Origin: Minisyncoccia bacterium
Lineage (GTDB): Bacteria; Patescibacteriota; Minisyncoccia; Phycocordibacterales; UBA918
Length of the DNA stretch: 64,000 nucleotides
NCBI GenBank assembly: GCA_046598345.1
Contig: JBKJIT010000001.1
Location: forward strand, 44,251 to 108,250
Direction: 5' to 3'
In this document: positions 1 to 64,000 of the stretch, piece by piece
Layout of the letters: every line of letters begins with the position of its first letter
How positions within the stretch are numbered: position 1 is the stretch's first letter
Position numbers and translations under genes: made by a program
The notes under the pieces: generated by a model
The model's database searches: none
Seen by the model: only the letters and a program-made list of their open reading frames with translations
What the model was told of the DNA's origin: nothing

Positions 1-1
1 A

Positions 2-811
2 TTTGAGACCGTCTTGGGCTTCTTCACGACCGCCGACTCAATTGCAGCAAACAACATCGTCGTTGCGACATACCGCCATATCACAAGCCCAGAAATTCGT
101 ATGTACCTTCTTCGCCAGGCGTACGAGGAAGCAATTCATACGCATGCGTATCAGTACATCGTAGAATCTTTAGGGCTCGATGAGGCAAAGGTCTTCAATA
201 TGTACCGTGAGCGGGACGCTATATACAATAAGGCGAGCTTCATCCTCAATTTTAACGACGGCGTCTTTGATCCTTCGTTTAAGACAGGTACATTCGCAAA
301 CGACCAGAAGTTTCTTGAGAATCTGTGTGTATTCTCGCTCATTCTTGAGGGAATTTTCTTCTACTCTTCCTTTGCCGTTATGTTTGGATTCCAACGTCAG
401 CACAAGCTCACGGGCTCTGCAGAGCAGATTCAATACATCATGCGCGACGAATCCATGCACCTCAATTTCGGTTGCCAACTCATCAATACGATTAGGGAAG
501 AGCAGCCAGAACTCTGGACGAAAGATTTCCAAGATAAGATCACGGGGTACGTAAAAGAAGCTGCACGACTTGAGTACACGTACGCGCAGGAAGTATTTCC
601 ACTCGGTATCTTCGGCATGAACGCGAATGGTTTCAAACAATACATCGAGCACATCGCTGATCGTCGTCTCGAACGGGTAGGTCTCCCTGCCCAATTTGGG
701 GTAAACAACCCATTCCCGTGGATGAGCGAAGCGATTGATTTACCGAAGGAGAAGAACTTTTTTGAAACGAGGGTGACCGAGTACAAAACAGGAGGGGCCT
801 TGAACTGGTAG
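2..811 (+). CDS. nrdB: Ribonucleotide reductase small subunit (R2), C-terminal part; 5' end truncated by window edge
   Basis: Ferritin-like diiron pattern (EAIHTHAY, EGIFFYSSFA, RDESMHLNF) and overall R2-like layout. The frame is open back to the window edge. Confidence 0.8.
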   Translation, partial: FETVLGFFTTADSIAANNIVVATYRHITSPEIRMYLLRQAYEEAIHTHAYQYIVESLGLDEAKVFNMYRERDAIYNKASFILNFNDGVFDPSFKTGTFANDQKFLENLCVFSLILEGIFFYSSFAVMFGFQRQHKLTGSAEQIQYIMRDESMHLNFGCQLINTIREEQPELWTKDFQDKITGYVKEAARLEYTYAQEVFPLGIFGMNANGFKQYIEHIADRRLERVGLPAQFGVNNPFPWMSEAIDLPKEKNFFETRVTEYKTGGALNW

Positions 812-871
812 TCTAGTATCGCACTTGGCCAGCAGTAATTGCCGGCCCTTTTGTAACGAAAAAGGTGCGTT

Positions 872-1831
872 TTGCTATACTTCAAGGATATGAGAAGTGG
901 GTTTTTAATGATGCTCATGGTTTCTGTCATTTTTGGCGGCGGGTATTGGTATTACGTGGCTGAGGCTATATGTGATTTGCCGGTTTCGTATCGAATTGGT
1001 GCGATTGACCCTCGGTTTAATATTGGTGAGGAATATGTCCGCAATCGGGCTTCTGTGGCAGAGTCAATGTGGGAGAATGCAACTGAGCGCAATATTTTTA
1101 CGTACGACCCGAGCGGAGACGTAACCATCAATTTTGTATTTGATGATCGACAAGCAACCGCGAACGAAGAAGAAGAACTTCGTGGTGTACTAGAAACGAA
1201 GGAGGGTGTGAGTGAGACGGTACGTGATCAGTATGATCGACTTCTTGGCGAATACACGACGCTGAAGAAAAGTTACGAAAAGCGAACGAGTACCTATGAA
1301 TCAAATCTTGCTGCATACAATACTGAGGTAGCAAAGTGGAATGAAAAGGGAGGTGCGCCAAAGGATGTGTTTGAGGAACTCAAGCAAACAGGGGAAAGAC
1401 TCGCAAGGGAGCAGCGTACATTAAATGAACTTGCCACGAGTCTGAATAAGCTCGTGGGGCAAATGAATGCGCTTGGAGCAAAAGGCACAACACTTATTAA
1501 TGACTACAATGAAGTGGTGAATGAGTACAATGATAAATTTACAGAAGGCTCTGAGTTTGCCCAAGGGGAATACAAGGCGGACGTTATCACTATCTATGAA
1601 TTTACCTCTGACGAAGAATTAGAGATTGTGCTCGCACATGAATTTGGACACGCGCTTGCGCTGGGTCATGTCGAAGGGGAATCCTCCATCATGTATCACC
1701 TTATGGAGGCACAGAATAAGGAAAGTGGGGTCACCGAAGAGGATATCGCTGAATTTAATCGCCTTTGCGGGAGTGAGGCAACGCCGAGTAAGCGGTTGTA
1801 TAGGTTCCTTTCAAGTATGTGGAAGAGTTAG
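872..1831 (+). CDS. Membrane-anchored metzincin-type Zn metalloprotease (HEFGHALALGH motif) with a coiled-coil central region
   Basis: N-terminal hydrophobic segment, HExxHxxGxxH zinc-binding signature near the C-terminus, and a charged, heptad-like middle region. Confidence 0.55.
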   Translation: MLYFKDMRSGFLMMLMVSVIFGGGYWYYVAEAICDLPVSYRIGAIDPRFNIGEEYVRNRASVAESMWENATERNIFTYDPSGDVTINFVFDDRQATANEEEELRGVLETKEGVSETVRDQYDRLLGEYTTLKKSYEKRTSTYESNLAAYNTEVAKWNEKGGAPKDVFEELKQTGERLAREQRTLNELATSLNKLVGQMNALGAKGTTLINDYNEVVNEYNDKFTEGSEFAQGEYKADVITIYEFTSDEELEIVLAHEFGHALALGHVEGESSIMYHLMEAQNKESGVTEEDIAEFNRLCGSEATPSKRLYRFLSSMWKS

Positions 1832-1880
1832 AAGTTGGTAACAGCCTGAAACACTTAGTGTCTCAGGCTGTTACCAACTT
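1832..1880 (+). terminator. Perfect 18-bp stem hairpin immediately after the protease gene
   Basis: aagttggtaacagcctga...tcaggctgttaccaactt inverted repeat, followed by an A/T-rich tract. Confidence 0.6.
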
Positions 1881-1943
1881 CATATATTTTCGTAATACAA
1901 AGCATAGTAGTATTAAAACGAAGTAATAACACATTAAATATAT

Positions 1944-2738
1944 ATGTTCCAGGAACCAATTATGCGCAACATTGTGCTCGGCGTCGGGGTAGCTGCGGTA
2001 ATCGCACTCCTTGCGTACACGTACTCATCAATCTCACAGGCTAGATACATGACCCAAATGCCGGTCACGATTTCAGTGTCAGGTGAGGGTGAAGTATTTG
2101 GGAAGCCAGATATCGCTAGTTTTAGTTTCTCCGTGAATGCGAGAGAAGCTGACGCGGTATCTGCTCAGAACAAATCAGCAGAGGCAGTCAATGCAATTCT
2201 CGCGTACCTCAAGGAAAAGGGAATTGAAGATAAGGATGTGAAGGTAACTGGATACTATCTCAATCCGGAGTATGAGTATCCAACATCACTTCCATGTGAA
2301 CGCGGTTACTGCCCACCGACGGGTGAACGAAAACTTACCGGATATGAAGTAAATCAGACAGTTTCAGTAAAAGTTCGAGATACGAAAGATAATCGAATTG
2401 GTATGCTCATTTCTGGAGTAGGAGAGCTTGGAGCTACCAACATCAATGGACCTGAGTTTACGATTGATGACGATAGTTCACTTAAGGCAGAAGCGAGGGC
2501 GCAGGCAATCGCTGATGCAAATGAGCAGGCACTCAAACTCGCGAAGGATCTTAACGTACGCATTGTACGTATGACCGGATTCTGGGAGGACGAGGGAGGA
2601 TACCCAATGTACAACAGCTACGGTATGGAGAAATCCATGTCTATGGATTCTGCAGGGGCAGCACCAATTGCCCCGTCAATGCCAATGGGAGAAAACATGA
2701 TCACCTCACGAGTAAATGTGTCGTTTGAAGTGAGATAG
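1944..2738 (+). CDS. SIMPL/DUF541-family (BP26/OMP28-like) periplasmic protein with an N-terminal TM anchor
   Basis: Signal-anchor followed by the SIMPL-like pattern (PDIASFSFSV..., YxNPEYEYP, C-terminal 'ITSRVNVSFEV'). Confidence 0.55.
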   Translation: MFQEPIMRNIVLGVGVAAVIALLAYTYSSISQARYMTQMPVTISVSGEGEVFGKPDIASFSFSVNAREADAVSAQNKSAEAVNAILAYLKEKGIEDKDVKVTGYYLNPEYEYPTSLPCERGYCPPTGERKLTGYEVNQTVSVKVRDTKDNRIGMLISGVGELGATNINGPEFTIDDDSSLKAEARAQAIADANEQALKLAKDLNVRIVRMTGFWEDEGGYPMYNSYGMEKSMSMDSAGAAPIAPSMPMGENMITSRVNVSFEVR

Positions 2739-2840
2739 TCCGGGGGACTATCGCAAGACTTTGAACATCCGCCAGCTGGCGGAGTGGGAAAAGTACAGCT
2801 TCTGTAAGAAGAGCTAATACATTAAAGCACCCAAACATAC

Positions 2841-2875
2841 AGCAAAAATCGCGCCTCCCGGCGCGATTTTTGCTG
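2841..2875 (+). terminator. Rho-independent terminator
   Basis: aaaatcgcgcc-tccc-ggcgcgatttt hairpin followed by a T-run. Confidence 0.65.
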
Positions 2876-2983
2876 TATACTGAGGGCGAAATGCGGTCTA
2901 ATTGACTTCCGCTTCCAGTCTGGTAGTATGAAATCAATCGCCCGCAGGGGCGTTTTAATTTTGCTTAATCATCCACACTAATT

Positions 2984-3166
2984 ATGAGCTTCATTGAATA
3001 TCTCAAAGATACCCGGAACGAACTCGGACATGTTTCGTGGCCAACGCGTCGACAGGCAATCGTGTCTACGGTTTTAGTTGTAGTTATTTCCATTCTTGTT
3101 GCTATCTATATTGGAGTGTTCGACTTCATTTTCAGCCGGGCATTGGATTGGTTTATTGAGGGGTAG
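2984..3166 (+). CDS. secE: Preprotein translocase subunit SecE
   Basis: 60-aa protein with a single C-terminal TM helix, located immediately upstream of nusG in the conserved secE-nusG-rplK order. Confidence 0.75.
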   Translation: MSFIEYLKDTRNELGHVSWPTRRQAIVSTVLVVVISILVAIYIGVFDFIFSRALDWFIEG

Positions 3167-3366
3167 AGGATTTTATTTAAAGATTCATGGAAGGTAGTGG
3201 TAAAGAGTTCGTTCGTCGATGAGAGGTTGAGAAACAATCACTTGTTTCTCAAGAGGTTGTCGAGATTTTCTGTAAGAAAATATCATACAACCTGAACAGT
3301 GCCTGTAAGGCATAGGAAGCATCAATCGAGAGTTGAAGATTCATTAAATTCTAACAAAAAGTAAGC

Positions 3367-3912
3367 ATGGCAAAACAACATACAGACGGAGAACGGCATT
3401 GGTACGCAATTCATACCTACTCAGGATATGAGAATGCAGTATCGCGTAATCTAAAGCAGCGTATTGAATCTCTCGGTATGCAAGATCGGATTTTTGATGT
3501 AGTCGTGCCAACGGAAAAAAAGATTCGAGTGAAAGGAGGGAAGCGAGTTACCGAAGAGGAACGCATTTATCCTGGTTACGTTCTCGTTGATATGATCGTA
3601 ACTGATGATTCATGGTACGTCGTGCGTAACACGCCTCGCGTGACCGGCTTCGTGGGAAGTGGTACGCAGCCTGTACCGCTCAAGGATAACGAACTTAAAG
3701 CGCTTATGAATCGTATGGATGATGAAGCCCCAAAGCACCAAGTGGACTTCTCTATTGGCGATATCGTTATGATCGTCGATGGTCCGTTCAAGGAGCTTGA
3801 AGGGAAGGTGGGAGAGATTGATGAAACGCGCGGTAAGGTTAAGGTGCTTGTTTCTATGTTCGGTCGCGAGACTCCCGTAGAACTCGATTTCCTCCAACTA
3901 AAGCGGATCTAA
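3367..3912 (+). CDS. nusG: Transcription termination/antitermination factor NusG
   Basis: NGN domain plus a C-terminal KOW motif (GDIVMIVDGPFKELEGKVGEID); canonical position between secE and rplK. Confidence 0.9.
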   Translation: MAKQHTDGERHWYAIHTYSGYENAVSRNLKQRIESLGMQDRIFDVVVPTEKKIRVKGGKRVTEEERIYPGYVLVDMIVTDDSWYVVRNTPRVTGFVGSGTQPVPLKDNELKALMNRMDDEAPKHQVDFSIGDIVMIVDGPFKELEGKVGEIDETRGKVKVLVSMFGRETPVELDFLQLKRI

Positions 3913-4020
3913 TATCTGTCGGTGTGCGCGTTTGCCAAAGTCCATATTCTCTTGTACGATAGGCGGGCTTCTGAGAGCTGATATGGACTGCTCTCTATAA
4001 AGATTTAATTAACATACACC

Positions 4021-4443
4021 GTGGCTAAAAAGATAGTAAAGAAAATCAAGGTACAGGCGACAGGTGGGAAGGCAACACCAGCTCCACCACTTGGTCCGGT
4101 ACTAGGACAGGCCGGTATTAATATCGGTGAATTCGTAAACCAATTTAACGAACAGACTCGTGATCGAATGGGAGATGTGGTTCCAGTTGAGCTTACCGTC
4201 TATGACGATCGAAGTTTCACCTTCATCACAAAGACCAGTCCAGCTTCACGGCTCATTCTCAAAACAATTGGTAAGGACAAAGGCTCTGGAAAGAATGCGA
4301 CTGCAAAAGTTGGAAGTATTTCTAAGGCACAGATTCGAGAAATTGCGGAAACAAAGATGCAGGACTTAAATGCAAATGACATTGACGCTGCGATGAAAAT
4401 CATCGAAGGTACCTGCCGAAGTATGGGCGTAGAAGTAAAATAA
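4021..4443 (+). CDS. rplK: 50S ribosomal protein L11 (GTG start)
   Basis: Sequence is clearly L11 ([14 protein letters not shown]..., [12 protein letters not shown]). The usual downstream rplA is NOT present. Confidence 0.9.
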
Positions 4444-4460
4444 ATTTACTTCAACAAAGG

Positions 4461-4514
4461 TTGTAAAACATACATTAAAACCGCTCTAAGGCGGTTTTAA
4501 TGTATGTTTTACAA
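4461..4514. terminator. 54-bp near-perfect palindrome / terminator after rplK
   Basis: ttgtaaaacatacattaaaaccgc-tctaag-gcggttttaatgtatgttttacaa. Confidence 0.6.
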
Positions 4515-4575
4515 CCTGAACTGCGGGCGGTATGCCGCAGACGTGAAGTCGTCCCGCCCATCACATTCGCGATTT

Positions 4576-4613
4576 AAAAAGCAAAAATCCGCCCTAGGCG
4601 GATTTTTGCTTTT
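4576..4613. terminator. Second perfect hairpin terminator
   Basis: aaaagcaaaaatccgcc-ctag-ggcggatttttgctttt. Confidence 0.6.
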
Positions 4614-4734
4614 TAACACCTCAGAAACTTGCTCATCCTTGAATTAGTGGTATAACTGGCATGGGTGATGGAAGCTTTTCATGTTCCAGAGGACCCACGT
4701 ACATTTTCAACAATCGTTTTTGTGAGGTAAAAGA

Positions 4735-5307
4735 ATGAATGCATCACATGCGAAGCAGATGAAAATTCTCACAGCAGCTCAGATCGGACTGCACGAATCG
4801 CTGATCGCGCGACAGGAAATGGAGGAAGCACGACTGACTTGCTCCATGCTTATTGTTGCACAAAAATCAGCGGTACTGTTGGTTCGTTCGAAGGTTGGTC
4901 AAAACTGGATCGCGCCCCAGGGCAAGATCAAGACGACCGACAAGACACTGACGCTTGGTGCGCGGCGTGAAGCTTTCGAGGAAGTTGGCTTCGAAGATCG
5001 TCATCGCTCGAGTGAGTATGACATCTTAGTCGGCCAGTACCGCAATCCGATTCCCCGGAATCGGCAAGAGTCTTGCAAAGAAAAACTCATTGTCTGTGTC
5101 GGCATGACGGCAACGCGTGATTCTTTCGTCAGGTTGAATGACGACAACGAGCGGCACGAATGGGTTTCTTCGCCAAGTCAGCTCGCTGAACTCATGTCCA
5201 CAACCCGCAAGATAAAGCGGGAAGGCACGTTTGCAGCGCTGCATCGTCTGTTCGAGCGAAAGATCCTCAATTGGACACCGTTCGCTGGGCAACTGGCAAC
5301 ACAGTAA
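4735..5307 (+). CDS. Nudix-hydrolase-like protein (degenerate Nudix box)
   Basis: GKIKTTDKTLTLGARREAFEEVGF resembles GX5EX7REUXEEXGU. Confidence 0.4.
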   Translation: MNASHAKQMKILTAAQIGLHESLIARQEMEEARLTCSMLIVAQKSAVLLVRSKVGQNWIAPQGKIKTTDKTLTLGARREAFEEVGFEDRHRSSEYDILVGQYRNPIPRNRQESCKEKLIVCVGMTATRDSFVRLNDDNERHEWVSSPSQLAELMSTTRKIKREGTFAALHRLFERKILNWTPFAGQLATQ

Positions 5308-5356
5308 GGAACTGCAGCAAAGTAGAAAAGTGATCGAGTTTTTTCGGTCACTTTTT

Positions 5357-5869
5357 TTATGCACTTCGCTCCAAAGTGATCCATTCATATTGAAGATCAT
5401 CTTGTGCACGGTCCTCTTGCTCGATAATTTTTGTAAATGCGCTGTAGTCTGGGAAAAAAGTATCTGCTCCAGGGTCACTTTCCTGAATCACGGTGAGGTA
5501 GAGGCGATCAGTCATATTGATGCCCTGAGCATAGAGTTGACCGCCCCCAAAAATAAAAACTTCTTCTGAATCAATTTCTTTGGCAGCGGTAAGCGCTTTT
5601 TCAAGAGAATCAAATACTAAACACCCATCAATACACATCTGGCTCCGTGTCACGACGATATTTGTGCGGTTGGGTAGCGGGTGCCCAATTGAATCAAAGG
5701 TTTTCCGTCCCATAATAATGGGGTGTCCGGTCGTGAGTTCCTTAACCCGCTTTAAATCGTCGCTGATTCGCCACACAAGTTTTCCGTCTTTACCGAGCTC
5801 ACGGTTTTTACCTATAGAGGCAATGATACTGATGCGTGGAGTGTCCATCTTTTCATTATGCCATACCAA
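5357..5869 (-). CDS. folA: Dihydrofolate reductase
   Basis: DHFR signature (ISIIASIGKNRELGKDGKLVW, IIMGRKTFDSIG, IFGGGQLY). The real start is probably the internal Met at about 5848. Confidence 0.85.
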   Translation of the reverse strand: MVWHNEKMDTPRISIIASIGKNRELGKDGKLVWRISDDLKRVKELTTGHPIIMGRKTFDSIGHPLPNRTNIVVTRSQMCIDGCLVFDSLEKALTAAKEIDSEEVFIFGGGQLYAQGINMTDRLYLTVIQESDPGADTFFPDYSAFTKIIEQEDRAQDDLQYEWITLERSA

Positions 5870-6255
5870 ACCGATGCCACATTTGCTTGGAATCCAAAGG
5901 AAACGCCCCAGTGTTCTGGGGCGTTATCAACAAAAGTTCGCCATGGAACTGAGTAGACGTAAACTTCAGTCACACTGAGGGCTCTGCAAGCGTGTTTGAT
6001 GACCCTGAAGGCATCCCTTGTCGTGCCTCTGCTAACACGGAAGATGGACTACTTGTGTCTGGTATCGGCTTGAGAGGCGGCCATTGACCCGTCACAATCC
6101 TGGTGTGCATTTGATGCATTTGTGCCCATGCGATGGGACAAGTTACCGTCTTCATGAGAGTCTCCTGGTGAGGATGAACTTGCTCTCAAAACTATGTCAC
6201 GCTTTAAAAATTGTTGCAACTGATATCAATGCGGATTATGTCATAGTATTTTTGC

Positions 6256-6284
6256 TCTGTCTTTTTGAGCTGCCGGGCGGGGCA
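6256..6284 (+). promoter_or_regulatory. Sigma70-like promoter TTGAGC-N17-TATAAT upstream of the CYTH gene
   Basis: ttgagctgccgggcggggcaggtataat, 14 nt before the ATG at 6299. Confidence 0.45.
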
Positions 6285-6298
6285 GGTATAATGTTTTT

Positions 6299-6973
6299 AT
6301 GTCACAGTATGAGATTGAGGTAAAAACGCTTTTGGGAGAAAAAGTAAATGCGGACGCGCTTAAAGCCCGCATGTGTGAACTTGACCCGTCGTCTACCTGT
6401 ACAAGCACCAACCGTCAGCTCAATCATTATTTTGAAGGTGGCGATCTTCAGACGCTTTTTTCTAAAACAGAACATTTGTTTTCAGATGAGATAAAAGAAA
6501 AATTTCAGCACATTGCAGAAAAAGGGTCCGATTTTTCAGTTAGAACAAGACAAAAAGATGAACAAGTCCTTCTTGTTGTAAAAGCTTCGGTTGATGAGGG
6601 GACGAGCTCAAATGCCGTTTCGAGACTGGAATTTGAAGAAGCGGTTCCTGTGATGCTCCGTGAACTTGATACACTTGTGCTTGAAGCAGGATTTGCCTAT
6701 CAAGCAAAGTGGTCTCGCGAGCGAGAAGAGTACAGCTACAAAGGAGCAAATGTGTGCATCGATCGCAACGCAGGGTATGGCTATCTTGCAGAGTTTGAAA
6801 AAGTGGTAAGTGACGAATCCACACTTACTGATGTCCGAAAAGAAATTGATGCACTTATGATGGAGCTTGGTGTGGAGGAATTAAGACAAGATCGACTTGA
6901 GCGTATGTTCGCATTTTACAATACCAACTGGCCCGATTACTACGGAACCGATAAAACCTTTTTGATAGAATAA
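6299..6973 (+). CDS. CYTH-domain protein (class IV adenylyl cyclase / triphosphatase fold)
   Basis: N-terminal EIEVK motif and a distribution of acidic/basic residues typical of CYTH. Confidence 0.6.
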   Translation: MSQYEIEVKTLLGEKVNADALKARMCELDPSSTCTSTNRQLNHYFEGGDLQTLFSKTEHLFSDEIKEKFQHIAEKGSDFSVRTRQKDEQVLLVVKASVDEGTSSNAVSRLEFEEAVPVMLRELDTLVLEAGFAYQAKWSREREEYSYKGANVCIDRNAGYGYLAEFEKVVSDESTLTDVRKEIDALMMELGVEELRQDRLERMFAFYNTNWPDYYGTDKTFLIE

Positions 6974-6982
6974 TTTTGTAAC

Positions 6983-7564
6983 ATGTTTCTTTCAGACGTT
7001 GATATTATCGAAGCAGTAAAGAAGGGAGAAATAACCCTTAAGCCTTTTTTTGAATCGCGCCTCCAGCCTGCAAGCTACGACATTTTGCTCGGTAATAAGT
7101 TTGTGGTGAATGAGGAAAACAGCACGTACTTTGTAGATCCAGCAAAAAAGATTTATGCAAAAACGAGAGAAATTTCTGTAAAGGACGGTCAGGAATTTGT
7201 GTTGCATCCAGGGGTATCAGTACTAGGTACTTCAAAAGAGTTTTTTGGCTCCAATGAATATCTCATACAAGTAGGGGGAAAATCATCTCTTGCGCGCGTT
7301 GGCCTCATGATTCATAACACTGCAGGACTTATTAATCCCGGGCATTTTCTCCATATTACGTTTGAACTATGTAACCTGAATAACGTTCCAATCATTCTTC
7401 GTCCTGGTATGGAAATAGCTCAGCTCACATTCTCAAAAATTTCTTCGCCCACGCGCCAGAGCTACGAGCAGGTAGGTCGTTTTGCTAAGGATAATTGGAA
7501 AAACTTTGCAGAACCGAAAAAGAAGACAGTGAAAAAGAAAAGCGTACCAGCTAAGAAAAAATAA
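6983..7564 (+). CDS. dcd: dCTP deaminase
   Basis: MFLSDVDIIEAV..., ASYDILLG and GxxGLINPG patterns of the Dcd/dUTPase fold; Lys-rich C-terminal tail. Confidence 0.85.
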   Translation: MFLSDVDIIEAVKKGEITLKPFFESRLQPASYDILLGNKFVVNEENSTYFVDPAKKIYAKTREISVKDGQEFVLHPGVSVLGTSKEFFGSNEYLIQVGGKSSLARVGLMIHNTAGLINPGHFLHITFELCNLNNVPIILRPGMEIAQLTFSKISSPTRQSYEQVGRFAKDNWKNFAEPKKKTVKKKSVPAKKK

Positions 7565-7565
7565 T

Positions 7566-8573
7566 ATGCCAAAGCACCCCGAGTATCAGTATCTTGATTT
7601 GTGCAAAGATATTCTTGAAAATGGGGCAGACAAGCAACTTTTTTTTAATGATGTCATCCTCAAGGAATATGAGGAAAAAGGAGAAAAGCCCCCCTTAATT
7701 CGTTCAGTATTTGGGCGACAGATGCGCTTTGATTTGGGTGACGGATTTCCACTTTTGACGACCAAGAAAACTTTTTGGCGCGGAATTGTTACTGAACTTC
7801 TTTGGTTTCTTTCAGGAAGTTCAAACATCAAGCCACTCATTGATGTAAACAACCATATTTGGGATGAATGGGCATGGAAGCACTATCAGATGTGGGCAAC
7901 TGAAGAGGAGAAGGAAGAAGGAATGACGCAGGAGCTTCTTGTAGAAAAACTAAAGAATCTTCCAGTAAACGATCCATTTGTTATGAAGTGGGGAGATCTC
8001 ATCACTATCTATGGACGCATGTGGCGAAGGTGGCCAGCTAAGGATGGGAGAGAGATAGATCAACTTGCCTGGGTAATTAATGGTCTCAAGACAAAGCCAG
8101 ATCGAAAGTCATATGTAGTTAGTGCATGGAATCCTGATTTTATCTATGAGATGGCTTCCGAGGGGCAAAAGTCTCACGTCCCACCATTTTGTCATACCAT
8201 GTTTCAATTCCAGGTTGCGAATGGGAAATTGAACCTAGGACTGTACCAACGTTCAGGAGATCTATTTCTCGGTGTACCATTTAATATTGCGAGCTATGCA
8301 CTCCTTTTACTTATGGTGTCGCATGTAACCAAAATTCCACCTGGCGAATTTGTACATACGCTCGGAGATGTACATATATATTCAAACCACTTTGACCAAG
8401 TTAAAGAACAGTTGCAGCGTGAACCGTACCCATTCCCAAAGGTCACACTCAATTCTGCAGTGGATGATATTGATGACTTTAAGATAGAAGATGTTACGCT
8501 TGAGGGATATCAGGCACACGACTCAATCAAAGCAGAAATTGCTAATATTGGAGGGTTTGTAGAAAAGAAATAA
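7566..8573 (+). CDS. thyA: Thymidylate synthase (ThyA, long form with insert)
   Basis: FWRGIVTELLWFLSGS..., catalytic Cys region (PPFCHTMFQFQV), DLFLGVPFNIASYALL. Confidence 0.9.
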   Translation: MPKHPEYQYLDLCKDILENGADKQLFFNDVILKEYEEKGEKPPLIRSVFGRQMRFDLGDGFPLLTTKKTFWRGIVTELLWFLSGSSNIKPLIDVNNHIWDEWAWKHYQMWATEEEKEEGMTQELLVEKLKNLPVNDPFVMKWGDLITIYGRMWRRWPAKDGREIDQLAWVINGLKTKPDRKSYVVSAWNPDFIYEMASEGQKSHVPPFCHTMFQFQVANGKLNLGLYQRSGDLFLGVPFNIASYALLLLMVSHVTKIPPGEFVHTLGDVHIYSNHFDQVKEQLQREPYPFPKVTLNSAVDDIDDFKIEDVTLEGYQAHDSIKAEIANIGGFVEKK

Positions 8574-8646
8574 TCGTACACGTTTAGAGCATATGATCTG
8601 ACGACTATACAACAAGTGATGACATTATTCAGTTTAGTTTTTAGAC

Positions 8647-9912
8647 ATGCAATACGATCATATTCAAAGTCAGGATAAAGAAATATTTGACGCCCTAACG
8701 GGCGAAGAGAATCGAGAGGCAACCGGACTCGAGCTCATTCCATCAGAAAATTATGTGTCGCGAGCCGTTCGCGAAGCGAACGGCTCCGTACTCACAAATA
8801 AGTACTCGGAAGGGTACCCGGGAAGACGGTACTACGGTGGGCAGACGTACACGGATATAGTAGAAAATATTGCAATCGAGCGAGCAAAGAAATTATTTAA
8901 TTGTGAGTACGCAAACGTACAGTCGCTTTCTGGTGCACCGGCAAACGTCGCCATGTATTTCGCACTCCTCGAGCCAGGTGACACAGTTCTCGGTATGGAT
9001 CTCTCTCATGGAGGTCACCTCACCCATGGGCACCCGACAACGTCCATCAATAAGGTTTTTAACTTCGTGCGGTACAAGATGAAGGACGTGAATACGGGAG
9101 AAATTGATTATGATGAATTACGACGGGTGGCGCTTGAGCATAAGCCAAAAATTATTCTCGCAGGTTTTTCAGCGTATAGTCGCGAACTCGATTATGCAAA
9201 ATTTGTTGAGATAGCAAAAGAAGTTGGTGCATATACCGTTGCGGATATGGCCCACATTGCTGGCCTTATTGCGGGAGGTGTCGCTCGAAATCCGTTTGAA
9301 GACGGATTTGATGTGATTACCACGACGACACACAAGACACTTCGTGGCCCTCGCGGCGGTATGATTCTCACACGAAACAGTGAAGAAATTGCAAAAAAAA
9401 TAAATAAGGCTGTATTTCCAGGACTTCAAGGTGGCCCGCATATGAATAACATTGCTGCTAAAGCGATAGCGTTTGGTGAGGCACTTACGCCTGCATTTAA
9501 GGAATATGCAGCGCAGATCTTGAGGAACGCTAAGGCGATGGAAGCAGTCTTTCGAAATGCAAATATCAGAATGCTTGGCGGAGGCACATCAAATCACCTG
9601 ATTCTCGCGGACGTCTATGGATCGCTTGGGATAACGGGACAGGAAGCGGAAATCGCGCTCGACGAGATTGGAATTACGCTTAATAAAAATATGATTGCTG
9701 ACGAAACACGTTCTGCAATGGATCCGTCAGGGATTCGATTTGGTACTCCCGCAATGACAACGCGCAACATGAAGGAAGGAGAATCAACACGTGTGGCTGA
9801 GATCATGATAGAACTGCTCACGAACATTAAAAGCGATGATACAAAGAAAAAGCTCAAAGGTGAGATTGAGGAGTTGAGTGGAAAATTCCCGATACCTGAC
9901 TCGTTCGTCTAG
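8647..9912 (+). CDS. glyA: Serine hydroxymethyltransferase
   Basis: LELIPSENYVSRAV..., SLSGAPANVAM, HGGHLTHG, TTTTHKTLRGPRGG (PLP-Lys region). Confidence 0.9.
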   Translation: MQYDHIQSQDKEIFDALTGEENREATGLELIPSENYVSRAVREANGSVLTNKYSEGYPGRRYYGGQTYTDIVENIAIERAKKLFNCEYANVQSLSGAPANVAMYFALLEPGDTVLGMDLSHGGHLTHGHPTTSINKVFNFVRYKMKDVNTGEIDYDELRRVALEHKPKIILAGFSAYSRELDYAKFVEIAKEVGAYTVADMAHIAGLIAGGVARNPFEDGFDVITTTTHKTLRGPRGGMILTRNSEEIAKKINKAVFPGLQGGPHMNNIAAKAIAFGEALTPAFKEYAAQILRNAKAMEAVFRNANIRMLGGGTSNHLILADVYGSLGITGQEAEIALDEIGITLNKNMIADETRSAMDPSGIRFGTPAMTTRNMKEGESTRVAEIMIELLTNIKSDDTKKKLKGEIEELSGKFPIPDSFV

Positions 9913-9946
9913 CAAAAAGCGCGACGCGAAGCGTCGGGCTTTTTGC
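9912..9946 (+). terminator. Rho-independent terminator after glyA
   Basis: gcgcgacgc-gaa-gcgtcgggc followed by ttttt. Confidence 0.6.
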
Positions 9947-9970
9947 TTTGATACGGTACAATGAGCAATT

Positions 9971-11065
9971 ATGGATTTTGTTTCAAGGAATAAGTGGCGC
10001 TCACTCTTTGAACTCGGGAAGAGGCATCTCCTCACGGTTTCGTTCTTTCTCGGATTCATTATAGACAGTTTTACGCTCAACAGGATTGATCAAACCTTTG
10101 ATATAGCAGTACTTCTTTTCTATATCATCCTCACCATGGTATCGATGATCCTCCTCTATGGCAGTGTGTCTGAGAAGTATTTTGAAAGACTAAACCCGTT
10201 CTTTAAAAAGTGGTCGCCCTATCTCATTCAGTACTCTTTCGGAGGATTGCTTTCCGGTATGCTCATTTTTTATGGCAGAAGCGGTGCTTTTTATGAAAGT
10301 TGGCCATTCATGCTCATGATCATTGCTGCGGTATACGGCAATGAAACCATTAAAGACAGGGCAACTCGCCTCGTGTACAACCTAGGTATGTTTTTTGTTG
10401 GCATGTTTGCGCTCGTTGTTCTTATGGTCCCTGTCTTCTTAGGTAAAATGGGGCCGCTCGTATTTATGGGGAGCGGACTCATCGCACTCACCATTATGTA
10501 TTGGTTTGTACGAGTACTTACATATATGGTCCCTAACTTTATGGCGCTCCAGCGAAAGAGCGCGGTCTTCACGATCGGTATCATTTTTGCAGTCTTCAAC
10601 TTTCTCTATTTTGCCAACATTATTCCTCCAATCCCGCTCTCTCTCAAAGAAGTTGGCATATATCACGGCGTTGTGCGTTTTGACAATGATACCTATCAAG
10701 TCACCTATGAAAAGCCAAAGTGGTGGGAATTTTCTCAGGATTCGGACAAAACATTTCACAGCGCTCCCGGCGATAATATATTTTGTTTTGCATCAGTCTT
10801 TGCCCCAACAAGACTTGCTACGAACATTTACCATCGGTGGGAGTTTTATAATGAAAAAACAAAAAATTGGATTGACCACGGACGGTATGCGTATGCAATT
10901 TCAGGAGGAAGAGGGGACGGCTTTCGGGGATATACAATGATTTCAAATTACGAGGAAGGAGCATGGCGCTGTACGGTCGAGACTGAGCGCGGACAATCTC
11001 TGGGTCGTGTCGATTTTGAGGTAGTGCCTGGAGAAAAACGTGAGCTCGTGACACAGATTAAATAG
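9971..11065 (+). CDS. Polytopic membrane protein with a C-terminal soluble domain; function unknown
   Basis: About 7 hydrophobic helices followed by a roughly 150-aa hydrophilic domain (Trp/Tyr-rich). No recognisable catalytic motif. Confidence 0.5.
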   Translation: MDFVSRNKWRSLFELGKRHLLTVSFFLGFIIDSFTLNRIDQTFDIAVLLFYIILTMVSMILLYGSVSEKYFERLNPFFKKWSPYLIQYSFGGLLSGMLIFYGRSGAFYESWPFMLMIIAAVYGNETIKDRATRLVYNLGMFFVGMFALVVLMVPVFLGKMGPLVFMGSGLIALTIMYWFVRVLTYMVPNFMALQRKSAVFTIGIIFAVFNFLYFANIIPPIPLSLKEVGIYHGVVRFDNDTYQVTYEKPKWWEFSQDSDKTFHSAPGDNIFCFASVFAPTRLATNIYHRWEFYNEKTKNWIDHGRYAYAISGGRGDGFRGYTMISNYEEGAWRCTVETERGQSLGRVDFEVVPGEKRELVTQIK

Positions 11066-11074
11066 TTATGTATT

Positions 11075-12769
11075 GTGAGGGGTATGCGATCAGAGTTGAG
11101 AAAAGCAATTGAAGCAGTGCTTTCGGAAATGGGATTTCCGAAAATGGATTTTTCTGTGGAACACCCAAACGACACTCTTCATGGTGACTATGCAACGAAC
11201 GCTGCGATGGTGGTGGCACAAAAACTTCGAAAAAATCCACGTGATGTGGCAGAGGAGATCGTAACTGCGCTGCAGGGAAAAATTCCGCATGTAGCAGAAC
11301 TCGAGATTGCGGGTCCTGGGTTTATTAATTTTTATTTGAGCCGTGATTTTTTCAAAGAAAAAATCACGCACGCCCTTAATCAGGGTGATTCCTGGGGCAA
11401 GAACGATTCCTTGAAGGGAAAGAAGGTGCTTGTTGAGTACACTGATCCAAATCCATTTAAGGAATTCCATGTTGGGCATCTCTTTACAAATGCAGTGGGA
11501 GAGACGATTGCTCGTCTTTTTATGATGAATGGAGCAGATACAAAGCGAGTAAACTACCAAGGAGATGTTGGACTCCATGTGGCCCATGCGATTTGGGGAA
11601 TGAAAGAACTTGCTATTGGGCAGGGTGATTTTACTGCACGTGATTTAGGAAGAGCGTACGCGCATGGTGCAACCGCCTATAAAAACGAAGATCCTCGAGC
11701 GGTACTTGAAATACGCGAGATCAATAAAAAAATCTATGATCGAAGTGACGAAGATATAAACGTCTTTTATGAAAAAGGACGTGAAATTTCGCTCTCCTAT
11801 TTCGAGAGTATATACAAAGTAATAGATACGACATTCGATTCCTATTTCTTTGAAAGTGAAACGGGAACACGCGGAAAAGAGTTGGTTCTTGCACATCCTG
11901 AGTTGTTTCCTGAAAGCGATGGAGCCCGTGTATTTAAAGGAGAAGCACACGGTCTTCATACGCGTGTGTTTTTAAACAAAGAAGGACTTCCAACCTACGA
12001 AGCAAAGGAGCTCGCCCTTGCAAAGCTAAAGGAAGAACGACTTGGGACATACGATCTTTCCGTCATTTCGACGGCCAACGAGGTGAGTGAATACTTTAAG
12101 GTACTCAAAAAAGCAATGAGTTTTATTTATCCAGAGCTTGCAGAAAAAACGGAGCATATTGGACATGGCATGGTCAGGCTCTCTACAGGAAAAATGTCTT
12201 CACGCACAGGAGATGTTATTACGGCAATGGATTTTATTGATGAAGTGGCGGATGCAGCTGCCGCGAAAATGGATGAGGGAGGAAAAACTGCTCCAGATGA
12301 TGAGCTCGCCCGTGATATAGCAATTGGCGCTATCAAGTATGCGACACTGCATGGCAGCATTCTTCAAAACTCTATTTTTGATAAAGAAAAGGCTCTTTCA
12401 TTCGAGGGAGATTCAGGCCCATACCTTCAGTACACGCATGCGCGTATTTGTAGTGTACTTCAGAAAGCTAAGGAGGTTGGAGTAGTGTCCACTCCTAGCG
12501 TGATTCTCCCAGTTACATATGCGATTGAGCGAATGGTCTACCAATTCGAAGAAATAGTTGAGGACGCGCTTAACGAGCGAGCGCCGCACAAAATCGCGGT
12601 TTTTCTCACTGAGCTCGCAGGATCATTTAATGCCTTTTACGCAGCAGAAAAAATCGCCGATGCCTCAGACGCACATGCACCCTACAAAGCAGCCATTGCG
12701 GACGCGGTGCGACTCACCGTTAAAAACGGCCTTTGGACGCTTGGGATCAAAGCCCCCGAAAGGATGTGA
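11075..12769 (+). CDS. argS: Arginine--tRNA ligase
   Basis: Class I HIGH motif (HVGHLFTNAVGE), N-terminal add-1 domain, C-terminal DALR anticodon-binding region. Confidence 0.85.
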   Translation: MRGMRSELRKAIEAVLSEMGFPKMDFSVEHPNDTLHGDYATNAAMVVAQKLRKNPRDVAEEIVTALQGKIPHVAELEIAGPGFINFYLSRDFFKEKITHALNQGDSWGKNDSLKGKKVLVEYTDPNPFKEFHVGHLFTNAVGETIARLFMMNGADTKRVNYQGDVGLHVAHAIWGMKELAIGQGDFTARDLGRAYAHGATAYKNEDPRAVLEIREINKKIYDRSDEDINVFYEKGREISLSYFESIYKVIDTTFDSYFFESETGTRGKELVLAHPELFPESDGARVFKGEAHGLHTRVFLNKEGLPTYEAKELALAKLKEERLGTYDLSVISTANEVSEYFKVLKKAMSFIYPELAEKTEHIGHGMVRLSTGKMSSRTGDVITAMDFIDEVADAAAAKMDEGGKTAPDDELARDIAIGAIKYATLHGSILQNSIFDKEKALSFEGDSGPYLQYTHARICSVLQKAKEVGVVSTPSVILPVTYAIERMVYQFEEIVEDALNERAPHKIAVFLTELAGSFNAFYAAEKIADASDAHAPYKAAIADAVRLTVKNGLWTLGIKAPERM

Positions 12770-13012
12770 AATGAGCAAACGAGCGCAAGCGACTATTGCG
12801 AATTTCCGTCTCGATTTCCTCCCTCGCAGAGGAAATCGCTAGACGTGTGGAAAATTGCCGGGAATTCCAATATTTTTTTGCAAAATAATTTCCGTCCCAC
12901 TTTTCTTAATCCCTAAAGAAAAGTGCTGGACGAAGGAGCTTTTTGATACACATTTTGGTGTCAAACATGAAGGGCGGTTTTTCATGTACACACCGTGATA
13001 TACTTTTTATAT

Positions 13013-13162
13013 ATGAATACACCAGAATCATTTGAATCAGAGATTCCAAAAATGGCACAGGGAGATGAGATTAGCGAAGCCGAGGCAAAGGAGATGGAAG
13101 ATCGAGCTCGCGAAGGCGCAGGATTCGGAGTCAATGACCCAGATGCAGCAGGGAACGATTAA
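13013..13162 (+). CDS. Small acidic ORF (49 aa) with its own terminator
   Basis: ATG at 13013, stop at 13160. A perfect hairpin terminator follows at 13181-13207. It is too short for the ORF track; low confidence. Confidence 0.2.
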   Translation: MNTPESFESEIPKMAQGDEISEAEAKEMEDRAREGAGFGVNDPDAAGND

Positions 13163-13180
13163 GTAGTATACAAATACATA

Positions 13181-13207
13181 AAAATGCGACTTCCAAGTCG
13201 CGTTTTT
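13181..13207 (+). terminator. Rho-independent terminator
   Basis: aaaatgcgac-ttccaa-gtcgcgttttt. Confidence 0.55.
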
Positions 13208-13322
13208 CATCTGTGATTTTGTAGTTTCTATACGTGTGAATAATGTGTTGCAAATAAAGGAGTTTGTGGCAATATGAAATTTAACCGCTACACGTCGTGG
13301 CGGAGGATACAGGAGGTTAGAA

Positions 13323-13697
13323 ATGAGTAAGAAGAACCCTCGTAACCCCCGGTTGGTTGTTGTTTGCTTTCCCCAACCGGATCCCAAAGCGCGTTGGGAC
13401 GACAAGACGCGGAGAAACCCGCACCCGGAGGTACTCGCTCGCGGCCACTACCAAAGCGCCGAAGAATTGGTGCGGAAGTGCTGGTCTGAAATGAGCAAGT
13501 TGAAGCCCTCCCAGCGCTTCTGTGCGAAGTTCGCGATCGGGTTTGAATCGGAACCCGACATCGCACAGCGCAAGAAGGAAGTCGCTGTTTCCTGGAGCGA
13601 AACCAGGTGGGGCAACGGCACGTTTGAAGCATTCAAGCAGTTCATCATGGATCTGCTTCACAAGTACTTTCCGGCCCCCGTGGTCCAAGCGACGTAA
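13323..13697 (+). CDS. GC-rich orphan hypothetical protein (124 aa) with a perfect AGGAGG SD
   Basis: Local GC is clearly higher than its surroundings. aggaggttagaaATG; terminator hairpin gcccgct-catagtc-agcgggc plus T-run at 13722-13747. No recognisable domain. Confidence 0.4.
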   Translation: MSKKNPRNPRLVVVCFPQPDPKARWDDKTRRNPHPEVLARGHYQSAEELVRKCWSEMSKLKPSQRFCAKFAIGFESEPDIAQRKKEVAVSWSETRWGNGTFEAFKQFIMDLLHKYFPAPVVQAT

Positions 13698-13853
13698 GGA
13701 GCGCCGCAAAACAAAGGGATGCCCGCTCATAGTCAGCGGGCATTTTTCAATGTTATGAGAAACTCAAAATAAAGGAAAAACCACAGCATGCTATGGTTTT
13801 TCTTTTTTGTAGTATCATATCTAACTGTACGTCTGATATGCGTACATTTTATT

Positions 13854-16800
13854 ATGTCTGATATACATAACCATATGAATGCTAACAAAAAGGAAAAAAC
13901 TCAAGAAAATAGTACGGAGAAGAGCGAAGTAGCACTTCGCGAAGAGGAAATGCTCGCGTTTTGGCGAGCGAATAACGTTTTTAATACGAGTGTGGAAACA
14001 CCTGCAGGCAAGGCGCCGGTCGGTGATTTTGTTTTTTATGATGGTCCACCGTTTGCAACGGGGACACCACACTACGGACATATTCTTGCAGGAACCATTA
14101 AAGATGCGATCCCACGTTTCTGGACGATGAATGGATACCGTGTGGTTCGCAAATGGGGATGGGATTGCCACGGTCTCCCACTTGAAAATATTATTGAGAA
14201 GCGCCTGGGCCTTGCGACAAAGCGGGACATCGAAGCTCTCGGGGTAAAACAATTTAACGAAGCGGCGCGAGAAGCAGTCCTGGAGTATGCCGACGATTGG
14301 AAGGAGGTTGTGCCCCGCATGGGTCGCTTTGTGGACATGGGGGACGACTATAAGACAATGGACTCCACCTATACGGAGTCTGTGTGGTGGGTGTTTAGTG
14401 AACTCAACCGAAAGGGACTCGTGTATGAGGGATTTAAATCCATGCATCTCTGCCCTCGCTGTGGAACGACACTCTCAAACTTTGAAGTGAATCAGGGATA
14501 CAAAGATATCAAAGATATTGCGGTCACGGTGAAACTCCCTCTCCTTGATGAGCAGGGTGAAGTGACCGACACCTCACTTCTTGTATGGACGACAACCCCA
14601 TGGACACTTCCGGGAAATATGGCTGCTGCAGTCCATAATGACATCGACTATGTAAAAGTAAAATTCCTTAATCGAGAGCCAGGAGCGCACCGGGCGACCG
14701 ACGCTGACCCTGAAGCAGCAATGCGTCTCGAAAAAGTTATTCTCGCAAAGGCTCGCCTTGCGCAACTCTCCACCGATGAATATGAAATTCTCGAAGAGAT
14801 GAAGGGGAGCACGCTTGTGGGGAAACGCTACGCACCACCCTTTGAGGCATTCAAAAACCAGGAATTTAAAGACAAGGAGAATGCGTGGAAAATTTACCAT
14901 GCGGAGTACGTTGACTTAGGAGAAGAGGGAACGGGCGCGGTGCACCTTGCACCGGCGTACGGTGAGGAAGATATGGAACTTGCGAAGGAAGAGGGAATTC
15001 CAATTCAACACCACGTAGATGTTGGAGGTCGCTTCAGAGAGTTTGTGGGACACCCATTTGCAGGCGAGCTCGTAAAGCCCAAAGATGACGATCTTGCTGA
15101 TGTAACCCACCTCGATGCTGATATTGAAATTGTAAAATTTCTTAAAGATAGCGGAAGGCTTATACGAAAGGAAAACATCACACATAGTTACCCGCACTGC
15201 TGGCGCTGCGAGACGCCGCTTCTGAATTACGCAACGACCTCATGGTTTGTGCGCGTAACTGATCTCAAAGATAAGCTTGTCGAGGAAAATAATAAAATAA
15301 AATGGGTCCCCGAACATGTTGGGCGTGCGCGATTTGGGAAGTGGCTCGAAGGTGCTCGCGATTGGGCAATCAGCCGCCAACGCTACTGGGGTGCGCCACT
15401 TCCTATTTGGAAAAATCCAGAAACCGGGGCGTATACAGTGATTGGCTCGTTGGAGGAACTCATGACGCACGTTCCGAAATCAGGAAATATCTTTGTACTC
15501 ACGAGGCATGGTGAATCAGAATTCAATACACAGGGAATACTCAACGCGGAACTCAATGTGCAGAATGGACTCACTGAGAAAGGAAGTGAGCAGGTGCGAA
15601 GTACTGCAGCGCTCCTCAAAGATAGACCAATTGATTACATCTACTTTTCACCTCTCCAGCGCACGAGAGAAACTGCGACCATTATTGCCGAGGTGCTCGG
15701 TCTACCTAGGGATCGATTGATTGAAGACGCACGTCTTATTGAAAATGGCTTCGGTGAATTTGAAGGCAAGAATGTGAATGAGTACCACGCATCTTTTCCA
15801 GACGGCGCACGTCGACTTACTGCACGACCTGAAGGAGGCGAAACATGGATGGAAACGAAGCGACGCATGGGTGCATTTCTCTATGAAATTAATGAAAAGC
15901 ATACGAATGCTCGAATCTTAGTTGTCTCCCACAATGGACCGCTCCAAATGCTCCAGGCCGTCGCAGGAGGAAATGATTTTAACGATACGGCGTATCACAT
16001 CGATAAAAATGATTACGATATAGATAACGCTGAGGTGCGTGAGATTCGGTTTACCCCGCTTCCGCATAATGACAACTACGAGCTCGATTATCATCGTCCC
16101 TATATTGACGACATACAGCTCGTTGATGAGAAGGGTGCACCGCTCGTGCGTGTTCCCGATGTGTTCGACTGCTGGTTTGAATCAGGCTCCATGCCGTACG
16201 CTCAGAATCATTATCCTTTTGAAAACAAAGAACGATTTGATCCCAAAACTGGGAAGGGATACCCTGCGCAGTTTATTGCCGAAGGAGTAGATCAAACGCG
16301 TGGGTGGTTCTATTCGCTCATCGTGCTCGGCACGGCACTCTTTGGAAAATCTCCCTACGAACACGTGATTGTAAACGGCCTGGTACTTGCTGAAGATGGG
16401 AAAAAAATGTCGAAAAAGCTTCAGAACTATCCAGATCCTATGGAGCTCACGAATCGCGTCGGGGCGGATGCGATTCGGTTCTACCTCCTCTCGTCGCCGA
16501 TTATTAAGGCAGAGGACGTCAATTTTTCTGAAAAGGAGATTTTGGAGCTTCAGCGTAAAAATATTGGACGTCTCCATAATGTGCTCGCCATGTATGAAAT
16601 GTACGCGAGCGAAGAAACGAAGATCGACGCGCAATCAGACAATGTGCTCGATCGTTGGATTGTTGCACGCGTAGCATCAATGCTTCGTGAGGTGACGGAT
16701 GGGTACAAAGGGTACGAACTTGATCGTGCGACACGTCCTATTACCGACTTCATTGATGACCTTTCTGTCTGGTATTTGAGACGGTCGCGTGACCGTATTA

Positions 16801-17492
16801 AGAGTGATGATGCGGGAGACAAAACGAAAGCACTCGGAACACTGAAGTATGTGCTTCGCGAACTCTCTATCGGTATAGCTCCTGTAATGCCATTTTATGC
16901 CGAGTATCTCTTCCAGAAAGTACGGGAAGAAAATGACGCAGTCAGCGTGCACCTTATGGGGTGGCCTATTGTGGAGGAGGTCGAGACCACGTCGCTTGAA
17001 ATAATGGCACAGGTACGGAAAATCGTCTCTTTGGCACTCGAGGCTCGTGCGAAAGCAAACATTAAGGTGCGACAGCCACTTCAGTCGCTTCAGATTAAAG
17101 ATTTGAATGACGTCGAGTACAGCACCTGGAAGAAAGACCAATCGTATCTATCGCTCATTACGGATGAAGTGAATGTAAAGGAAGTGCTCTTTACTGACAG
17201 CCTGGCGGACGATGTGTTTCTCGACACGACTCTTACGGATGCGCTTCGAAAGGAAGGAAATGTGCGCGAGTTCATCCGCAACATTCAAGAGGCAAGAAAA
17301 AATGCGGGTCTTGAGGCGGGGGATCGGATCACTCTCCAGGTTGATGCGGCGACGTCACTTCTCCTCACCGGATTCATGGAAGAAGTTCAGCGCGTCGTTG
17401 GTGCAACTGAGATAGTTGTAGCCCTGCTCGCGAATCCGGGAACGCTTACCATAGACGCAATCGCATACCAGTACGAAATCAAAAAAATATAA
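13854..17492 (+). CDS. ileS: Isoleucine--tRNA ligase with an inserted histidine-phosphatase (PGAM-like) domain
   Basis: HIGH (PHYGHILAG), CP1 editing region, WAISRQRYWG, VPDVFDCWFESG, KMSKK. A roughly 200-aa RHGESEFN...SPLQRTRETA...VVSHNG domain lies between WAISRQRYWG and VPDVFDCWFESG. The ORF is open from 13788; the likely start is the Met at 13854. Confidence 0.9.
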   Translation: MSDIHNHMNANKKEKTQENSTEKSEVALREEEMLAFWRANNVFNTSVETPAGKAPVGDFVFYDGPPFATGTPHYGHILAGTIKDAIPRFWTMNGYRVVRKWGWDCHGLPLENIIEKRLGLATKRDIEALGVKQFNEAAREAVLEYADDWKEVVPRMGRFVDMGDDYKTMDSTYTESVWWVFSELNRKGLVYEGFKSMHLCPRCGTTLSNFEVNQGYKDIKDIAVTVKLPLLDEQGEVTDTSLLVWTTTPWTLPGNMAAAVHNDIDYVKVKFLNREPGAHRATDADPEAAMRLEKVILAKARLAQLSTDEYEILEEMKGSTLVGKRYAPPFEAFKNQEFKDKENAWKIYHAEYVDLGEEGTGAVHLAPAYGEEDMELAKEEGIPIQHHVDVGGRFREFVGHPFAGELVKPKDDDLADVTHLDADIEIVKFLKDSGRLIRKENITHSYPHCWRCETPLLNYATTSWFVRVTDLKDKLVEENNKIKWVPEHVGRARFGKWLEGARDWAISRQRYWGAPLPIWKNPETGAYTVIGSLEELMTHVPKSGNIFVLTRHGESEFNTQGILNAELNVQNGLTEKGSEQVRSTAALLKDRPIDYIYFSPLQRTRETATIIAEVLGLPRDRLIEDARLIENGFGEFEGKNVNEYHASFPDGARRLTARPEGGETWMETKRRMGAFLYEINEKHTNARILVVSHNGPLQMLQAVAGGNDFNDTAYHIDKNDYDIDNAEVREIRFTPLPHNDNYELDYHRPYIDDIQLVDEKGAPLVRVPDVFDCWFESGSMPYAQNHYPFENKERFDPKTGKGYPAQFIAEGVDQTRGWFYSLIVLGTALFGKSPYEHVIVNGLVLAEDGKKMSKKLQNYPDPMELTNRVGADAIRFYLLSSPIIKAEDVNFSEKEILELQRKNIGRLHNVLAMYEMYASEETKIDAQSDNVLDRWIVARVASMLREVTDGYKGYELDRATRPITDFIDDLSVWYLRRSRDRIKSDDAGDKTKALGTLKYVLRELSIGIAPVMPFYAEYLFQKVREENDAVSVHLMGWPIVEEVETTSLEIMAQVRKIVSLALEARAKANIKVRQPLQSLQIKDLNDVEYSTWKKDQSYLSLITDEVNVKEVLFTDSLADDVFLDTTLTDALRKEGNVREFIRNIQEARKNAGLEAGDRITLQVDAATSLLLTGFMEEVQRVVGATEIVVALLANPGTLTIDAIAYQYEIKKI
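15495..16090 (+). other. Histidine phosphatase superfamily (branch 1, phosphoglycerate mutase/CobC-like) domain embedded in ileS
   Basis: VLTRHGESEFN (RHG catalytic His), SPLQRTRETA, ILVVSHNGPLQ (second catalytic His). Confidence 0.75.
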
Positions 17493-18067
17493 TGGCGTAC
17501 AAGGCATACATCACTGAAGCTCTTGTGTGCGGGAGTACGCCGCATCACACCTCCGACCGTTCCTACCTTCTCTTTTCTCGTGAGGCAGGCATGGTGTGGG
17601 CAACTGCAAAGAGCGTGCGCGAAGAACGGTCCAAGCAGCGCTATGCGCTTCAGGATTTTTCGTATGCGCGCGTAACGTTGGTGAAAGGAAAAAGTGGCTG
17701 GCGGCTTGCAGGAGCGGAAGCACTTTCAAATGTGTATATGGAAACAGAGTTACGTGGCGTTCGCGTGATGGTATGGAAAATTGTCGGACTCATTCGGCGG
17801 TTTGTGCAGGGAGAAGTCCCACACACCCAAATGTTTGACGATGTTCTTACTGCATTCAAAGAGGCTTCTCTCTATGATCCGGTGAAGCTTGAAAGTATTC
17901 TCACACTTCGGATTCTCTACGAGCTTGGGTACATAGCGCCGTCTCCGCTCTATGATGAGCTCCTTACTGTTCCCCGGTGGAATACGGGCGTTGATGCGCT
18001 GAGCGCCACAAACCTTGAACGGGTGCAGGAGGCCATTACGCATGCGCTTGGGGAGAGTCATCTCTAG
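17492..18067 (+). CDS. recO: RecO-like DNA repair protein (N-terminal OB fold plus helical domain; no Zn-finger)
   Basis: Pattern AKS.R...SK.....LQ.F......L..G..G..L.GAEAL and the downstream helical region match RecO. Confidence 0.6.
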   Translation: MAYKAYITEALVCGSTPHHTSDRSYLLFSREAGMVWATAKSVREERSKQRYALQDFSYARVTLVKGKSGWRLAGAEALSNVYMETELRGVRVMVWKIVGLIRRFVQGEVPHTQMFDDVLTAFKEASLYDPVKLESILTLRILYELGYIAPSPLYDELLTVPRWNTGVDALSATNLERVQEAITHALGESHL

Positions 18068-18100
18068 GAAAATATTCCAAGCGCATCTGGAGTCAGAAAA

Positions 18101-20215
18101 GTGCTCCGTGGTATACTCATATATATGAGTGGGGATGTCCGCAAAGAAGAGAAGCAGGGAACAGGTGAGGGAAATAGGGCTGAAAACGCCACTTCTCGCG
18201 CCCGCGAGTCTGCAGAGCAAAACGAACGAATTGACGCACTACGCTCAAGACTCTATGACCGTGGCAGCGCTCCGGAAGCACTACCGCGGCACTCTCTCAA
18301 ACAATCGGCACCGATACCGGGAGAGGCTCGGACTCCTCCTCCGCATGCAATTCATGACACCTACAGTCCTCCTACTCGCACAGAGAAGAAGCAAGATTCA
18401 ATAGTCGTTCCGCCTTCTCGACCCAAGGTAGATCAGATTCAAAGTGAACCCACGGCTCATTCAACACCACCCACTATGCCAGCAAAAAAACGCATACGTT
18501 CATACCGAGGCATGCTCATGTTGGGCGGGCTCGCATTCTTTTTGCTCGCGCTTATTGTATCCAGCGTGTTCCTCTTTGGCGGAGGAAACCTGATTTCGGG
18601 TGATAATATTTCTCTCTCAGTTTTAGCTCCCACAACGATCGGGGGAGGTGAGGAGATTAGCCTACAGATTGCTGTCGCTAACCAAAATACTGTACCGATT
18701 GAATCCGGAACGCTTATTATTTCGTATCCTTCCGGGACCCAGGCAATCGAGGGAAATGGTAAGGAGCTTGGGACAGTACGTGAGCAACTTCCCACTGTGA
18801 ATCCGGGAGGAGTGCTCAATATTCCAGTCCGCGCTCGCATGTTTGGAGAAGAAAATGAAGAAAAAGCAATAAAGGTGGCCATTGAGTATCGTGTAGAGGG
18901 ATCGAACGCAACGTTCTTTAAAGAGGCAAAGCCACATATAGTGAAAATTAGCTCCTCTCCCGTCACGCTTAAAATAGATGCAGTAAAATCAATTTCTTCA
19001 GGACAAGAGGTAGAGCTTAAGCTCACGATCAATTCAAATGCATCAACACCTCTTTCTGATATTTTAGTAAAAGTAACGTACCCCGATGATGGTTTTGATT
19101 TTACGAGCTCAAAGCCTGAACCGGTATCAGGGAGAGACACGTGGCTCATTAAAGAATTGAAACCGGGTGCCACGACAACCATTACCCTCAAGGGCATCGT
19201 TATTGGAAAAGAAAGTGACGTGCGTGTGTTTTCTGTTGCTACTGGGGTGGCGAGTGAAAAGAATTCCTTCAACCTCTTTTCGATTTTCACCTCAGTGAAG
19301 CACGAGGTGGCGGTGGAAAATCCGTTTCTGAAACTCGGTCTTGAAATCAATGGTAATGATGACGACATCGTTGTGGTAAACAGTCTGCGTCGTGTAGATG
19401 TTGGTCTTACGTTTGAGAATTCTCTCGATGACACTATATATAATGGAAAAGTGAGCGTGCTACTCAAGGGAAGTGGACTCGATGACGTGGATGTGATTGT
19501 TCCAGATGGTTTCTATGATTCAAGTGCACACAAAATTACATGGGATTCCGCAGGCGTAAATGGACTTAAAGAGATAAAACCAGGTGGGAGAGTGCGGCTC
19601 TCGTTCATACTTGATCTTGACAAGTTAACTGGTGCTACCCCAGAAGTCACGATTGAAGTCTCTGGCCAAGCTGAACGGGTGTTTGAGGACCGGGTGCCAC
19701 AGAAAATTAGTGGTACGGTCTCGAAGCGGATACGCATTGAAAGTGGGGCTGAGCTTTCTTCGTCTGCACTGTATTCAGAAGGTCCGTTCAATAACTCCGG
19801 CCCCGTACCGCCTGAGGTTGAAAAGAAGACAACCTATACACTCCTTCTTGCCGTAGATAATGGAACAAATGACCTGACGAGTGCAGAAGTGACCGCGACA
19901 CTGCCGCAGTATGTTGAATGGCTTAACGTCGTGAGTAAGCCTGATGAAGTAACCTACAGTGCGGTGAGTCGAACCCTGACATGGCGCATCGGAAATATAG
20001 ATGGAAAGGGTCATGAGGAACTGTGGGTGCAGGTCGCCTTTACACCAAGTAATAACCAGGAAGGGGAGATTCCTACAATCTTAGAGTCACAGCGATTCCG
20101 TGCGACAAATCGATTCACGAACACCACAGTTCGTGATGAGGCATCTCCACTCACCACCGAGCTCATCAATGACCCTGAAGCGGGCGGAGGAGAGGGGCGG
20201 GTAGAGGATAATTAG
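18101..20215 (+). CDS. Large membrane-anchored extracellular beta-rich protein
   Basis: Pro-rich cytoplasmic N-terminus, a single TM helix (LMLGGLAFFLLALIVSSVFLF), then about 530 aa of repetitive beta-rich sequence resembling repeat domains (DUF11-like). Acidic C-terminus. Confidence 0.55.
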   Translation: MLRGILIYMSGDVRKEEKQGTGEGNRAENATSRARESAEQNERIDALRSRLYDRGSAPEALPRHSLKQSAPIPGEARTPPPHAIHDTYSPPTRTEKKQDSIVVPPSRPKVDQIQSEPTAHSTPPTMPAKKRIRSYRGMLMLGGLAFFLLALIVSSVFLFGGGNLISGDNISLSVLAPTTIGGGEEISLQIAVANQNTVPIESGTLIISYPSGTQAIEGNGKELGTVREQLPTVNPGGVLNIPVRARMFGEENEEKAIKVAIEYRVEGSNATFFKEAKPHIVKISSSPVTLKIDAVKSISSGQEVELKLTINSNASTPLSDILVKVTYPDDGFDFTSSKPEPVSGRDTWLIKELKPGATTTITLKGIVIGKESDVRVFSVATGVASEKNSFNLFSIFTSVKHEVAVENPFLKLGLEINGNDDDIVVVNSLRRVDVGLTFENSLDDTIYNGKVSVLLKGSGLDDVDVIVPDGFYDSSAHKITWDSAGVNGLKEIKPGGRVRLSFILDLDKLTGATPEVTIEVSGQAERVFEDRVPQKISGTVSKRIRIESGAELSSSALYSEGPFNNSGPVPPEVEKKTTYTLLLAVDNGTNDLTSAEVTATLPQYVEWLNVVSKPDEVTYSAVSRTLTWRIGNIDGKGHEELWVQVAFTPSNNQEGEIPTILESQRFRATNRFTNTTVRDEASPLTTELINDPEAGGGEGRVEDN

Positions 20216-20271
20216 AGTGGGCCTTTTCCCATTCGTATCTCAGCCTTGAAACTTATTTCTGAGCGTATATA

Positions 20272-21681
20272 TTGATCAGTATGAATACATCTTCACGAGA
20301 CGGACTTATGGATAAAATCGTGTCGCTCGCTAAGCGCCGAGGTTTTGTGTTTCAAGGTTCAGAGATTTATGGCGGTTTTGTTGGCGTCTATGATTATGGA
20401 CCGTACGGTGTTGAGCTTGCGAACAATTTGAAGGCAGCATGGTGGAAGGCAATGGTTCAACAAGAACGAAACATTGTTGGTCTTGATTCAGGAATTGTGA
20501 CGCATCCACGCGTGTGGGAAGCGTCAGGGCATGTGAATGGCTTTTCGGACCCGCTGGTTGAATGTAAAGAATGCAACACCCGTTCGCGGGCAGATCATCT
20601 CCTTGAAGAGGCAGGAGTGTTTGCTGATGAAAAAATGAGCATCGAGGAAATAAATACGCTCTTTGATGCGGAGCGTACGAAGCTTACGTGTCCTAAATGT
20701 GGTCAAAAAAACTTTGGGGAAGTGAAACGTTTTAATCTTCTCGTACAAACAAATCTCGGGAATTTTTCAAGTGATTGGACAAAGGACCCGACCTATCTTC
20801 GGGGGGAAACCTGCCAGGGTATTTATATCAATTTTAAAAATATCGTCGATTCTTCGCGGGTGAAAGTGCCATTTGGTATCGCACAAATCGGAAAAGCATT
20901 TCGAAATGAGATCGCCCCACGACAATACATTTTTAGAAAACGAGAATTTGAACAAATGGAAATGCAGATGTTTGTGCGTCCGGAAGACGAAATGACAACA
21001 TATGAGACGTGGAGAAAAAAGCGGTGGCAGTACTACCTTGATCTTGGATTCAAAGAAGAGAATTTAAAATGGCACGAGCACGAAAATTTGGTGTTTTATG
21101 CGAAAGCGGCGTGGGATATTGAATATAAATTCCCTTTTGGTTTCAAGGAACTTGAAGGCATCCATGCGCGGGGTGACTATGATTTGACCCAGCATCAACA
21201 ATTTTCAGGAAAGGATCTCTCGTATCTTGATCCAGTTACGAACGAACGCTATGTGCCGCATGTCGTGGAGACATCGGTTGGGCTCGACCGTACATTTCTC
21301 GCGGCCCTCACTGAATTTTATGATGAGGATGAACTTGGAGGGGAGACGCGCACGGTGCTTCGGTTTCCTAAGGCGCTTGCTCCCATCAAGGTTGCGGTTT
21401 TTCCACTGCTAAAAAATAAACCGGAACTTGTCGCCAAAGCAGACGAAGTATTTGTGATGCTTTCAAAAGTCATGCGTGCCGAGTTCGATGATAACGGAAA
21501 TATTGGAAAGCGGTATCGACGACAAGACGAAATTGGTACTCCACACTGTGTGACGATTGATTTTGAAACACTTGGGGAAGAAAAGCCTGAACTAAAGGAT
21601 ACGGTTACGATCCGAGATCGCGACACCGGTGAGCAGGAGCGTGTTTTGATTTCTGAGCTTATACATTTTTTACGCAAATAG
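20272..21681 (+). CDS. glyQS: Glycine--tRNA ligase (dimeric alpha2 type)
   Basis: RRGFVFQGSEIYGG, class II motifs, C-terminal anticodon-binding domain. The start may be the Met at 20308. Confidence 0.85.
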   Translation: MISMNTSSRDGLMDKIVSLAKRRGFVFQGSEIYGGFVGVYDYGPYGVELANNLKAAWWKAMVQQERNIVGLDSGIVTHPRVWEASGHVNGFSDPLVECKECNTRSRADHLLEEAGVFADEKMSIEEINTLFDAERTKLTCPKCGQKNFGEVKRFNLLVQTNLGNFSSDWTKDPTYLRGETCQGIYINFKNIVDSSRVKVPFGIAQIGKAFRNEIAPRQYIFRKREFEQMEMQMFVRPEDEMTTYETWRKKRWQYYLDLGFKEENLKWHEHENLVFYAKAAWDIEYKFPFGFKELEGIHARGDYDLTQHQQFSGKDLSYLDPVTNERYVPHVVETSVGLDRTFLAALTEFYDEDELGGETRTVLRFPKALAPIKVAVFPLLKNKPELVAKADEVFVMLSKVMRAEFDDNGNIGKRYRRQDEIGTPHCVTIDFETLGEEKPELKDTVTIRDRDTGEQERVLISELIHFLRK

Positions 21682-21682
21682 T

Positions 21683-23122
21683 ATGGCTGCGCGCTATCTC
21701 ACGACAACCCTTCCGTATGTAAATGACGACCCTCACATCGGACATGCGCTTGAGTTTGTGCAGGCTGATTCACTCGCACGATATTGGCGACTTATGGGCC
21801 ATGAGGTTTTTTTTAACACGGGTACCGACGAACATGGACAAAAAATTTCTCGTAAAGCAGACGAAAAGGGAGAAGAAAGACAAGCGTATGTTGATCATTT
21901 TGCCTCACGTTTCAAAGATTCACTTCAGGTCCTTAATCTTTCCTATGACGCCTTTATTCGTACCACAAACGAAAATCATAAAAAAGCAGCGCAGGAACTC
22001 TGGAAGCTGTGCGCGGCTAGAGGTGATATCTATAAGAAAAAATACAGCGGACTGTACTGCGTCGGGTGTGAGTCTTTTAAAAAGGACTCCGATTTAGTTA
22101 ATGGTCTATGTCCTGATCATCAAAAAGCACCGGAAGTTATTGAGGAAGAGAATTATTTTTTCGCACTCTCGAAGTACCAAGGATACATCGAAGACTACCT
22201 TGCTCGTGAAGGCGTTATTGTGCCCGAGTGGAGGAGGCAGGAAGCACTTAATTTCGTAAAAGATGGACTTGAAGATTTCAGCATTTCTCGCGAAAAGACC
22301 CGTATGAATTGGGGGGTTGATGTCCCCGGTGATGATACACATGTCATGTACGTGTGGTTTGATGCGCTCACTAACTATATCTCGACCTTAGGATGGCCAG
22401 AAGATGAAGGGGGATGCTATAAGAAATTTTGGGAAAAAGGGAGTCCCATGCAAATGGCCGGAAAGGATCAAGTACGTTTCCAATCGATCATGTGGCAGGC
22501 AATGCTTAAGTCAGCTGGGCTGCCTCCCACTTTCACTGTTTTGTATCATGGGTTTATTAATTCTGGAGGTCAAAAAATGAGCAAGTCGATAGGAAACGTG
22601 ATTAGTCCGTTCGACATCATTAAAAAATATGGAACCGATGCAACCCGCTATCTGCTCTTGCGTCACGTGCATCCCTTTGATGATACCGATATCACACACG
22701 ATCGACTCGATGAGTGGTTTAATGCGCATCTTGCAAACGGACTTGGTAATCTCGTCTCCCGCGTAATGAAAATGGCAGAAGATAACCTCGACGCCCCCGT
22801 TCCTGTCACTGCTGCGCCACTCGAAGAAGCCTTTACGAAGCATATGGATATGTATCGCTTTGACGAGGCAATGAACCTCATTTTCGAACACATTGGCAAA
22901 GGGGATCAGTATATCCAAGACACGCTTCCATTTAAAAAGATAAAATCTGAAAATCCTGAAGAGGTAAAAGAAGGGAAAGCGGTGATCGAGAAATTGGTTC
23001 AGCATATCTACCGCATTTCGGAACACCTCGTGCCGTTTATGCCTGAAACTGCAGAAAAAATTATGCAGGCGGTGCGAGAAAACAAAAAACCTGAAACACT
23101 TTTTGCGAGAATTGAAGCATAA
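21683..23122 (+). CDS. metG: Methionine--tRNA ligase
   Basis: HIGH (PHIGHALE), KMSKS (GQKMSKSIGN), Zn knuckle CxxC...CPDH. Confidence 0.9.
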   Translation: MAARYLTTTLPYVNDDPHIGHALEFVQADSLARYWRLMGHEVFFNTGTDEHGQKISRKADEKGEERQAYVDHFASRFKDSLQVLNLSYDAFIRTTNENHKKAAQELWKLCAARGDIYKKKYSGLYCVGCESFKKDSDLVNGLCPDHQKAPEVIEEENYFFALSKYQGYIEDYLAREGVIVPEWRRQEALNFVKDGLEDFSISREKTRMNWGVDVPGDDTHVMYVWFDALTNYISTLGWPEDEGGCYKKFWEKGSPMQMAGKDQVRFQSIMWQAMLKSAGLPPTFTVLYHGFINSGGQKMSKSIGNVISPFDIIKKYGTDATRYLLLRHVHPFDDTDITHDRLDEWFNAHLANGLGNLVSRVMKMAEDNLDAPVPVTAAPLEEAFTKHMDMYRFDEAMNLIFEHIGKGDQYIQDTLPFKKIKSENPEEVKEGKAVIEKLVQHIYRISEHLVPFMPETAEKIMQAVRENKKPETLFARIEA

Positions 23123-23210
23123 AAAAATCTACAACAAACTAGTTCGCGACAAAACGATCGATATCGACAACATGATGTTGAAGAAAGAATCTGTGCAGGA
23201 AGATATTAAG

Positions 23211-23258
23211 TACATAACCATCACTATTCCGGTTAACCGGAATAGTGATGGTTATGTA
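23211..23258. repeat. Perfect 48-bp palindrome between the convergent metG and HTH gene; contains the ATTCCGGTTAACCGGAAT core
   Basis: tacataaccatcactattccggtt|aaccggaatagtgatggttatgta; likely a bidirectional terminator. Confidence 0.7.
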
Positions 23259-23656
23259 CTCCGGTAGCGGTCGAGTCCAACTCGATGCGGAAGTAGATCT
23301 CCGAGATGAAAAATTGAATCGAGAGTATCAATGAGTTTGAAGTAATCTCGCTTTTTTTTCATGAGCAATCTGATAATACCGGCATATCCTCCCGACTCTA
23401 TTTTGAGTGCAATTATTCCGGTAGTTGTAGGACTGAGTTTAAGTAGGCGAGAGGTTTTATACTGAGAATATCCTTCGGAGATAAGTATAATAGCCGCAAG
23501 TCGCTTTGCAACGGTAAGTCGTTCTTCTTTTCCAAGAAGCTCATCAAGAAAGATTGTCGTTGCACGAGGGTTGAGTTTTGTAAGTATCAAATCAAATTGT
23601 CGCATTAAACGAACCACGTCATGTGGAGACAGTTGATTGCGATTTACATTAACCAT
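23252..23656 (-). CDS. TrpR/YerC-YecD-family small HTH protein
   Basis: LSPHDVVRLMRQFDLI...LLGKEERLTVAKRLAAIILISEGYSQYKTSRLLKLSPTTT resembles the Trp-repressor-like fold. I chose the start at the internal Met, because the longer ORF would overlap tatD. Confidence 0.5.
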   Translation of the reverse strand: MVNVNRNQLSPHDVVRLMRQFDLILTKLNPRATTIFLDELLGKEERLTVAKRLAAIILISEGYSQYKTSRLLKLSPTTTGIIALKIESGGYAGIIRLLMKKKRDYFKLIDTLDSIFHLGDLLPHRVGLDRYRST

Positions 23657-23676
23657 TAGTACTAGTATATCAAATA

Positions 23677-23694
23677 TTCCGGTTAACCGGAATA
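23677..23694. promoter_or_regulatory. Second copy of the 18-bp perfect palindrome ATTCCGGTTAACCGGAAT in the divergent promoter region (candidate operator)
   Basis: Lies between the HTH gene start (23656) and the tatD start (23728). The adjacent TAGTACTAGTATA is also palindromic. Confidence 0.45.
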
Positions 23695-23727
23695 ATATTT
23701 GTGGTACTTCTATGATAATGTTAAGAG

Positions 23728-24576
23728 ATGATGGAGTATAAATACATTGATGTGCACTCACATATTCACGGCAGAGAATTTGATGCCGATCGAGGAGAAG
23801 TACTTTTGCGTATGCAAAACGAAGGGATTGCAACGATTGCGATTGGTACGGGCCTTGAAACGAGTAAGGCAGCAATTTCTGTTGCAGAGAAAAATGAACA
23901 TGTGTATGCAACGGTGGGACTCCATCCAGTTGACGATACGGAAGAACCTTTTAACGAAGCAGACTTCCGAACGCTTCTTGCGCACCCTAAAGTTGTGGGA
24001 TTGGGAGAGTGCGGACTCGACTATCACTACATTGAAACTTTCTTTGAAAAGGAAAAAGTTAAGAACGGCTGGACGCATACCAAAGATGCCGAAGCAGACA
24101 GACAGCGTGAACTTTTTGAACGACAGATTACGCTTGCAGTCGAAATGGGGAAGCCACTCATGCTCCATGGTCGTCCATCTCCAAAAACCATGGATGCATA
24201 TGAAGACATGCTCTATATGCTTAAAAATGCAGCGACAAGATATGGAGATCGACTCAGAGGTAATTTTCACTTTTTTGTCGGAAACGTAGAAATTGCAAAA
24301 CAGGTTCTCGACATCGGTTTTACAATGAGTTTTTCGGGTGTCATCACCTTTGCTCATGATTATGATGATGTAGTCCGCTATGTTCCTCTCACCACAATGC
24401 ACGCAGAAACAGATTCGCCCTACGCCGCCCCGGTGCCTTTCCGTGGAAAACGAAATGAGCCGACGTTTGTGAAGGAAATCTACACATATATCGCAACTGT
24501 CAGGAACGAAGACGAGGAAAAAGTAAGAGCAACACTCATTCAAAATGCACAACGAGTATTCCAAATAGTAATGTAA
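23728..24576 (+). CDS. tatD: TatD-family metal-dependent hydrolase/DNase
   Basis: IDVHSHIH, GLHP, GECGLDYHY, MLHGR..., FHFF... motifs. Confidence 0.85.
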   Translation: MMEYKYIDVHSHIHGREFDADRGEVLLRMQNEGIATIAIGTGLETSKAAISVAEKNEHVYATVGLHPVDDTEEPFNEADFRTLLAHPKVVGLGECGLDYHYIETFFEKEKVKNGWTHTKDAEADRQRELFERQITLAVEMGKPLMLHGRPSPKTMDAYEDMLYMLKNAATRYGDRLRGNFHFFVGNVEIAKQVLDIGFTMSFSGVITFAHDYDDVVRYVPLTTMHAETDSPYAAPVPFRGKRNEPTFVKEIYTYIATVRNEDEEKVRATLIQNAQRVFQIVM

Positions 24577-24658
24577 AGCGATCAGATGGCAGTTAGATTG
24601 ACAGGCGATCGCGTTCTCGATAGTCTGGGCAAAGTTGTACAACCAGGAGGGGGTGGAA

Positions 24659-24910
24659 ATGGAAAAGTGTGGAATTCTCACGAGCGATCATCTTATTACC
24701 AAAGGATTGGAATGTTCGGGATGTCTTCGGCATCTAGGGCACTACGACCCACACTTGGTAAGGCGATCCAGTGGAACATTCGTTGCGTTCCAGACTGACT
24801 GGAGCTGCGAGTGTGAGGCTTGCCTGGGAGATGAATCGGATAAGTGGTGTGAGATTTACTGGGAAGTGACACCTGCTGAATCTGACGAACTTATACAGAG
24901 ATACCCGTAG
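24659..24910 (+). CDS. Small Cys-rich (putative Zn-ribbon) protein, 83 aa
   Basis: Strong SD aggagggggtggaaATG; pairs CxxC, CEC, EAC; a hairpin terminator overlaps the stop codon. Confidence 0.35.
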   Translation: MEKCGILTSDHLITKGLECSGCLRHLGHYDPHLVRRSSGTFVAFQTDWSCECEACLGDESDKWCEIYWEVTPAESDELIQRYP

Positions 24911-24927
24911 CCTATGGCTACGGGTAT
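24901..24927 (+). terminator. Hairpin atacccgtagc-ctat-ggctacgggtat
   Basis: Perfect 11-bp stem. Confidence 0.5.
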
Positions 24928-25015
24928 ATTTGGATAAAAACCAATCATTGACTTTGATAGTTATATTGAGCAGAATTGCACCTGGCAAAAGCTCATTCAC
25001 TTTAAGGAGAAGTTC

Positions 25016-25330
25016 ATGGAGCATGGCACAATATTAGGAATCGGCGTCATCCTCCTGCTCGGCTACTATGTATGGAGTGAGAATAAGCGGGACAGGGACG
25101 TGATCTTCAAAGCCCTGAGCGACAAAGAATGGCTGACTGTTGATCAGATTCTTCAGCGCACCGCGGGTAGTGGCAGAAAAATTGAAACAGAAATGATTCA
25201 TTCCGCACTGCGTGCGTTCGAGAAACGGAAGTTAGTTGAACCCGGACGCTCAAAAGACCCCCGTGTTGTGCTACTCACGAATAAAGGAGCCTGGCAGCAT
25301 AACTCAAGGTACTATCGATGTGACACCTGA
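25016..25330 (+). CDS. Small membrane-anchored winged-helix-like protein
   Basis: SD aaggagaag; an N-terminal TM helix, then a helix-rich roughly 80-aa region. Confidence 0.35.
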   Translation: MEHGTILGIGVILLLGYYVWSENKRDRDVIFKALSDKEWLTVDQILQRTAGSGRKIETEMIHSALRAFEKRKLVEPGRSKDPRVVLLTNKGAWQHNSRYYRCDT

Positions 25331-25440
25331 CGTTTCCAAGTGCAAATCAAAACAAATCCCCTCGGCCCTTGTGACCGCGGGGATTTCTATTATCTAATCA
25401 AAATTACTTTTTTACCCCCCCCGTCTCTGTTTGTGATAAA

Positions 25441-26364
25441 ATGGTCTATATGAAAAAATTTATCGCTCCCATCGTAATCATCCTACTCATTGGCATTATT
25501 ATATATTTATGGAGCCAACGCTCACGAGATACCGTCATAGTTCCAACTCAAACCACCATTGAAACACCAACTGATACTGTTTCAACCTCCACCGTCACCG
25601 AAACTCCTGAAGAAGTGGATGAAAGCAAGACTGTTATCGGTACATCAGTTGAAGAGCGAGATATAACGGCGTATCACTATGGCGGAGGAGAACGAGAGGT
25701 ACTTTTTATGGGGGGTATACATGGAGGATATGGGTGGAACACCACTCTCGTTGCTTACGAACTCATGGATTATCTTGAAGCAAACCCTAGTGCAATACCA
25801 TCTAATGTGCGCGTAACGGTGATTCCAGTGTTGAATCCTGATGGTCTTAATAAAGTGGTGGGGACTGATGGACGCTTTTCCGCAGATGATGCGCCAGTCC
25901 TAACGAAAGACACCATACCTGGCCGCTTCAACGCACATGGTGTTGATCTCAATCGCAATTTTGATTGTGACTGGCAAGCATCTGGTAAATGGCAGAATAT
26001 GACGGTGAGCGGTGGAAGTCAGGCATTCTCTGAACCTGAAAGTCAGGCTGTAAAAAAGTATGTAGAAGATCATGAAATCAGTGGAGCAATTGTATGGTAT
26101 AGCGCAGCGGGAGGAGTTTATGCGTCTGCGTGTGATGAGGGAGTACTGCCTGAAAGTAAGACTCTTACAAACATATATGCAAAGGCTTCTGGATATTCTG
26201 CACACGAAAGTTTTGATTCCTATGCCGTTACTGGAGACATGGTAAATTGGCTCGCAAAAAGGGATGTGCCCGCAATCAGTGTTCTTCTCACCAATCATAC
26301 GGATACTGAATGGTCTAAGAACAAAGCTGGTATTGAAGCAGCACTTAAGCATTTTGCTGAGTAA
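25441..26364 (+). CDS. M14-family zinc carboxypeptidase (MpaA/gamma-D-Glu-DAP peptidase-like), membrane-anchored, paralog 1
   Basis: GGIHGGYGWN, NPDG, RFNAHGVDLNRNFDCDW motifs; N-terminal TM helix. Confidence 0.7.
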   Translation: MVYMKKFIAPIVIILLIGIIIYLWSQRSRDTVIVPTQTTIETPTDTVSTSTVTETPEEVDESKTVIGTSVEERDITAYHYGGGEREVLFMGGIHGGYGWNTTLVAYELMDYLEANPSAIPSNVRVTVIPVLNPDGLNKVVGTDGRFSADDAPVLTKDTIPGRFNAHGVDLNRNFDCDWQASGKWQNMTVSGGSQAFSEPESQAVKKYVEDHEISGAIVWYSAAGGVYASACDEGVLPESKTLTNIYAKASGYSAHESFDSYAVTGDMVNWLAKRDVPAISVLLTNHTDTEWSKNKAGIEAALKHFAE

Positions 26365-27272
26365 TGTTTCTCTCTCGGTACAGGAGAGTAGTCCTTGTAG
26401 GGATCTTGATCGTGTTCCTCGTCTGCGTTAGTGCGTATCTATATCATCGATCAAGGGATGTATCTGATGTTGTCCACGAGATTCCTGTACTTGAGGAGAG
26501 TGCTTCAACGACTCCAACGGAGATCGCGCACATAAGAACGACGATAGGAACTTCAGTCGAGGGGAGGGCAATCGAGGCGTATACCTTTGGGAGTGGCGGT
26601 ACGCACCTCGTCTTTGTTGGTGGTATACACGGAGGGTATGAGTGGAATAGCGTTGTGTTAGCATATGAAGCAATCACGTACCTTACCTCTAATCCTACAA
26701 TTATTCCGGACAGCCTTCGCGTTACCGTTATTCCCTCAGCAAATCCGGATGGTGTATATACAGTTGTTGGGAAAGAAGGACCCTTTACAGTGAGTGATGT
26801 ACCTAAGGAAGTGGGGCCTCTTGGCACCGGACGATTCAATGCACGAGGAGTTGATCTTAATCGCAATTTTGATTGTAAGTGGAAGTCGGAAAGCATGTGG
26901 AGAGGAAATGTCGTGAGTGCTGGAACATCCGCATTTTCGGAGCCTGAAGCTGTCGTTCTTCGTGATTTCTTGTTAGCGGAGAAACCCGTCGGGGTTGTGT
27001 TTTGGCACAGTCAGGCAAATGCAGTATATGCATCTGAATGCACTGAGGGTGTATTGCCACAGACCCTTACACTTATGCAGACCTACTCAAAAGCCGCCGG
27101 GTATACGGCCATTCCGACATTTGACTCCTATGAAGTCACTGGAGATGCGGAGGGTTGGCTCGCCTCTATTCAAATTCCTGCAATCACGGTGGAGCTCAAG
27201 ACACACGAGTCAATTGAGTGGGAAAAAAATCTCCTCGGACTTAAAGCGGTTATTAATTACTATGGAAGATAG
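26364..27272 (+). CDS. M14-family zinc carboxypeptidase, paralog 2 (tandem duplicate)
   Basis: Same motif set (GGIHGGYEWN, NPDG, RFNARGVDLNRNFDCKW); start overlaps the stop of paralog 1. Confidence 0.7.
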   Translation: MFLSRYRRVVLVGILIVFLVCVSAYLYHRSRDVSDVVHEIPVLEESASTTPTEIAHIRTTIGTSVEGRAIEAYTFGSGGTHLVFVGGIHGGYEWNSVVLAYEAITYLTSNPTIIPDSLRVTVIPSANPDGVYTVVGKEGPFTVSDVPKEVGPLGTGRFNARGVDLNRNFDCKWKSESMWRGNVVSAGTSAFSEPEAVVLRDFLLAEKPVGVVFWHSQANAVYASECTEGVLPQTLTLMQTYSKAAGYTAIPTFDSYEVTGDAEGWLASIQIPAITVELKTHESIEWEKNLLGLKAVINYYGR

Positions 27273-27285
27273 TTAGCTCGGTACG

Positions 27286-28212
27286 CTAATCGAAAAGGGA
27301 AATAAGGTAACTATCTATTTCTCGTTGGTCAATGTCATAAAAAGATTTACCCGAGCTGTGGAGTTCTTTTGCTAATTCCGTTCCCACGAATCTCCAATGC
27401 CATGGTTCGAACATATAGTATGCGTTTCCTTTAGGGTAGGAGAGGATAAATCCATACTTATGAGCATTCCCCTGAAGCCATGTATATCCAGGTGTGTTCT
27501 CAAATCCGTTAATTCCACCCCCCAAGCCCTCAGTGGTTAGGTCCAGGGTCGTTCCAAGCTGGTGCTCGGAGTAGCCTTGATCGGCAGAAAACGTGTTTGC
27601 ACCAGAACCATAGGCAACAGTGTAGGCACCCTTTAAGTATTTTTGTTCGTCAAATGAGCGGTATGCAGAGGTAACCCATATTTTAATGTCGTCTTCGAGC
27701 GCATCCTTGAGCATATCGGTGAGGAAGGGAGCGACCTGAGCGTGTATAAATTTTGGAGTAGCTTCACTGTAGAGATAGGTGACGGGAATTGCAGTAAGCT
27801 TGGCGGGAACATAATTTTCATTGAGGAAATACACCTTTGAGTATTTTTGAAGGAGTTCAGGGTCAGTTTTTGCAAGTTTATCTAGGGTACCGACCGTTGA
27901 GCCAATTTTTTCAATCTGCTCTTCGAACTCTTCGTTACGATTCTTTTCTCGTCGTAAATCTCGCGACAGGTCGTTATTTTCATCGAGTTGATCCTCGAGC
28001 ATCGTCATTGTTTCGGTGAGCACTCCTTCAAGTGTGAGTATACGGGCGGTGGTGGTGGCGATTTCAGCTTCTTTTTCAGTAATAGTGGTCCGCAGGCTCA
28101 CTTCGCTCGCTCGTGTCGCTTCCCCCCGCTTTTCAAGCGTGTACCAGAAGTACCCATTTCCCACAATTGAGATACCAAGAAGGATAATAAGAACGAACTC
28201 GCGAAGCTTCAT
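27286..28212 (-). CDS. VanY-like D-alanyl-D-alanine carboxypeptidase (peptidase M15B), membrane-anchored
   Basis: SAYRSFDEQ...SEHQLGTTLDL...EPWHWRF signature; TM helix near the N-terminus. Start taken at the Met at 28212. Confidence 0.7.
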   Translation of the reverse strand: MKLREFVLIILLGISIVGNGYFWYTLEKRGEATRASEVSLRTTITEKEAEIATTTARILTLEGVLTETMTMLEDQLDENNDLSRDLRREKNRNEEFEEQIEKIGSTVGTLDKLAKTDPELLQKYSKVYFLNENYVPAKLTAIPVTYLYSEATPKFIHAQVAPFLTDMLKDALEDDIKIWVTSAYRSFDEQKYLKGAYTVAYGSGANTFSADQGYSEHQLGTTLDLTTEGLGGGINGFENTPGYTWLQGNAHKYGFILSYPKGNAYYMFEPWHWRFVGTELAKELHSSGKSFYDIDQREIDSYLISLFD

Positions 28213-28341
28213 AGGTTTGTTTCGATTGTAACATACAGGAACCCTGCGGAGTATATTGGGGAGTATCAGGCGCTCCATTTGAAAACCTTCAAAATATATG
28301 GTACGGTGTGCCAACACTTATTAAGGGTTAACGAGACAATA

Positions 28342-28890
28342 ATGTCAGATACAACAATGCCAGCGACCGAGGCACTCGAAGCAAAAAGCTACGAATATGC
28401 CTTCCACATACTTCCAACGGTTGCTGAAGGGGAAGTACCCAGCGTCTTTGCAGAGATCAAAGCGCTTATTACCAAACTAGGCGGTGAAATAATGACCGAG
28501 GAAGCTCCTGAGCGAGTTGATCTCGTCTATGACATCGTCAAATCAATCGAAGCTAAGAATCGCCGCTTCAAGAGCGCGTATTTTGGCTGGATCCGGTTTA
28601 CGCTCCCAGTCGAGAAGATTGAAGAGCTTACTGAGGATCTTCGCGGGGTACCACAAATTCTTCGCGACCTCATGATTAAACTCACGAAGATCGAAGAAGC
28701 GCGACCATTCCGCTTCCACGAAAACAGAAAGTCACTTAAAATGGTAGAAGTTATTGACGAAGGAGAAGCAGTGATCGGAGAAGTACACACGGAAGTAGAG
28801 AAGAGTAGTGAAGTATCCGAGGAAGCCCTCACAGAATCACTTGAAAAGATTACAAAAGAAGAGACTGCGGAAGAGACCAAAAGCGCGTAG
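28342..28890 (+). CDS. rpsF: 30S ribosomal protein S6 with an acidic C-terminal extension
   Basis: YEYAFHILPTV... S6-like core, located directly upstream of ssb-rpsR. Confidence 0.7.
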   Translation: MSDTTMPATEALEAKSYEYAFHILPTVAEGEVPSVFAEIKALITKLGGEIMTEEAPERVDLVYDIVKSIEAKNRRFKSAYFGWIRFTLPVEKIEELTEDLRGVPQILRDLMIKLTKIEEARPFRFHENRKSLKMVEVIDEGEAVIGEVHTEVEKSSEVSEEALTESLEKITKEETAEETKSA

Positions 28891-28913
28891 TTATAAACTT
28901 TAGGAAACCACAT

Positions 28914-29360
28914 ATGTACCTTAACAAAGCAATGATTTACGGAAATCTCACACGAGACCCCGAAATGAAGGCGCTCCCAAGCGGTATACAAGTTGCTTCA
29001 TTTTCCCTCGCCACGAATCGTGTCTACAATGACCGGGATGGAAAACGACAGGAGCAAGTTGATTACCACAATATCGTTTTTTTTGGTAAACAAGCAGAAA
29101 CAATATCTAAGTATCTTAAAAAAGGTAGTGGAGTATATGTTGAGGGGCGTATGCAGACTCGGAGTTGGGACAAAGACGGTGTGAAGCAGTATCGAACCGA
29201 AATCATTGGTGACAGGTTCCAGTTTGGTCCTCGTACTGATGGAGGAGGGGGAGGTGCACCTCTTGGACAGAGTACTGCACCAGCGGGAGCAGCGCCGGCG
29301 CAGAATAATGTGCCGGAGTATCCAGAAGAAGACATCAACCCAGAAGACATCCCATTTTAA
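28914..29360 (+). CDS. ssb: Single-stranded DNA-binding protein
   Basis: OB fold, Gly-rich linker, acidic tail ending DIPF. Confidence 0.9.
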   Translation: MYLNKAMIYGNLTRDPEMKALPSGIQVASFSLATNRVYNDRDGKRQEQVDYHNIVFFGKQAETISKYLKKGSGVYVEGRMQTRSWDKDGVKQYRTEIIGDRFQFGPRTDGGGGGAPLGQSTAPAGAAPAQNNVPEYPEEDINPEDIPF

Positions 29361-29512
29361 AGTCAAAATTGCGCGTCTACATTGTCAGGCCGCGATAATT
29401 TGAGACTCGTCGTATGTTGAATACGCCTCATCTCAAATTTCTTGCCTTCCGCGTAATCGCACTAATTTTGAGCTTTAAAATCATAGGGAAAACTTGCAAT
29501 CTATAAAATATA

Positions 29513-29746
29513 TTGAAATTAAAATTAATTGCTATGATAGAAAAAAAAGAAAAGAACGAAAAAAGTACTGAGAACGTTGAACATCTTGATTACAAGGACG
29601 TACTCCGCATCAAGGCCCACTTGAATCCCCATGCACGTATGCTGAATCGTCGTCGCACTGGCCTCGCAGCCCGCGAACAGCGCGACTTCGCACGAGCAGT
29701 GAAGCGCGCGCGCTTCATGGCACTTGTGCCGTACATCTCGCACTAG
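29513..29746 (+). CDS. rpsR: 30S ribosomal protein S18
   Basis: RRRTGL...REQR...AVKRARFMALVPY. Confidence 0.85.
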   Translation: MKLKLIAMIEKKEKNEKSTENVEHLDYKDVLRIKAHLNPHARMLNRRRTGLAAREQRDFARAVKRARFMALVPYISH

Positions 29747-29750
29747 AAGT

Positions 29751-29784
29751 AAAACACCCGCGGCCGAAGGCCGCGGGTGTTTTA
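29751..29784 (+). terminator. Rho-independent terminator after rpsR
   Basis: aaaacacccgcggcc-gaa-ggccgcgggtgtttt. Confidence 0.7.
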
Positions 29785-30413
29785 CTATAAGAAACCCCGC
29801 ACATAGTGCGGGGGACGGCAGAAGGAGTTAACCATTAGCCTAAAAGTTTGTTGGTACGAACTGGTTATTCGTGGCTGGCTTTAAACCCGCGCCTACGATT
29901 TTAGCGAAAAAAATCACCGGATTAAATTCACCCACTTTCCACCGCGAATTGCACCGTGTGCCTCCTACTGGACACCGGCTGTTACGCACCATGCGCGCAC
30001 ACTTACTGTGTCCAGGAAAACGATTGCACTGCATACGCATGCTCTTCTCCTTCTGTAAGAACAAAAGAAGCCCTCCGGGATGAAGGGCTTCTTGGTAGTT
30101 AATGTATGTTGAGTAGATTACGCACAAAGAAGACCTCCATCGGAATGGTTCTTGACCAGGAAGGTAATCGTATACATGTGCGCTGTTGGCATACTTTTAG
30201 AATATCAGAGGTAAAATTTTCGTCAATTTAAACTCGTTAATTACATTCTGGACAATCCTACGGTAATTCTTTAAAGCCCTCGTCACATCTAAAGTTTTTT
30301 GAGAACCCTCATATACAAGGCGCTGAGGAGTGGTTGCTGGAGACGTATTCAATATACGGTGACAGTTACCACGACGAAAGCAACGCAGTAGATGAGGGAG
30401 TATCAAAAATACT

Positions 30414-30989
30414 TTAAGCTTTCTCCGCGCGATCGGTATACTCTCCAAGCTCAGTATTAACCCGAATGATGTCGCCTTCATTAATGAACATTGGCACTTG
30501 AATGGTCACACCAGTTTCAAGTGTAACTTCCTTTGTAGCACTTGAAGAGGTATTACCTCGGACAGCAGGATCTGCCTGTTTAACTCGGAGCTCTACTTTA
30601 ATAGGAATTTTGATGCCAATAATTCGCTCATCATATACGACAGCTTCAACCTCGCTTTTAGGTTTTAGGTATCTAATCGCGTCACCCACAACATCTTCTG
30701 AAAGCGTAAAACGTTCACTGGGCTTACCTTTGTATGCAAACCAGTATTCGCCACGATTTTCATAAATGTACTCGACTTCACGAGTCTCAATGTCAGCTTC
30801 ATCAGCAACCTCGCTTGAATGAAATGTTTGTTCAACGGTACGTCCAGACACTAAACTCTTTAGCTTTGTGTTATTGACGGGCTTTCGTTTCTGTTTTCGG
30901 AACACATGGGAGGCAACAACGATACACGGCTCGTTATTCCAAATGATGACCTTTTTGAGGGTGATTTCGTTGTATGCAAGGACTGCCAT
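30414..30989 (-). CDS. efp: Elongation factor P
   Basis: Typical EF-P three-domain sequence (KPGKG-equivalent loop region, KVxxxRVNxELGEYxxR). Confidence 0.9.
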   Translation of the reverse strand: MAVLAYNEITLKKVIIWNNEPCIVVASHVFRKQKRKPVNNTKLKSLVSGRTVEQTFHSSEVADEADIETREVEYIYENRGEYWFAYKGKPSERFTLSEDVVGDAIRYLKPKSEVEAVVYDERIIGIKIPIKVELRVKQADPAVRGNTSSSATKEVTLETGVTIQVPMFINEGDIIRVNTELGEYTDRAEKA

Positions 30990-31255
30990 AACTTTTTTAG
31001 TGAAAGATAGTGTGACACGTACGTCTACACAGTTACATTATTAATTCTTTAATTTAGCCAAGTAGAATAGCATGGAATGCATTTCTAAGCTTCAGATACG
31101 CGGCGTCAAGGAGCGAAAACAGGATGCGTATGCGTATACGATGACTGTGTAAGTGACGCAGATAACAAAGTAGATGGAGTTTAGAAATGCGTTCGGGCAA
31201 CTTTTTTAGTGTATACTAGGTACAATAGAGGGGAACCGGAGAATAGTAACAGTAT

Positions 31256-31849
31256 ATGTTTGGGCTTTCAACCACCGATAGCGTACGCGAACTTTCAGAT
31301 GAGGTCATTCTTGCGCGAGCTCAAGCTGAACCGTGGCTCTTCACGGCTCTTCTCGAACGGTACCAAAATGCGTTCCTCCGTAAGGCTAAATCAATTATTT
31401 TTAATGAACTCGACGCTGAGGAAGTGGTGCAGGATGCATTTACAAAGATTTACATGAACGCACACCGCTTTGAGGTTCGTGAAGGTGCAAAATTTTCTTC
31501 ATGGGCGTATACCATTCTCATTAATACTGCGCTCACACGCTATCAGAAGTGCGTGAAAGAAGGGAAGCGTACACTCCTTCTCGAACCAGAACTCTTCGAA
31601 CGTTTCGGAGAAATGAAGGACCACAGTGCGTTTGAGGAAGATCGGGACGCTATCGAACGAATTCTTGCAAAGCTTCCAGGACATTTTGCAAAAGTGCTTC
31701 GTCTTCATTATCTGGAGCATTGGTCACACAAGGACATTGCCGACGAGACAGGGGAGACCGTAGGAGCGATTAAAGCACGTATTCACCGCGCAAAAGAACA
31801 GTTTCGGCAAGAGGTAGGCGAAGCATCGGGAGGCGCGTCACTTTTATAG
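31256..31849 (+). CDS. ECF-type sigma-70 family RNA polymerase sigma factor
   Basis: Region 2 (VVQDAFTKIY...FSSWAYTILIN) and region 4 HTH (VLRLHYLEHWSHKDIADETGETVGAIKARIHRA). Confidence 0.75.
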   Translation: MFGLSTTDSVRELSDEVILARAQAEPWLFTALLERYQNAFLRKAKSIIFNELDAEEVVQDAFTKIYMNAHRFEVREGAKFSSWAYTILINTALTRYQKCVKEGKRTLLLEPELFERFGEMKDHSAFEEDRDAIERILAKLPGHFAKVLRLHYLEHWSHKDIADETGETVGAIKARIHRAKEQFRQEVGEASGGASLL

Positions 31850-31892
31850 CATTCGTCAAGTTACAGTATATTCAAGTACTAATATCACATGT

Positions 31893-32216
31893 ATGAGAAA
31901 CAATAAATTACAAACACAGATTATGCGACGCGTGTACTACGCTTACGCACTTAATATTGTCGGGACGCCTGGGATTCTCCAGGGGTTTGGGATGCTCGCG
32001 ATGCTTATCGCGCTCACTTACTTCGTTTCGATTGGCAATGTGCTCGCAAATATGATGCAGATGAGTATCGCCCAACTCGGTACGTTTTTATACAATGCAG
32101 TTACCAATACTGAGGCGTGGACACTCCTTCTTATCGGTGGAATGATTTTTTCTCTCCTCTCATTTCGATTTAAAATTGGAAGTTTTCGCTCGGGTACTAA
32201 GTGGGCGAAGGTCTAG
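31893..32216 (+). CDS. Small membrane protein downstream of the ECF sigma (possible anti-sigma-like partner)
   Basis: Two to three TM helices; position only. Confidence 0.3.
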   Translation: MRNNKLQTQIMRRVYYAYALNIVGTPGILQGFGMLAMLIALTYFVSIGNVLANMMQMSIAQLGTFLYNAVTNTEAWTLLLIGGMIFSLLSFRFKIGSFRSGTKWAKV

Positions 32217-32223
32217 TGAATTA

Positions 32224-32262
32224 AAAAACCCCGGTTGATTTTGTCTACCGGGGATTTTTTTA
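32224..32262. terminator. Bidirectional terminator (shared with recA)
   Basis: aaaaaaccccgg-ttgattttgtcta-ccggggattttttt. Confidence 0.6.
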
Positions 32263-32273
32263 ATTCACTTCGT

Positions 32274-33350
32274 TTATTCAGTTTCCTTAAGTGCCTTTCG
32301 AATGTGTTTGAGGAGTTCACCCTGAAGCTTCTTATCCTCACGAAGCATCGTTCTTGAGGCGTCGTAGCCACGTCCAAGTTTCACTTCTGCACTGTCGTCA
32401 CCACCAGGGGGAAGGTAACTGTAGGACGAGCCTGACTTCTTCACAAACCCGTATTTTTCGCCAAGGGCCAAGAGCTCACCTTCTCGACTAATCCCCTCAT
32501 TGTAAATGAGATCAAACTCAGTTGCTTTAAACGGTGCCGCTACCTTGTTTTTCACTACTTTGACGCGGTGCCGCCCACCTACCACCTCTTCACCTTTCTT
32601 AATCTGAGCAATACGTCGTATATCAAGTCGAACCGATGTATAAAACTTGAGTGCCTTTCCTCCAGGAGTTGTTTCTGGATTTCCAAACATGACACCAATC
32701 TGCATACGAATTTGATTGATGAAAATTATGACCGTTTTCGATTTTGCTGCAATTGAGGTCAGCTTGCGAAGCGCCTGACTCATGAGCCTTGCCTGCTTTC
32801 CAACGTGGTGTGCACCCATTTCACCCTCGATTTCATCCTTTGGTGTAAGTGCAGCAACGGAATCGATCACAATGATATCAATCTTCCCCGAACGGACGAG
32901 AGATTCCACTATCTCAAGTGCCTGTTCTCCGGTATCGGGTTGCGAAATAAGCAGTTCGTCAAGCTTAACCCCGAGATTCTTGGCGTATTCTGGATCCATT
33001 GAGTGTTCAGCATCAATGAATGCGCAGATACCTCCCATTTTCTGCGCTTCCGCAACAGCATGGAGGGATAGGGTGGTCTTACCCGATGACTCTGGTCCAA
33101 ATATCTCAATAATACGGCCTCGTGGGAAACCGCCGATGCCGAGTGCATCATCGAGCCCAATAGACCCTGTGGGAATAACATCAACGTTTACACGACGTGA
33201 TTCTCCAAGCGTCATGATCGCTTCCTCACCAAACTTTGTCTTAATGCTGCGCAGTGTTTCAGCGATATCGCTCATGTCACTCTTGGTACCTTCCTCACGC
33301 GGTGCTCCTGTGGTCTTTGGTGCTACTTTTTCTTTCTTTTTAAGAGGCAT
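32274..33350 (-). CDS. recA: Recombinase RecA
   Basis: Walker [11 protein letters not shown]1/L2 loops, highly conserved throughout. Confidence 0.95.
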
Positions 33351-33590
33351 ACTTAGAATGCTTAGATTTCGTTAGAAGGGACTGAGTTAAGAAATCTTGG
33401 TCGACGGAATGTGCTTTGCGAATGTCTCACAAACACAATTTAGGTTGTATGATATTTTTCAAAAATATCGATATCCTTTTGGGAAATTGTTTTTGCAATT
33501 TCTCCATTTCATTCCCACGAACGAAATCTATTTTAGCTCCTTCTCAAAAATGTACTTATAAATAATCCCAACAATTATACACCATCTCCC

Positions 33591-33962
33591 TTATGTGGCC
33601 GGAACGTATACGAACTGTCGTTGTAGAGACTCAGTGCGCCCATACCTGTCCGCAGCGCGAAGCGTCATGATGGTATAGCCACTTTCGAGTACAAGGCGCT
33701 CAGAAAATACACCCGCTTCGTCGGTGTGGATTTCCCGACCGTTTAAAGTGAGCGAAACAATGTTTCTCGTCTCTCCTTCAAGAAGTACCATTTGATTTGT
33801 CTGGATGCTCTGTGGTTCATTTACAAGCTGAATAACGGGTCCTCCAATCAGATTTCGCGCTTGAAAAAGTACATACCCGATAATAAATACGCTAAGAATG
33901 GCAAGGAATATAAATTTAAGTATATGTCGAAGCGCAATAGGGGAAGTATTAATTGGTTCCAT
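33591..33962 (-). CDS. Membrane-anchored hypothetical protein immediately downstream of ftsK
   Basis: TM helix followed by a beta-rich roughly 90-aa domain; start assumed at the Met overlapping the ftsK stop. Confidence 0.35.
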   Translation of the reverse strand: MEPINTSPIALRHILKFIFLAILSVFIIGYVLFQARNLIGGPVIQLVNEPQSIQTNQMVLLEGETRNIVSLTLNGREIHTDEAGVFSERLVLESGYTIMTLRAADRYGRTESLQRQFVYVPAT

Positions 33963-33963
33963 G

Positions 33964-36171
33964 TTACATTCCTGATTCTTCGGAGCCACCCTCTATGAGT
34001 ACTGTGCGTGGCTTTGAGCCATTTTCAGGACCTACAATACCTCGCTCTTCAAGCGTATCAATAAGTTTTGCAGCGCGTGAGTACCCAATTCCGAGTTTGC
34101 GCTGTAGGAATGAAGTTGAAGCTTTTTTTGTCTCAATTACAATTTGTTTTGCCTCTTCGTACAACTCATCCCCGTCCTCGTCATCCTCAATGGAGGAGCT
34201 AAAAAACGCCTCAGCAGAGCCATTTTTTTCAGTCTCGGTATCAAATGATATAGAGCTGAGTTCCTGTGCTGAGCTCTGGTTTTTAAGGTAATCTACCACC
34301 TGCCCGATTTCTTCAGTTGATACAAAAGCGGATTGGAGGCGCATTGGTTTTGGACTTTCAGCGGAAAGGAAGAGTAGGTCTCCTTGGCCAAGGAGTTTTT
34401 CAGCCCCCGCTTGGTCGATAATGGTTCGTGAGTCAATTTGAGAAGCGACCTGGAATGCAAGACGCGTCGGTACGTTTGCTTTAATGAGTCCTGTAATAAC
34501 GTTTACCGATGGTCGCTGGGTTGAAAGAATAAGGTGAATACCAACAGCTCGGCTTTTCTGTGCGAGACGTACGATACATGACTCAAGCTCCTTTGGATAC
34601 GACGACATAAGGTCAGCAAGCTCGTCCATAATAATCACAATATAGGGAAGAGGTTCAGGTAAATTAAGCCGCTCTTCTTCTGGGGAGCCTTTCTTTTCAA
34701 ATGCAGTGCGCGCCGGGTGATAGACATTTTCGTGATAGGCAGCAATGTTCTGTATCTTCTCGCCCTGAAGGATATCAAGGCGCCGTTCCATTTCCTTAAT
34801 GGCATGTTTGAGTGCAAGAATGACGCGCTTCGGCTCAGTGATTACAGGTGTAAGTAAATGGGGAATGCCGTTGTAGAGAGTTAGCTCTACTCGTTTCGGG
34901 TCAACCATGATAAATCGAAGCTGATCTGGGGAGTTACGGAACAGAAGCGAAATTATGACATTGTGGAGGGCGACAGACTTTCCTGAGCCAGTTGTACCAG
35001 CAATAAGGCCGTGCGGCATACGTGCCACATCTGCAAAATGAGCCTCCCCTGTAATATTCTTTCCCAGGGCAGTCAAAAGCGGCTTTGGCGAGTCCGTGAA
35101 ATTAGGGGAAGCAAAAAGCGATGCAAGTCCAACTGTTTGTTTCCGCTTATTTGGAATTTCGATACCTACGAGGGATCGTCCTGGAATAGGCGCTTCAATA
35201 CGAATTGGGGAAGCGGCGAGCGCATACTCGAGCGTAGTATGGAGCCCAATGATTTTTTCGAGCTTCACCCCTTCTGCTGGCTTGATGGCATAGCGAGTGA
35301 CCGATGAGCCAATGGTCACTTCATCCATTTCAACGTCGATATTGAACTTCTTAAGGGTGCGCTTAATAGTGTTTGAATTTTCCTTCACATCTCCAACGTC
35401 TGGCTTGCCTTTATCTTTGTGGAGAAGAGAAAGTGGTGGGGGAGCATAGGTGCCTCTGAAGCTCGAAACAAGAAACTCCGAGGAATCTATCTTCCCGAGG
35501 CCCATGCGTTGCCCCAGAGTTTTCTTCGGCAGCCCCTCGTCCACAGCAGGTGTTTCTGACTCCGTTGTTTCATTGAGCTCCACAGATGATGCTGAGAGGA
35601 TAGGTTCAACTTCAGGAAGTAATTCTTCTTCTGCGGGTTTTCGCTTGAAGAGTGCAATAAAGTTGGTATTAAAAGTAAGAAAAAGCCCAATGAGAACAAA
35701 GGAAGTTAAAATGACACCAGAAACGACCTCTCCAAAAAGCCATGAAAGAGGGAGTAGCATCACGTTTCCAATGAAACCCCCTTCAGTAATAAGGAGAGAC
35801 AAAAGACCAAGGAGAGAGATAAAGAAAAGGGTGATCCCAAGCACTTTTGAAATACTTACTTTTTCGTCATCTCTTGGTTTAAGAAAGATATATACAAAGA
35901 GAAGGCATATGAATGGTGGAAGAAACGATCCAACTCCAAATAGATACGTAAGTGCTACGTTAGTGAGCTCCCCGGCTCTTCCAGCAGTATTAAAAAGGGA
36001 AAGGGTAAAAAAAATGGAAAATACTACGAATATAACCGCCCCTATTGCTTGCTTAGTGTGAGGGGAAAGATCATCAAAAAAACTCCGTTTTTCTTCAATT
36101 TTTTTTCGTCGTTTTGGCATGCCAGTTTTTCTTGGAGCAAGCGACTTAGAAAAACTAGGCCGTCGACACAT
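33964..36171 (-). CDS. ftsK: DNA translocase FtsK/SpoIIIE
   Basis: N-terminal TM helices, linker, motor domain with Walker A (GTTGSGKSV) and the C-terminal gamma winged helix. Confidence 0.9.
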   Translation of the reverse strand: MCRRPSFSKSLAPRKTGMPKRRKKIEEKRSFFDDLSPHTKQAIGAVIFVVFSIFFTLSLFNTAGRAGELTNVALTYLFGVGSFLPPFICLLFVYIFLKPRDDEKVSISKVLGITLFFISLLGLLSLLITEGGFIGNVMLLPLSWLFGEVVSGVILTSFVLIGLFLTFNTNFIALFKRKPAEEELLPEVEPILSASSVELNETTESETPAVDEGLPKKTLGQRMGLGKIDSSEFLVSSFRGTYAPPPLSLLHKDKGKPDVGDVKENSNTIKRTLKKFNIDVEMDEVTIGSSVTRYAIKPAEGVKLEKIIGLHTTLEYALAASPIRIEAPIPGRSLVGIEIPNKRKQTVGLASLFASPNFTDSPKPLLTALGKNITGEAHFADVARMPHGLIAGTTGSGKSVALHNVIISLLFRNSPDQLRFIMVDPKRVELTLYNGIPHLLTPVITEPKRVILALKHAIKEMERRLDILQGEKIQNIAAYHENVYHPARTAFEKKGSPEEERLNLPEPLPYIVIIMDELADLMSSYPKELESCIVRLAQKSRAVGIHLILSTQRPSVNVITGLIKANVPTRLAFQVASQIDSRTIIDQAGAEKLLGQGDLLFLSAESPKPMRLQSAFVSTEEIGQVVDYLKNQSSAQELSSISFDTETEKNGSAEAFFSSSIEDDEDGDELYEEAKQIVIETKKASTSFLQRKLGIGYSRAAKLIDTLEERGIVGPENGSKPRTVLIEGGSEESGM

Positions 36172-36425
36172 CGCTTTTCTAATGCTCTGTTTCTCCGAAA
36201 GCGCTCCAAATCGCAGTCATCAGTTACTTTTTACTTCTAATGTTACCTAAGCATCATAGCACGCACACATCTTAAAACTGAGTGAATAAAACACAAAATG
36301 AGGCAATGAGGATGCCTCAGTGCATAACGCAAAAAGACTTCAAGTCAAGGACATTTAGTGCTACACTACGTAATAAAAGACGCAATCAGACATATAAATC
36401 TTAAAGGTCAAACTACATAATACAT

Positions 36426-37106
36426 ATGGAAACACAATTAGGGACATTTAAGGACATCAGTCTTGCAAATAATACTGAATATTATAAACATGTTTTTAAA
36501 AAGACAGAAAAAATTCTTGGTGCGGTTTTTTATACTTTTAGGTCAAATTATACAATAGATCATAACGATGTCCTTATAAAACAAATCGAAGAGCAGTCTC
36601 AAAAGGTCACTCGAGTTCTTTTTGATTCACTCCGAGCTAAGGAAACAGATACAGAGTTTCATAGTAGAGAAATGGCATTTACACTCATAGAACTGGAAAC
36701 TACTCTTAGGTTCGCATATTATGGCAAACTGTTAAGCGGCGAACTACTTACGGTTTTTATGCAAGAGATTGATACTGTGCAGAGGACTCTAAGGACACTT
36801 ACTAACCACGACACATCAAATCCTTTTTCTACGGCAGCACATACGTTAGAGGGAACTGTTTCAGCTCGAGAAGCAAAAGAGAGACGAGTAGCTGAGAGAA
36901 AGCCCGGAGTATCTCTTGGAATATCTAGGACAAGTCGGATAGTAGCAATCTTGAAGGACAAGGGGTCTGCCTCTATAAAGGACATTACTGAGATGATCAC
37001 GGACGTAAGCGAAAAGACAATACAAAGAGAGTTAAATGTTTTGATAAAGGACAATGTAATACGCCGAGAAGGTGAGCGTAGGTGGAGTAAGTATATCCCA
37101 CTGTAG
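36426..37106 (+). CDS. Hypothetical protein with a C-terminal DeoR-like winged HTH, encoded in an AT-rich island
   Basis: RIVAILKDKGSASIKDITEMITDVSEKTIQRELNVLIKDNVIRREG resembles an HTH; the N-terminal 150 aa are unknown. Confidence 0.4.
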   Translation: METQLGTFKDISLANNTEYYKHVFKKTEKILGAVFYTFRSNYTIDHNDVLIKQIEEQSQKVTRVLFDSLRAKETDTEFHSREMAFTLIELETTLRFAYYGKLLSGELLTVFMQEIDTVQRTLRTLTNHDTSNPFSTAAHTLEGTVSAREAKERRVAERKPGVSLGISRTSRIVAILKDKGSASIKDITEMITDVSEKTIQRELNVLIKDNVIRREGERRWSKYIPL

Positions 37107-37808
37107 TTGTTGTGTCCTATTAAATATGGGACACACTTTTTTATATACACTAATTAAAGACTTTTATAGAACTGTGACCCCTGTCTTCAAAAGAATCATC
37201 CACTACTTAATGAATAACCAGTGAAAATTAGGAGCTGAAAGGGTGTAAGAAGTGTTTATATGAAGCGTCATAAAAAGCAGAGGAGGGCTTATTTTTGTTG
37301 ACTTTATGTCTTCATGAACGTATGCTCTCAGGCATCTTGGGGACTTGGATTTAGGCCTAAAAGCTTGGTGTATAAACACATATCCACATCTCTTTGAGCA
37401 ACAGTTCAGTAAATTATTTGTATACTGGACATTGTGCGTCTTAGCGCGCTCTTTTTTAACAAGGAGAGAACGTCAGGACTTGTTCTTTGAAAAATCGAAG
37501 TTTCGTCACATACCTATAATGTGTATGAGCGCGGCTTTGAGTTTGGTAGAGTTGTCTACTGAATCTTATATACGTTTAGAACGTACTTAATAGAGTACAA
37601 AAATACAGCATGACCTTGTTCTGTTATGGTAGATAATTCTGAGTCTCAGTTACATTTTCGTAGCTAAACCGTATATATGGGGTGTCGACCCGTTAACATA
37701 TATACGGGCTTAGTGATATGCGTGAGCAGTTCTTCGACGGACTGTTCGCGAATAAGAATTAATTCTTATTATTAGTTTTAGAAGTAATTACTACAAGTAA
37801 TACAGTTT

Positions 37809-39839
37809 ATGAATTTAGTTGCAAACAATATTGCTTCAAAGCTCTTTGTAGCTTTTGTCGCAGTTGCGATGCTCTTCACGCTTGCAGCGCCTGCAAAGGC
37901 TGCTACAGCTGAAGAACTCCAAACAATGATCAACACTCTGCTCGCGCAGGTTGCATCACTCCAGTCACAAGTTGGCCAGGGGGCGCAGTCAGTTGCGTCA
38001 GGAATCTGTCCATTTTCATGGACACGAAGCCTTGCGCAAGGTGCGACAGGTGCAGACGTTATGAAGCTCCAACAGTTCCTTAACGCTGACCTCGACACAC
38101 GTGTGTCAATGTCAGGTGCAGGTTCAGTTGGATCGGAAACACAATACTTCGGACCAGCAACAGCTGCCGCAGTATCGAAGTTCCAAATGAAATACCGAGC
38201 AGACATCCTTTCACCAGTTGGTCTCGTAAATCCAACAGCATATTTTGGACCTTCAACAATGGCGAAGGCAAACATGCTCTGTAATCAGGGGCCAGTAGTT
38301 GTTGTACCACCAGTTGATACTGATGATACAGACGATACTGACGATACTGATGATACAGATACTGATGATACAGATGATTCTGAGCTTCAAGGTGAAGCAG
38401 ATCTCGACACAGTTGAGATTAGCGACGCAAGTGATACGGATGCAGAGGAAGGTGCAGAAGATGTTGAAATTGCTGAAATCGATGTTGAATTCACCAATGG
38501 AGACGCTATGATCACCCGCCTTGACATCGCTCTTGAACTTTCAGGCGGAGAAGCTTGGGAGACATTCGAGGAAGTATCTCTCTGGATTGACGGAGAGGAA
38601 GTTGCTCGAGAGAGTGCGTCTGATGAAGATGATTACCTCGATGAGGATGATGGGACAATTCGATTCTCAGGTCTTGACATTGTTGCTCGAGAAGACGAAG
38701 AACTTACAATTGTTGTAGGTGCTACGATTCAGAGCAATCTTGATTCAGCTGACATGGGAGATTGGGAAATCTTCGCACACGGTCTTCGATTCGAGGATGC
38801 TGACGAAGTTACTACCACGGACGACTCAACGGGAGATCTTATCGGTAACACAACTTCTCCTTTCACAGGAGATCCTTCTGCAACAATCGAAATTGAAGAA
38901 GAAGGTGGAGAAGATGAGCTTATCGTAAAGACTTCAGCAGAGGATCCAACAGGTTCTGTGCTTCAGGTTGAAGATGACTCTAAGTCAGACTGGTACAATG
39001 TATTCTCATTCGATCTCGATACTGATGATTCTACAAACGATATCGAACTCAATAGTGTTGTAGTTCACCTTGCATTCAGTTCTTCAACGTACGCGACGCT
39101 TGTGGACGATGCAGAGCTCGTTATTGATGGTGTAACTATCAATGATGTCACTGCGTCAGGTACGGGGCTTACAGTTGACCTCACATTTGATGTCGACGGT
39201 GATGTAACTATCGAAGCGGGTGATCGAATTGCTGCTGAGCTTATGCTCAAGTTCAATTCTCTTGCGCTTGGTAATGAAGGAGTTACAGTTACGGGTTCTC
39301 TCACAGCAGCCAACCGCGCTCTAATTGACGCAGAAGGTGCTGATGATCTCGCAACTTCACAGTTGTCTGGATCAGCAACGGGAGAAGCTCATACACTTCG
39401 AACTTCAGGAGTTGATGTAACTGCTGGAGACATTGAAGAGGACGTTACAGTAGTTGACGGAGCTAGTGATTACGGTACATACAGCATTGAGTTTGATGTC
39501 ACTGCATTCGAACAGGATGTATACATTGCTATTGCACCAGCTACTTCAATCTCATACGTGCTTGAAGACAGCTCAGGTTCAACATCTGTTACTGGTACTC
39601 GATCAGTAACCCTTACTTCAACAGCTGATGAAGAAGGTTCTACCTTCGAAGTTACTGAGGGTGATACGGAAACGTTCACACTCACGGTTACTTACACACC
39701 AGGTGTAGCTAGCACAGCTTCGCGTCTACAGCTCAACTCTGTAATATTTGGTTCATCTTCAGGAACGCCAACAGGTCAGACCTGGACAGCGTCACCAGAT
39801 GAGGATTACCGAACAGGAGTTATCACAATGGTTAACTAA
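37809..39839 (+). CDS. Secreted, highly acidic surface protein: signal peptide + peptidoglycan-binding (PG_binding_1-like) domain + (DTDDT)n linker + long beta-rich acidic domain
   Basis: Signal peptide AVAMLFTLAAPAKA; PG-binding-like segment (GATGADVMKLQQFLNADLD...YFGPATAAAVSKFQ); DTDDT repeats; Asp/Glu/Thr/Ser-rich remainder. Confidence 0.6.
   Translation: MNLVANNIASKLFVAFVAVAMLFTLAAPAKAATAEELQTMINTLLAQVASLQSQVGQGAQSVASGICPFSWTRSLAQGATGADVMKLQQFLNADLDTRVSMSGAGSVGSETQYFGPATAAAVSKFQMKYRADILSPVGLVNPTAYFGPSTMAKANMLCNQGPVVVVPPVDTDDTDDTDDTDDTDTDDTDDSELQGEADLDTVEISDASDTDAEEGAEDVEIAEIDVEFTNGDAMITRLDIALELSGGEAWETFEEVSLWIDGEEVARESASDEDDYLDEDDGTIRFSGLDIVAREDEELTIVVGATIQSNLDSADMGDWEIFAHGLRFEDADEVTTTDDSTGDLIGNTTSPFTGDPSATIEIEEEGGEDELIVKTSAEDPTGSVLQVEDDSKSDWYNVFSFDLDTDDSTNDIELNSVVVHLAFSSSTYATLVDDAELVIDGVTINDVTASGTGLTVDLTFDVDGDVTIEAGDRIAAELMLKFNSLALGNEGVTVTGSLTAANRALIDAEGADDLATSQLSGSATGEAHTLRTSGVDVTAGDIEEDVTVVDGASDYGTYSIEFDVTAFEQDVYIAIAPATSISYVLEDSSGSTSVTGTRSVTLTSTADEEGSTFEVTEGDTETFTLTVTYTPGVASTASRLQLNSVIFGSSSGTPTGQTWTASPDEDYRTGVITMVN
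38326..38387 (+). repeat. Tandem 15-nt (gatactgatgataca-like) repeats encoding (DTDDT)n
   Basis: Visible nucleotide periodicity inside the surface-protein gene. Confidence 0.7.
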
Positions 39840-39880
39840 CATTAACTAATGTTTTAACTCTGACGTAAGTCAAGGTTAGC

Positions 39881-39907
39881 AAAAGACCCCGCAAGGGGTC
39901 TTTTGTG
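39881..39907 (+). terminator. Terminator aaaagaccccgc-aa-ggggtcttttg
   Basis: Perfect hairpin plus T-run, after the surface-protein gene. Confidence 0.65.
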
Positions 39908-40010
39908 TATGTGTCCCATTGTGCAAAAACTGAAGAGGAAAACCCCGCGGCAAAGCGTGCGGGGTTTTCCTCTTCTTCACGCTAAAAAGCCCACGAAAAA
40001 GTTCGAAAAG

Positions 40011-40775
40011 CCCACGGAGGCCGGACCTCCGGAATATTCCGGAGGTCCGGCCTCCGTGGGTGTTATACTAAACCTATGTCTCAACGCAAAATCCAGTTTT
40101 CACCGGGAGAGTATTATCACATATATAATCGCGGAAATAGCAAGCAAGACATTTTCAGAGATGAGAGAGATTATATGCGTTTTCAATCTCTTCTGTACAT
40201 TGCAAATGGAACAAAATCATTTGAATTCAGGGAAGCACGTAAGGATGAAATATTCGATTTTGATAAGGGAGAGCAACTCGTGTATATAGGAGCGTACTGT
40301 TTAATGCCTAATCACTTCCACATTCTGATAACTCCTGCAAAAGAGAAAGGAATTCAATTATTTACACAGAAACTCGCAACGGGATACTCAATGTATTTTA
40401 ATAAGAAATATGAACGGGTAGGCGGATTATTTGAAGGGAGGTTCAAATCTAAGCATGCGTATTCAGATCAATATTTAAAATATTTATTTTCTTACATTCA
40501 CCTTAATCCAACTAAACTCATTCAATCTGATTGGAAAGAAGTGGGAATACGAAATTTGAATTATACAAAAGGCTATGTAGAACAATATCGTTACTCAAGT
40601 CTTCAAGATTACCTAAGTAAGCGTCTGGAAAGTTCTATATTAAATAATGAAAAATTTCCAGAATACTTTTTAGGGAAGAAAGAAATTGACTCCGAATTAC
40701 TCCAATGGCTTACCTACAAGGAAACATCACCAGAATTAATTTGACTTCTTCCGGAGGTCCGGCCTCCGGAAGAAG
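40011..40775 (+). mobile_element. IS200/IS605-like / REP-associated tyrosine transposase (RAYT) unit flanked by REP-like palindromes
   Basis: A 50-bp perfect palindrome at 40011-40060 and a related palindrome at 40745-40775 share the ccggaggtccggcctccgg core and bracket a Y1-transposase gene. Confidence 0.7.
40076..40744 (+). CDS. tnpA: Y1 (HUH) tyrosine transposase, IS200-like/RAYT
   Basis: YHIYNRGN, HUH motif (MPNHFHILI), catalytic Tyr region (YIHLNP). Confidence 0.8.
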   Translation: MSQRKIQFSPGEYYHIYNRGNSKQDIFRDERDYMRFQSLLYIANGTKSFEFREARKDEIFDFDKGEQLVYIGAYCLMPNHFHILITPAKEKGIQLFTQKLATGYSMYFNKKYERVGGLFEGRFKSKHAYSDQYLKYLFSYIHLNPTKLIQSDWKEVGIRNLNYTKGYVEQYRYSSLQDYLSKRLESSILNNEKFPEYFLGKKEIDSELLQWLTYKETSPELI

Positions 40776-40905
40776 AAATCATTTGTTGCTATACTAGAAA
40801 TAATGTTTAACAAGACCTTTTACAAGTTCTTCTTTACCTTTCTTGTAATTATTGCAAGCACTCTCGTTCTCATTCTTGTAGTGGGAGCGGGAGCAGAGAA
40901 ATAGT

Positions 40906-41385
40906 ATGCGTATTTCTGATCAATATTTTTGGAACTTCGTTTTTCTTCTCTTTTTCTTAGGGATGGTTATTATGGGAACTATAATTCTCGAAACGGAGAC
41001 GTATAAGAAATTTGCAGAGCTTACGCTTACTGATTTTGTACTTATGTCGCTCGCGGCGTTTCGTCTTACTCGTATGGTGGTATATGACAAGATCTTTGCT
41101 TTTTTCAGGGAACAGTTCTGGGATTTGAAGGAACTCAAAAGCGGCTTCGTACTTGTGAAACCGGAGAGAGGTCCACGCCGCACGCTCGCAGACTTACTCT
41201 CTTGCCCGTGGTGCTTTGGGATGTGGGCAGGTGCGACTGTTTCTTTCTTTTACCTTCTTACGCCGTATGCATTTTATCCCGTGCTTCTTCTTTCGATTTC
41301 GTCCCTCGCAACGCTTATCCAAATCGCCGCAAATTTGATTGGGTGGAGAGCGGAACAACTCAAGAGTGATGTCGAATCACTTTAG
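40906..41385 (+). CDS. DUF1360-like small membrane protein (CPWCFGMW motif)
   Basis: Three to four TM helices and a conserved CxWCxxxW segment. Confidence 0.45.
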   Translation: MRISDQYFWNFVFLLFFLGMVIMGTIILETETYKKFAELTLTDFVLMSLAAFRLTRMVVYDKIFAFFREQFWDLKELKSGFVLVKPERGPRRTLADLLSCPWCFGMWAGATVSFFYLLTPYAFYPVLLLSISSLATLIQIAANLIGWRAEQLKSDVESL

Positions 41386-41696
41386 AACGTCCAGAAAGCC
41401 TATCGCCACTTTCTAATTTCCAAACACGCTGTTTGCGTAAATTGTATTTTTTGGTATAGTCTTTCGCATACAGGCTCATGACAGCTGGTCTCATATCGGA
41501 AAGGATATGACGTAATGAACCGTTTGGTTCGCCGGCCGAGGTCCCATCTCTTTTTAGAAAGATAGGGGGTCGAACTCAAGTCTGCCGAGCAAATTGCTCG
41601 GTTCGTCTGTTTTATAAACTAAGAAAAGAAATTATTTTTAGAACAATTCGAGACGTGAGTGAATGGGCGACTAAGCTGTAGTTAGCTCTACAGCGC

Positions 41697-42233
41697 ATGG
41701 AGCACATGAGTGAAACAACGAAGAAGTGTTCAAAAATAAGTACTTTTATGGCAGTAACAAAAGCAAAGAAGGGAGAAATAATCACCAAGCTTGAAGGCAT
41801 CAAGAAAGATGCCGACACGATGGTCTTTGTGAATTACAAAGGACTGAGCGTAGCGGATACAACCGCCATGCGAGCAAAGCTCCGTGAAAGTGGAGTGGGG
41901 TACTTTGTTGCAAAGAAAACGCTCATGCAGCGAACCTTTGGAGAAGGATTTGAAGGAACGATGCCTACCATGGAGGGAGAGATTGCTGTTGCATACAGTG
42001 AGGACGCGATGGCTCCCGCGCAGAATATGAAAGAGTTCGCAGGAAAATTCAAGGACAACGTAGCCATCTTGGGCGGCGTGTTCCAGGGAGTTTGGAAAAA
42101 TAAGGAGGAGATGACAGAAATTGCATCAATTCCGCCACTCGAGACACTTCGCGGAATGTTTGCCCAGCTCATTAACTCACCACGACAACGATTCGCAGTG
42201 GTACTAAGCAAAGTATCGGAAACAAAGCCCTAA
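41697..42233 (+). CDS. rplJ: 50S ribosomal protein L10
   Basis: L10 sequence; the likely true start is the Met at 41748 (MAVTKAKKGEI). Confidence 0.85.
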   Translation: MEHMSETTKKCSKISTFMAVTKAKKGEIITKLEGIKKDADTMVFVNYKGLSVADTTAMRAKLRESGVGYFVAKKTLMQRTFGEGFEGTMPTMEGEIAVAYSEDAMAPAQNMKEFAGKFKDNVAILGGVFQGVWKNKEEMTEIASIPPLETLRGMFAQLINSPRQRFAVVLSKVSETKP

Positions 42234-42355
42234 TATTACAAATTCAGACTGAGGTGGTAAACGGGAACCTGGCGCTCGTTTTGAAGGACGGGGGTCCACA
42301 AAACGACGGCTAAGATTTTCTAATTTGCTACGCTCATAATTAAATCTAAGCACAC

Positions 42356-42718
42356 ATGAACAACGATCAAATTATTGAAGCAGTTGAGAAGATGACCGTA
42401 CTTGAACTCAACACGCTCGTTAAGACAATTGAAGAGAAGTGGGGAGTATCTGCGGCAGCAGTTGCAGTTGCTGGACCAGCAGCAGGGGGTGACGCAGGTG
42501 AAGAGCAAAGTGAGTTCAATGTTGAGCTTACTGAGGCAGGTGCTCAAAAGATTGCCGTTATTAAGGTGATTAAGGAAGCCCTCGGACTTGGTCTCAAGGA
42601 GGCTAAGGACATGGTAGATGCAGTACCTGCTATGGTTAAGGAAGGTATGAAGAAAGAAGATGCAGAAGTCCTCAAGGCGAAGCTCGAAGAAGCTGGAGCA
42701 AAAGTAACTTTGAAATAA
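42356..42718 (+). CDS. rplL: 50S ribosomal protein L7/L12
   Basis: N-terminal dimerisation domain, Ala/Gly hinge, C-terminal domain [19 protein letters not shown]. Confidence 0.9.
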
Positions 42719-42725
42719 GTTTCCC

Positions 42726-42770
42726 AACACAAAAAACGTGGACTGTTGTCCGCGTTTTTTTGTTGTGTGT
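42726..42770 (+). terminator. Terminator after rplL
   Basis: caacacaaaaaacg...cgtttttttgttgtg with an inner hairpin. Confidence 0.6.
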
Positions 42771-42811
42771 TAGACTCTTGTAGTTTTGTGTCAACCTGAC
42801 AAGGAGGCCAT

Positions 42812-42994
42812 ATGGCTACTTCAGAAGTATCGACTGAAGAAGTCGTGCGTAAGGTAAAGGGGGTGCTCGATAGTGGAGAAGCAGATCGACTTATGGAAGA
42901 GTGTAATACAGGAGAAGCTGATCGAAAGATTGAACAACTGCGAAGAGCAGAGCATATTTCTGAAGAAGTTTGGCACAGACGCATAACGATTTGA
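42812..42994 (+). CDS. Small acidic 60-aa protein with its own SD and terminator
   Basis: caaggaggccatATG; hairpin terminator at 43001-43040 (aaaacccacc...ggtgggtttt). Confidence 0.35.
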   Translation: MATSEVSTEEVVRKVKGVLDSGEADRLMEECNTGEADRKIEQLRRAEHISEEVWHRRITI

Positions 42995-43122
42995 AGGCAG
43001 AAAACCCACCTCCTCGCATACGAGTTCGCGGTGGGTTTTTTCTTATTTCATGACATGTCACATCGTTTTGTCCAGGTTATGTGGAAAAAATCCGCGTGCT
43101 ATAATCTCGTCACTATTTCAGT

Positions 43123-43746
43123 ATGACAGATCCGCTTGCAATTCTGTTCGGCTCACCAGCTCGGGTAAAACTGCTTCGTTTTTTTCTTTTTAATCCGTCC
43201 CAAGAGTTCACCTTTGATGATATTTCAAGGCGTGCAAAGCTTGTACGTCGTACTGCCCGTACGGAGATTAATGCGCTTGAGCGAGCGGAAGTGATTAAGC
43301 GAAAGATGGTCTACCACAAACTTCCAAATCGCGATATTAGGACGCGCGTTTTGATCTATACGCTGAATAACAAATTTCCACAGCTTTCATCACTGCAAAC
43401 ATTTCTTTTTGAAACTGCACCGATTGATGGGAAGACGTTAACTAAACATATTCGCAAAGCAGGCCCCGTTGATTTTGTTGCATGTGCGGGGGTGTTTATG
43501 CGCGAATTTGATCGGAGACTCGACGTGCTTGTCGCAATGAAAAAACTTAATGAGGGAAAGATCGAGGTTGCAATGCGCTCGCTTGAATCCGAACTCGGCA
43601 TTGAAATTAAATATGCAACGTTCACGACGGAAGATCTCATTTATCGAGTCGGAATGTACGATAAGCTCACGCGCGACTTTTTTGATTACCCGTATCAGAT
43701 ACTTGTTGATAAGGTGGGGATTAGGGACGAGCTCCATCGGCCGTAG
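43123..43746 (+). CDS. Hypothetical protein, N-terminal winged-helix-like region
   Basis: No catalytic motif recognised. Confidence 0.4.
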   Translation: MTDPLAILFGSPARVKLLRFFLFNPSQEFTFDDISRRAKLVRRTARTEINALERAEVIKRKMVYHKLPNRDIRTRVLIYTLNNKFPQLSSLQTFLFETAPIDGKTLTKHIRKAGPVDFVACAGVFMREFDRRLDVLVAMKKLNEGKIEVAMRSLESELGIEIKYATFTTEDLIYRVGMYDKLTRDFFDYPYQILVDKVGIRDELHRP

Positions 43747-43979
43747 CTTTGATTTTGGCCATCTGCGTTGATTACTGCAGTACATAGCATTCGGCGTAGT
43801 TATATACGCCTCATGATATTTTCTTTGTGCTCCTAGCATCTGGCTCATAATCACAGCTGCGGAGACTAACAAGCTAATAAATCTGACCCAAAATCTGTAT
43901 TTTGACCCACCTGCATGGGGTCTCATTGAAGGAAAAATGGAGGGCAAAAATGAGTAATCTGAAGGACGCTAGAACGGCC

Positions 43980-44007
43980 TTGACTCCCTAACGCTTTCCT
44001 ATATAAT
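43980..44007 (+). promoter_or_regulatory. Near-consensus sigma70 promoter TTGACT-N16-TATAAT upstream of 23S rRNA
   Basis: ttgact ccctaacgctttccta tataat, about 500 nt before the mature 23S 5' end. Confidence 0.55.
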
Positions 44008-44718
44008 GGCGCCTACGTGTTTATGCATTTTTCACTAAGAACCACTTAGCGGCACCAGAACCGAAGGGTTCATTGTGCCGCCTCGCGCGGTTTTTTTAGT
44101 CAAAAATGCAAGGGGATACGTGTGATCATTGATAAATCCTAGAGGCAAGATCGAGCGCTTTTGGCGCCCTGGTTTCGTCTATAGGAGTTGCGTAACAATG
44201 GTCACGCAATCACATATCCTCGAGACGAGGTTGATAAGGCCTCGTCTCAGAAAAACAAATCCTGCTCGGGAATCGACGCCCGAGTAGGTGCATCTCTCAC
44301 TCAAATGAGAGGTGTCAGGTGAATGTGTAGCGTTTAGATTTTGTGTCATCGACACGGGGTCTTTTCGTCCGCTACACATTCAACACACACAACGTTTCTT
44401 TCACTTAGTATTTTTGTGGAAGAGACAAACAAGTAAGAATTGTACAGCGGTGTACAGAATCAGGTAGGTGAATGTAAAGCACTCGTAAAGCGGTGTATAG
44501 CATTCCCTACAGGATAAAGGGTGTATGGTGGATGCCTAGGTTTCAAGAAGCGATGAAGGACGTGGTATGGCTGCGTTAAGTTCCGGTTAGATGCCAAATA
44601 ATCTATGACCCGGAAATCTCCGAATGAGGAAACTCACCTGCTTACGGCAGGTACCCATGTATGTGGGAGCGTACCCAGCGAAGTGAAACATCTCAGTAGC
44701 TGGAGGAAAAGAAAGCAA

Positions 44719-44813
44719 TAACGGAACTTTCTTTCTGAACGGATGCTTAGCATCCGAACACGAAAGTGCGTAGGGTGCGAAAGTACCATTACGTTCAGGA
44801 AGAAGGTTCTTGC
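44719..44813 (+). other. About 95-nt insertion in 23S domain I
   Basis: Lies between GGAAAAGAAAGCAA and AATTCCCTGAGTAGCGGCGAGCGAA, which are adjacent in E. coli. Contains the hairpin gaacggatgcttagcatccgaac. Confidence 0.55.
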
Positions 44814-45081
44814 AATTCCCTGAGTAGCGGCGAGCGAAACGGGATGAGCCCAAACCATTCGTGTTTACATGGATGGGGTTGTAGGGCAGTAGCGTCATTT
44901 AGTTGAGAAGAGTAAAAAATTGTCGGGATAACAAAACGCGTTGGGAAGCGCGACCCTAGTAGGTAATAGTCCTGTATGTGAAATTACGACAACTCTTTTG
45001 TTACTGTTCCTGAGTAGTTCGGGACATGAATAGCCCGAATGAATCTGGGAGTACTAACTCCTAAGGCTAAATATTCTTGAA

Positions 45082-45127
<46 letters not shown>

Positions 45128-45692
45128 GGAGAGGGGAGTGAAATAGATCTGAAACCATACACTTACAAGGAGTCGCGGCCCTGCGGGGTTGCGGCGTGCC
45201 TATTGAAGAATGAGCCGGCGAGTGTACCTTTGTCCTTTGTCTAAGTGGTAATCCCACGGAGGCACAGTGAAAGCGAGCGTGAATAGCGCGAATATAGGGC
45301 AGGGGTACGACCCGAAGCGGGATGAGCTTGCCATGTGCAGGGTGAAGCGACGGTAAAACGTCGTGGAGGCCCGAACCGGTTGGCCGTTCAAAACCATCGG
45401 ATGACATGTGGTAGGGAGTGAAAAGCTAATCGAATTCCGTAATAGCTGGTTCTCTCCGAAACAGCTTTAGGGTTGGCGTCGCGTGTTCCTCCTGGGGGTA
45501 GAGCACTGGAAGGTCTAAATAGGGCGAAAGCTCGTTAGACCTATCAAACTCCGAATACCAGGTAGTTATAGCGCGGCAGTTAGACTATGGGGGAGAAGCT
45601 CCATTGGTCGAAAGGGAAACAGCCCAGATCGCCAGTTAAGGTCCCTAAATATATGCTCAGTGCAACTTGAGGAGGTGAGGATTCACGAACAA

Positions 45693-45723
<31 letters not shown>

Positions 45724-46576
45724 TAAAGAAAGCGTAACAGCTCACTGGTCGAGAGTCCTTGCGCCGAAGATGATCGGGGCTCAAGCATATTACCGAAACT
45801 GCGGATTTCATATTTTCTTCGGAAAGTATGGAGTGGTAGGAGAGCGTTCTGTTCTGCGATGAAGCCAAGGGGGGACCCGCGGTGGAGCGTACAGAAGTGA
45901 GAATGCCGGCACAAGTAACCGCAACACGGGTGAGAACCCCGTGCGCCGAAATACCAAGGTTTCCTTCGCTATGTTGTTCAGCGAAGGGTTAGTCGGTCCT
46001 AAGCCGATCCCGATCGGGGGAGGCGATGGATAGCAGGTTAATATTCCTGCACACTGTTTTGTTGCGATGGAGGGACGGAGTGTTGTACTCAAAGCATCTT
46101 ATTGGATTGGTGCTGGAGTTATGAGGACGTGAAGTAGGCAAATCCGCTTCGCTCACTTTAATGTGAAGTCCAAGTAAGGTCTGAAAGGGATCCTTCGGGT
46201 GAACTGATTTGGGGAGCACGCTTCCGAGAAAAACTTCTAAGGTTAAACAAAATGGTTCCGTACCGCAATCCGACACAGGTGGTAAGGTCGAGTAGACCAA
46301 GGCGAACGAGTGAGATGCTCTTAAGGAACTCGGCAAAAAAGCGGCCGTAACTTCGGGATAAGGCCTGCCCCTAGCAATAGGGGCCGCAGCGAAAGATTTC
46401 CTGGCGACTGTTTAACAAAAACACAGCTCCCTGCGAACACGTAAGTGGATGTATAGGGGGTGACGCCTGACCAATGCCGGAAGGTCAAACATGGAGGGTG
46501 AAGTGTATTTATATGCTTTGCTGGGCTATGTAAGCCCCGGTCAATGTCAGCGATAACTATAATCGTTCTAAGGTAG

Positions 46577-46770
46577 AGCAATTTTCTTCGGAAAATTGCT
46601 CTAGGACTGGAACGATTATAGGTTAAACATACAAGTGCCAAATGCTACCTTGTATGCAGAAATGCATGCATAGTCCAAATGCAACCAATAAGAGACCAAA
46701 TGTTGCACATCCTCGTCACGTAACAGTGAACGGATGAAGATAGAGTCCTTCTGCAATAAATAGGAAGAAG
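46577..46770 (+). other. About 190-nt insertion in 23S domain IV at the L1931-equivalent site (between CUAAGGU(AG) and AGCGCAAUUCCUUGUCGGGUAAGUUCCGAC)
   Basis: The flanks match the conserved H69-H71 region. The insert starts with an 11-bp stem and UUCG loop (gagcaattttc-ttcg-gaaaattgctc) and ends ...gaagaag. Confidence 0.6.
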
Positions 46771-47409
46771 AGCGCAATTCCTTGTCGGGTAAGTTCCGAC
46801 GTGCACGAATGGCGTAACGACTGGGAAACTGTCTCAAGAGCATGCTCGGTGAAAATACAATGGGGGTGAAGATGCCCCCTACCTGCAGTTAGACGAAAAG
46901 ACCCTAGGAGCTTTACTGTAGCTTCGTATTGGGGCTGTTTGATTAATGCGTAGCATAGGTGGGAGACTTTGAAGCGGGCTTTCGGGTTCCGTGGAGTCGA
47001 AATATGAAATACCACTCTTTAATTGGGCAGTTCCTAACCTCGTAGGCAAAACCTACGAGAGACAGTGCGTGGCAGGCAGTTTTAGTGGGGCGCTACCCTC
47101 CCAAAAAGTAACGGAGGGGTCTCAAGGTTGGTTAGGCGCGAATGGAAACCGTGCCGATAGTGTAATGGCATAAACCAGCTTGACTGTAAGACGTAGGTGT
47201 CAAACAGATGCGAAAGCAGAGCATAGTGAACCGATGGCCCGCGTTAGATGCGGCCGGAGATTACCCGATAAAAGTTACCCTAGGGATAACAGGCTAGTCG
47301 TGCCCAAGCGTCCATAGCGACGGCACGGTTCGGCACCTCGATGTCGGTTCAACTTATCCTGGGGCTGGAGCAGGTCCCAAGGGTTTGGCTGTTCGCCAAT
47401 TAAAAAGTT

Positions 47410-47447
<38 letters not shown>

Positions 47448-48015
47448 CTCTATCTACTGCAGGCGTCGATTCTTGATGAGATTTGTCCCTAGTACGAGAG
47501 GACCGGGATGAACGAACCTCTGGTCTATCGGCTGTCACGCCAGTGGCACTGCCGAGTAGCTATGTTCGGAATGAATAACCGCTGAAAGCATCTAAGCGGG
47601 AAGTCAACTCAAAGATGATGAATCATTAAGTCCCCTGAGAGATGATCAGGTTGATAGGCACTAGGTGTACGTGCAGTAATGCATGCAGCCGAGGTGTACT
47701 AATTGGACGTATTCCTGTAGGGAATGCTGTACATGGCCCACGATGTTGAAATTTGCACATTTCTGCGTTATGCGTCGGGAAACGTTGTTCACTGGACTAA
47801 AATGTCCCGTTCACAACATTTCCCTCGCATGCCTTGAACTGTATTAAATTTTAACATCGTGAAAATAAGCTGTGTACATTTCTACGGATTCTGTACACAA
47901 AAACAATTTTTACAAAGTGTTGTGTGAGTCGATCAAGTCCACGAGGATATGTGATTCTGAAAGCAATGTTTCGGAACTAAATATTGAATATGGTAACAAG
48001 GTTTACCTACCTAAT

Positions 48016-48188
48016 CGGGATGTAGCTTAGTTGGAGAGGTTTTGCGTGTAGCATACAACCACTGCACCATCTGCAGCCGCGATATGGTGAACTGCCGACG
48101 ACAAGTTGGAGGAAGGAGTGGAAACGTACAAAGCCGAGAGTACTAGGACAGTTTCCTAGGAGCGTTGGTTCGAATCCGACCATCCCGA
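48016..48188 (+). tRNA. tRNA-like gene with about 97 nt of additional internal sequence (intron- or insertion-containing tRNA, or tRNA-like processing element)
   Basis: 7-bp acceptor stem CGGGATG / CATCCCG, discriminator A, canonical T-arm GTTGG-TTCGAAT-CCGAC, D-arm-like TAGCTTAGTTGGAGAGG. A candidate anticodon hairpin CTAGG-ACAGTTT-CCTAG lies just before the T-arm. Overall length is 173 nt. Confidence 0.5.
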
Positions 48189-48264
48189 CCGCCATTCTTA
48201 AGTCTTACTTAAGAATGGCAACCTTTTTACCGTATTCAATATTGAAAAATAAAATCAGCGTTTA

Positions 48265-48377
<113 letters not shown>

Positions 48378-48393
48378 AGTGCTGATTTAACTA

Positions 48394-48422
48394 AAAAGCA
48401 CCAGCATCAGCTGGTGCTTTTT
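48394..48422 (+). terminator. Rho-independent terminator after 5S
   Basis: aaaaagcaccagc-atca-gctggtgcttttt. Confidence 0.7.
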
Positions 48423-48445
48423 AGAAATCAGTCACTCAATTTTAG

Positions 48446-48555
48446 TTGGCGGTTCCCTTCGTCCAGTGGTTTTCTCCAAGGAAGAGAAAACCAGGAGATA
48501 AATTCAACATAGTCGTTACACTCCTTGTTTCATTCAACTTTAAGTGCTGATTTTT
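48446..48555 (+). pseudogene. Degenerate 5S-like remnant (second copy of the 5S flanking/terminal sequences with a divergent interior)
   Basis: It starts tttagttggcgg (compare aagttggtgg) and ends caactttaagtgctgatt, identical to the 20 nt that follow the true 5S gene. Confidence 0.3.
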
Positions 48556-48596
48556 TATGCTCACACCGTAGCTTTTTCATATGATACTATACGTGA

Positions 48597-49127
48597 ATGA
48601 AGGATCAATTTACTCTTTTGACTACAGGCTTTCTCTCGGGTGTTGCTGTTTTGCTGTCTCTGGTCTTCACCCTTAACAATCCACTTTCTTTAATTCCAGG
48701 AATTATATATGGTGTAATTACCGGGGCTTATTTCAATCATGCATTTTTAAATCCAAAACCAATTACTAAATTAATTTTATGGACTCTTGTCTCGACATTC
48801 AGTTTTTTTGTAGCAACAAGCATAGCCGCTTCTTATGTTGCTGACAGTATAGGTCTCGATAAGAACACCATGGATAACACAACGTTTGGGCTGGTATTCG
48901 CCCTATCAGGACTTACTGGTGCATTTGTACTGGCGATTGGATTTCATTTTATATTTCACAGGTTACAACTTCTGCGATTTATATTAGTGCCTGTAACAGG
49001 AAGCATTACGGCTTTTGCTGTCATGGCATTTGAGGGGAATTTATCTACCATTCCTCTTTTATGGGTAGTTTGGCAAACAATTGTTACTTTTATTCTGGCA
49101 TATCCATTTTCTACTAAATTAAAATAA
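48597..49127 (+). CDS. Hypothetical polytopic membrane protein (5-6 TM)
   Basis: Hydrophobicity pattern only; the gene is AT-rich. Confidence 0.4.
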   Translation: MKDQFTLLTTGFLSGVAVLLSLVFTLNNPLSLIPGIIYGVITGAYFNHAFLNPKPITKLILWTLVSTFSFFVATSIAASYVADSIGLDKNTMDNTTFGLVFALSGLTGAFVLAIGFHFIFHRLQLLRFILVPVTGSITAFAVMAFEGNLSTIPLLWVVWQTIVTFILAYPFSTKLK

Positions 49128-49147
49128 GGTTCTGGTACAATACATCA

Positions 49148-49222
49148 ATGCGAATGTGGGCACTTTGGCGACGATTGGTATACGGAGTGATATTTTTTCT
49201 GTCGTTGCCCTTTCTTAATTAG
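49148..49222 (+). pseudogene. Truncated duplicate of the N-terminus of the downstream vWA gene (MRMWALWRRLVYGV...)
   Basis: About 65 bp nearly identical to 49688-49755; the reading frame terminates after 24 codons. Confidence 0.4.
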
Positions 49223-49428
49223 GAGTAAGAAACTTGGACAGGAGCTCGCAATAGACGCTACGCTTCCCGGCTCACTTCAATTGAAGTTTTTTTTTAAAAA
49301 AAGACTTGAATGAGCCGTCTTGTGGCTGATTTGCTTCTACTTGACAATATATGATCTATATCGTATCATATTTAATTGACGTAGCATACTCACTATTTTG
49401 TGAAAGGCTACGTAACCAGGAGAGTAGA

Positions 49429-49572
49429 AATGAAATTTGACTATCAAAAGTGGAAAGCGCACCTCACGCTGGAAAATGTAAGTCTGACGATGGCTGCCTT
49501 GGGAGGTCTCGTGCTTCTCGGCTTGGTAATAGTTCGCTTTGCGACCGTCGGCGCAGGACTGCCTGTCAGTTA
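49429..49572 (+). CDS. Small (47 aa) single-TM ORF with SD and terminator
   Basis: ccaggagagtagaaATG; a hairpin accgcacctta-tact-aaggtgcggtttt follows at 49596-49626. Confidence 0.3.
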
Positions 49573-49699
49573 AGTCAGAGAGGTCAAGCATGTCGGGAAT
49601 CCACCGCACCTTATACTAAGGTGCGGTTTTATTAAATTTTGCTATGTACCAAGAAACCCCCTAGACTGCGAAGCTGTCTAGGGGGTTTCTTGGTACAAT

Positions 49700-51073
49700 A
49701 TGCTCACTATGCGAATGTGGGCACTTTGGCGACGATTGATATATGGAGTGGCTTTTGTGATGCTCATGGGTCTCATGAGTACAGGGATCTATTACAAATA
49801 TCTGTATGTTGAGCCAACGTGTTTTGATACAGTCCAAAATGGGGAAGAGAAAGGAGTAGACTGTGGAGGGAAATGCGTGCGTATATGTGCAGTAACTGTT
49901 ATGAATCCTACCGTGCTCTGGGCAGAGGCATTTCATGCCACGAAAGGGGAACATAACGCTGTTGCGTATGTCGAAAACAAAAATGAATCGGGTGCTCCTC
50001 AGGCATTCTATACACTTGCACTCCACGACGAGGGCGGGCTAATTGCAGAGCGAAAAGGTGTGACACCGATTCCTCCGCGCACCACGATTCCAATCTTTGA
50101 AGGACGAATTGAAACAGGGAATCGAGTCCCAACGCGGACTGAATTAACCTTTACCGAGATTCCACTCTGGGTGCCGGCTACCATACAAAATAACCAGTTT
50201 GTCGTTGAAAATCGCTCACTCAAAAATGCTGATACCTTACCGAGGCTTGATGCACGCGTGACTAACACATCCCTCGTGCCTGCAGAGGACATTGAAATTG
50301 TTGCCACAATCTTTGATATTAAGAGAAATCCTCTTACGTCATCCCGTACGGTGGTTCCGTACTTTGAACCACGCTCTACAAAAAACATTGTCTTTACATG
50401 GCAAGAGCCAATCGCAAAGACGATTCGAAGTTGCGAGGTTCCAACTGACATCGTGCTCGCGATCGATCTCTCGGGAAGCATGAACAATGACGGTGGCACG
50501 CCCCCTGAACCAATCAGTTCTGTACTCAAAGCCGCCAGCGCATTTGCTCTTAGGCTTAATGAGCAAGATCAAATAAGCTTAGTGACGTACGCAACTCTGG
50601 CGGTCACAAGAGAAAATCTTACGAATGAGCACGGGCGGGTGAGTGAAATTATTGATGCGCTCAAGATTGCACCTGCGGATGAAACGGGAGGTACGAATAC
50701 GGGAGATGCGCTGGTGCGTGCAACTGAGGAGCTTCGTTCAGAGCGACACAATTCGAATGCACGGAAAGTAGTCGTGCTCCTCACTGATGGACTCGCGAAT
50801 GAGCCAGACGTGGATCCAGAAGTGTACGCACTCGCTGCAGCAGAAACACTGAAGGGAACGGGAGCAGAGGTGTACACGATCGGTCTTGGAAGTGAACTTA
50901 ATGAAACATTCCTCAGAAGTATTGCGACAGATAGTGATCACTACTTCAGCGCAGGATCATCTGCAACCATTGATCGAATTTACAAAAACGTGACGAGTGC
51001 GCTCTGTGAAGACGGCGCCGCGATTATTGAGATTACGCCGAAGCCTAAGACCGACTTTGCACCACTTCAGTGA
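49700..51073 (+). CDS. Membrane-anchored von Willebrand factor A (vWA) domain protein
   Basis: N-terminal TM helix; MIDAS motif DLSGSM...; vWA fold signature LLTDGLAN. Confidence 0.7.
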   Translation: MLTMRMWALWRRLIYGVAFVMLMGLMSTGIYYKYLYVEPTCFDTVQNGEEKGVDCGGKCVRICAVTVMNPTVLWAEAFHATKGEHNAVAYVENKNESGAPQAFYTLALHDEGGLIAERKGVTPIPPRTTIPIFEGRIETGNRVPTRTELTFTEIPLWVPATIQNNQFVVENRSLKNADTLPRLDARVTNTSLVPAEDIEIVATIFDIKRNPLTSSRTVVPYFEPRSTKNIVFTWQEPIAKTIRSCEVPTDIVLAIDLSGSMNNDGGTPPEPISSVLKAASAFALRLNEQDQISLVTYATLAVTRENLTNEHGRVSEIIDALKIAPADETGGTNTGDALVRATEELRSERHNSNARKVVVLLTDGLANEPDVDPEVYALAAAETLKGTGAEVYTIGLGSELNETFLRSIATDSDHYFSAGSSATIDRIYKNVTSALCEDGAAIIEITPKPKTDFAPLQ

Positions 51074-51387
51074 CCAGAAAATAATGAGCGAAGCGTGAGA
51101 GGCAAACACTTGGAGCCTTGCAAGACTTATTAAGATTTTCTGAATAAGAAAATCTTAATAAGTTGACAGTCTCTGTAAGAGATATATTTTCTGAGTCCAT
51201 GGCCTAGAAGTTAACGAGCGAAGCGACTATAACTTCTGGTCTGTCTTCTTTTTCTTTCATAATGAAAAAGAAGGCCAAAACGTGCTTTCCTAACGCCTCG
51301 TTCCGACGCTTGAGTCTAAAGGCCCATTGTAGCAGTAGATAAATGAGACAGGCTTTCAAATAGGTTCTGGCTCCTGCATAATATGGT

Positions 51388-52503
51388 ATGCGTGGGCTGC
51401 GGGCTTTTTTTGGATCCGTCGATATATGGCTTATCTTAGCCGTAGTTTTCCTATCCCTTCTTGGACTCGTGACGATGTACACCTTCGGCGGTGACAATTC
51501 ATACTTTGAACGCCAAATAGTTTGGATTGTACTTGCGATTGGCGCGCTTCTTATTGCAATTATTCCGGACTACCGATTTCTCCGTTCAGGAAACACAACA
51601 TTCTTTCTCTATATCATTACACTCCTCCTCCTCGTGCTCGTCTTGTTTATCGGGGAGACAGTGAAAGGGGCGCAGAGCCGTTTCGATCTCATCTTCTTCT
51701 CACTGCAGCCGTCTGATCCAGCAAAGCTTATTTTGATTGCAGTTCTTGCAAAATATTTTTCAAAGCGGCATGAGCTCATTGGCGACTTCAAGCATATTCT
51801 TATTTCAGGTGTCTATGCACTTCTCGTATTTGGACTCGTATTTATTCAACCAGACTTTGGTTCTGGGATCATCATTTTTTCCATATGGTTTGGCATGGTT
51901 TTTATTTCTGGAATTTCATTTCGGCATTTGGCGGTCGTCATTACTGCGGGTGCGATAGCCTTTTTGCTTCTCTGGAATTTTGGATTTCAGGAGTACCAGA
52001 AGCAGCGCATCATGACATTTTTAAATCCTCTCGCGGACATTCAGGGGACAGGGTATAACGCGTACCAGTCGACGATTGCGGTTGGTTCCGGGCAGCTTTG
52101 GGGGAAAGGTGTTGGGTATGGGACGCAGTCGAAGCTTCAGTTTCTTCCCGAGTATGAGACCGACTTCATTTTCGCTGCGTATGCAGAGGAATGGGGACTT
52201 ATTGGGGTAGGGATGCTTTTTATACTTTTTGGAGTAGTTATCTGGCGCATTTTGCACCACGCACTTCGCGGTGCAACGAATTTTGAGCGACTCTTTGCCA
52301 CTGGTGTTGCGATCCTTATTACCGCTCACTTCTTCGTGCACATTGGTATGAATATTGGCCTTCTCCCAGTTACCGGAACGACGATTCCATTTTTAAGTTA
52401 TGGAGGGTCGCATCTTTTCACGGAGTTTATTGCAGTGGGAATGGTGATTGCGATGGGGAGGTATACGAAGAGGCACTACACTGCAAAAGACATAGTTGAG
52501 TAA
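51388..52503 (+). CDS. rodA: SEDS-family peptidoglycan glycosyltransferase RodA/FtsW
   Basis: Ten TM helices; conserved FIFAAYAEEWGLIG and PVTGTTIPFLSYGGS motifs. Confidence 0.85.
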   Translation: MRGLRAFFGSVDIWLILAVVFLSLLGLVTMYTFGGDNSYFERQIVWIVLAIGALLIAIIPDYRFLRSGNTTFFLYIITLLLLVLVLFIGETVKGAQSRFDLIFFSLQPSDPAKLILIAVLAKYFSKRHELIGDFKHILISGVYALLVFGLVFIQPDFGSGIIIFSIWFGMVFISGISFRHLAVVITAGAIAFLLLWNFGFQEYQKQRIMTFLNPLADIQGTGYNAYQSTIAVGSGQLWGKGVGYGTQSKLQFLPEYETDFIFAAYAEEWGLIGVGMLFILFGVVIWRILHHALRGATNFERLFATGVAILITAHFFVHIGMNIGLLPVTGTTIPFLSYGGSHLFTEFIAVGMVIAMGRYTKRHYTAKDIVE

Positions 52504-52621
52504 ATCACCGAAAATAGCGCATTTCATTGTCGAACGTCACAAAATGCCCCTCACTGTACGATGAGTACACCTCGTGTCATTTTGTTCGTTCTCTTCGAAC
52601 TGCATCTATTTTCGGTGATTT
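52502..52621. repeat. About 120-bp imperfect inverted repeat between convergent genes
   Basis: Outer arms aaatcaccgaaaata / tattttcggtgattt are perfect; inner cacaaaatg / cattttgt also pair. Confidence 0.45.
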
Positions 52622-52699
52622 AAGGAAGCACTCAGGAAAAGTTTTAAACTATCTTTAATATAAGTAATAAAAAAGGGAACCCGAAGGCTCCCTTGTGAA

Positions 52700-53167
52700 T
52701 TAGTATTCGTTTTCTGCAGCTCTATCAGCAGCAATACTATCTTCGCGTTTTTCTGCTTTAGTGCGATCGTCATACCAAAAGTCGACGCCGCCAGTGTACT
52801 CCTGCTCTAAATTTCGCAGTGTCCTGTAGTACGTCTCGCGAAATGCCGGGTGGCACTTTTCGAGCACATCATCCGGCACATCGGGATCATGACGAGCGAT
52901 ATGGCGCGCCCGTTCACGCTGGGCTATTGCTTCTTCGGCCGCAGTCATGCGGGCCGGCGCTGTTGCCAAGGGAGTATCTTTCACTCGCCCTAGCAGCTCG
53001 TTGCGACCGCGGTAGTACCCGTCGCGGAATGAAATCGAACGTGTGTCGATTCCGCGGAGCGGTTTGCGGCTTTGCTTGCCTACTTCATAGCCATTCCTCC
53101 ATTCTGCCTGGGACACGCGGATTGTCTCCGCGACGCGGCGTTGGTTAAAAGAACCACTCATAGACAC
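52700..53167 (-). CDS. GC-rich orphan hypothetical protein (155 aa) with a perfect AGGAGG SD
   Basis: Markedly higher GC than its neighbours; aacaggaggtgtctATG on the minus strand. Arg/Glu-rich, no recognisable domain. Confidence 0.4.
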   Translation of the reverse strand: MSMSGSFNQRRVAETIRVSQAEWRNGYEVGKQSRKPLRGIDTRSISFRDGYYRGRNELLGRVKDTPLATAPARMTAAEEAIAQRERARHIARHDPDVPDDVLEKCHPAFRETYYRTLRNLEQEYTGGVDFWYDDRTKAEKREDSIAADRAAENEY

Positions 53168-53283
53168 CTCCTGTTTTCACAGGAAATGGCTAGAGGGATT
53201 CTAGACCTTAAATTTCCTATGATTAAGTAAATGCAGGAAAAAGATACCATGAAAGCAATTTTTGTCAAATAGGTCTTTTCTTC

Positions 53284-54426
53284 CTATTTGTAGAGCAAAA
53301 GTGTTTTTTGCAGCATCGTTTCTAGATCGAATTCCTTTACAACTTTTTCTGTAAGGTTTTGCGCAAATCGCTCTCGTGATTCTAGATTTGCCATTTCGAG
53401 AAGCCCTGCTTCAAGTGTTTCTGACTCCTTAGGATCAATAAGAATTCCCGAGTGGTGGTCTTCAACAATTTCGGGAATGCCACCCACACGACTTCCAATC
53501 GCTGCGAGTCCGGCAGCACCGGCCTCAATGAGACCATACGGCATGCCTTCCTTAAGAGAGGGAATAACAAACACATCAAAGGCTTTGAGGTATGAGCGAG
53601 CGTTGTCGACGTATCCGGTGAAGTGTACGTACGTCTTGATCCCGGTCTTCTCAACAACCTTTTCAAGTAGCTCCCGGTCTTCACCGTCACCCATAAGAGT
53701 AAGAAATATCTTTGGAAGTTCTGTTTGGTTGTGTGCACGAAGTGCCCCAAGAAGGAAGATAAGATTTTTATTTTGGTTGTGCTCACTTGTTGAGACCGCC
53801 CACATATCCTGTGCGTGTAGAGTAGAAAGCTTATCGCCAAAAATGGCAATGCGCGCTTCGTCGCGTACTTTAAAATCAATGTTCGGCACTGCAGTTTTTA
53901 TCACTGCGAACTTATGCTTCGTAAAAGGAAGAAACGTCCGTCGATGCTCGTATTCTGAAACAACAATTATTGTATTGACAAGAAGTGCAGTAATCCATGA
54001 AAGTGACCAGACGATGCTTTTCCACCAGAGGGGTCGATCTTCCCAAAACGCCCAGCCGTGCGCTGTAAAGATAATTTTTTTAACACCGAGGATTCGGGAA
54101 ACAAGTGCACCAGTACCTCCTGCTTTTGAACTATTTAAATGTATGATGTCCGGCTGAAACGATTTAATGATTTGGGCAAGCTCAAAAATCGACTGGAATT
54201 CCTTTTTAATATTGATATCGCGCTGAAAACTTTCGATGGTAAAGACTGGAATGTTTGCAGCCCGCAGCTTTTCTGTCAAAACCCCAGTACCTCCGCACGC
54301 AACTCTGACATCGTATTCCACTTTGGGAAGGGAGGTCGCCAATTCATATACGTAGCGCTGCGCACCGCCAAAATTTGATTTAGTTATTACGTATAATATT
54401 TTCCTTTTTGAAATGCCCATGCCCAT
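53284..54426 (-). CDS. Glycosyltransferase family 4 (GT-B, RfaG-like)
   Basis: C-terminal GT1/GT4 motif EGMPYGLIEAGAAGLAAIGSRVGGIPEIV; two Rossmann-like halves. Confidence 0.8.
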   Translation of the reverse strand: MGMGISKRKILYVITKSNFGGAQRYVYELATSLPKVEYDVRVACGGTGVLTEKLRAANIPVFTIESFQRDINIKKEFQSIFELAQIIKSFQPDIIHLNSSKAGGTGALVSRILGVKKIIFTAHGWAFWEDRPLWWKSIVWSLSWITALLVNTIIVVSEYEHRRTFLPFTKHKFAVIKTAVPNIDFKVRDEARIAIFGDKLSTLHAQDMWAVSTSEHNQNKNLIFLLGALRAHNQTELPKIFLTLMGDGEDRELLEKVVEKTGIKTYVHFTGYVDNARSYLKAFDVFVIPSLKEGMPYGLIEAGAAGLAAIGSRVGGIPEIVEDHHSGILIDPKESETLEAGLLEMANLESRERFAQNLTEKVVKEFDLETMLQKTLLLYK

Positions 54427-54468
54427 GTATCATAACTCTCTTCATCATGAAACGGATGCACGTAGTGA

Positions 54469-55881
54469 TTGACACCTGCTTCTCTCACTTGCGTAATTGT
54501 GGCCTTTTCGTATTATAGCTCGATGCATACCTTTGTTCGTGGAAGCACCGTACTCCTTCTTTTGGGCGATATTGTTGTGTTTGCCTGTGCACTCATTCTC
54601 ACACTTTTTGTGAGGTACCAATCAATTCCGTCCTCAGAAATGGTGTCCGTTCACTTACAGGCCTTCCTTGTACTTTTTGCTTTTTGGGTCCTTTCGTTTC
54701 TCATAACAGGGCTGTATGACCGGTATATTTCCCTTGTCCGTAAGAGCATTCCCTCCCTCGTACTCAAAGTCCAATTCTTTAATGTGCTACTTGCTGCGCT
54801 TCTGTTTTTTGCATTTCCGTTTGGTATTGAGCCAAAGACGAATCTTATTATCTATCTCATTATTTCATCAGCACTCATCATTGTGTGGCGCCTGTATCTC
54901 TACCCGGTCTTAGTAACGGGGAAGCCTATGCGAGCGCTGGTTATTGGGGACAGTGCGGAGGCAATGCAGATTGCGCGCGTATTCTCATCAAACCCATTTT
55001 TTAAGAATATAAAATCTTTTCTCCTTACACAGAAGGACATTCCTAATTTTGAAGAATTTCGTGCCGCACTTATTCGTTTCGCAAAGGAGGATTCGACCGA
55101 CATGGTTATTGCGGACATGCGGGACGAGTATGCAAAGCGCCTTACGAAAGATTTTTATGCGCTTGCATTTGAAAATACAAATATTCGCTTTTTTAATCTA
55201 CCTGCAATCTATGAACATTTGCAGCATCGAGTACCGCCATCCTTAGTTGAAGAAAGTTGGCTCCTCGAGAATGTGACAACGGGCGCTCCGCACTACGCGT
55301 ACGATGTGTTGAAGCGGTTCATTGATGTCTGCGGGGCGGCGGTTCTTTTTCTTCCATCCCTTCTTGTATTTCCATTTATTATTGCAGCAATTAAGCTTGA
55401 GGATCGTGGACCTGTTCTCTATACCGCAGAACGGGTGGGGCAGTATAACCGCGTTATCAAGATCTTTAAATTTCGCACCATGACGGGGCGTGATGAGGCA
55501 AAGGATGCACTAAAAAGTACGCTACGAGCGACGCGCGTAGGAAAAATCCTGCGCATGACGCGTCTTGATGAACTTCCGCAACTTCTTAATATTTTAAAAG
55601 GAGATCTCTCATTCATTGGACCCCGCCCTGAGATCCCATCGCTCGTAGCAGTCTATACCGAGAATATTCCATACTACACGCTGCGCCATCTCACGAAGCC
55701 GGGCCTCTCTGGTTGGGCGCAGATCAATAACTTTGATGTCCCCCGTGGAGGTGTTGATATTCCGCGCACCATCGACAAGCTTTCATTTGATCTCTATTAT
55801 CTGAAGCATCGATCCCTTCTTTTGGATATTGAAATTGCTCTTAAAACAATAAATACGCTCCTCATGCGGAGTGGAACCTGA
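54469..55881 (+). CDS. Polyprenyl-phosphate sugar phosphotransferase (WbaP/CpsE-like bacterial sugar transferase)
   Basis: N-terminal TM helices; C-terminal catalytic domain with KFRTM, GPRPE and SGWAQ motifs. Confidence 0.8.
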   Translation: MTPASLTCVIVAFSYYSSMHTFVRGSTVLLLLGDIVVFACALILTLFVRYQSIPSSEMVSVHLQAFLVLFAFWVLSFLITGLYDRYISLVRKSIPSLVLKVQFFNVLLAALLFFAFPFGIEPKTNLIIYLIISSALIIVWRLYLYPVLVTGKPMRALVIGDSAEAMQIARVFSSNPFFKNIKSFLLTQKDIPNFEEFRAALIRFAKEDSTDMVIADMRDEYAKRLTKDFYALAFENTNIRFFNLPAIYEHLQHRVPPSLVEESWLLENVTTGAPHYAYDVLKRFIDVCGAAVLFLPSLLVFPFIIAAIKLEDRGPVLYTAERVGQYNRVIKIFKFRTMTGRDEAKDALKSTLRATRVGKILRMTRLDELPQLLNILKGDLSFIGPRPEIPSLVAVYTENIPYYTLRHLTKPGLSGWAQINNFDVPRGGVDIPRTIDKLSFDLYYLKHRSLLLDIEIALKTINTLLMRSGT

Positions 55882-55932
55882 GTGTAGGTCACTGCGTTAC
55901 AATCCTGTATACTCGTGTAAATAATCTGTATC

Positions 55933-56838
55933 ATGTCAAAATATCTTGTAACCGGAGGAGCGGGTTTTATCGGAACGAATCTGACTGAGCGGCTTGTTCG
56001 TGACGGGCACGAGGTGATTGTTGTGGATGATCTCAGTGGGGGAAAGAAAGAGCGATTACCAAAGGAAGTCATCTTCCACGAACTTGATATTTGCAATACC
56101 GAAAAACTTACTGAAGTAATGAAAGATGTCGATGTCATTGTTCACCTTGCGGCACTTCCGCGTGTTCAGTTTTCTATTGAACATCCATTTGAGGCGCAAC
56201 GAGTAAACGTGGACGGAACGCTTTCAGTAATCGAGGCTGCACGGCAGGTCGGAGTAAAACGAGTAGTATATGCAGCTTCAAGTTCTGCATATGGCGATCA
56301 GGAAACGATGCCGTTAACGGAAGATCTGCCAGCGCAACCAAAAAGTCCTTACGGCCTTCACAAATATTATGGTGAATTGCTCATGAGATTGTGGTCAGAT
56401 ATTCATGGTCTTGAGACCGTGTCACTCCGTTTTTTTAATGTGTACGGCCCTCACCTGGATCCGGATGGGGCGTATGCGCTTGTTATTGGGCGCTTCCTTA
56501 AATTGCGTAAAGAGGGTAAGCCTATGACTATAACGGGGGATGGTGAACAGACACGCGATTTTACCCACGTGTTCGATGTTGTTGATGCGATTGTGCGAGC
56601 GAGTGAAAGCGATAAGGTAGGAAAGGGGGAGGTGTTTAATGTAGGCGCTGGAAGAAATGCGTCTATCAATGAGGTTACTACACTTATTGGAGGGGAAGTG
56701 GAATATGTTCCAGCTCGCATCGAGCCAAAGCATACGCTCGCAGACAATTCCTACATTCGAACAGTCCTCGACTGGCAGCCTACCATTACGTTCGAAGAAG
56801 GAATCGCAAATCTCAAAAAGGAATTTAATATTGAATGA
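55933..56838 (+). CDS. NAD-dependent sugar epimerase/dehydratase (GalE/WbpP-like SDR)
   Basis: TGGAGFIG Rossmann motif, YxxxK catalytic dyad (YGLHKYYGE). Confidence 0.8.
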   Translation: MSKYLVTGGAGFIGTNLTERLVRDGHEVIVVDDLSGGKKERLPKEVIFHELDICNTEKLTEVMKDVDVIVHLAALPRVQFSIEHPFEAQRVNVDGTLSVIEAARQVGVKRVVYAASSSAYGDQETMPLTEDLPAQPKSPYGLHKYYGELLMRLWSDIHGLETVSLRFFNVYGPHLDPDGAYALVIGRFLKLRKEGKPMTITGDGEQTRDFTHVFDVVDAIVRASESDKVGKGEVFNVGAGRNASINEVTTLIGGEVEYVPARIEPKHTLADNSYIRTVLDWQPTITFEEGIANLKKEFNIE

Positions 56839-57626
56839 TTGTAGACGGAAAGAAAATCGCTGAAAAAATATACAGCAAGATTCGAAATGAAGTCGAGCTT
56901 TTATCGCATACCCCTCGACTTGCAATTATTACCTGTGCGCCTACTTTTGAAACACAAAAGTATTTAGATCTTAAAAAGAAAAAGGCCACAGAAGTTGGGA
57001 TCGCAACAGGTATCATTCATTTGCCAGAAGAAAGCACGACAGAGGATTTCCAGAAAATTATTGCTCATACTGTTAGTGAGAGTGATGGAATCATTGTGCA
57101 GTTGCCACTTCCTCAAGGAATTGACATACGTGTGGTGCTCAACACAGTTCCTCCGTCACATGATGTAGATGCTCTCAATCAAGAATCAACACACGTGCTT
57201 CCCCCAGTCGTAGGTGCCATTGAAGAAATTCTGGGTACGTATGAAGTGAGTTCTTTTAATAAGCATGTCACGATCTTAGGAAGCGGCCGGCTCGTCGGAG
57301 TTCCCGCATCACAATGGTTTGAATCCCACGGCTCGTACGTAAGTATTGTGACGAAAGAAACAGAAGATATTTCATTCTACACAAAAAATGCAGACATCAT
57401 CGTATGTGGTACAGGAGTGCCGGGACTCCTCCTACCATCTATGATTAAAGACGGGGTTATGATTCTTGACGCGGGGACTTCTGAGGAAAGGGGGCTTTTG
57501 AAGGGAGATGCAGATCCAGCATGTGCTGAAAAGGCGTCTTTATTCACTCCGGTCCCGGGCGGCATCGGTCCCGTTACGGTTGCTGTACTCCTTCGAAATC
57601 TTATTGTCTTAATGAAGAAGGAGTAA
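56835..57626 (+). CDS. folD: Bifunctional methylenetetrahydrofolate dehydrogenase/cyclohydrolase
   Basis: FolD layout with the C-terminal PVPGGIGPVTVAVLL motif. Confidence 0.85.
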   Translation: MIVDGKKIAEKIYSKIRNEVELLSHTPRLAIITCAPTFETQKYLDLKKKKATEVGIATGIIHLPEESTTEDFQKIIAHTVSESDGIIVQLPLPQGIDIRVVLNTVPPSHDVDALNQESTHVLPPVVGAIEEILGTYEVSSFNKHVTILGSGRLVGVPASQWFESHGSYVSIVTKETEDISFYTKNADIIVCGTGVPGLLLPSMIKDGVMILDAGTSEERGLLKGDADPACAEKASLFTPVPGGIGPVTVAVLLRNLIVLMKKE

Positions 57627-57661
57627 TTTTTGTGCTATAGTACGTCCCATATTTTGCACCT

Positions 57662-59035
57662 ATGTCACAGGAAACTAATGAAGGAAGAAATTCAGAAGGG
57701 GTAATTCGAATATTTCGAGCGATCATTATGATCGCCCTCGGCGCGCTTGTCGCTTACTTTGTGTACACTTCAACGCTGAATCCAGCGAGTAATTACCCAT
57801 TTAAGTTCGGTCTCGATCTTGCAGGGGGGAGTCAACTAACCTACGTCGCTGATGTTTCTAAAATAAACCCAACCGACGTACCGGAGCTCATGAGTGTGCT
57901 CCGCGAAGTTATTGAGCGACGTGTAAACGTGTTTGGTGTTTCAGAGCCAAATGTGCAGGTTGAAACAAGTAGTTTTGTGACAGAGAATCCCGAACAGCGA
58001 CTCATTGTTGAACTCCCTGGGGTGACTGACATCGATGAGGCCATTAAACAGATTGGTCAAACTCCACTCCTTGAATTTAAGCTCGTGGATGAGGAAGCAC
58101 TCGCTGCACTCACATCATCAAGCACGATAGAGGAGGCAATGGCTGCATACACAGACTCTGGCCTCACCGGAAGGTACCTAAAGCGTGCCGAGCTCGTATT
58201 CGGGAACGGAAGCCAGGGCGGACTTTCAAATGAACCAATCGTAAGCATTGAATTTAACGAAGAGGGGGGAGACCTCTTTGAACAAATCACAAGAGACAAC
58301 GTTGGAGAAAACCTCGCAATCTTCCTTGATGGTGCAATAGTTTCCTCTCCTCGCATAAATGAAGCGATTTCGGGTGGGAAGGCAGTCATTTCTGGAAATT
58401 TCGCACTTGAGGAAGCCCGCCAACTTGTTCGCAATTTGAACTTTGGTGCGCTGCCGGTACCGATTGCGATTGATAGTACACAGACCATAGGTTCCACCTT
58501 GGGTGAAGAAGCGCTCCGTGCCGGAGTGTATGCGGGCGGTGTTGGTTTTGCACTCCTCTCCTTGTTTATGATTCTCTGGTATCGCCTCCCAGGCGTCATT
58601 GCTGTATTGGCACTCTGTCTCTACGTACTCATGATGCTCGCGCTTTTCAAGCTCATCCCGGTCGTGCTTACTGCTGCAGGTATCGCTGGGCTCATTCTAT
58701 CGATAGGGCTTGCCGTCGATGCGAACGTGCTTATTGCAGAGCGTATCAAGGAAGAACTCCGTGCAGGGAAGTCTGTTGACGAAGCAATTCGTGAAGGATT
58801 TGCGCGCGCGTGGCTCGCGATTCGTGATTCGAATATCGCTCACATTATTGCAGGAGTTATTTTGTATTGGTTTGGGACCGCCCTCATTAAGGGTTTTGCG
58901 CTCGTTTTCGGTATTGGAGTGCTTGTTTCCATGTTTTCGGCAATAACCATTTCGCGCACGTTCCTCATTGCACTTCCAATTCGCGCCGACACTCCTATCG
59001 GAAAATTCCTTATGAGTTCAGGTATTTCAAAGTAA
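57662..59035 (+). CDS. secD: Protein translocase subunit SecD
   Basis: N-terminal TM helix, periplasmic domain, C-terminal 5-TM block with conserved LGAL/VDANVLI motifs. Confidence 0.9.
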   Translation: MSQETNEGRNSEGVIRIFRAIIMIALGALVAYFVYTSTLNPASNYPFKFGLDLAGGSQLTYVADVSKINPTDVPELMSVLREVIERRVNVFGVSEPNVQVETSSFVTENPEQRLIVELPGVTDIDEAIKQIGQTPLLEFKLVDEEALAALTSSSTIEEAMAAYTDSGLTGRYLKRAELVFGNGSQGGLSNEPIVSIEFNEEGGDLFEQITRDNVGENLAIFLDGAIVSSPRINEAISGGKAVISGNFALEEARQLVRNLNFGALPVPIAIDSTQTIGSTLGEEALRAGVYAGGVGFALLSLFMILWYRLPGVIAVLALCLYVLMMLALFKLIPVVLTAAGIAGLILSIGLAVDANVLIAERIKEELRAGKSVDEAIREGFARAWLAIRDSNIAHIIAGVILYWFGTALIKGFALVFGIGVLVSMFSAITISRTFLIALPIRADTPIGKFLMSSGISK

Positions 59036-59037
59036 TT

Positions 59038-59955
59038 ATGAATCTTAAACGGTATCAGTCACACTTTTTTGTACTTCCAGGGATTTTCGCGGTGCTCGCA
59101 ATCATAGCGATTCTTATGTGGGGACTCAAGCCTGGTATCGATCTTAAGGGAGGTGCCCTTCTTGAGATTGAATATCCAAACGGACGGCCAGAGGTGAGTG
59201 CAATTGAAGAAAAGGTCGCGCCGCTCAACCTTGGCGAGGTGCGTATTCAACCTTCCGGAGAGAAGAGTTTTATTCTTCGAGAACGGGCGCTGACCATAGA
59301 AGAAAAAGAATCACTTGATAGTGCACTCGCTTCGCTCGGCGAAGTCACTGAGGTGCAATACACCTCAGTTGGTCCTTCCATCGGTAATGAAATCATTAGT
59401 AAGGCGTGGTGGGCAATTGCGCTGGTAACAATTTCCATTATTCTCTTTATTGCCTTTGCATTTCGCCATGTGTCGAAGCCGGTTTCATCCTGGAAATATG
59501 GAATTGTTGCGATTGTGACACTCCTCCATGACATTCTCATTCCAACGGGACTCTTTGCGTACTTGGGCTATGCTCGTGGCGCAGAAGTTGGCTCACTTTT
59601 TATTGTTGCCCTCCTTACTATTTTGGGGATTTCGATCAACGACACCATTGTGATCTTCGACCGTATTCGTGAAAACCTAAGCATCAACGAAAAGAAAGGA
59701 CGGCATGAATCCTATGCTGATGTGGTCTGGCGCAGTATTACACAAACTATGACACGCTCGATCAACACATCGCTTACTGTCATTATCATGCTCGCTGCAC
59801 TCTTTTACGCTGGTCCGGAATCGACGAAGGATTTTGCACTTACACTCATTGTTGGTATGATCGCCGGAACGTACTCATCCATCTTCCTTGCGAGTCCCTT
59901 GCTCGTCTATATCGAGAAGTATCAGAAGAAAGATAAAGAAAAGTCACAAGCATGA
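59038..59955 (+). CDS. secF: Protein translocase subunit SecF
   Basis: SecF topology and motifs (GIDLKGG, SINDTIVIFDRIREN). Confidence 0.9.
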   Translation: MNLKRYQSHFFVLPGIFAVLAIIAILMWGLKPGIDLKGGALLEIEYPNGRPEVSAIEEKVAPLNLGEVRIQPSGEKSFILRERALTIEEKESLDSALASLGEVTEVQYTSVGPSIGNEIISKAWWAIALVTISIILFIAFAFRHVSKPVSSWKYGIVAIVTLLHDILIPTGLFAYLGYARGAEVGSLFIVALLTILGISINDTIVIFDRIRENLSINEKKGRHESYADVVWRSITQTMTRSINTSLTVIIMLAALFYAGPESTKDFALTLIVGMIAGTYSSIFLASPLLVYIEKYQKKDKEKSQA

Positions 59956-60512
59956 TTCTTGGTATTGCAGGAACTATTGGTGCAGGTAAAGGAACGGTTG
60001 TTGAATATTTGGTAGAGAAGAAGGGTTTTGCGCACTACTCAAGCTCAGGTCTCCTCAAAGAAATGTTATTGGAAAAGGGTGAGGTTGTAGATCGTGATTC
60101 AATGGCGAAACTTGCAAGGGAAATACGTGCAAAAGATCCGAATGGAATGCCCAGACTTACATACGAGCGACTTACAAAAGACAATCATCAAGACGCTATT
60201 CTTGAGGCGTTGCATACGGTCGGCGAAGCAGAATTTGTGAGAAGTATAGGTGGCATCATTCTGGGAGTTGATGCTGATATCAATATTCGGTATGAACGAA
60301 TTAGTAAGCGGGGAAGTGAAAAGGATAATGTTTCCTACGAAAAATTCCAGGAACAGGCAAGGCGGGAAGACGACGGCGCTTCTGATGCTTCGGGCCATAA
60401 TATTCGGGGTGTAGTCAACACAGCTGACTACACGATCTTGAATAACGGTTCCCTCGAAGAACTTCACTCCCAGATTGATGCAATTCTCTTACAGATCGAA
60501 GCTTCACGGTAG
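59952..60512 (+). CDS. P-loop nucleotide kinase, dephospho-CoA-kinase-like (CoaE family?)
   Basis: Walker A GIAGTIGAGKGT; CoaE-like ...ILGVDADINIRYERISKRG and a C-terminal NNGSLEEL tail. Confidence 0.5.
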   Translation: MILGIAGTIGAGKGTVVEYLVEKKGFAHYSSSGLLKEMLLEKGEVVDRDSMAKLAREIRAKDPNGMPRLTYERLTKDNHQDAILEALHTVGEAEFVRSIGGIILGVDADINIRYERISKRGSEKDNVSYEKFQEQARREDDGASDASGHNIRGVVNTADYTILNNGSLEELHSQIDAILLQIEASR

Positions 60513-60587
60513 TCCTCCTCTTCATATTTCCAAGGAACGCGGGGCAGGGTACACTTATGAAGACTTTTATACATTAACCTAGACAGC

Positions 60588-60998
60588 ATGAACTGGTTTA
60601 TTGATCCCATAAAGACTCATTATGTCGATTTTGATGGAAGAGCGATGCGAAAGCCATTTTGGCTCTTTACGCTCATCAGCATTGTTATCAGTTCTATCCT
60701 AGATATGGTGGATGGCTCTACTGCCCCGTCTATTCTTTCTGGAGTTTTCTCACTGGCCATATTACTTCCTAGTCTTGCAATTGGTGGGAGACGTCTCCAT
60801 GACACCGGGCGAAGCGGTTGGTGGCAGCTCCTCTGGTTCGTTCCAATTGTTGGATGGATTATTTTGATTGTGTGGCTCGCAACTGATAGTACTGCTGATA
60901 CCAAATATGGTCCTAATCCAAAGGGAGTCACCCCAGAGCCTGTACAGACACCAGCTTCTGTGACAGAAGTTACCCCAACTACACCCGCTGCAAACTAA
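60588..60998 (+). CDS. DUF805-family inner-membrane protein
   Basis: RRLHDTGRSGWW and YGPNP motifs characteristic of DUF805; three TM helices. Confidence 0.6.
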   Translation: MNWFIDPIKTHYVDFDGRAMRKPFWLFTLISIVISSILDMVDGSTAPSILSGVFSLAILLPSLAIGGRRLHDTGRSGWWQLLWFVPIVGWIILIVWLATDSTADTKYGPNPKGVTPEPVQTPASVTEVTPTTPAAN

Positions 60999-61006
60999 CG
61001 ACATAG

Positions 61007-61048
61007 ATACTAAAAAACACTGCCGTTTCCAGCAGTGTTTTTTAGTAT
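61007..61048. terminator. Bidirectional terminator (perfect 17-bp stem)
   Basis: atactaaaaaacactgc-cgtttcca-gcagtgttttttagtat. Confidence 0.7.
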
Positions 61049-61747
61049 CTATGAATGAATGCGCGTACCAATAAACGGTTCGCCTTCCAAGTACTTTTCA
61101 ATTTCTTCTGGCTTCTTACCATTGATGATGACGACTTCAATGTGAGCCGCTTCCGCCTCGCGCGCAGCGACCGGATCGAATGGGGAAGAGAGTCCAGGAT
61201 TCCATTCAGTTGGAATTAATTTTAAAAACTCGTGCCAGGTAATATCCTCGATTTTTTCTGCAGTAAGATCAGTGCGTGGATCTGCAGTGTAGACATAATT
61301 GATGTTTGAGAGATTCATGAGTTTTGTCGCCCCACGGTGTTTTGCAATTTGTACCGCGCGAAGATCAGTCGATGACCCAGGACGATACCCCGCTGCGATA
61401 ACGAGCGGTGTTGCTCTGGGTACGTCGATGATGTCATCAGGGTTCGTGATCATAACAGGGTGTGCGATGTCGCGAAAGATCGTGCGGAGCAAATGTCCAT
61501 TGAGGCGCGTTGCATGAATACCCATCCAGTCAATGTCCTCAGGATCAAGTTCCGAAACTGAGCCTGCTGCTTCTTGATAACGCCGAGCAGTCTTTCCACC
61601 TCCTGCGATTATAATAAAATGTCGCCCATACGCGGCGATCTGATGTTCAATAAGCGCCTTTAGATCGGAGAGAAACGAAGTGTCTATTTGATCGGGAACA
61701 ATGAGTGAACCCCCGACCGACATAACCACTGTTTCTTCACGCTGCAT
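61049..61747 (-). CDS. pyrH: Uridylate (UMP) kinase, archaeal-type
   Basis: Amino-acid-kinase fold: SVGGSLIVPD, IIAGGGKTARRY, DWMGIHATRLNGHLL, AAGYRPGSSTD, NYVYTADP. This matches archaeal PyrH better than the bacterial enzyme. Confidence 0.7.
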   Translation of the reverse strand: MQREETVVMSVGGSLIVPDQIDTSFLSDLKALIEHQIAAYGRHFIIIAGGGKTARRYQEAAGSVSELDPEDIDWMGIHATRLNGHLLRTIFRDIAHPVMITNPDDIIDVPRATPLVIAAGYRPGSSTDLRAVQIAKHRGATKLMNLSNINYVYTADPRTDLTAEKIEDITWHEFLKLIPTEWNPGLSSPFDPVAAREAEAAHIEVVIINGKKPEEIEKYLEGEPFIGTRIHS

Positions 61748-61857
61748 TAGGGATTAGTTTACCCTCTAGGAAGGTCATTGGGAAGGGAGTTTTGTGTATT
61801 GTGCTAGGTGTTTAAAGCACCTCTGAAAACGGCCTATTCATTAGCTCGCACAAGGTC

Positions 61858-61885
61858 TTGACCTTTCTTTTTAGACCTGTATAAT
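61858..61885 (+). promoter_or_regulatory. Sigma70 promoter TTGACC-N16-TATAAT upstream of 16S rRNA
   Basis: ttgacc tttctttttagacctg tataat, about 380 nt before the 16S 5' end; same architecture as the 23S promoter. Confidence 0.55.
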
Positions 61886-62267
61886 AGCCCCACTGTCCTG
61901 ATCTGGGACATTTTTATTGCCCCGGATTTTGGAGGATAGATGTCATTTGATAACGTTGTATGAAGGTCATACAATTGCATATCGTTCGATCAGTCGTACC
62001 TTTACGATTGGTTGAACAAAACGTATATGTTGCATAAGCAATGTCATTTTGACATTCATATGAAACGGTACGCATCACAAGAATTTGTCGAAAGACAAGT
62101 TCGAAATAAGGCAGAAGTTGATTACAAATATTTTGTATTTTCTTTTGTCTTATCCTTAGGAAATCGTTAAATAGTGATTTGAGAAAAAGTACACTCATCA
62201 CAATACATTTAACAAACAAGATGCACTCAGCCCTTAAAAGCTGAAGCAACTTGTCTTAACTTAGAGT

Positions 62268-63706
<1,439 letters not shown>

Positions 63707-64000
63707 TAATTCCAATTGGATACGTCGTTGCAATCTGGTAACAGAGAGCGAATAACGGCTAATTGGTCGACATTATGTGCCTCAATTGAGCACATAATAT
63801 GGGATGATACTCAACCTCAAAGATAGTATCTGTACTCTACGGAAAGACGTAGCCAAAGGATAAGACAAAAGAGAACACAAACGTTCTGTCGGTGATGATA
63901 TACAGTACAGAAAACAAAAGACCCGATCGCGAAGCGATCGGGTCTTTTGCGTACCTCTTTACCTTGGCCTCATCTGCATGTAGTCAGGCACAATGGGATT

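Follow-up and report, generated by a model that had tools for sequence, protein, structure and literature searches.

A histidine-phosphatase domain nested in the CP3 subdomain of isoleucyl-tRNA synthetase in Patescibacteria

Few enzymes have been studied as thoroughly as the aminoacyl-tRNA synthetases, and the add-ons known from those of bacteria serve, to our knowledge, in editing or tRNA binding or are zinc modules. One nested hydrolytic domain is the CP1 editing domain of the isoleucyl-, valyl- and leucyl-tRNA synthetases (IleRS, ValRS and LeuRS); it sits in a connective peptide of the Rossmann fold, occurs universally and has aminoacyl-tRNA or adenylate as its substrate. GNAT enzymes can detoxify aminoacyl-adenylate analogues, and the IleRS proteins with an N-acetyltransferase domain that are described by NCBIfam model NF040702 ('ileS_w_GNAT') provide a precedent, from a different family, for an extra enzymatic domain in this synthetase. 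In the Rv2228c-type bifunctional RNase H / acid phosphatase (PRK07238), the partner of an enzyme acting on nucleic acid is a CobC-like histidine phosphatase, attached by terminal fusion. Finally, the small-molecule histidine phosphatases of branch 1, including the phosphoserine phosphatase PspA of H. thermophilus (4IJ5), PhoE/YhfR (1H2E), GpgP (Rv2419c, 4PZ9), CobC and a riboflavin-pathway enzyme (HFP, 9MMH), share a catalytic set consisting of RHG, Arg, Glu and His.

The window (the whole stretch of 64,000 nucleotides that was analysed) encodes an IleRS with the domain order of the type-2 enzymes, namely Rossmann fold, CP core, CP1 editing domain, CP2, CP3, anticodon-binding and C-terminal domains. 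This order is shared with eukaryote-like, mupirocin-resistant enzymes of that type such as the IleRS of S. cerevisiae and C. albicans and IleRS2 of Priestia megaterium, and the HIGH, KMSKS and editing motifs are present in type-2 enzymes and window enzyme alike. Whereas yeast IleRS has a CP3 loop of about 8 residues, the window enzyme has a predicted enzymatic domain of 206 aa at that place, and its clade is without the CP3 zinc ligands that occur in the IleRS of T. thermophilus and in insert-less IleRS of Paceibacteria. The inserted domain has the fold of the branch-1 phosphatases listed above (Foldseek E=4e-13, TM 0.77) and their complete catalytic set; unlike PspA, PhoE, GpgP and CobC, however, it lies inside another enzyme, and unlike the Rv2228c type it is nested, with a synthetase rather than RNase H as its partner. 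In contrast to CP1, the CP3 phosphatase is restricted to certain lineages and varies in copy number. The author of an earlier note on this DNA knew of no described IleRS with such an architecture, and neither the nested phosphatase nor the ileS leader discussed below was found described in the literature searched. The architecture is nevertheless not a one-off: it is clade-wide, and public protein databases already hold the nested protein under the label 'class I tRNA ligase family protein'.

The synthetase and its nested domain

The whole of ileS is contained in an unbroken reading frame at 13788..17492 on the + strand, as given by the ORF listing of the window. The ATG at 13875 is the probable start codon, in agreement with the database gene call of 1205 aa (P0001); an ATG further upstream, at 13854, gives a protein of 1212 aa, and residue numbers used here follow that version. 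The protein matches tRNA-synt_1 in two pieces (E=1.4e-131) as well as Anticodon_1 and DUF5915 in Pfam, and it scores 849.3 bits with the ileS equivalog TIGR00392 (cut-off 621.4), compared with 417 against a cut-off of 612 for valS. When solved structures in the PDB were searched with phmmer, the type-2 enzymes matched with E-values from 5e-204 to 3e-185 (yeast IleRS 5e-204, PmIleRS2 4e-196), and the type-1 enzymes with much weaker values (S. aureus IleRS 2e-80, PmIleRS1 1e-76). The fold search agrees with phmmer, the IleRS scaffold of the full-length AF2 model giving TM 0.74-0.80 to type-2 IleRS structures, and the window IleRS is thus nearer to the eukaryote-like or MupA-type enzymes than to type 1. 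The features of the locus are collected in Table 1, where the CP2-CP3 linker ARDWAISRQRYWG is the equivalent of ScIleRS residues 453-465 (PMC7955072).

The edges of the insert follow from the phmmer alignment with yeast IleRS, in which query residues 29-537 align with yeast residues 13-489 and query residues 744-1116 with 498-886. Because of these two blocks the insert is taken as aa 538-743, replacing about 8 residues, and the same edges are obtained by comparison with insert-less IleRS from Paceibacteria. In yeast IleRS, CP3 comprises residues 459-526 (PMC7955072), and the insertion site is therefore the CP3 connective-peptide subdomain, which is peripheral, structurally variable and outside the Rossmann catalytic core proper. 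The earlier note had placed the domain inside the catalytic core, and on this point it must be corrected; its statement that the canonical segment is about 70 aa long and in some enzymes binds zinc agrees with published accounts of CP3 (PMC7955072, PMC7191050). Its central claim, that a complete histidine-phosphatase domain lies in frame between WAISRQRYWG and VFDCWFESG of an intact IleRS that is neither a pseudogene nor a terminal fusion, is borne out by the continuous ORF and by Pfam, with tRNA-synt_1 split by His_Phos_1 just as it had predicted. The motifs that it listed for the phosphatase (LTRHGESEFN, SPLQRTRETA and VVSHNGP) and for the synthetase (HIGH, CP1 editing and KMSKK) all lie where it had placed them.

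Table 1. Features of the ileS locus in window coordinates; residue numbers follow the 1212-aa version, and roles of phosphatase residues are those predicted from the family.
Feature	Position	Strand	Residues	Remark
argS, arginyl-tRNA synthetase, conserved upstream neighbour	11075..12769	+		synteny with loci L081-L092
ileS leader hairpin 1, 5-6 bp stem and 7-nt loop CUGAUAU	13828..13844	+		compensatory changes at 6/6 pairs, 32 loci
ileS leader hairpin 2, UAUGU CUGAUAU ACAUA	13853..13869	+		sequence nearly invariant
ileS CDS, type-2 isoleucyl-tRNA synthetase with nested phosphatase	13875..17492	+	1205 aa + stop	P0001 100% identical
HIGH signature, HYGH	14070..14081	+	73-76	in at least 90% of sequences in alignment A3
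CP1 editing-domain threonine-rich peptide, TTTPWTLP	14589..14612	+		T224-T226, W228 and T229 invariant in A3
APAYGEED, holding editing Asp D351	14949..14972	+		D351 invariant in A3
CP2-CP3 linker ARDWAISRQRYWG, CCA-end binding segment	15354..15392	+	501-513	motif located in sequence
Nested histidine-phosphatase domain with linkers	15465..16082	+	538-743 (206 aa)	
His_Phos_1 match inside insert	15495..15989	+	548-712	Pfam
R551-H552 codons, RHG nucleophile His, in LTRHGESEFN (aa 549-558)	15504..15509	+	551-552	invariant in 121/121 close and 19/19 divergent homologues
SPLQRTRETA	15648..15677	+	599-608	R603, second phosphate-binding Arg
RLIENGFGEFEG	15732..15767	+		R627 and E630 (general acid)
VVSHNGP	15921..15941	+	690-696	H693, second catalytic His
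IleRS C-terminal part: CP3 second half, second Rossmann half, anticodon-binding domain, C-terminal DUF5915	16083..17489	+		
VFDCWFESGSMPY motif of IleRS		+	770-782	present at this place
KMSKK	16404..16418	+	851-855	KMSK invariant in A3
recO-like gene, conserved downstream neighbour	17492..18067	+		

The match of the insert to His_Phos_1 (PF00300) reaches 127.1 bits against a cut-off of 21.7 (E=8.9e-37) and spans profile positions 2-166 of 194; profile, catalytic core residues and fold all identify the domain as a branch-1 histidine phosphatase. Residues R551, H552, N558, R603, R627, E630, E663 and H693 are invariant among 121 close sequences. In divergent inserts, which are 30-43% identical, the R, H, R and H of the active site remain invariant and E630 is replaced by Asp in 2/19. 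By analogy with the family, the phospho-histidine intermediate would form on H552, phosphate would be bound by R551, R603 and H693, and the general acid would be E630. The domain is modelled with pLDDT 90-97 within the full-length AF2 model and with pLDDT 90.4 when modelled alone, and the predicted alpha/beta phosphoglycerate-mutase-like fold gives Foldseek TM values of 0.72-0.78 to PspA, PhoE and GpgP. The solved structures nearest to the insert are those of PspA, the riboflavin-pathway histidine phosphatase, GpgP, PhoE, CobC and TIGAR, and cofactor-dependent phosphoglycerate mutases (dPGMs) are also among its fold neighbours.

The substrate class of the nested phosphatase is a guess, because the insert reaches no NCBIfam equivalog cut-off. 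Among the NCBIfam models it matches the archaeal-type dPGM model NF038349 best, at 96-99 bits. The signature of dPGM consists, in E. coli numbering, of ERxYG, Lys100, Arg116/117 (the RR pair) and HGN. Assignment as a dPGM was rejected both on score (NF038349, 96 against a cut-off of 225; TIGR01258 (pgm_1), 34 against 81.7) and on residues, the insert having ENGFG and SHNG, which are not conserved in the family, at the aligned positions. PspA is the closest solved structure despite a failed equivalog cut-off (NF045917, 78-82 bits against 350), and H85, which is important for PspA, aligns with a Phe in the insert. Alpha-ribazole phosphatase CobC (TIGR03162, 81-85 against 162.9) and phosphohistidine phosphatase SixA (TIGR00249, 28 against 74.5) were rejected likewise, and the phosphatase part of PRK07238 gives 91 bits against a cut-off of 326.

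Nested and free-standing forms in relatives

The same insertion is present in related genomes, a point that the earlier note had raised. PF00300 occurs in 120/120 of the best homologues of the window protein, which are 62-71% identical to it. A scan of species genomes returned 408 stretches that encode a relative, from Patescibacteria and mostly from Paceibacteria (taxon labels being those in the database record titles, where the frequent 'uncultured Candidatus Saccharibacteria' looks like a generic label chosen by submitters), and the nested ORF was present in all 80 loci that were fetched, these being the best 80 of the 408 matching stretches. For 103 of the best 150 representatives after clustering at 50%, the IleRS flanks are only 36-70% identical to the query. 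Judged from sequence, then, the nested architecture is conserved in hundreds of species and marks a large clade. Mean identity is 79% in the N part, 53% in the insert and 61% in the C part, and the divergence of the insert tracks that of the IleRS, which points to an old and vertically inherited insert. Some IleRS relatives have tandem inserts, with two or three copies of the domain.

The zinc-knuckle cysteines of CP3 (CxxC...CxC) are present in 7/7 insert-less relatives and in 0/118 members of the window clade. A general rule that the insert replaces the zinc knuckle is nonetheless ruled out, because about half of the divergent nested IleRS retain the cysteines, with the insert lying between the two pairs.

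Free-standing homologues of the insert are about 190 aa long and keep the same catalytic residues. Seven of the nine top free-standing homologues examined are encoded directly upstream of an insert-less ileS, in sister lineages with argS-X-ileS-recO synteny. Another is found about 1 kb ahead of an ileS that contains the nested domain, and at L087 the top free-standing homologue is located elsewhere. In crude neighbour-joining trees without support values, IleRS without the insert branch among those with it, and the adjacent phosphatases likewise among the nested domains. The phosphatase family is thus either nested in IleRS or encoded just upstream of insert-less ileS, which shows a genetic coupling to ileS, and the nested and operonic forms appear to interconvert. 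The adjacency could also reflect, in part, phylogenetic inertia of the translation-gene block smpB-argS-ileS-recO rather than function. In the 1.08-kb argS-ileS spacer of the window (12770-13853), tblastn and hmmsearch found no remnant of a free-standing phosphatase gene, and Rfam at a permissive threshold gave nothing credible.

The domain also occurs in ValRS relatives from Gracilibacteria/Peregrinibacteria, where it is carried by 70 of 119 proteins, in 62 of them only at the equivalent CP3 site. Some ValRS have a second insertion site, and one (P0121) has four copies of the domain; at the sole insert-less ValRS locus examined, no phosphatase neighbour was present. A GNAT domain coexists with the His_Phos insert in one relative (P0267), at a different site that follows the DCWFESG motif. 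The window protein itself scores 308 with NF040702, for which the cut-off is 1999.

Leader hairpins upstream of ileS

Two hairpins precede ileS in the window. The second, which was found upstream of ileS at 54/80 nested loci, ends 5 nt before the start codon at 13875 and includes the spurious ATG at 13854. A covariance model (R1) has one match in the 64-kb window, at 73 bits, and its matches lie solely upstream of ileS. Across 32 loci, the loops of both hairpins begin with an invariant CUGAU, followed by A in at least 90%. The anticodon loop of tRNA-Ile(GAU) is CUGAUAA, and the two covarying hairpins mimic the anticodon arm of that tRNA. Loop position 38 is U or C in the leader, where A is usual. 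ARAGORN found no tRNA genes in the window or in 60 loci, and the sole Rfam tRNA match was aberrant.

The closest parallel is the translational operator of E. coli thrS, which like the ileS leader has a pair of stem-loops whose loops carry the sequence of the cognate anticodon loop, the proximal one abutting the start codon. The leader further shows the 5 bp + 7 nt geometry with the cognate anticodon that is expected of a thrS-type operator, and it overlaps or abuts the ribosome-binding region. By analogy, the location of anticodon-arm mimics immediately 5' of the ileS start suggests thrS-like autoregulation, with the difference that ThrRS is dimeric whereas the putative ileS operator would involve a monomeric IleRS.

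Possible roles of the nested phosphatase

The best explanation, and one that we consider reasonably probable, is that the ileS product is bifunctional, combining a working type-2 IleRS with a catalytically competent branch-1 histidine phosphatase that folds autonomously as a globular domain within a CP3 surface loop. The nested domain would then be enzymatically active, aminoacylation and editing would be unaffected by the insert, and the coupling would provide stoichiometric co-expression or co-localisation with the synthetase. As expected from the family, the most likely substrate of the phosphatase would be some small phosphomonoester, which could be a metabolite or a nucleotide. The earlier note had offered hydrolysis of Ap4A or an alarmone, action on the tRNA 3' end, or a moonlighting regulatory function, and these are candidate roles. 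Its origin would most probably lie in the rearrangement of a neighbouring phosphatase gene into ileS.

Several other readings have to be weighed against this bifunctional enzyme. An artefact, whether chimeric assembly, frameshifted pseudogene or mis-called ORF, could be suspected from the broken ileS ORFs on a few related contigs (L084, L003 and L054), but in L003 and L054 the frame breaks downstream of the insert, in the C-terminal part, and the chance of an artefact is negligible: the window ORF is continuous without a frameshift or assembly join at the insert edges, an identical protein was found on an independent Logan assembly, the insert is in frame with the same ORF structure at all 80 loci from different assemblies, and GC content is homogeneous (0.466 in the insert, 0.49 in the flanks). 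It is very unlikely that the domain is non-catalytic and modulates aminoacylation as a phospho-ligand sensor or by bracing CP3 structurally. The loss of the zinc cysteines in the window clade does mean that the domain could substitute for them structurally, and a sensor would likewise conserve phosphate-binding residues. However, the retention of those cysteines in so many divergent nested enzymes speaks against strict replacement, and the nucleophile and second His are invariant over deep divergence, with the general-acid Glu nearly so. Furthermore, the tandem copies that were aligned from the N-terminus retain RH[GA], and the free-standing orthologues have the same residues. We see little chance that the insert is the cell's own glycolytic dPGM, or some other housekeeping enzyme without relation to the synthetase, which rides along in a permissive loop. 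In favour of this are the plasticity of CP3, the greatest of any IleRS subdomain, and the appearance of dPGMs both as best NCBIfam match and among the fold neighbours. Against it, the scores fall far under the dPGM cut-offs, the signature residues are not conserved, and the domain is found again in ValRS and conserved beside ileS.

A direct mechanistic coupling, with the substrate of the nested domain drawn from the aminoacylation cycle, is a doubtful proposition, though one with several observations behind it. The phosphatase might, for example, free the ends of synthetase-bound tRNAs from a 3'-phosphate or 2',3'-cyclic phosphate, hydrolyse PPi, AMP or Ap4A formed by the enzyme, or destroy inhibitors that mimic the aminoacyl-adenylate. 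CP3 directly follows the CP2-3 linker, which is part of the CCA-end pocket (PMC7955072). Two paralogous editing synthetases, the IleRS of Paceibacteria and the ValRS of Gracilibacteria/Peregrinibacteria, have the same family at the equivalent CP3 site, and a direct link with aminoacylation or tRNA would explain this no less well than co-expression. The apparent interconversion of nested and operonic forms and the GNAT domain of other IleRS (NF040702; P0267) can be added on the same side. On the other hand, the variable copy number (one to three in IleRS, four in ValRS P0121) and the second ValRS site speak against a geometry that is fixed with respect to the synthetic site, the nearest characterised relatives are all small-metabolite phosphomonoesterases, and we know of no enzyme with the histidine-phosphatase fold that acts on RNA ends. 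In a broader form of the idea, which we likewise regard as unlikely, the CP3-nested phosphatases of the editing class Ia synthetases would represent an unrecognised translation-linked activity directed at something that the synthetase holds or produces, for example the repair of tRNA ends that carry a 3'-phosphate or cyclic phosphate, ahead of charging, or the hydrolysis of phosphorylated inhibitors or by-products that resemble an adenylate.

The nested phosphatase is a second, unrelated and apparently active catalytic domain within the Rossmann-fold insertions of IleRS, found across a whole class of Patescibacteria, and in another class the same CP3 site of ValRS has been occupied independently. 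These organisms have extremely reduced gene sets, and the domains that they retain are therefore likely to matter. The alternation between nested and ileS-adjacent phosphatases provides a natural Rosetta-stone pair. Through the anticodon-arm mimic ahead of ileS, the range of thrS-type autoregulation would grow to include IleRS and the candidate phyla radiation. If the translation-linked reading were true, the synthetase would have a third catalytic site beside those for synthesis and editing, and a phosphatase acting on tRNA ends, on nucleotides of the aminoacylation cycle or on synthetase inhibitors would constitute a quality-control or defence activity that is new among those associated with synthetases. 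If the domain is instead an unrelated metabolic enzyme, it would be a clear example of domain nesting for genome streamlining.

A phosphatase nested in isoleucyl-tRNA synthetase

The window encodes a complete type-2 isoleucyl-tRNA synthetase (IleRS). One of its peripheral loops carries a complete histidine-phosphatase domain that is conserved and whose fold is predicted with confidence. In Pfam searches, tRNA-synt_1 matched the protein in two stretches (E=1.4e-131) with His_Phos_1 between them at residues 548-712 (E=8.9e-37; numbering from the ATG at 13854), and Anticodon_1 and DUF5915 followed C-terminal of the second stretch. This is the split predicted in the earlier note, every motif of which was found where it had been reported. 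The protein exceeds the NCBIfam ileS equivalog cut-off (849 vs 621 bits). A phmmer search of PDB sequences aligned yeast IleRS 13-489 with query residues 29-537 and yeast 498-886 with 744-1116; because the alignment breaks between 537 and 744, the insert proper can be taken as the residues in between, which replace about 8 residues of the yeast enzyme. Alignment to insert-less IleRS from related bacteria gave identical boundaries.

Published domain borders place CP3 of yeast IleRS at residues 459-526, and the CCA-end pocket is built in part from the CP2-3 linker ARDWNVSRNRYWG (PMC7955072). The insert enters mid-CP3, at yeast 490-497. This subdomain is peripheral, and its topology is unlike among the Candida, Thermus (zinc-binding) and Staphylococcus enzymes (PMC7191050). 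Of the connective peptides of the Rossmann fold, the phosphatase occupies the most plastic; the nesting first noticed holds, but its placement inside the catalytic core was slightly overstated, since CP3 is peripheral and variable. A CxxC...CxC zinc knuckle in CP3 is kept by all seven insert-less Paceibacteria IleRS examined and by roughly half of the divergent nested enzymes, where the phosphatase lies between both cysteine pairs; the window's clade has lost these cysteines (0/118).

Residues R551, H552, N558, R603, R627, E630, E663 and H693 are invariant in 121 aligned sequences. Even among 19 inserts of only 30-43% identity, the RH pair, second Arg, the Glu of GGE(S/T) and second His are invariant, and the general-acid Glu is kept except in two, which have Asp. 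An AlphaFold2 model of the full-length protein (mean pLDDT 81.5, pTM 0.68) gave pLDDT 90-97 for the insert, which alone modelled at 90.4. Superposition of the full model on structures of type-2 IleRS gave TM 0.74-0.80, so the synthetase scaffold is predicted to be intact. The solved structures nearest to the insert by sequence and fold are small-molecule phosphomonoesterases: Hydrogenobacter phosphoserine phosphatase PspA, a riboflavin-pathway histidine phosphatase, mycobacterial GpgP and related hydrolases, PhoE, CobC and TIGAR. The domain is a subfamily of its own.

In some IleRS the CP3 site contains His_Phos_1 two or three times in tandem, with RH[GA] kept in the tandem copies that align from the N-terminus; in several, two copies are of unlike type (RHGESEGN... 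and RHGETDWN...). The related IleRS P0267 has two further added domains besides its CP3 phosphatase: a GNAT acetyltransferase at a second site, behind the DCWFESG motif, and a REP/IS200-like tyrosine transposase within CP1. In these bacteria, IleRS seems especially prone to gaining domains. GNAT-bearing IleRS are covered by an NCBIfam model (NF040702), the phosphatase-bearing form by none, and nested proteins are labelled in databases as 'class I tRNA ligase family protein' or 'isoleucyl-tRNA synthetase'. A full-text literature search with targeted reading found no description of a phosphatase nested in IleRS.

Coordinates of features in the window
Feature	Position (nt)	Strand	Remarks
ileS-bearing ORF	13788..17492	+	no interruption
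Insert proper	15465-16082	+	residues 538-743; phmmer alignment to yeast IleRS
CP3 flanks compared for zinc cysteines	15393-15464 and 16083-16160		
Whole ileS leader element	13822-13885	+	upstream of ileS also among nested loci L001-L078
Leader hairpin 1	13828-13844	+	5-6 bp stem, 7-nt loop CUGAUA(U/C)
Leader hairpin 2	13853-13869	+	5-6 bp stem, 7-nt loop CUGAUA(U/C); ends 5 nt before start codon 13875
23S rRNA gene	44505-47724	+	rRNA genes unlinked
tRNA-like gene	48016-48188	+	between 23S and 5S rRNA genes; Rfam 34.7 bits
5S rRNA gene	48267-48374	+	
16S rRNA gene	62256-63716	+	

Conservation and linkage to ileS

PF00300 was found in all of the 120 best homologues of the window protein (62-71% identical), which were drawn from NCBI, JGI, ENA and Logan assemblies; the taxonomy here follows record titles, with names such as Kaiserbacteria, Paceibacterota, Nomurabacteria and Minisyncoccia. 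An exhaustive search of 1.84 billion representatives with the insert only gave 1,966 matches at E<=1e-10, and 103 of the best 150 had IleRS flanks, just 36-70% identical to the query. When every GTDB species was scanned by way of a single genome, a relative was encoded in 408 stretches; Patescibacteria account for all of the best 80 loci, with argS upstream of the nested ileS wherever the fetched flank extends that far and a recO match downstream in 74. On average, identity to the query is 79% in the N part, 53% in the insert and 61% in the C part, and this parallel divergence of insert and synthetase fits an old, vertically inherited insertion.

That the architecture is an artefact can practically be dismissed: the window ORF is unbroken, the GC content and GC3 of the insert are like those of its flanks, the insert is in-frame within IleRS in all 80 best scan loci, as the earlier note had proposed for the window, and an identical protein occurs on an independent Logan assembly. 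On a few related contigs (the ENA contig L084 and scan loci L003 and L054) ileS is broken into overlapping ORFs, in the latter two (2/80) by a loss of frame beyond the insert, towards the C-terminus; sequencing frameshifts are a more probable cause than genuinely split genes.

The genetic coupling of phosphatase and ileS is itself conserved. The best non-IleRS matches to a profile of the divergent inserts are free-standing proteins of ~190-200 aa from Patescibacteria, and the genomic position of nine was looked up. Seven, in related Paceibacteria, lie directly upstream of an insert-less ileS encoding 933-966 aa (L081, L083, L085, L086, L090, L091, L092); six of these overlap ileS or are <60 nt away, while that of L092 is ~460 nt upstream. 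The window's synteny recurs in six of the seven as smpB ... argS - phosphatase - ileS - recO - CLIPPER-like; neither argS nor recO lies within the stretch fetched for L092. Of the other two homologues, one is ~1 kb upstream of a nested ileS (L088) and one is located away from ileS. At a further locus, L040, a free copy stands between argS and an ileS of the nested kind, so that both forms coexist in two loci. Rough neighbor-joining trees place insert-less IleRS at two or more positions among the nested enzymes and mix ileS-adjacent phosphatases with nested domains; as these trees carry no support values, how many transitions took place is uncertain. Free-adjacent and nested forms are clearly two ways in which a single phosphatase family is arranged with ileS. 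If the phosphatase-ileS pair was duplicated in tandem and then underwent in-frame deletions, the order ileS-N / phosphatase / ileS-C could result, and L088 and L040 would resemble intermediates of such a route.

In the window, ileS belongs to a one-strand synthetase cluster of ~13 kb (11075-~24100): by the gene calls of L089, argS and ileS are followed by recO, a CLIPPER-like protein of 696-704 aa, a class II synthetase (tRNA-synt_2b + HGTP_anticodon) and a further class I synthetase.

The ileS leader and other features of the window

Nucleotide conservation unusual among these divergent genomes drew attention to two tandem hairpins ahead of ileS. Across 32 aligned loci, hairpin 1 shows compensatory changes in all six pairs, and G·U pairs occur on the sense strand only. 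Its cells are 95% paired, a figure biased by the use of the inner five pairs to choose loci; the outermost pair, no part of that selection, is paired in 28/32. A covariance model of the leader matched once in the 64-kb window, and upstream of ileS in 54 of the 80 nested loci and nowhere else in them; none of ten loci with a free-standing phosphatase gene matched (L081, L083-L088, L090-L092), nor did Rfam match the leader. A stem of 5 bp with a loop of 7 nt is the geometry of an anticodon arm. Loop positions 1-6, CUGAUA, are those of the bacterial tRNA-Ile(GAU) anticodon loop, with U or C at the seventh instead of A. These tandem anticodon-arm-like hairpins resemble the E. coli thrS operator, and by analogy suggest translational autoregulation of ileS by IleRS.

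In the ~1.06-kb spacer between argS and the leader (12770-13827), GC content peaks at 0.57 (13350-13649) and the only ORFs are poorly conserved, among them a 124-aa ORF (13323-13697) with a single weak tblastn match, in L050; neither an RNA family nor a phosphatase remnant was detected in it. Elsewhere, the rRNA order is unusual: 23S, 5S, then 16S ~14 kb downstream. The 23S gene probably carries insertions, since it spans 3220 nt vs a 2925-nt model, and no Rfam intron family reached threshold there. The tRNA-like gene has a 103-nt D-loop insertion and an atypical anticodon loop, ACAGUUU, that lacks U33; ARAGORN did not call it, or any tRNA in the 64 kb.

Recurrence in ValRS and possible function

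The top match of the exhaustive insert search, P0121, is a valyl-tRNA synthetase (ValRS; valS models 381-411 bits vs 199 for ileS) with four phosphatase domains. Among its 119 best relatives (P0391-P0508 and P0121 examined), one to three nested His_Phos_1 domains were found in 70; Gracilibacteria and Peregrinibacteria are named examples. In 62 of the 70, the domain lies solely ~22 residues past the CISRQ motif, at the counterpart of the CP3 site in IleRS, and eight have a copy ahead of that motif. Paceibacteria ValRS, such as P0495 from Nomurabacteria, are without the domain, and no phosphatase neighbour was found at the single insert-less ValRS locus inspected.

Judged by sequence, we infer that the IleRS and phosphatase activities are both functional. 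By analogy with the histidine-phosphatase family, H552 would be the nucleophile and E630 the general acid, and the substrate may be a small phosphomonoester. A non-catalytic sensor or brace is improbable. A canonical dPGM is at least as doubtful: dPGMs stand just behind the small-molecule phosphomonoesterases in relatedness to the insert, but their specific residues are not conserved in it, and it approached no NCBIfam equivalog cut-off. That the phosphatase acts directly on tRNA ends or on aminoacylation-cycle products is unlikely, for variable copy number and the second ValRS site make it doubtful that the domain stands in a rigid geometry to the synthetic site. For that reason we rank ahead of it an autonomous phosphatase that is co-expressed or co-localised with the synthetase, which is the probable reading. 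That the domain recurs at an equivalent site in two editing synthetases, which are paralogues, points to a specific functional link or else to a site that is unusually permissive.

Follow-up and report, generated by a model that had tools for sequence, protein, structure and literature searches.

A TrpR/HisR-like gene of Patescibacteria lies between two identical copies of its own predicted operator

Why should a small regulatory gene lie between two identical palindromes, one in front of its start codon and one at its stop codon? In the window (the whole stretch of 64,000 nucleotides that we analysed), the original prediction had pointed to an HTH gene bracketed by two perfect 18-bp palindromes, and our analysis bears out this arrangement with a shared unit that is even longer, a perfect 20-nt palindrome TATTCCGGTTAACCGGAATA of the form TATTCC-N8-GGAATA, with half-sites 8 bp apart (Table 1). 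We estimate a probability of about 70% that the HTH protein is a dimeric repressor and TATTCCGGTTAACCGGAATA its operator, with autorepression exerted at the 5' site and a second operator embedded in a terminator hairpin at the 3' end of the gene.

Table 1. Positions of the genes, predicted sites and probable promoters at the locus, numbered along the window
Feature	Position	Strand	Details
metG, convergent unit whose transcripts enter the 3' palindrome	21683..23122	+	Pfam tRNA-synt_1g, E=1e-99
54-aa ORF, KKIYNKLVRDKTIDI...	23103..23267	+	crosses the 3' palindrome; ORF list
52-nt perfect palindrome	23209..23260	.	two 26-nt arms, 100% complementary, no spacer; encloses the 3' operator and the stop codon
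3' operator (predicted), identical 20-bp palindrome	23225..23244	.	centre 17 nt past the HTH stop codon
HTH gene, 134-aa TrpR/HisR-like protein	23252..23656	-	ATG 23654-23656, stop TAA 23252-23254; ORF list, Pfam, AF2/Foldseek
HTH extended -10 promoter (probable)	23664..23672	-	TG 23671-23672, TATACT 23664-23669; 7 nt before ATG
5' operator (predicted), 20-bp palindrome TATTCCGGTTAACCGGAATA	23675..23694	.	divergent promoter region
tatD extended -10 promoter (probable, inferred)	23713..23721	+	TG-A-TAATGT; 6 nt before tatD ATG
tatD, TatD-family DNase, divergent neighbour	23728..24576	+	Pfam TatD_DNase, E=1.5e-64

The 18-mer within this unit, ATTCCGGTTAACCGGAAT, occurs exactly twice in the window (23226-23243 and 23676-23693); no further site was found there with up to three mismatches, a relaxed TTCC-N8-GGAA pattern and a half-site search yielded no third copy in the window, and none of 100 dinucleotide-preserving shuffles contained two or more matches. 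Because a third copy is absent from the 64 kb even at three mismatches, the palindrome is not a REP or MITE, and we discarded that generic reading: where hundreds of dispersed 18-mers had been considered, the window holds two. The 5' copy is centred 29 nt upstream of the HTH ATG and 43 nt upstream of the tatD ATG. The 3' copy forms the apex of a longer perfect palindrome, earlier sized at 48 bp (23211-23258) and actually 52 nt long, which covers the HTH stop codon as had been stated; the ORFs and Pfam matches likewise agree with the start assigned to tatD and with a convergent metG. Several further features of the locus were considered and set aside. A half-site inside the HTH gene (23412-23422, ATTATTCCGGT), within the codons of the recognition helix, was put down to coincidence, as it is missing from one homologous locus (L001) that has the same operator. 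One arm of the 3' palindrome, ATGGTTATGTAC, is the mirror image of the last codons and stop of the HTH gene; its likeness to the 5' end of the gene, ATGGTTAATGTA, is not seen at other loci. A replication origin, terminus or dif-like site was discarded, with GC skew remaining positive across the locus.

Sequence comparison places the HTH gene, which belongs to an ultra-small bacterium, in a large unnamed protein family of Patescibacteria (CPR), in which we found 39 close homologues and, at 50% identity, 565 clusters (E<=1e-10). The window protein scores 21.2 bits against Pfam Trp_repressor (PF01371; E=3e-4), below the cut-off of 27, so we regard it as a divergent relative of the TrpR/HisR family and not as a scored member; 17 of the 39 family members do match PF01371 (E<=0.01), the best with E=1.1e-6, and a search of the PDB with the family profile returned 3kor (E=0.022), 3g1c (0.26) and 3frw (0.37). 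The AF2 single-chain model (pLDDT 82, pTM 0.73) retrieved TrpR, YerC-like or putative TrpR structures as 15 of its top 16 Foldseek matches in the PDB (3kor, 1trr, 3frw and 1tro among them), at probabilities of 0.9-1.0 and target-normalised TM-scores of 0.55-0.69, with weak E-values of 0.1-1.5. The protein models as a DNA-binding, TrpR/HisR-like fold with its HTH in helices D and E and a predicted recognition helix at about residues 75-85 (SPTTTGIIALK), in line with the TrpR/YerC-like HTH originally proposed; the HMM check upholds that proposal for these 17 relatives but falls short for the window protein itself. Beyond a TrpR-like core of about 95 aa the protein has extra helices, and neither Pfam nor the model indicates a catalytic domain. 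A phage, plasmid or viral origin of the module was discarded, as no relatives were found in collections of such sequences.

Comparison with homologous loci ties the palindromes to this protein family. We examined 27 loci with HTH homologues of 36-70% identity, drawn from Saccharibacteria, Kaiserbacteria and Paceibacterota MAGs, and tabulated 26 of them. All 27 carry a perfect palindrome centred about 28 nt upstream of the HTH ATG (27-30 nt at 21 of the 26 tabulated loci), and 26 of the 27 repeat the same palindrome at the stop codon, where its centre lies between -6 and +19 nt from the stop codon at 20 of 26 loci and its length elsewhere ranges from 20 to 64 nt. The sequence of the palindrome varies between loci, with 17 half-site types, and is matched within them: at 23 of 26 loci the half-site of the 5' copy agrees over 10 nt with that of the 3' copy, compared with 4.3% of cross-locus pairings, and no permutation of 100,000 did as well. 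The two palindromes of L039 differ from each other, and paralogues carry different pairs, as in L014 and L017, which share one MAG, and in the two genes of L007. Within this variation a common design persists across the 26 loci, in which the four central nucleotides read TTAA or TCGA without exception and are hence self-complementary, G is invariant at position 5 from the centre, and positions 6-8 read (G/A)A(A/G), except that L041 has C at position 7. Unlike this centre, the loops of the window's 22 other long perfect hairpins lack symmetry; a centre that stays symmetric although it could not pair within a hairpin points to a symmetric dimer reading duplex DNA. Retention of the pair across the family marks the palindrome as the predicted binding site of the protein itself, and the suggestion of an autoregulatory operator is strongly supported by the constancy of both copies and by the covariation described below. 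Perfect symmetry usually reaches beyond the shared core into flanks that are not the same in the 5' and the 3' copy, and in L015 and L017 the differences between the two copies are symmetric within each copy; such copy-specific symmetric changes fit stem pairing or palindrome-correcting template switching, so a hairpin or cruciform may be important at either site. The centres of the two copies lie 439-567 nt apart, in most cases 444-451 nt, a distance that tracks gene length and thus gives no signal of helical phasing.

Operator class covaries with the predicted recognition helix. Helices of the class SPTTTGx accompany the operator xGGAATA, in which the operator base is C where the helix has I, G where it has R, and T where it has K or N; the other classes pair SQSTV with GGAGTA, SP(A/T)TA with G(G/A)AAGGTT, and SHSTTK with GACATA, and since independent changes are few, this covariation is confounded by phylogeny. 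A profile alignment to 3kor, manually extended to E. coli TrpR, equates the variable helix residue with TrpR Arg84 and the invariant T78 with TrpR Thr81, both of which contact DNA in TrpR (PMC9413887).

The 5' palindrome abuts the TG of a probable extended -10 element of the HTH gene. As this -10 lies only 7 nt before the ATG, the HTH mRNA would be leaderless, its start site being placed from the -10-like motif; a TANNNT element occurs 3-11 nt upstream of the HTH ATG at 24 of 26 loci, 15 of them with a TG, and a Shine-Dalgarno-like motif at only one. The second palindromic motif of the original prediction, TAGTACTAGTA, is present as described (23657-23667), but it overlaps the probable -10 TATACT as well as the 7 nt that precede the HTH ATG, and we discarded it as a trp-operator-like second site because it falls on the -10/start region, where homologues differ freely. 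On the divergent side, elements resembling TGnTAnnnT also precede tatD at homologous loci, and tatD is a probable co-regulated target of the HTH protein; the distance from operator to tatD start varies across loci (35-49 nt), which makes control of tatD less certain than autoregulation.

At the other end of the gene, the 52-nt palindrome has a predicted RNA fold of -43 kcal/mol on one strand and -44 kcal/mol on the other, each with z about -10, and resembles other long-stem terminators of this genome. The tail that follows it is moderately U-rich on the HTH strand (UUAAUAUCUU), with no U-tract on the metG strand. A scan for the terminator consensus marked only the 5' copy, the 3' copy being missed because the scan counts at most 20 stem pairs. 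Since the palindrome can fold on both transcripts, it probably terminates transcription in both directions, that of the HTH gene and that of the metG unit converging on it, and the 3' copy is probably both a terminator and a second binding site.

The surroundings of the module are also conserved. The order tatD / HTH / (variable genes) / metG recurs in constant orientation at 23 of 26 loci from very divergent lineages; a divergent tatD (or HD_3-tatD) neighbour is present at 23 of the 26 tabulated loci, and metG is convergent at 17 of 20 loci in one check and at all five further loci. MazG/PRA-PH-like, HD_3 (YfbR-like) and TatD genes make up the variable neighbours. The 54-aa ORF that crosses the 3' palindrome has no Pfam match and is probably, by comparison with other loci, what is left of the N-terminal part of a decayed gene for a MazG-like NTP pyrophosphohydrolase; the full-length gene stands at the corresponding position elsewhere (for example the 122-aa protein MKKIYNKLVRDKMIDI of L004), and L002 has a similar remnant with a frameshift. 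Elsewhere in the window, a Y1-transposase gene has flanking palindromes of its own (40011-40775; ORF 40076-40744 matches Y1_Tnp).

Copies of the palindrome away from the HTH gene are few. In the 8-20 kb around 25 other loci we found no extra copies except a third one each in L002, whose operator type is TATTCCCATTAATGGGAATA, and L004, in both cases between metG and the MazG-like gene. In a metagenome collection the exact 18-mer gave 17 single matches, of which only L027 and L028 share CACT..AGTG flanks; the remaining 15 have unrelated flanks, GC contents of 0.34-0.66 and no HTH, TatD or MetG homologue, and were put down to chance. These related contigs carry the same 24-26 nt apart from any HTH gene: in L027 a solo copy precedes a NUDIX gene by about 20 nt, and in L028 a 40-nt version stands between two convergent genes, a place with no expected promoter, which speaks against the operator reading. 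A search of both against Rfam returned no match.

We propose that a dimer of the HTH protein would recognise the TTCC-N8-GGAA half-sites together with the specificity positions. The 5' site would cover about -38 to -18 of the HTH promoter, and because it abuts the extended -10 of a leaderless gene, bound protein would shut off its own promoter; on the divergent side this site would occupy about position -43 relative to tatD transcription, and tatD is probably repressed as well. The 52-nt hairpin would end both the HTH transcript and the convergent metG transcript. Protein on the 3' site would also stop RNA polymerase coming from either direction. Polymerase moving in the sense direction would be halted before it has transcribed the HTH stop codon, as happens with LacI at O3, and a loop may join the 3' site to the 5' site, some 450 bp distant. 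We advance more tentatively, as possible but on balance doubtful, the wider proposal that this is a self-insulating module found throughout Patescibacteria, in which one palindrome would act both as promoter operator and as protein-dependent terminator or roadblock. Polymerase stopped before the gene's own stop codon would amount to non-stop autoregulation of the LacI-O3 kind, and the roadblock would shield the HTH gene from the convergent tRNA-synthetase operon. The family would have diversified into many orthogonal pairs of protein and operator; half-site types number 17 or more, and a single genome can carry paralogues that differ in specificity. The pairs would obey a simple readable code in which residue 81 pairs with base 4 (Arg-G, Ile-C, Lys/Asn-T).

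We weighed these proposals against readings in which the palindromes have other work to do. They could be structural hairpins only, terminator- or REP-like and unrelated to the HTH protein, whose copies match through local duplication or gene conversion and owe their symmetry to stem pairing or quasi-palindrome correction. The stability of the 3' hairpin, the abundance of long perfect hairpins in this genome, the symmetric copy-specific flanks and copy differences (L015, L017) and the L028 version between convergent genes all fit this reading, but it leaves unexplained why the would-be loop is always self-complementary, unlike those of the 22 ordinary hairpins, why a copy sits between two divergent starts, where no transcript end is expected, at a constant 28 nt from the ATG with the TG of the -10 abutting it, and why the palindrome type follows the recognition helix; moreover, gene conversion would have to leave a longer and less sharply delimited tract than the identical core of 20-24 nt between non-identical flanks. 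We consider it improbable. A selfish or mobile module, in which the HTH protein would recognise the flanking palindromes for its spread and leave occasional solo copies, resembles RAYT genes with their REPs in that one gene is flanked on both sides by palindromes specific to its lineage. Self-contained paralogues in unrelated contexts, each with its own pair (the second copy in L007, L009, L014), the solo copies with shared extended flanks in L027 and L028, and the true Y1-transposase gene with its own palindromes in the same window speak for it. Yet the HTH protein matches only HTH families and lacks the HUH/Y1 catalytic domain of RAYT, its palindromes are not dispersed (two or three copies per 8-64 kb) and one of them lies on a core promoter, the tatD/HTH/metG synteny is strict in order and orientation, and phage, plasmid and viral collections hold no relatives, all of which renders this reading very improbable.

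A further possibility concerns less what the palindromes are than what they are for, namely that the HTH protein binds both of them, yet less for autoregulation than to insulate tatD and the HD_3, MazG-like or Nudix genes from the strongly expressed aminoacyl-tRNA-synthetase operon, the regulator acting as a local switch of a small nucleotide-salvage regulon with a nucleotide-related ligand. The identity of the variable neighbours, the third copies of L002 and L004 and the position of the L027 solo copy before its NUDIX gene favour this role, whereas paralogues far from such genes retain both palindromes, the site geometry is tightly kept towards the HTH gene but varies towards tatD, and the ligand is pure conjecture. 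We judge it unlikely as the main function, and it extends the preferred reading of an autorepressor with two operators more than it opposes it.

The closest known systems share parts of this design. TrpR and HisR bind palindromic operators of 20 bp whose half-sites stand 8 bp apart, and about half of hisR genes are autoregulated through an upstream site (PMC9413887). The window palindrome has this geometry as a predicted operator, and the HTH protein is, like TrpR and HisR (YerC), a small all-helical HTH protein whose best structural matches are TrpR, the S. aureus YerC-like 3kor and 3frw. It differs in being about 30-40 aa longer, with a highly conserved C-terminal DSILHLGGxLPHRVGLDRYR absent from TrpR and HisR, in its predicted TTCC-N8-GGAA operator where theirs contain GNACT or TTTA, in having a second identical predicted operator at its own stop codon, and in its probable targets, tatD and nucleotide house-cleaning genes instead of amino-acid biosynthesis. 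LacI bound at O3, at the 3' end of lacI, forms a loop and a roadblock before the stop codon, which gives a truncated transcript and SsrA-tagged protein (PMC3711431). There, too, the repressor gene carries an operator at its 3' end that is paired by looping with a promoter operator, but O3 is a weak auxiliary site in the control region of the neighbouring operon and the promoter of lacI itself lacks an operator, whereas here two identical perfect sites bracket the gene, the 3' one is also a long hairpin, and looping and roadblock are what we infer from the arrangement. The repressor genes of lambda CI (OL, OR) and 186 CI (flanking sites) likewise lie between their own operators, and long-range interaction sharpens their autoregulation. 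The phage operators are multi-site, imperfect, 2-3 kb apart and part of a phage switch; the two predicted operators of the HTH protein each consist of one perfect palindrome, are separated by some 450 bp and lie among chromosomal housekeeping genes, with no link to phages.

The same perfect predicted operator at the promoter and in the terminator of a regulator's own gene is an arrangement that apparently has not been described. To our knowledge, CPR/Patescibacteria possess very few transcription factors, and almost none of their regulation has been characterised; the family analysed here would give them a regulator represented by 565 clusters, with an operator and probable targets that can be read from sequence, namely the HTH gene itself, tatD and, in some lineages, MazG-like, HD_3 and Nudix genes. 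The unusual placement of an identical operator at promoter and terminator makes 3' roadblock, short-range looping and insulation from convergent transcription testable, and the matched protein-operator variants would offer a natural set for studying how HTH specificity evolves and, possibly, orthogonal repressor parts.

The paired palindromes that bracket the HTH gene are, with high confidence on comparative evidence, operators of the HTH protein: a perfect palindrome lies closely upstream of the ATG in all 27 homologous loci compared, and the same palindrome recurs 3' of the gene in 26 of the 27, which supports the operator idea of the original prediction. The 18-mer ATTCCGGTTAACCGGAAT, sought exactly and then at ≤3 mismatches with 100 shuffles as control, occurs in the 64-kb window as the two exact copies predicted, one between the divergent HTH and tatD starts and one inside the palindrome that covers the HTH stop codon, with metG convergent on it. 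Two matches arose in 0 of 100 shuffles, relaxed TTCC-N8-GGAA and half-site searches of the window returned no other credible sites, and no third site appeared there at ≤3 mismatches, which speaks against the dispersed REP/MITE that the prediction had named as the contrary case. The unit common to both copies is 20 nt, and the 3' copy sits, as anticipated, at the centre of a perfect palindrome, which has no spacer and measures 52 nt rather than the 48 bp first proposed. Within the HTH gene, 11 nt that match the operator half-site and flank (ATTATTCCGGT) fall in recognition-helix codons (TGIIA); they are absent from homologous locus L001, which shares the operator, and the match is probably a coincidence.

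Coordinates of the HTH locus, related palindromes and side features (window positions unless a locus handle is given)
Feature	Position	Strand	Details
HTH ORF	23255-23656	minus	134 aa; ATG 23654-23656; TAA 23252-23254
18-mer copies	23226-23243; 23676-23693		ATTCCGGTTAACCGGAAT
3' palindrome	23209-23260		52 nt
Putative HTH -10	23664-23669; TG 23671-23672	minus	TATACT, then seven bases, then ATG
Proposed second operator	23657-23667		TAGTACTAGTA
Putative tatD -10	23713-23721		TG-A-TAATGT; 6 nt before tatD ATG (23728)
metG	21683-23122		
Half-site match	23412-23422		ATTATTCCGGT
54-aa ORF	23103-23267	plus	overlaps metG end, runs through 3' palindrome; N-terminus KKIYNKLVRDKTIDI
Long hairpins (examples)	4458-4517; 4574-4616; 29748-29786; 61002-61053		
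Y1 transposase gene	40076-40744		222 aa; with flanks 40011-40775
Transposase flanks	40011-40060; 40745-40775		50-nt perfect palindrome; hairpin
Operator candidate	37751-37770		20-nt perfect palindrome AATAAGAATTAATTCTTATT
L039 5' palindrome	9947-10002		TATTCCATTTAAATGGAATA within 56-nt palindrome
L039 3' palindrome	10529-10554		TACTCCAATCGATTGGAGTA
L007 second HTH gene	6735-7160 (region 6696-7195)		141 aa
L007 MazE/AbrB-like gene	6422-6601	minus	59 aa
L007 palindrome	6627-6676		50 nt, perfect
L027 region with solo copy	250-480		copy 30 nt, AACACTATTCCGGTTAACCGGAATAGTGTT
L028 solo copy	2239-2278		40 nt, perfect

The first hint of a wider pattern came from over-extended gene calls among the homologues, several of which carry IPVNWN or IPVNRN ~12 residues ahead of the true Met, and one of which runs past its true C-terminus into FPVNRK; these peptides are the palindrome in translation. 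The 27 loci include 19 fetched genome loci, five obtained via exact-protein look-up, a second paralogue in L007 and one distant family member (L045), and the geometry figures rest on 26 tabulated loci. The upstream palindrome is centred 27-30 nt before the ATG in 21 of these and the 3' palindrome -6 to +19 nt from the stop-codon end in 20, the TAA stop itself being the palindrome centre in three (L002, L004, L005). Palindromes differ between loci (for example TATTCCGGTTAACCGGAATA, that of the window, TATTCCCATTAATGGGAATA, AACCTTCCATTCGAATGGAAGGTT, TACTCCAATCGATTGGAGTA and TATGTCGATTAATCGACATA), with 17 different 10-nt half-sites overall, yet within a single locus the 5' and 3' half-sites agree at all 10 nt in 23 of 26 cases, against 4.3% of cross-locus pairings, an identity equalled in 0 of 100,000 permutations. 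Locus L039 is the only one whose two palindromes differ, joining a 5' palindrome of GGAATA type to a 3' palindrome of the GGAGTA type of SQSTV-helix paralogues, a mismatch that may reflect cross-regulation by a paralogue. The second HTH gene of L007, 2.3 kb from the first and convergent with metG, is flanked on both sides by its own, different palindrome, AACCTTTCGGTTAACCGAAAGGTT.

The palindromes could alternatively act as hairpins only, a reading against which we argue. Every one has TTAA or TCGA, both self-complementary, as its central four bases, where an unpaired hairpin loop would vary freely, and in the window's 22 other long perfect hairpins, apparently the genome's ordinary terminators, the loops are without exception asymmetric (e.g. 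gaa, ttcg, gcaa, cta). These apparent terminators are themselves unusually long, with stems of 10-27 bp, short loops and often in-stem A- or T-tracts. The 5' copy, moreover, lies between two divergent gene starts, where no termination is needed, and paralogues of the same genome carry different palindrome pairs (L014 compared with L017, from a single MAG; the two L007 genes), as expected of insulated specificities. Operator class also goes with the predicted recognition helix: SPTTTGx with xGGAATA (x being Ile with C in three loci, Arg with G in two, and Lys or Asn with T in four), SQSTV with GGAGTA, SP(A/T)TA with G(G/A)AAGGTT, S(T/G)(S/A)TV with CGAA(A/G)GGTT, and SHSTTK with GACATA. In a profile alignment to 3kor that was carried over manually to E. 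coli TrpR, the variable residue x aligns with Arg84 of TrpR, and Thr78, invariant in the family, aligns with Thr81; both TrpR residues contact DNA (PMC9413887). Shared ancestry confounds the covariation of helix and operator, which makes it supportive rather than conclusive.

In most copies, perfect symmetry does extend several bases past the shared core, in flanks that are unlike between the 5' and 3' copies, and the 5'-3' differences in L015 and L017 are symmetric within each copy, as would arise by stem pairing or by palindrome-perfecting template switching. A hairpin or cruciform may therefore matter at both sites beside protein binding, and part of the 5' flank symmetry may come instead from two mirror-image extended -10 elements. 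The mismatched pair of L039 and a solo site without a promoter, in contig L028, also fit the operator picture awkwardly.

The operator reading agrees with what can be predicted of the protein. As in the TrpR and HisR operators (PMC9413887), the 20-bp palindrome has half-sites whose conserved 4-bp cores are separated by 8 bp. The HTH protein scores 21.2 bits (E=3e-4) for Pfam Trp_repressor, below the threshold of 27, and 17 of 39 close homologues match PF01371 (best 1.1e-6). An AlphaFold model built from a 39-sequence alignment (pLDDT 82) has as top PDB matches nearly all TrpR, the S. aureus YerC-like 3kor and the putative TrpR 3frw (probability as high as 1.0; TM 0.6-0.69, normalised to the target; weak E-values of 0.1-1). 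Searching PDB sequences with the profile gives weak agreement (3kor, E=0.022). The TrpR/YerC-type fold foreseen in the prediction is thus borne out in the model although the Pfam score is sub-threshold, and fold and operator geometry together suggest a divergent TrpR/HisR relative rather than a scored Pfam member. The family is large, its profile matching 565 clusters (50% identity) at E<=1e-10, almost all of them ~135 aa long, and strongly conserves a C-terminal motif, DSILHLGGxLPHRVGLDRYR, whereas TrpR and HisR have no such motif. Relatives were not found in viral, phage and plasmid collections, and full-text literature searches returned nothing on the family or on a palindrome-gene-palindrome arrangement in CPR bacteria.

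At the promoter, a TANNNT hexamer precedes the HTH ATG by 3-11 nt (mostly 6-7) in 24 of 26 loci, with an extended -10 TG in 15 of these 24 and a Shine-Dalgarno-like motif at one locus only; the seven-base interval in the window indicates that the HTH mRNA is probably leaderless. The operator would span about -38 to -18 of this promoter, a repressing position, and we hold with moderate confidence that the 5' site autorepresses the HTH gene. The second operator proposed at TAGTACTAGTA was rejected, since it lies on the -10/start stretch and is not conserved among homologues. Control of tatD, from an operator that would be centred near -43 of its promoter, is plausible but less tightly built, as the distance from operator to tatD start varies from 35 to 49 nt in other loci.

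The original prediction had left the 3' copy as a terminator or a second binding site. Its hairpin is very stable, at -43 kcal/mol in the HTH transcript and -44 kcal/mol in that of metG (z about -10), without a U-tract on the metG strand; at other loci the 3' copies often reach further, to as much as 64 nt, through mirror copies of the final codons and stop, and the element looks like the genome's long-stem terminators with an operator at the apex. Because its sequence is kept equal to the promoter operator over 17 sequence types, and because it is retained in paralogues regardless of downstream genes (L009, L014), we conclude from sequence that the 3' copy is probably also bound by the HTH protein. 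Its specific role is proposed, at lower confidence, by analogy. The bound site might loop to the 5' site ~450 bp away, might act as a roadblock to RNA polymerase, or both, and would also block read-through from metG; the spacing of the two sites tracks gene length and gives no phasing information. Polymerase stalled at the edge of the 3' site would not reach the stop codon in most loci, and LacI bound at O3 likewise controls its own gene, the transcript being truncated and the product SsrA-tagged (PMC3711431).

The architecture most resembles two-operator autoregulation, as in the LacI O1-O3 loop or roadblock and in phage repressors bracketed by looping operators. RAYTs with their cognate REPs share a gene flanked by palindromes, but differ in their catalytic domain, dispersed copies and mobility. 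The window holds an IS200-like, RAYT-like Y1 transposase (Pfam Y1_Tnp E=1.3e-7) whose two flanking elements both contain TTCCGGAGGTCCGGCCTCCG, of which the window has no further copies. L007 offers a further case of a gene for a small DNA-binding protein with a long perfect promoter palindrome: a MazE/AbrB-like gene, directly upstream of which lies a palindrome with TAGTACGTTC twice in each arm. In the window, AATAAGAATTAATTCTTATT, ~40 nt ahead of a gene (start 37809) for a 676-aa secreted or repeat protein, may be another operator.

The order tatD / HTH / (variable genes) / metG-glyS/proS is kept, without any change of orientation, in 23 of 26 loci, which argues against mobility. The variable genes encode a MazG/PRA-PH-like NTP pyrophosphohydrolase, an HD_3 (YfbR-like) phosphohydrolase and a serine hydrolase, and in some loci HD_3 and tatD form one operon divergent from the HTH gene. 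The window's 54-aa ORF is probably a decayed MazG-like remnant, its N-terminus matching the start of the protein that is full-length there in six loci (L003, L004, L005, L037, L041, L042); in L002 a comparable remnant carries a poly-A frameshift. L002 and L004 carry a third palindrome copy between metG and the MazG-like gene, the outer arms of which hold, in L004, a likely ribosome-binding site, GGAG. In a metagenome collection, 15 of 17 exact 18-mer matches look like chance and two, on contigs L027 and L028, share extended CACT...AGTG flanks. In L027 a NUDIX hydrolase gene follows the copy after ~20 nt, and on the copy's other side is a ~200-nt stretch of long nested inverted repeats that resembles structured RNA and for which an Rfam search found nothing. 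On L028, a 2.9-kb contig without an HTH gene, an FAD/NAD oxidoreductase gene and a nirK-like multicopper-oxidase gene converge, and the copy, whose 24-nt core is the same, sits between their 3' ends. In some genomes a few sites thus lie apart from the regulator gene, and the recurring neighbours suggest, as conjecture, a small nucleotide house-cleaning or salvage regulon.

Follow-up and report, generated by a model that had tools for sequence, protein, structure and literature searches.

Group I introns share a core of which the P4-P6 domain is treated as a universal component. Among group I introns that self-splice in nature, the ∼205-nt IC3 intron in the tRNA-Ile gene of Azoarcus is often regarded as the smallest. 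It resembles the mini introns described below in being small, ORF-less and bacterial, with an L2 tetraloop that probably docks on P8, but differs from them in its complete P4-P6, its U·G wobble and a guide that adjoins the 5' splice site. The catalytic centre of these ribozymes is located in the P3-P7 domain; P4-P6 serves as a scaffold (PMC6257700). A Tetrahymena ribozyme engineered to lack P4-P6 is listed in that paper as the work of Ikawa, Shiraishi and Inoue (2000). Like the mini introns, it consists only of the P3-P9 domain with the catalytic centre in P3-P7. The construct is said to be weak and to need high Mg2+ or polyamine. It is laboratory-made, whereas the mini introns are natural, abundant and conserved and have extra exon clamps.

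Group I introns of the IB4 type are known at position L1931 of the large subunit rRNA in bacteria, organelles and archaea (PMC6125680). The same position is a frequent site of 23S introns in CPR bacteria (23IS7), and the endonuclease I-ShaI has been characterised there (PMC11270868). That survey counts 222 ORF-less group I introns in 23S genes, together with many short unclassified inserts, and gives no structural analysis. The IB4 introns at L1931 (Thermotoga, Simkania, organelles, archaea, and CPR 23IS7 with I-ShaI) have the same site, exon context and guide logic as the mini introns and have J6/7-P7, J8/7, P3, P8, P9 and ωG in common with them. In contrast to these introns, the mini introns have no P4-P5-P6 and no ORF and carry an A instead of a G opposite the splice-site U. 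They measure ∼200 nt, compared to ∼230-320 nt for the canonical ORF-less introns that we retrieved and 600-780 nt for those with an ORF. A second kind of short ORF-less insert in bacterial 23S rRNA are the intervening sequences processed by RNase III, but these replace hairpin tips and their ends form one long stem; the mini introns do neither and carry a group I core. A full-text literature search for natural group I introns without P4-P6 retrieved no description, which in itself is no proof of their absence. The site and the intron class are thus known, and the domain-deleted architecture and its abundance appear to be undescribed.

A 196-nt insertion at the L1931 site of the 23S rRNA gene

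The 64-kb stretch of DNA analysed here (the window) contains a complete 23S rRNA gene on the plus strand (44505-47724), which aligns end to end with the Rfam model LSU_rRNA_bacteria (2408 bits, model positions 1-2925). A single large unaligned insertion, drawn as a 199-nt gap in the alignment, lies between ...UCUAAGGU and AGCGCAAUUCCUUGUCGGGUAAGUUCCGAC. The conserved rRNA stretch ...AACUAUAAUCGUUCUAAGGU / AGCGCAAUUCCUUGUCGGGUAAGUUCCGAC is split by 196 nt (46575-46770, plus strand), inserted directly 3' of U46574, the equivalent of E. coli U1931 and a known group I site. The E. coli number is presumed by counting from the landmarks ψ1911/1915/1917 and m5U1939. It agrees with the LSU/1931 of the literature (PMC6125680; PMC11270868).

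The dinucleotide AG is present at either border (GGU|AG...AAG|AG), so that excision of 46575-46770, 46576-46771 or 46577-46772 would yield an identical product. Relatives whose introns start with UCUCG... are free of this ambiguity and place the borders after U46574 and after G46770. The original prediction of an insertion at the L1931-equivalent site was borne out by both the alignment and the position of the insert, and its description that the insert begins after a U and ends in G holds for the frame 46575-46770. The insert had been given as ∼190 nt (46577-46770). It is real, but has 196 nt; the AG repeat blurs the boundary, and the start had accordingly been placed 2 nt late, mixing two frames. 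The 3' exon had been quoted as GCGAAAUU, but the window reads GCGCAAUU. Together with short exon flanks (46559-46782, 224 nt), the element has a minimum free energy of −66.9 kcal/mol (z = −5.9), and none of 200 shuffled sequences folded as well.

The same gene contains a 93-nt insert in domain I (44719-44811, Rfam model position ∼228). Its ends pair as a long stem (GGAACUUUCUUUCUGAACG ... CGUUCAGGAAGAAGGUUCU), and its flanks are conserved in related 23S genes while the middle is divergent. In this it resembles a classical intervening sequence processed by RNase III, or else an expansion hairpin.

The rRNA genes of the window are unlinked and arranged in an unusual order on one strand: 23S, a tRNA-like element, 5S (48267-48374), ∼13.9 kb of protein genes (among them genes for a VWA protein, RodA, a sugar transferase and SecD/F) and finally 16S (62256-63716), ∼14 kb further on. 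The 16S gene is short (1461 nt, compared to the 1533 positions of the model). The tRNA-like element between 23S and 5S (48016-48188) scores 34.7 bits with the Rfam tRNA model. Its D-loop contains an insertion of 103 nt, and its anticodon loop has the unusual sequence ACAGUUU. ARAGORN called no tRNA in the window, this element included, and a similarity search of related loci found no match to it; one possibility is a processing signal, another a decayed tRNA. A weak match to an HDV-like ribozyme in the 23S-5S spacer (47742-47809; 18.4 bits, E = 0.55, gathering score 44) is most likely due to chance.

The insertion aligns with a group I core but lacks P4-P6

A search of the short stretch with the Rfam model Intron_gpI, which the original prediction had suggested alongside the LSU model, gave a match (E = 0.0037) whose 20.5 bits fall short of the gathering score, 50; at the gathering threshold, the 64-kb window contains no Intron_gpI match. 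The alignment covers P3 (UGCAAC/GUUGCA), J6/7-P7 (AGAGACCAAAUG), P8, J8/7-P7' (GAAGAUAGAGUCC) and P9. The 81 model positions that make up P4-P5-P6 are reduced to a single base, and P3 encloses just 16 nt, CAAUAAGAGACCAAAU. The canonical L1931 intron L081, which comes from a Chlamydiae MAG, is ORF-less and measures 233 nt, served as a positive control and reached 72.7 bits with P4, P5 and P6 aligned. Full-length, ORF-bearing relatives also fall below the cutoff, which therefore cannot tell mini introns from full-length introns.

The insert combines a known group I site after a U, a terminal ωG, a P3-P7 pseudoknot with bulged A and a G-C guanosine-binding pair, P8, J8/7 and a guide that can form both P1 and P10. 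A U·G wobble at the 5' splice site, P4-P5-P6 and a score above the Rfam gathering threshold are missing. There is no homing endonuclease ORF, be it LAGLIDADG or other, and 196 nt are too short for the ORFs of 150-200 amino acids found in relatives. Block by block, the insert is homologous to full-length L1931 introns with P4-P6 and a LAGLIDADG ORF. The assignment as a group I (IB4-type, L1931) derivative devoid of P4-P5-P6 is thus supported by sequence comparison. The suggestion of a short or minimal group I intron at L1931 was likewise supported by the Rfam core alignment and this homology, and the reduction is more radical than had been guessed, as an entire core domain is missing.

The missing domain could in principle be supplied in trans, as a P4-P6 RNA from another group I intron or from a separate gene. 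Many CPR 23S genes carry several introns, and the Tetrahymena core can assemble from separate domains. We nevertheless regard this as very improbable: neither a further Intron_gpI match nor a parental-type P4 or P4' motif is present in the 64-kb window, a similarity search found no second copy of the intron there, and the only other large insert of the 23S gene is the 93-nt hairpin.

Predicted structure and exon pairings

All elements lie on the plus strand. The last nucleotides of the 5' exon are predicted to engage in two pairings. In the single-sequence fold, the strand UAAUCGUUCUA (46560-46570), which includes the 3' strand of helix 69 (H69), forms 11 bp with the intron strand UGGAACGAUUA (46608-46618), a helix termed P1ext here. 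The adjoining AGGU (46571-46574) is complementary to ACCU (46647-46650) and would form P1. The intron begins with a hairpin of 12 bp, one more than originally counted (AGAGCAAUUUUC/GAAAAUUGCUCU, 46575-46602), whose UUCG loop had been recognised correctly and which adjoins the splice site. It is followed by GGACU (46604-46608), the 5' strand of a putative pseudoknot (helix X) with AGUCC (46672-46676). Downstream of the P1ext strand lies a variable L1 segment (46619-46643) with a semi-conserved UAAAC motif, in which relatives carry extra hairpins.

The internal guide sequence GCUACCU (46644-46650) matches exactly the reverse complement of AGGU|AGC, the junction of the ligated exons. Its GCU can pair with AGC of the 3' exon (P10) and its ACCU with AGGU of the 5' exon (P1), which puts A46647 opposite the splice-site U46574. 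In canonical L1931 introns, its homologue is CGUUGCCU / GCUAGCCUU. At least 70 nt separate the guide from the 5' splice site; within the P1 'loop' lie the hairpin, one pseudoknot strand and the exon clamp.

P2 (46651-46670) is a hairpin of 8 bp closed by the GNRA loop GAAA. The 5' strand of P3, UGCAAC (46680-46685), aligns to P3 of Rfam Intron_gpI and leads directly into CAAUAA (46686-46691), a fused J3/4-J6/7 junction at the expected site of P4-P5-P6. Full-length relatives have P4-P6 at this point, either with an ORF or lacking one. The 5' strand of P7, GAGAC (46692-46696), aligns to AGACUAAA of the Rfam consensus and contains G46692, A46693, which is bulged, and G46694, presumed to belong to the guanosine-binding pair. 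The 3' strand of P3, GUUGCA (46702-46707), is assigned by both the Rfam alignment and covariation. P8 (46708-46736) consists of CAUCC...GGAUG and an inner stem. J8/7 (AAGAUAGA, 46737-46744) agrees with the Rfam consensus AAGAUAUAGUC and leads to the 3' strand of P7, GUCC (46745-46748), in which C46747 pairs with G46694. With the pairs G-C, bulged A, G-C, A-U and C-G, P7 has only 4 bp. P9 (UUCU/AGAA, 46749-46770) ends in the ωG, G46770, and its loop L9 contains AGGA(A). In the 3' exon, AGCGCAAUUCCU (46771-46782), AGC forms P10 and UUCCU is complementary to L9. This last complementarity reads AGGAA/UUCCU in the window and AGGAAU/AUUCCU (+7 to +12) in most relatives.

Three other assignments were considered and rejected. 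A splice site after U1926, at a U·G pair within P1ext, would leave a 3' border that fails to restore the conserved rRNA sequence. If P1 were an exon pairing with AGGACUGG beside the 5' hairpin, only the H69 part would pair, and GGACU covaries with AGUCC instead. The three copies of CCAAAUG in the window intron are not a family feature, but arise from the P3 strands and their neighbours.

A large family of mini introns in CPR bacteria

We searched for relatives in two scans. Scan 1 covered one genome per species with the J8/7 core and 3' exon as query and yielded at least 119 loci. The matches listed are L1931 introns from many bacterial phyla, most of them 600-750 nt long; some are canonical introns of 230-320 nt (AUGCGGGAA...AAUCCGCAGG). 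Also among the matches listed are five short introns from Paceibacterota, Nomurabacteria and Lloydbacteria with the layout of the window. Scan 2 used a layout-specific pattern on metagenomes and yielded at least 120 further loci, 115 with both exons and 96 distinct. Its pattern demanded P7 and J8/7 (GAGACCA and AGAUAGAGUCC) and the 3' exon. The invariance of P7, J8/7, GAGACCA and the 3' exon is therefore no evidence for conservation; ωG, the guide, L2, L9 and all covarying helices were not demanded by the pattern.

After removal of members that retain P4-P6, the alignment (A1) comprised 81 mini introns with the window intron as row 1. CPR/Patescibacteria 23S genes thus contain at least 81 distinct mini introns of 191-255 nt (median 209), with a mean pairwise identity of 65% (minimum 49%) in the alignment. 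All named relatives among the matches listed are CPR bacteria, and the host of the window intron is thus probably one of the Patescibacteria as well. The nearest relative of the window intron in the alignment is 83% identical (L134). The hallmarks of the family are the 5' hairpin, GGACU, P1ext, GCUACCU, a GNRA-capped P2, AGUCC, a P3 enclosing only NNAAGAGACCANN, P8, GAAGAUAGAGUCC and a P9 ending in G, and the window intron has all of them. The mini L1931 introns are a large and apparently overlooked family in CPR bacteria in which P4-P6 is wholly lost.

The remaining fold is maintained by compensatory changes

Throughout the 81-sequence alignment, 95.4% of the cells at paired positions hold standard pairs, compared to 78.4% after shuffling, and none of 500 shuffled alignments reached the observed value. 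Two-sided changes occur in 41 of the 69 pairs. The covariation score was 0.506, against 0.18 for shuffled alignments and 0.06-0.09 when the partners were slid by one to three columns. Two-sided changes were found at all 12 pairs of the 5' hairpin, all six of P3, all four of P9, seven of the eight of P2 and four of the five outer pairs of P8, and inner pairs of P8 covary as well. RNAalifold, run without an imposed structure, recovered P1ext, the 5' hairpin, P10, P2, P3, P8 and P9, and its consensus of the mini introns contains no P4-P6-like helix. Every position of P1 and P10 is paired in all 81 sequences, and the terminal ωG is invariant (81/81). Judged from these substitution patterns, the remaining ribozyme fold of the mini introns is evidently under strong selection.

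All 5 bp of helix X are present in 76 of 81 sequences, and the partner C is replaced by A in each of the eight sequences with a first base other than G. Helix X is also found as GGAU/AUCC in full-length relatives (L189, L205, L154), and relatives without one strand are also without the other. The L2 loop is a GNRA tetraloop in 80 of the 81 mini introns. Nine of the 14 GAAA loops coincide with CU:AG as the step at P8's inner end, and 61 of the 62 GUAA loops with CC:GG; the inner base pair associated with GAAA is U-A, that with GUAA is C-G. In the sister sequences L168 and L223, both the L2 type and the P8 pair differ (A1 columns 205-208 versus 261/316). This co-variation suggests that L2 docks on P8 in a tetraloop-receptor contact, although it derives from about three independent events. 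The pairing of L9 with the 3' exon is formed in 98.4% of the cells (81 sequences). Its exon side is invariant, which makes covariation impossible there.

P1ext has the rRNA exon as its partner and contains four pairs with two-sided changes: C-G/U-A (57/20 sequences), G·U/C-G (44/23), C-G/U-A (63/18) and one with a single A-U exchange. The pairing excludes the mature H69 fold and yet tracks changes in the exon, which argues for a transient structure during rRNA processing.

These results bear on the possibility that the deletion killed the ribozyme and that the 196 nt stay in the mature 23S rRNA, where they would form an expansion segment between H69 and H71. An intron at the L1931 site has been reported as unspliced in Simkania (according to the title of reference 28 in PMC11270868), P4-P6 and the U·G wobble are missing, and CPR rRNAs contain many inserts. 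We still consider such a dead relic unlikely, since the intron strand that pairs with the 3' strand of H69 tracks exon changes in a pairing incompatible with mature H69, since the guide, ωG and the GNRA loop L2, all of them useless to a passive insert, are kept in 81 or 80 of 81 sequences, and since P3, P8 and P9 stay paired despite many two-sided changes. The location of the insert has a further implication. The H69 region forms intersubunit contacts. CPR genomes typically contain a single rRNA copy (PMC11270868). With a single copy and an insert beside H69, retention should be costly.

In a second alternative, removal without ligation, host RNases, for example RNase III, would cut the duplex of P1ext and 5' hairpin and a site near P9, leaving a fragmented 23S rRNA; the original prediction had named an RNase III-processed intervening sequence as an alternative. 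Together, P1ext and the 5' hairpin do give a duplex of ∼24 bp, including an internal loop, at the 5' border, the same gene carries an IVS-like hairpin at 44719-44811, and the CPR survey considers short CPR inserts to be IVS-like (PMC11270868). But the ends of the insert fold as separate local hairpins and are not paired with each other, the site is the junction between H69 and H71 and not a hairpin tip, and the conserved P10/P1 guide to both exons and the covarying core helices would have no role in endonucleolytic removal. The intervening-sequence alternative is therefore not supported, and we regard excision without ligation as quite unlikely.

A possible splicing pathway without the P4-P6 scaffold

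The explanation that we consider probable is that the insert is an IB4-type L1931 intron which has lost P4-P5-P6 and the ORF, persists mostly by vertical descent in CPR bacteria and is still excised by group I chemistry from the 23S precursor. Splicing is favoured by the guide that aligns both exons and by the conserved terminal G, since these features are of consequence solely for ligation. The absence of P4-P6 and of the U·G wobble, a P7 of 4 bp and an Rfam score below the gathering threshold count against it.

Splicing could proceed as follows. The guide GCUACCU would align both exons by P1 and P10. Two extra clamps would hold the exons, P1ext with 11 bp to the helix-69 strand and L9 with +8 to +12 of the 3' exon. 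Helix X (the L1-J2/3 pseudoknot) and docking of the GNRA loop L2 on P8 would then set P1 against the P3-P7-P8-P9 catalytic domain. A guanosine bound by P7 at its pair G46694-C46747 would attack after U46574. Subsequently, ωG46770 would replace this guanosine and the exons would be ligated to ...CUAAGGU-AGCGCAAUU.... Removal may be achieved either by the RNA alone or with a protein helper.

The base opposite the splice-site U is an A in all 81 mini introns and in the full-length intron L179, but a G in canonical L1931 introns and most full-length relatives. From work on Tetrahymena, the U·G wobble is recognised by J4/5, and its replacement strongly slows the first splicing step. As J4/5 is gone together with P4-P6, loss of the scaffold and loss of the wobble fit together. 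More tentatively, the mini introns might be natural autonomous self-splicing group I ribozymes devoid of P4-P6 and the U·G wobble, in which the two exon clamps and the L1-J2/3 pseudoknot replace the scaffold; this is quite possible, although we would not call it probable.

Origin of the mini introns

Longer introns caught by the pattern of scan 2 keep P4-P6 (AUAUGCUGGRAA ... AAUCAGCAGGAAAG). Six full-length CPR introns (L179, L189, L184, L006, L105, L014) share the 5' hairpin, P1ext, helix X, the distal guide and the GNRA-capped P2 with the mini introns, and L179 also has GCUACCU and the L9 loop AGGAA. Unlike the mini introns, they contain P4-P6 as well as a LAGLIDADG gene, which is located in either L6 or P8, and most have a guide G and thus the U·G wobble. 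In L179, L189 and L184, the LAGLIDADG ORF in L6 has 160-200 codons; L006, L105 and L014 form a second CPR group with the same 5' module and a canonical AGACUA core. The occurrence of the 5' module in full-length introns implies that it predates the loss of P4-P6. Four further introns keep P4-P6 and either are missing helix X and P2 or have no LAGLIDADG ORF (L128, L169, L174, L230).

A neighbour-joining tree built from the shared parts places the 81 mini introns in one clade, with the full-length introns L179 and L189 as sister; this tree is rough, being without support values and including three mis-trimmed full-length sequences. In its simplest reading, it suggests that P4-P5-P6 and the ORF in L6 were lost at once by a single deletion reaching from J3/4 to J6/7, and that a long radiation followed. 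If there was a single deletion, the compensatory changes described above would have accrued in the P4-P6-less state. The 23S genes most similar to that of the window (82-90%) host introns that group with the window intron, and the exon variant AAUCGUUC is common to them. The mini introns have thus probably persisted in CPR 23S genes mostly by vertical descent.

Three observations concern other L1931 introns. The position of the LAGLIDADG ORF varies among related CPR introns: L006 and L105 have it downstream of P3', within the P8 region, and L179, L189, L184 and L014 have it in L6, which points to its independent gain or movement within one intron lineage. Some ORF-less introns with a GAGACCA core (L174, L133 and L208 with ∼300 nt, L230 and L135 with ∼345 nt) keep P4-P6 and are without both helix X strands and P2, a pattern of reduction opposite to that of the mini introns. 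Finally, a Terriglobia MAG retains at the same site only 83 nt of a canonical L1931 intron (L089, 3777-3859), apparently the P8 3' strand, J8/7, P7' and P9. This remnant could be a truly dead relic or a chimera that the assembly made of intron-plus and intron-minus copies.

Implications

Mini introns fall below the Rfam threshold, and surveys of CPR rRNA genes may therefore file them as unclassified short insertions. With less than 200 nt, an RNA such as the window intron offers a compact natural system for ideas on minimal ribozymes and for small splicing or circularisation modules. If the mini introns are indeed autonomously self-splicing, they would be the smallest natural group I ribozymes, as judged against the 205-nt Azoarcus intron, and a living equivalent of the 'minimal catalytic domain' obtained by engineering. 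If they function as proposed here, the P3-P9 domain can suffice in nature, and extra exon pairings can replace a scaffold domain.

Follow-up and report, generated by a model that had tools for sequence, protein, structure and literature searches.

A tRNA-shaped element with an insert resembling helices 38-40 of 16S rRNA in the 23S-5S rRNA spacer of a Minisyncoccia bacterium

Introduction

The mimicry of rRNA has so far been found in mRNA leaders that regulate r-protein genes. Such leaders mimic the protein-binding sites of the rRNA (Meyer 2018; Eckert and Weinberg 2020, PMC7247131). In Haloferax volcanii, a tRNA-like element located upstream of the 5S rRNA was described as a substrate of tRNase Z (Holzle et al. 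2008, as cited in PMC3296008). Self-splicing group I introns were reported in the tRNAs of Patescibacteria, where they occupy the anti-codon loop (e.g. 35/36) of decoding tRNAs (Nakagawa et al. 2026, PMC13011429). The tmRNA and the bacterial Y-like RNA YrlA contain a tRNA-like acceptor/T-arm module together with a foreign domain at the anti-codon-arm/D region. In CPR bacteria, the rRNAs are known to be reduced, the rRNA genes to be unlinked and the assembly factors to be few.

The window analysed here comprises 64,000 nucleotides of contig JBKJIT010000001.1 of a Minisyncoccia bacterium (assembly GCA_046598345.1, positions 44,251 to 108,250 of the forward strand), and an element of tRNA shape was found in its 23S-5S spacer. 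The organism belongs to the Patescibacteria/CPR and is Paceibacteria/Kaiserbacteria-like. The element shares with the H. volcanii element and with operon spacer tRNAs the presence of a tRNA shape between 23S and 5S in the rRNA transcript; by analogy it is presumably a substrate of tRNA end-processing enzymes, and the same slot holds ordinary tRNAs in relatives. However, it is bacterial and contains its own long enclosing helix and a 100-nt rRNA-like domain, and its 3′ end, 78 nt away, does not define the end of the 5S rRNA. As in the r-protein leaders, a short RNA appears to reproduce the conserved nucleotides and the local fold of an rRNA site, but it is located in an rRNA operon rather than in an mRNA leader, adjoins no r-protein gene to regulate, and seems to copy the whole three-way junction h38-h40, for which no leader mimic was found described. 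The arrangement of a tRNA-like module with a foreign domain recalls tmRNA and YrlA; unlike tmRNA, the element contains neither a tag reading frame nor a pseudoknot ring, and unlike in YrlA, the acceptor stem is built by its 5′ end pairing with its 3′ end. Like the group I introns of the same phylum, its extra in-gene sequence hides the tRNA from standard tools, but the insert is 103 nt long, lies in the D-loop, contains no group I core and interrupts a scaffold that does not decode. No description of such a combination was found in Rfam or in the searchable literature, which was examined for tRNA-like elements of Patescibacteria and of 23S-5S spacers.

Results

The 173-nt element and the features around it are listed in Table 1. 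The 23S rRNA gene carries expansions, as its length of 3220 nt exceeds the 2925 positions of the model. The promoter-like site probably marks the start of a transcript containing the 23S rRNA, the tRNA-like RNA and the 5S rRNA. The enclosing helix was found to surround the tRNA-like RNA together with its 3′ hairpin in the manner of a processing stalk, and the same arrangement was found in the relative L002 (z = -5.9). The 78 nt between the end of the element and the start of the 5S rRNA hold the hairpin and one strand of the helix, and a cut at the 3′ end of the element would therefore not make the 5′ end of the 5S rRNA. The genes downstream were found to encode a 176-aa orphan ORF, a VWA protein and RodA. 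The 176-aa ORF has no homologue besides itself and was thus useless for synteny, so the VWA neighbour was taken instead. A hairpin followed by a T-run was read from the sequence at about 48398-48424 and was not listed by the terminator scan.

Table 1. Positions of the predicted features of the locus, numbered from the first nucleotide of the window
Feature	Position	Strand	Basis or remark
Promoter-like site TTGACT-16-TATAAT, 11/12	43980..44007	+	upstream of 23S; consensus scan only
23S rRNA gene, 3220 nt	44505..47724	+	RF02541, 2408 bits
Enclosing helix, about 23-24 bp	47980..48003 with 48221..48244	+	MFE fold, z = -6.3
tRNA-like RNA gene, tRNA-Pro-derived scaffold and insert	48016..48188	+	direct reading, Rfam alignment, homologue comparison
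Acceptor stem 5′ strand CGGGATG	48016..48022	+	pairs 7/7 with CATCCCG 48181-48187
D-stem 5′ strand GCTT (48025-48028) and D-loop AGTTGG with G18G19	48025..48034	+	Rfam alignment
Insert in D-loop, 103 nt	48035..48137	+	Rfam alignment
Basal stem of insert, GGTTTTGCGTG with CGTACAAAGCC	48038-48048 with 48125-48135	+	MFE fold, direct reading
16S h38-h39-h40-like three-way junction, module core	48055..48126	+	models R1 71.4 / R2 71.2 bits; RNAalifold
h38-like closing stem CCACT with AGTGG	48059-48063 with 48117-48121	+	covariation, RNAalifold
h39-position hairpin CACCAT/ATGGTG	48065..48089	+	loop CTGCAGCCGCGAT (48071-48083) resembles 16S 530 loop
h40-like hairpin CTGCCGAC GACAA GTTGGAGG	48092..48112	+	
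AAGG linker	48113..48116	+	invariant across all copies; counterpart of conserved 16S GAAGG linker
D-stem 3′ strand GAGT (48138-48141) and A26	48138..48142	+	Rfam alignment
Anti-codon-like arm CTAGG ACAGTTT CCTAG	48143..48159	+	direct reading, Rfam alignment
T-arm GTTGG (48164-48168) TTCGAAT (48169-48175) CCGAC (48176-48180)	48164..48180	+	
Acceptor stem 3′ strand CATCCCG and discriminator A (48188)	48181..48188	+	
Hairpin directly 3′ of tRNA-like RNA, 13 bp	48191..48219	+	hairpin there usual in relatives
5S rRNA gene, short, 108 nt, own extended terminal stem	48267..48374	+	
Organism's own 16S h38-h40 region	63308..63376	+	weakly recognised by R1/R2 module models

A preliminary description, made from the letters of the window, had reported a tRNA-like gene enlarged internally by about 100 nt, and the gene proved to be real. 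Its acceptor stem, discriminator A, T-arm, anti-codon hairpin and length of 173 nt had all been placed correctly. In the search with the Rfam tRNA model, RF00005 was found to match exactly 48016-48188 with 34.7 bits (gathering score 29), and the alignment covered model positions 1-71 with a 103-nt insertion placed after G18G19. This was the sole Rfam 15 family matching the locus at E<=1; no tmRNA was matched by Rfam at E<=10 in the window region or by ARAGORN, and the remaining Rfam matches in 47700-48500 were weak or lay over the 5S terminator. The element was thus found to contain the 7-bp acceptor stem, the discriminator, the TΨC-type T-loop and the G18G19 nucleotides of a canonical tRNA with an RF00005 score above the threshold, but it departs from a canonical tRNA in its length (173 nt against about 70-95 nt) and in giving no tRNA call with ARAGORN in default mode, which called no gene at this place in the relatives either. 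The intron mode of ARAGORN gave a 'tRNA-Tyr' (gta) with an 80-nt intron, which was rejected as not credible because the calls across the homologous elements were inconsistent in identity (Tyr, Gln, Arg, Stop and others).

Among 19 homologous elements, the acceptor and T stems were found to be fully paired with many compensatory variants, followed by the presence of an encoded CCA in most, whereas CCG directly follows the discriminator A in the window. The RF00005 match, together with the recurrence of the scaffold with compensatory changes in the homologous spacers of relatives, places the tRNA-like fold beyond chance.

The D side of the element reads TA GCTT AGTTGG (48023-48034), as had been noticed, but the proximal GAGG quoted for the D-arm is less likely than the distal GAGT, which most likely forms the 3′ strand of the D-stem. 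On the window alone, an alternative fold would use the proximal GAGG as D-stem, with the module on the anti-codon arm and CTAGG..CCTAG as an extra arm. The homologous module of L020 lies unambiguously inside the D-loop; its architecture was read by hand, Rfam having picked a spurious acceptor inside the module.

The anti-codon-like loop ACAGUUU contains C33 and U37, against the canonical U33 and purine 37. The corresponding loops of the relatives were found to contain 3 nt (L018), 6 nt (L047) or GCAUGUG (L016). Since the loop here contains C33/U37 and those of sister genomes are 3 or 6 nt long or fully replaced, the element cannot decode, and the sequence indicates that a tRNA-shaped RNA without decoding capacity is encoded within the 23S-5S transcription unit.

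The C1-G72 pair and A73 are identity elements of tRNA-Pro. Both were found in the lineage of this scaffold, as were a D-arm of the form GCGC/GCUC, containing AGYYUGGUA, and the genomic slot that tRNA-Pro with an NGG anti-codon holds in relatives. A canonical tRNA-Pro (UGG or CGG) on the same scaffold was found in the 23S-5S spacer of L033, L043, L060 and L066. As judged from these sequence features, the scaffold derives from a spacer tRNA-Pro. The position between 23S and 5S had been called unusual; tRNAs proved to be common there in this clade, with 26 ARAGORN tRNAs in 21 of the 59 spacers.

The insert was found to form a three-way junction on an 11-bp stalk, and a 5-nt GAGAG repeat flanks it at 48034-48038 and 48136-48140. 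It is single-copy in the window at up to 3 mismatches and is not a repeat or mobile element there. The internal hairpins caccat...atggtg, which had been noticed, and ccgac...gttgg are present and can now be read as parts of the conserved junction. As had been stated earlier, the insert is neither located at 37/38 nor a group I intron; it lies in the D-loop and contains no group I core.

Homologues were found through exact-pattern scans and through synteny with the VWA neighbour. The module was found to be grafted on a tRNA scaffold at eight loci, one of them sequenced twice (L002/L009), and it occupies the D-loop in the window and in L020 and the anti-codon loop in the six other loci. A metagenome pattern scan returned 13 loci, of which seven belonged to one coding gene (chance), two to an odd 16S gene and four were true. 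In L093, the module was found in a different, non-Pro tRNA scaffold outside any rRNA operon, and from these placements it looks transplantable between loops and scaffolds. Its distribution is patchy: it was found in 4 of 57 non-redundant related spacers, the spacers of the close relatives L004 and L105 are without any tRNA-like element, and it was absent from the extra contigs of closer relatives (L102-L105), three of which break at the rRNA. Because of this pattern, its function, whatever its nature, would be dispensable.

In the alignment of the module, 95% of the cells were paired and five pairs were changed on both sides; three of the five pairs of the closing stem showed double compensatory changes among the homologues. 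The covariation score was reached by none of 500 shuffles, the slid controls collapsed, and RNAalifold recovered the three-way junction independently. The linkers ACUGCC and GGAGGAAGG were invariant, and the module was conserved among genomes in which the VWA neighbour is 52-60% identical and the spacers are otherwise unalignable.

A covariance model built from the inserts alone (R1) was used in an 870-kb search and was found to match the E. coli rrsH 16S rRNA at 1108-1192 over the full model length (37.8 bits, E=6e-8), followed by a second 16S gene at its h40 (26.7 bits) and by the homologous place in the organism's own 16S rRNA (18 bits, E 0.13). A second model (R2), built solely from the four copies that synteny had revealed, matched E. 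coli 1108-1192 with 35.6 bits (E=3e-6); its four cores were aligned with model guidance, as MAFFT had misaligned the row of the window. The Rfam SSU consensus structure of the h38-h40 region contains the same topology as the module. In blastn, positions 76-107 of the element were aligned with E. coli 16S 1157-1188, and the elements overall with 1154-1188. The module loop of L023 was identical to E. coli 16S 517-534 at 17 of 18 positions (blastn), and the exact 14-mer GCAGCCGCGGTAAT was confined to E. coli 16S, the L023 module and the 23S expansion of L061 (0.95 Mb, both strands). The 530-like loop, which is present in two of the eight module loci, is shortened in the window (CUGCAGCCGCGAU). 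Smith-Waterman comparison of each element with the 16S rRNA encoded in the window was not significant (z about 0); only models that take structure into account, and comparison with canonical 16S, bring out the relationship. It is an odd feature for a mimic of the own ribosome that the h40 of this organism is less similar to the module than canonical (E. coli-type) 16S is.

The module and the 16S h38-h40 region (E. coli 1108-1192) share the closing stem, a middle hairpin, an 8-bp h40 with a GAYAA loop and both linkers, and are recognised reciprocally by the covariance models. They differ in the h39, which in the module is cut to a 4-11 bp hairpin or swapped for a 530-loop-like hairpin, and in their setting, the module being grafted on a tRNA whereas the 16S domain is embedded in the 30S head. 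The nucleotides kept by the module are exactly those conserved in 16S. On the evidence of the sequence comparison and the models, the insert is a homologue of 16S h38/h39/h40 with their linkers at the level of both sequence and structure.

Discussion

The reading that we favour, at a rough probability of 0.6, is a non-decoding, tRNA-scaffolded RNA that would be released from the pre-rRNA and would display a mimic of the 16S head domain, and for which we infer a ligand and a function. The unit would be cut out of the pre-rRNA by RNase III acting on the ~23-bp flanking helix, and by RNase P and a 3′ end-processing activity acting on the tRNA-like acceptor and elbow, to give a stable ~173-nt RNA made in step with the 23S and 5S rRNAs. 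The tRNA body would be a processing handle and a stabilising scaffold, and on the projecting arm a copy of a solvent-exposed surface of the 30S head would be displayed. As the arm copies this surface, it would be expected to bind, as decoy, chaperone or sensor, the ligand that normally recognises it. Published work points to uS2, uS9/uS10, the C-terminal domain of long HPF and RNA polymerase as candidates, and the h40/uS2 region is described as a docking surface for the HPF-CTD, RNA polymerase and SmrB (PMC6177447, PMC5620080, PMC11806357). The suggestion of a tRNA-like rRNA-processing element in the preliminary description came close for the scaffold and missed both the tRNA-Pro origin and the h38-h40 copy in the insert.

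A more specific proposal, which we put forward tentatively as possible, is that these genes would represent small RNAs of a new class, encoded in rRNA operons, in which a tRNA scaffold carries a replica of the 30S head surface and which would titrate or chaperone a 30S-head ligand in trans. Such a replica would contain the h38-h40 junction and sometimes the 530-loop hairpin, and would be made with the 23S/5S rRNAs where the 16S gene is unlinked. Its ligand would be, for example, uS2, uS9/uS10, a hibernation factor or RNA polymerase, and it could couple the production of the large and small subunits or control ribosome hibernation. Since the module is nearer to canonical 16S than to that of its own organism, the target may contain a canonical-type 16S-binding surface and could conceivably be a host ribosome factor of these episymbionts.

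Alternatively, the element may be a decaying spacer tRNA-Pro in which the acceptor, T-arm and elbow are kept only as a punctuation mark for RNase P / RNase Z and the D and anti-codon loops expand neutrally, one such expansion having been seeded by a 16S-derived fragment without a function of its own. This is rather doubtful, although several observations agree with it. The anti-codon arm is hypervariable among relatives against conserved acceptor and T arms, the module is patchy with close relatives entirely without the element, and H. volcanii provides a precedent with the tRNA-like processing element that precedes its 5S, as cited in PMC3296008. Moreover, L029, L075 and L044 contain unrelated long inserts at these same loops, which thus tolerate neutral expansion; no similarity to rRNA was found in these or in the other long inserts on the same scaffold (L074, L069, L086, L064, L038, L011 and L049). 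Against decay, the linkers remain invariant and the stems covary despite the divergence of the VWA neighbours and the spacers, the retained nucleotides are those that 16S itself conserves, the L093 copy sits on another tRNA outside an rRNA operon, and the distance from the 5S rRNA leaves the 3′ end of the element without a role in making the 5S 5′ end.

An extra structural ribosomal RNA, built into a subunit and possibly offsetting the truncated 5S and the reduced rRNAs, is improbable. The replacement of 5S by a mitochondrial tRNA in the central protuberance is a parallel, and the element would be co-transcribed with 23S/5S inside an rRNA-like processing helix, next to a 5S truncated to 108 nt (PMC9297842). 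However, L004 and L105, close relatives with the same short 5S, contain no such element, and h38-h40 are still present in the 16S of the organism itself.

An intron reading of the insert, which had also been proposed, is unlikely, and a functional tRNA from which a new small intron is removed to leave a decoding tRNA of ~70 nt is very improbable. The tRNA scaffold is good, the GAGAG repeat is placed such that a precise excision would restore a normal D-arm, and group I introns are plentiful in the tRNAs of Patescibacteria (PMC13011429). But excision would leave the ACAGUUU loop with C33 and U37 here and AGUGAGU in L020, and since the module replaces the anti-codon loop in six homologues, no consistent anti-codon can be rebuilt. 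The insert contains no group I/II core, is too short at 103 nt and is itself a conserved rRNA-like domain, unlike a selfish spacer. The Intron_gpI model gave no match in the window, whereas the same model works on the 23S of L097. No bulge-helix-bulge splicing system or enzyme is known in bacteria.

Chance resemblance, or an assembly chimera of a tRNA gene with 16S reads, is exceedingly improbable: universal 16S segments can seed chimeric assemblies and the pairwise alignment to the own 16S was not significant, but the same architecture was found in independent assemblies of different projects (NCBI MAGs, JGI contigs), the copies differ by lineage-specific compensatory changes, and a module that differs from the own 16S is not a mis-joined read.

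If the arm of the tRNA-scaffolded RNA that we favour binds a 30S-head ligand, rRNA mimicry would be extended to a free RNA from the rRNA operon, and the element would be a natural counterpart of the engineered 'tRNA scaffold' display of RNA domains and might open a way to study ribosome biogenesis or hibernation in CPR bacteria. The locus shows a repurposing of the spacer tRNA of which relatives preserve the intermediates, from canonical tRNA-Pro to a degenerate loop, an expanded loop and finally the rRNA-like domain. Programs for tRNA detection overlook or mis-call genes of this type, and their 515F/530-loop and 1175-1190-type motifs could cause spurious matches of 16S primers or probes.

The tRNA-like gene and its relatives

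The element at 48016-48188 (plus strand) was found to contain CGGGAUG UA GCUU AGUUGG (103 nt) GAGU A CUAGG ACAGUUU CCUAG GAGC GUUGG UUCGAAU CCGAC CAUCCCG A. The acceptor stem was paired at 7/7 positions, followed by the presence of U8, G18G19 and a canonical T-arm with the T-loop UUCGAAU. The Rfam tRNA model matched 48016-48188 exactly with 34.7 bits (gathering score 29), all 71 model positions being aligned and the 103-nt insertion being placed after G18G19; ARAGORN in its default mode reported no tRNA at the element. The acceptor pairing and T-arm of the preliminary description were thereby borne out, with a tRNA fold above threshold at that place. The rest of that description also holds, the one correction being that the 3′ strand of the D-stem is probably the distal GAGU.

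The neighbouring VWA-domain gene was found to have hundreds of homologues (~55-60% identity) in MAGs of Patescibacteria/CPR (Kaiserbacteria, Paceibacterota, Minisyncoccia), and the gene order L10-L12 ... 23S-5S-(x)-VWA-RodA-... was conserved. The genome collection was scanned with the VWA alignment, giving 80 loci (L-numbers), to which the window and four earlier-fetched loci were added. In 59 sequences the end of the 23S and the 5S were both present, representing 57 distinct spacers (L002=L009, L007=L014), and spacer length ranged from 90 to 1200 nt. Because ARAGORN reported ordinary-looking tRNA genes, 26 in all, for 21 of these 59 spacers, a tRNA between 23S and 5S is normal for the clade, and not an unusual position as had been supposed.

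Canonical tRNA-Pro (UGG or CGG) was found in four spacers and contained the acceptor CGGGGYG/CRCCCCG-A, the D-arm GCGC-AGCCUGGUA-GCGC and the T-arm GGUGG-UUCGAAU-CCAYC; the scaffold of the window element was found to be the same. Some relatives of this scaffold were plainly non-decoding, with an "anticodon loop" of 3 nt in L018, 6 nt in L047 and GCAUGUG in L016, and others (L029, L044, L075 and more) contained long D-loop or anticodon-loop insertions. In 19 scaffold elements, most with a CCA encoded after them, both the acceptor and the T stem were fully paired through many compensatory changes, so the pairing noted in the window is also kept among related genomes. Since relatives are non-decoding, the acceptor and T stems are fully paired and the element's own anticodon-like loop ACAGUUU contains C33 and U37, it is concluded that the window element is a tRNA-Pro-derived gene in which the acceptor, T-arm and elbow were maintained and the decoding function is gone.

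A D-loop hairpin insertion of ~22 nt (GGGUUAUUGCAACUU) was common to the spacer tRNA-like elements of L023 (483-512) and L044 (4717-4746), and a different 28-nt insertion was found in the D-loop of L099. The D-loop is a second expansion hot spot in these elements.

Structure and placement of the insert

In the closest relative with the spacer (L002, VWA identity 60%) the element was 168 nt long, its D-arm being intact and its anticodon loop replaced by ~110 nt. The inserts of L002 and the window shared ACUGCCGAYGAMAGUYGGAGGAAGG, a motif also present in L020 and L023. Four more loci (L097, L099, L100 and L093) came from scanning metagenome contigs for an exact pattern. The modules of L097 and L099 were located between 23S and 5S and that of L100 just 3′ of 5S. 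In L093 the tRNA scaffold was another one, not of the Pro type; it was not part of any rRNA operon and adjoined a pilin-like gene. This stand-alone gene (9934-10088, minus strand, acceptor AGGGAAG/CUUCCCU) lies upstream of the type IV pilin-like gene and carries an h40-like module that lacks the middle hairpin; it also contains GUCGUCAGC, as 16S does at ~1063.

Seven aligned cores were found to contain a closing stem of 4-5 bp, a variable middle hairpin and an 8-bp hairpin (mostly with a GAYAA loop), joined by invariant linkers. In this alignment 95% of cells were paired and both sides changed in five pairs; the covariation score was reached by 0/500 shuffles and all slid controls collapsed, which is good support for so few sequences. 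RNAalifold independently gave the same three-way junction.

In L020 the module was unambiguously within the D-loop (GCUC-AG...UUGGUA-GAGC), followed by the presence of an intact arm CCAGG-AGUGAGU-CCUGG; this supports the D-loop placement by Rfam in the window, with which L020 shares the closing stem CCACU/AGUGG. In L002, L023, L097, L099, L100 and L093 the D-arm was intact and the module replaced the anticodon loop. The same domain is thus grafted onto different loops by locus and onto at least two tRNA scaffolds, which may reflect either mobility or repeated rearrangement.

Similarity to 16S rRNA

By eye, the module linkers matched universally conserved 16S sequence (AACCC..., GAGACUGCC-hairpin-GGAGGAAGGNGGGGA). 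As Smith-Waterman alignment gave no significant similarity to the own 16S of the organism, the reverse direction was taken: a covariance model trained on the seven inserts only (R1) was run against 870 kb of sequence (all loci, the window and E. coli rrsH). Beyond its training set it gave a full-length match to E. coli 16S 1108-1192 (37.8 bits, E=6e-8). It also matched L093 (23.1 bits) and, in L092/L094, the h40 of an unrelated 16S gene (26.7 bits), followed by the homologous place of the window's own 16S (63308-63376) with 18 bits (E=0.13). Because three training sequences had been found by a pattern containing GGAGGAAGG, a source of bias, the model was rebuilt from the four synteny-derived copies only; it still matched E. 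coli 16S 1108-1192 (35.6 bits, E=3e-6) and recovered L097, L099 and L100. The Rfam SSU consensus was found to contain the same topology and conserved letters, namely h38 CCcc/ggGG, h39, h40 CcgCCggc-GauAA-gccGGagG and the linker AAGGu, and by blastn the elements aligned to E. coli 16S 1154-1188. In miniature, the module reproduces 16S h38-h39-h40.

The hairpin at the h39 position in the window and L023 was found to bear a loop resembling the 16S 530 loop: GCCUGCAGCCGCGGUAAU in L023, identical to E. coli 517-534 at 17/18 positions (blastn), and the shortened CUGCAGCCGCGAU in the window. The exact 14-mer GCAGCCGCGGTAAT was present only in E. coli 16S, the L023 module and a 23S hairpin of L061 (0.95 Mb, both strands scanned). 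The organism's own 16S deviated from the universal sequence in h40 (63330-63360, CAGCUCCC-UCAC-GGGAGAGG) and contained a non-canonical 530 loop (62719-62740, GCAGGAGCGG); it is odd that the module carried by the tRNA is canonical at both places where the own 16S is less so.

The L061 hairpin, a long one in a 23S expansion (~2400-2460) whose loop is exactly that of 16S 530 (AUCAGCAGCCGCGGUAAUC), is a second context in which an h18-like loop is displayed from rRNA-operon RNA. The 530-loop deviation of the own 16S (GCCAGCAGGAGCGGUAAU) gives a mismatch to primer 515F.

Operon setting

Features of the 23S-5S region and of the insert
Feature	Position	Remark
23S rRNA gene	44505-47724	element lies between 23S and 5S
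Flanking helix, ~23 bp	47980-48003 with 48221-48244	encloses tRNA-like RNA and 13-bp hairpin
Stalk of insert	48038-48048 / 48125-48135	
Closing stem	48059-48063 / 48117-48121	
Middle hairpin	48065-48089	
Third hairpin	48092-48112	
AAGG linker	48113-48116	
13-bp hairpin	48191-48219	inside flanking helix
5S rRNA gene, short	48267-48374	3′ of element

The rRNA genes were found on one strand in the order 23S-5S ... 14 kb ... 16S, the 16S gene (62256-63716) being unlinked and downstream. The 23S was preceded by the rplJ-rplL genes and a strong promoter-like site, and the 5S was followed by a hairpin and T-run read from the sequence, which was absent from the list of the terminator scan. The 23S (3220 nt against a model of 2925 positions) contained ~300 nt of expansions, and no Rfam group I intron was matched in it. 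A group I intron was found within the 23S of the module-bearing L097 (8946-9146, Rfam, 54.3 bits), and a LAGLIDADG ORF near the 23S 3′ end in L002. The 5S was only 108 nt, with a shortened helix IV/loop D, a known trait of Parcubacteria (PMC9297842).

The whole flanked region was much more strongly folded than shuffles, with z = -6.3 in the window and z = -5.9 in L002, which contained the same design. RNase III cuts such helices around rRNAs. The enzyme is retained in CPR bacteria (PMC12641178). The tRNA-like element of H. volcanii is described as defining the 5S 5′ end (Holzle 2008, as cited in PMC3296008), whereas the window element would not, since 78 nt separate its 3′ end from the start of the 5S.

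Interpretation

The 23S-5S spacer of the window contains a tRNA-Pro-derived, non-decoding tRNA-like gene, which carries a copy of the h38-h40 junction of 16S, conserved and covarying, together with a 530-like loop. The unit would be released as a stable RNA in which the tRNA body may act as processing handle and scaffold, and the arm would present a replica of a solvent-exposed surface of the 30S head. In the ribosome, h40 with uS2 is a docking site of the long-HPF C-terminal domain (100S ribosomes), RNA polymerase and SmrB (collided ribosomes), and h39 is placed with uS9 and uS10 (PMC6177447, PMC5620080, PMC11806357); the h40/uS2-docking factors and uS9/uS10 are candidate ligands of the arm.

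In the main rival reading the tRNA scaffold alone is of importance, serving as a punctuation mark, and the arm is a tolerated expansion. The patchy distribution of the module and the unrelated inserts of sister genomes are in its favour, but the invariant linkers of the module are those conserved in 16S, compensatory changes were found and the module occurs in a second scaffold. An intron, which the preliminary description had listed as a novel small one, is unlikely, as the insert contains no catalytic core, the anticodon-loop versions allow no anticodon to be rebuilt and the loop left by excision would be non-canonical.

Rfam 15 gave no other family at the locus, such elements were not mentioned in a recent survey of Patescibacteria tRNA introns (PMC13011429), and no description was found by full-text literature searches. 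The ingredients are known, namely tRNAs in spacers, processing signals of tRNA-like form, the mimicry of rRNA by r-protein leaders (PMC7247131), and tRNA-like scaffolds that carry a foreign domain, such as tmRNA. The combination of a tRNA-like scaffold with a 16S-like domain appears to be undescribed, and the arm as a functional mimic, if confirmed, would represent a new class.

Neighbouring units

Directly downstream of the rRNA operon, a 176-aa ORF (48597-49127) was found, with no Pfam domain and no homologue besides itself among 5.8 billion proteins. The window also contained a second unit (48425-48560) 3′ of the 5S terminator, with the same termini as the 5S precursor stem (AAUCAG..UUAGUUGGCGG ... 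CAACUUUAAGUGCUGAUUUUUU) and an unrelated interior; this unit is possibly a pseudo-5S or a further small RNA. Next to the true 5S, insertion-bearing 5S-like copies were found in L002 (1608-1730), L011 (~560-660) and L015 (~4170-4260), and on both sides of the 5S in L105. These copies contained a partial 5S 5′ end, followed by the presence of a conserved insert of ~100 nt (GUGAGACAGUCYGGGRGACUGUCGCAAGAC...CCUGUAAGG) and then ACCCGUUCCC.
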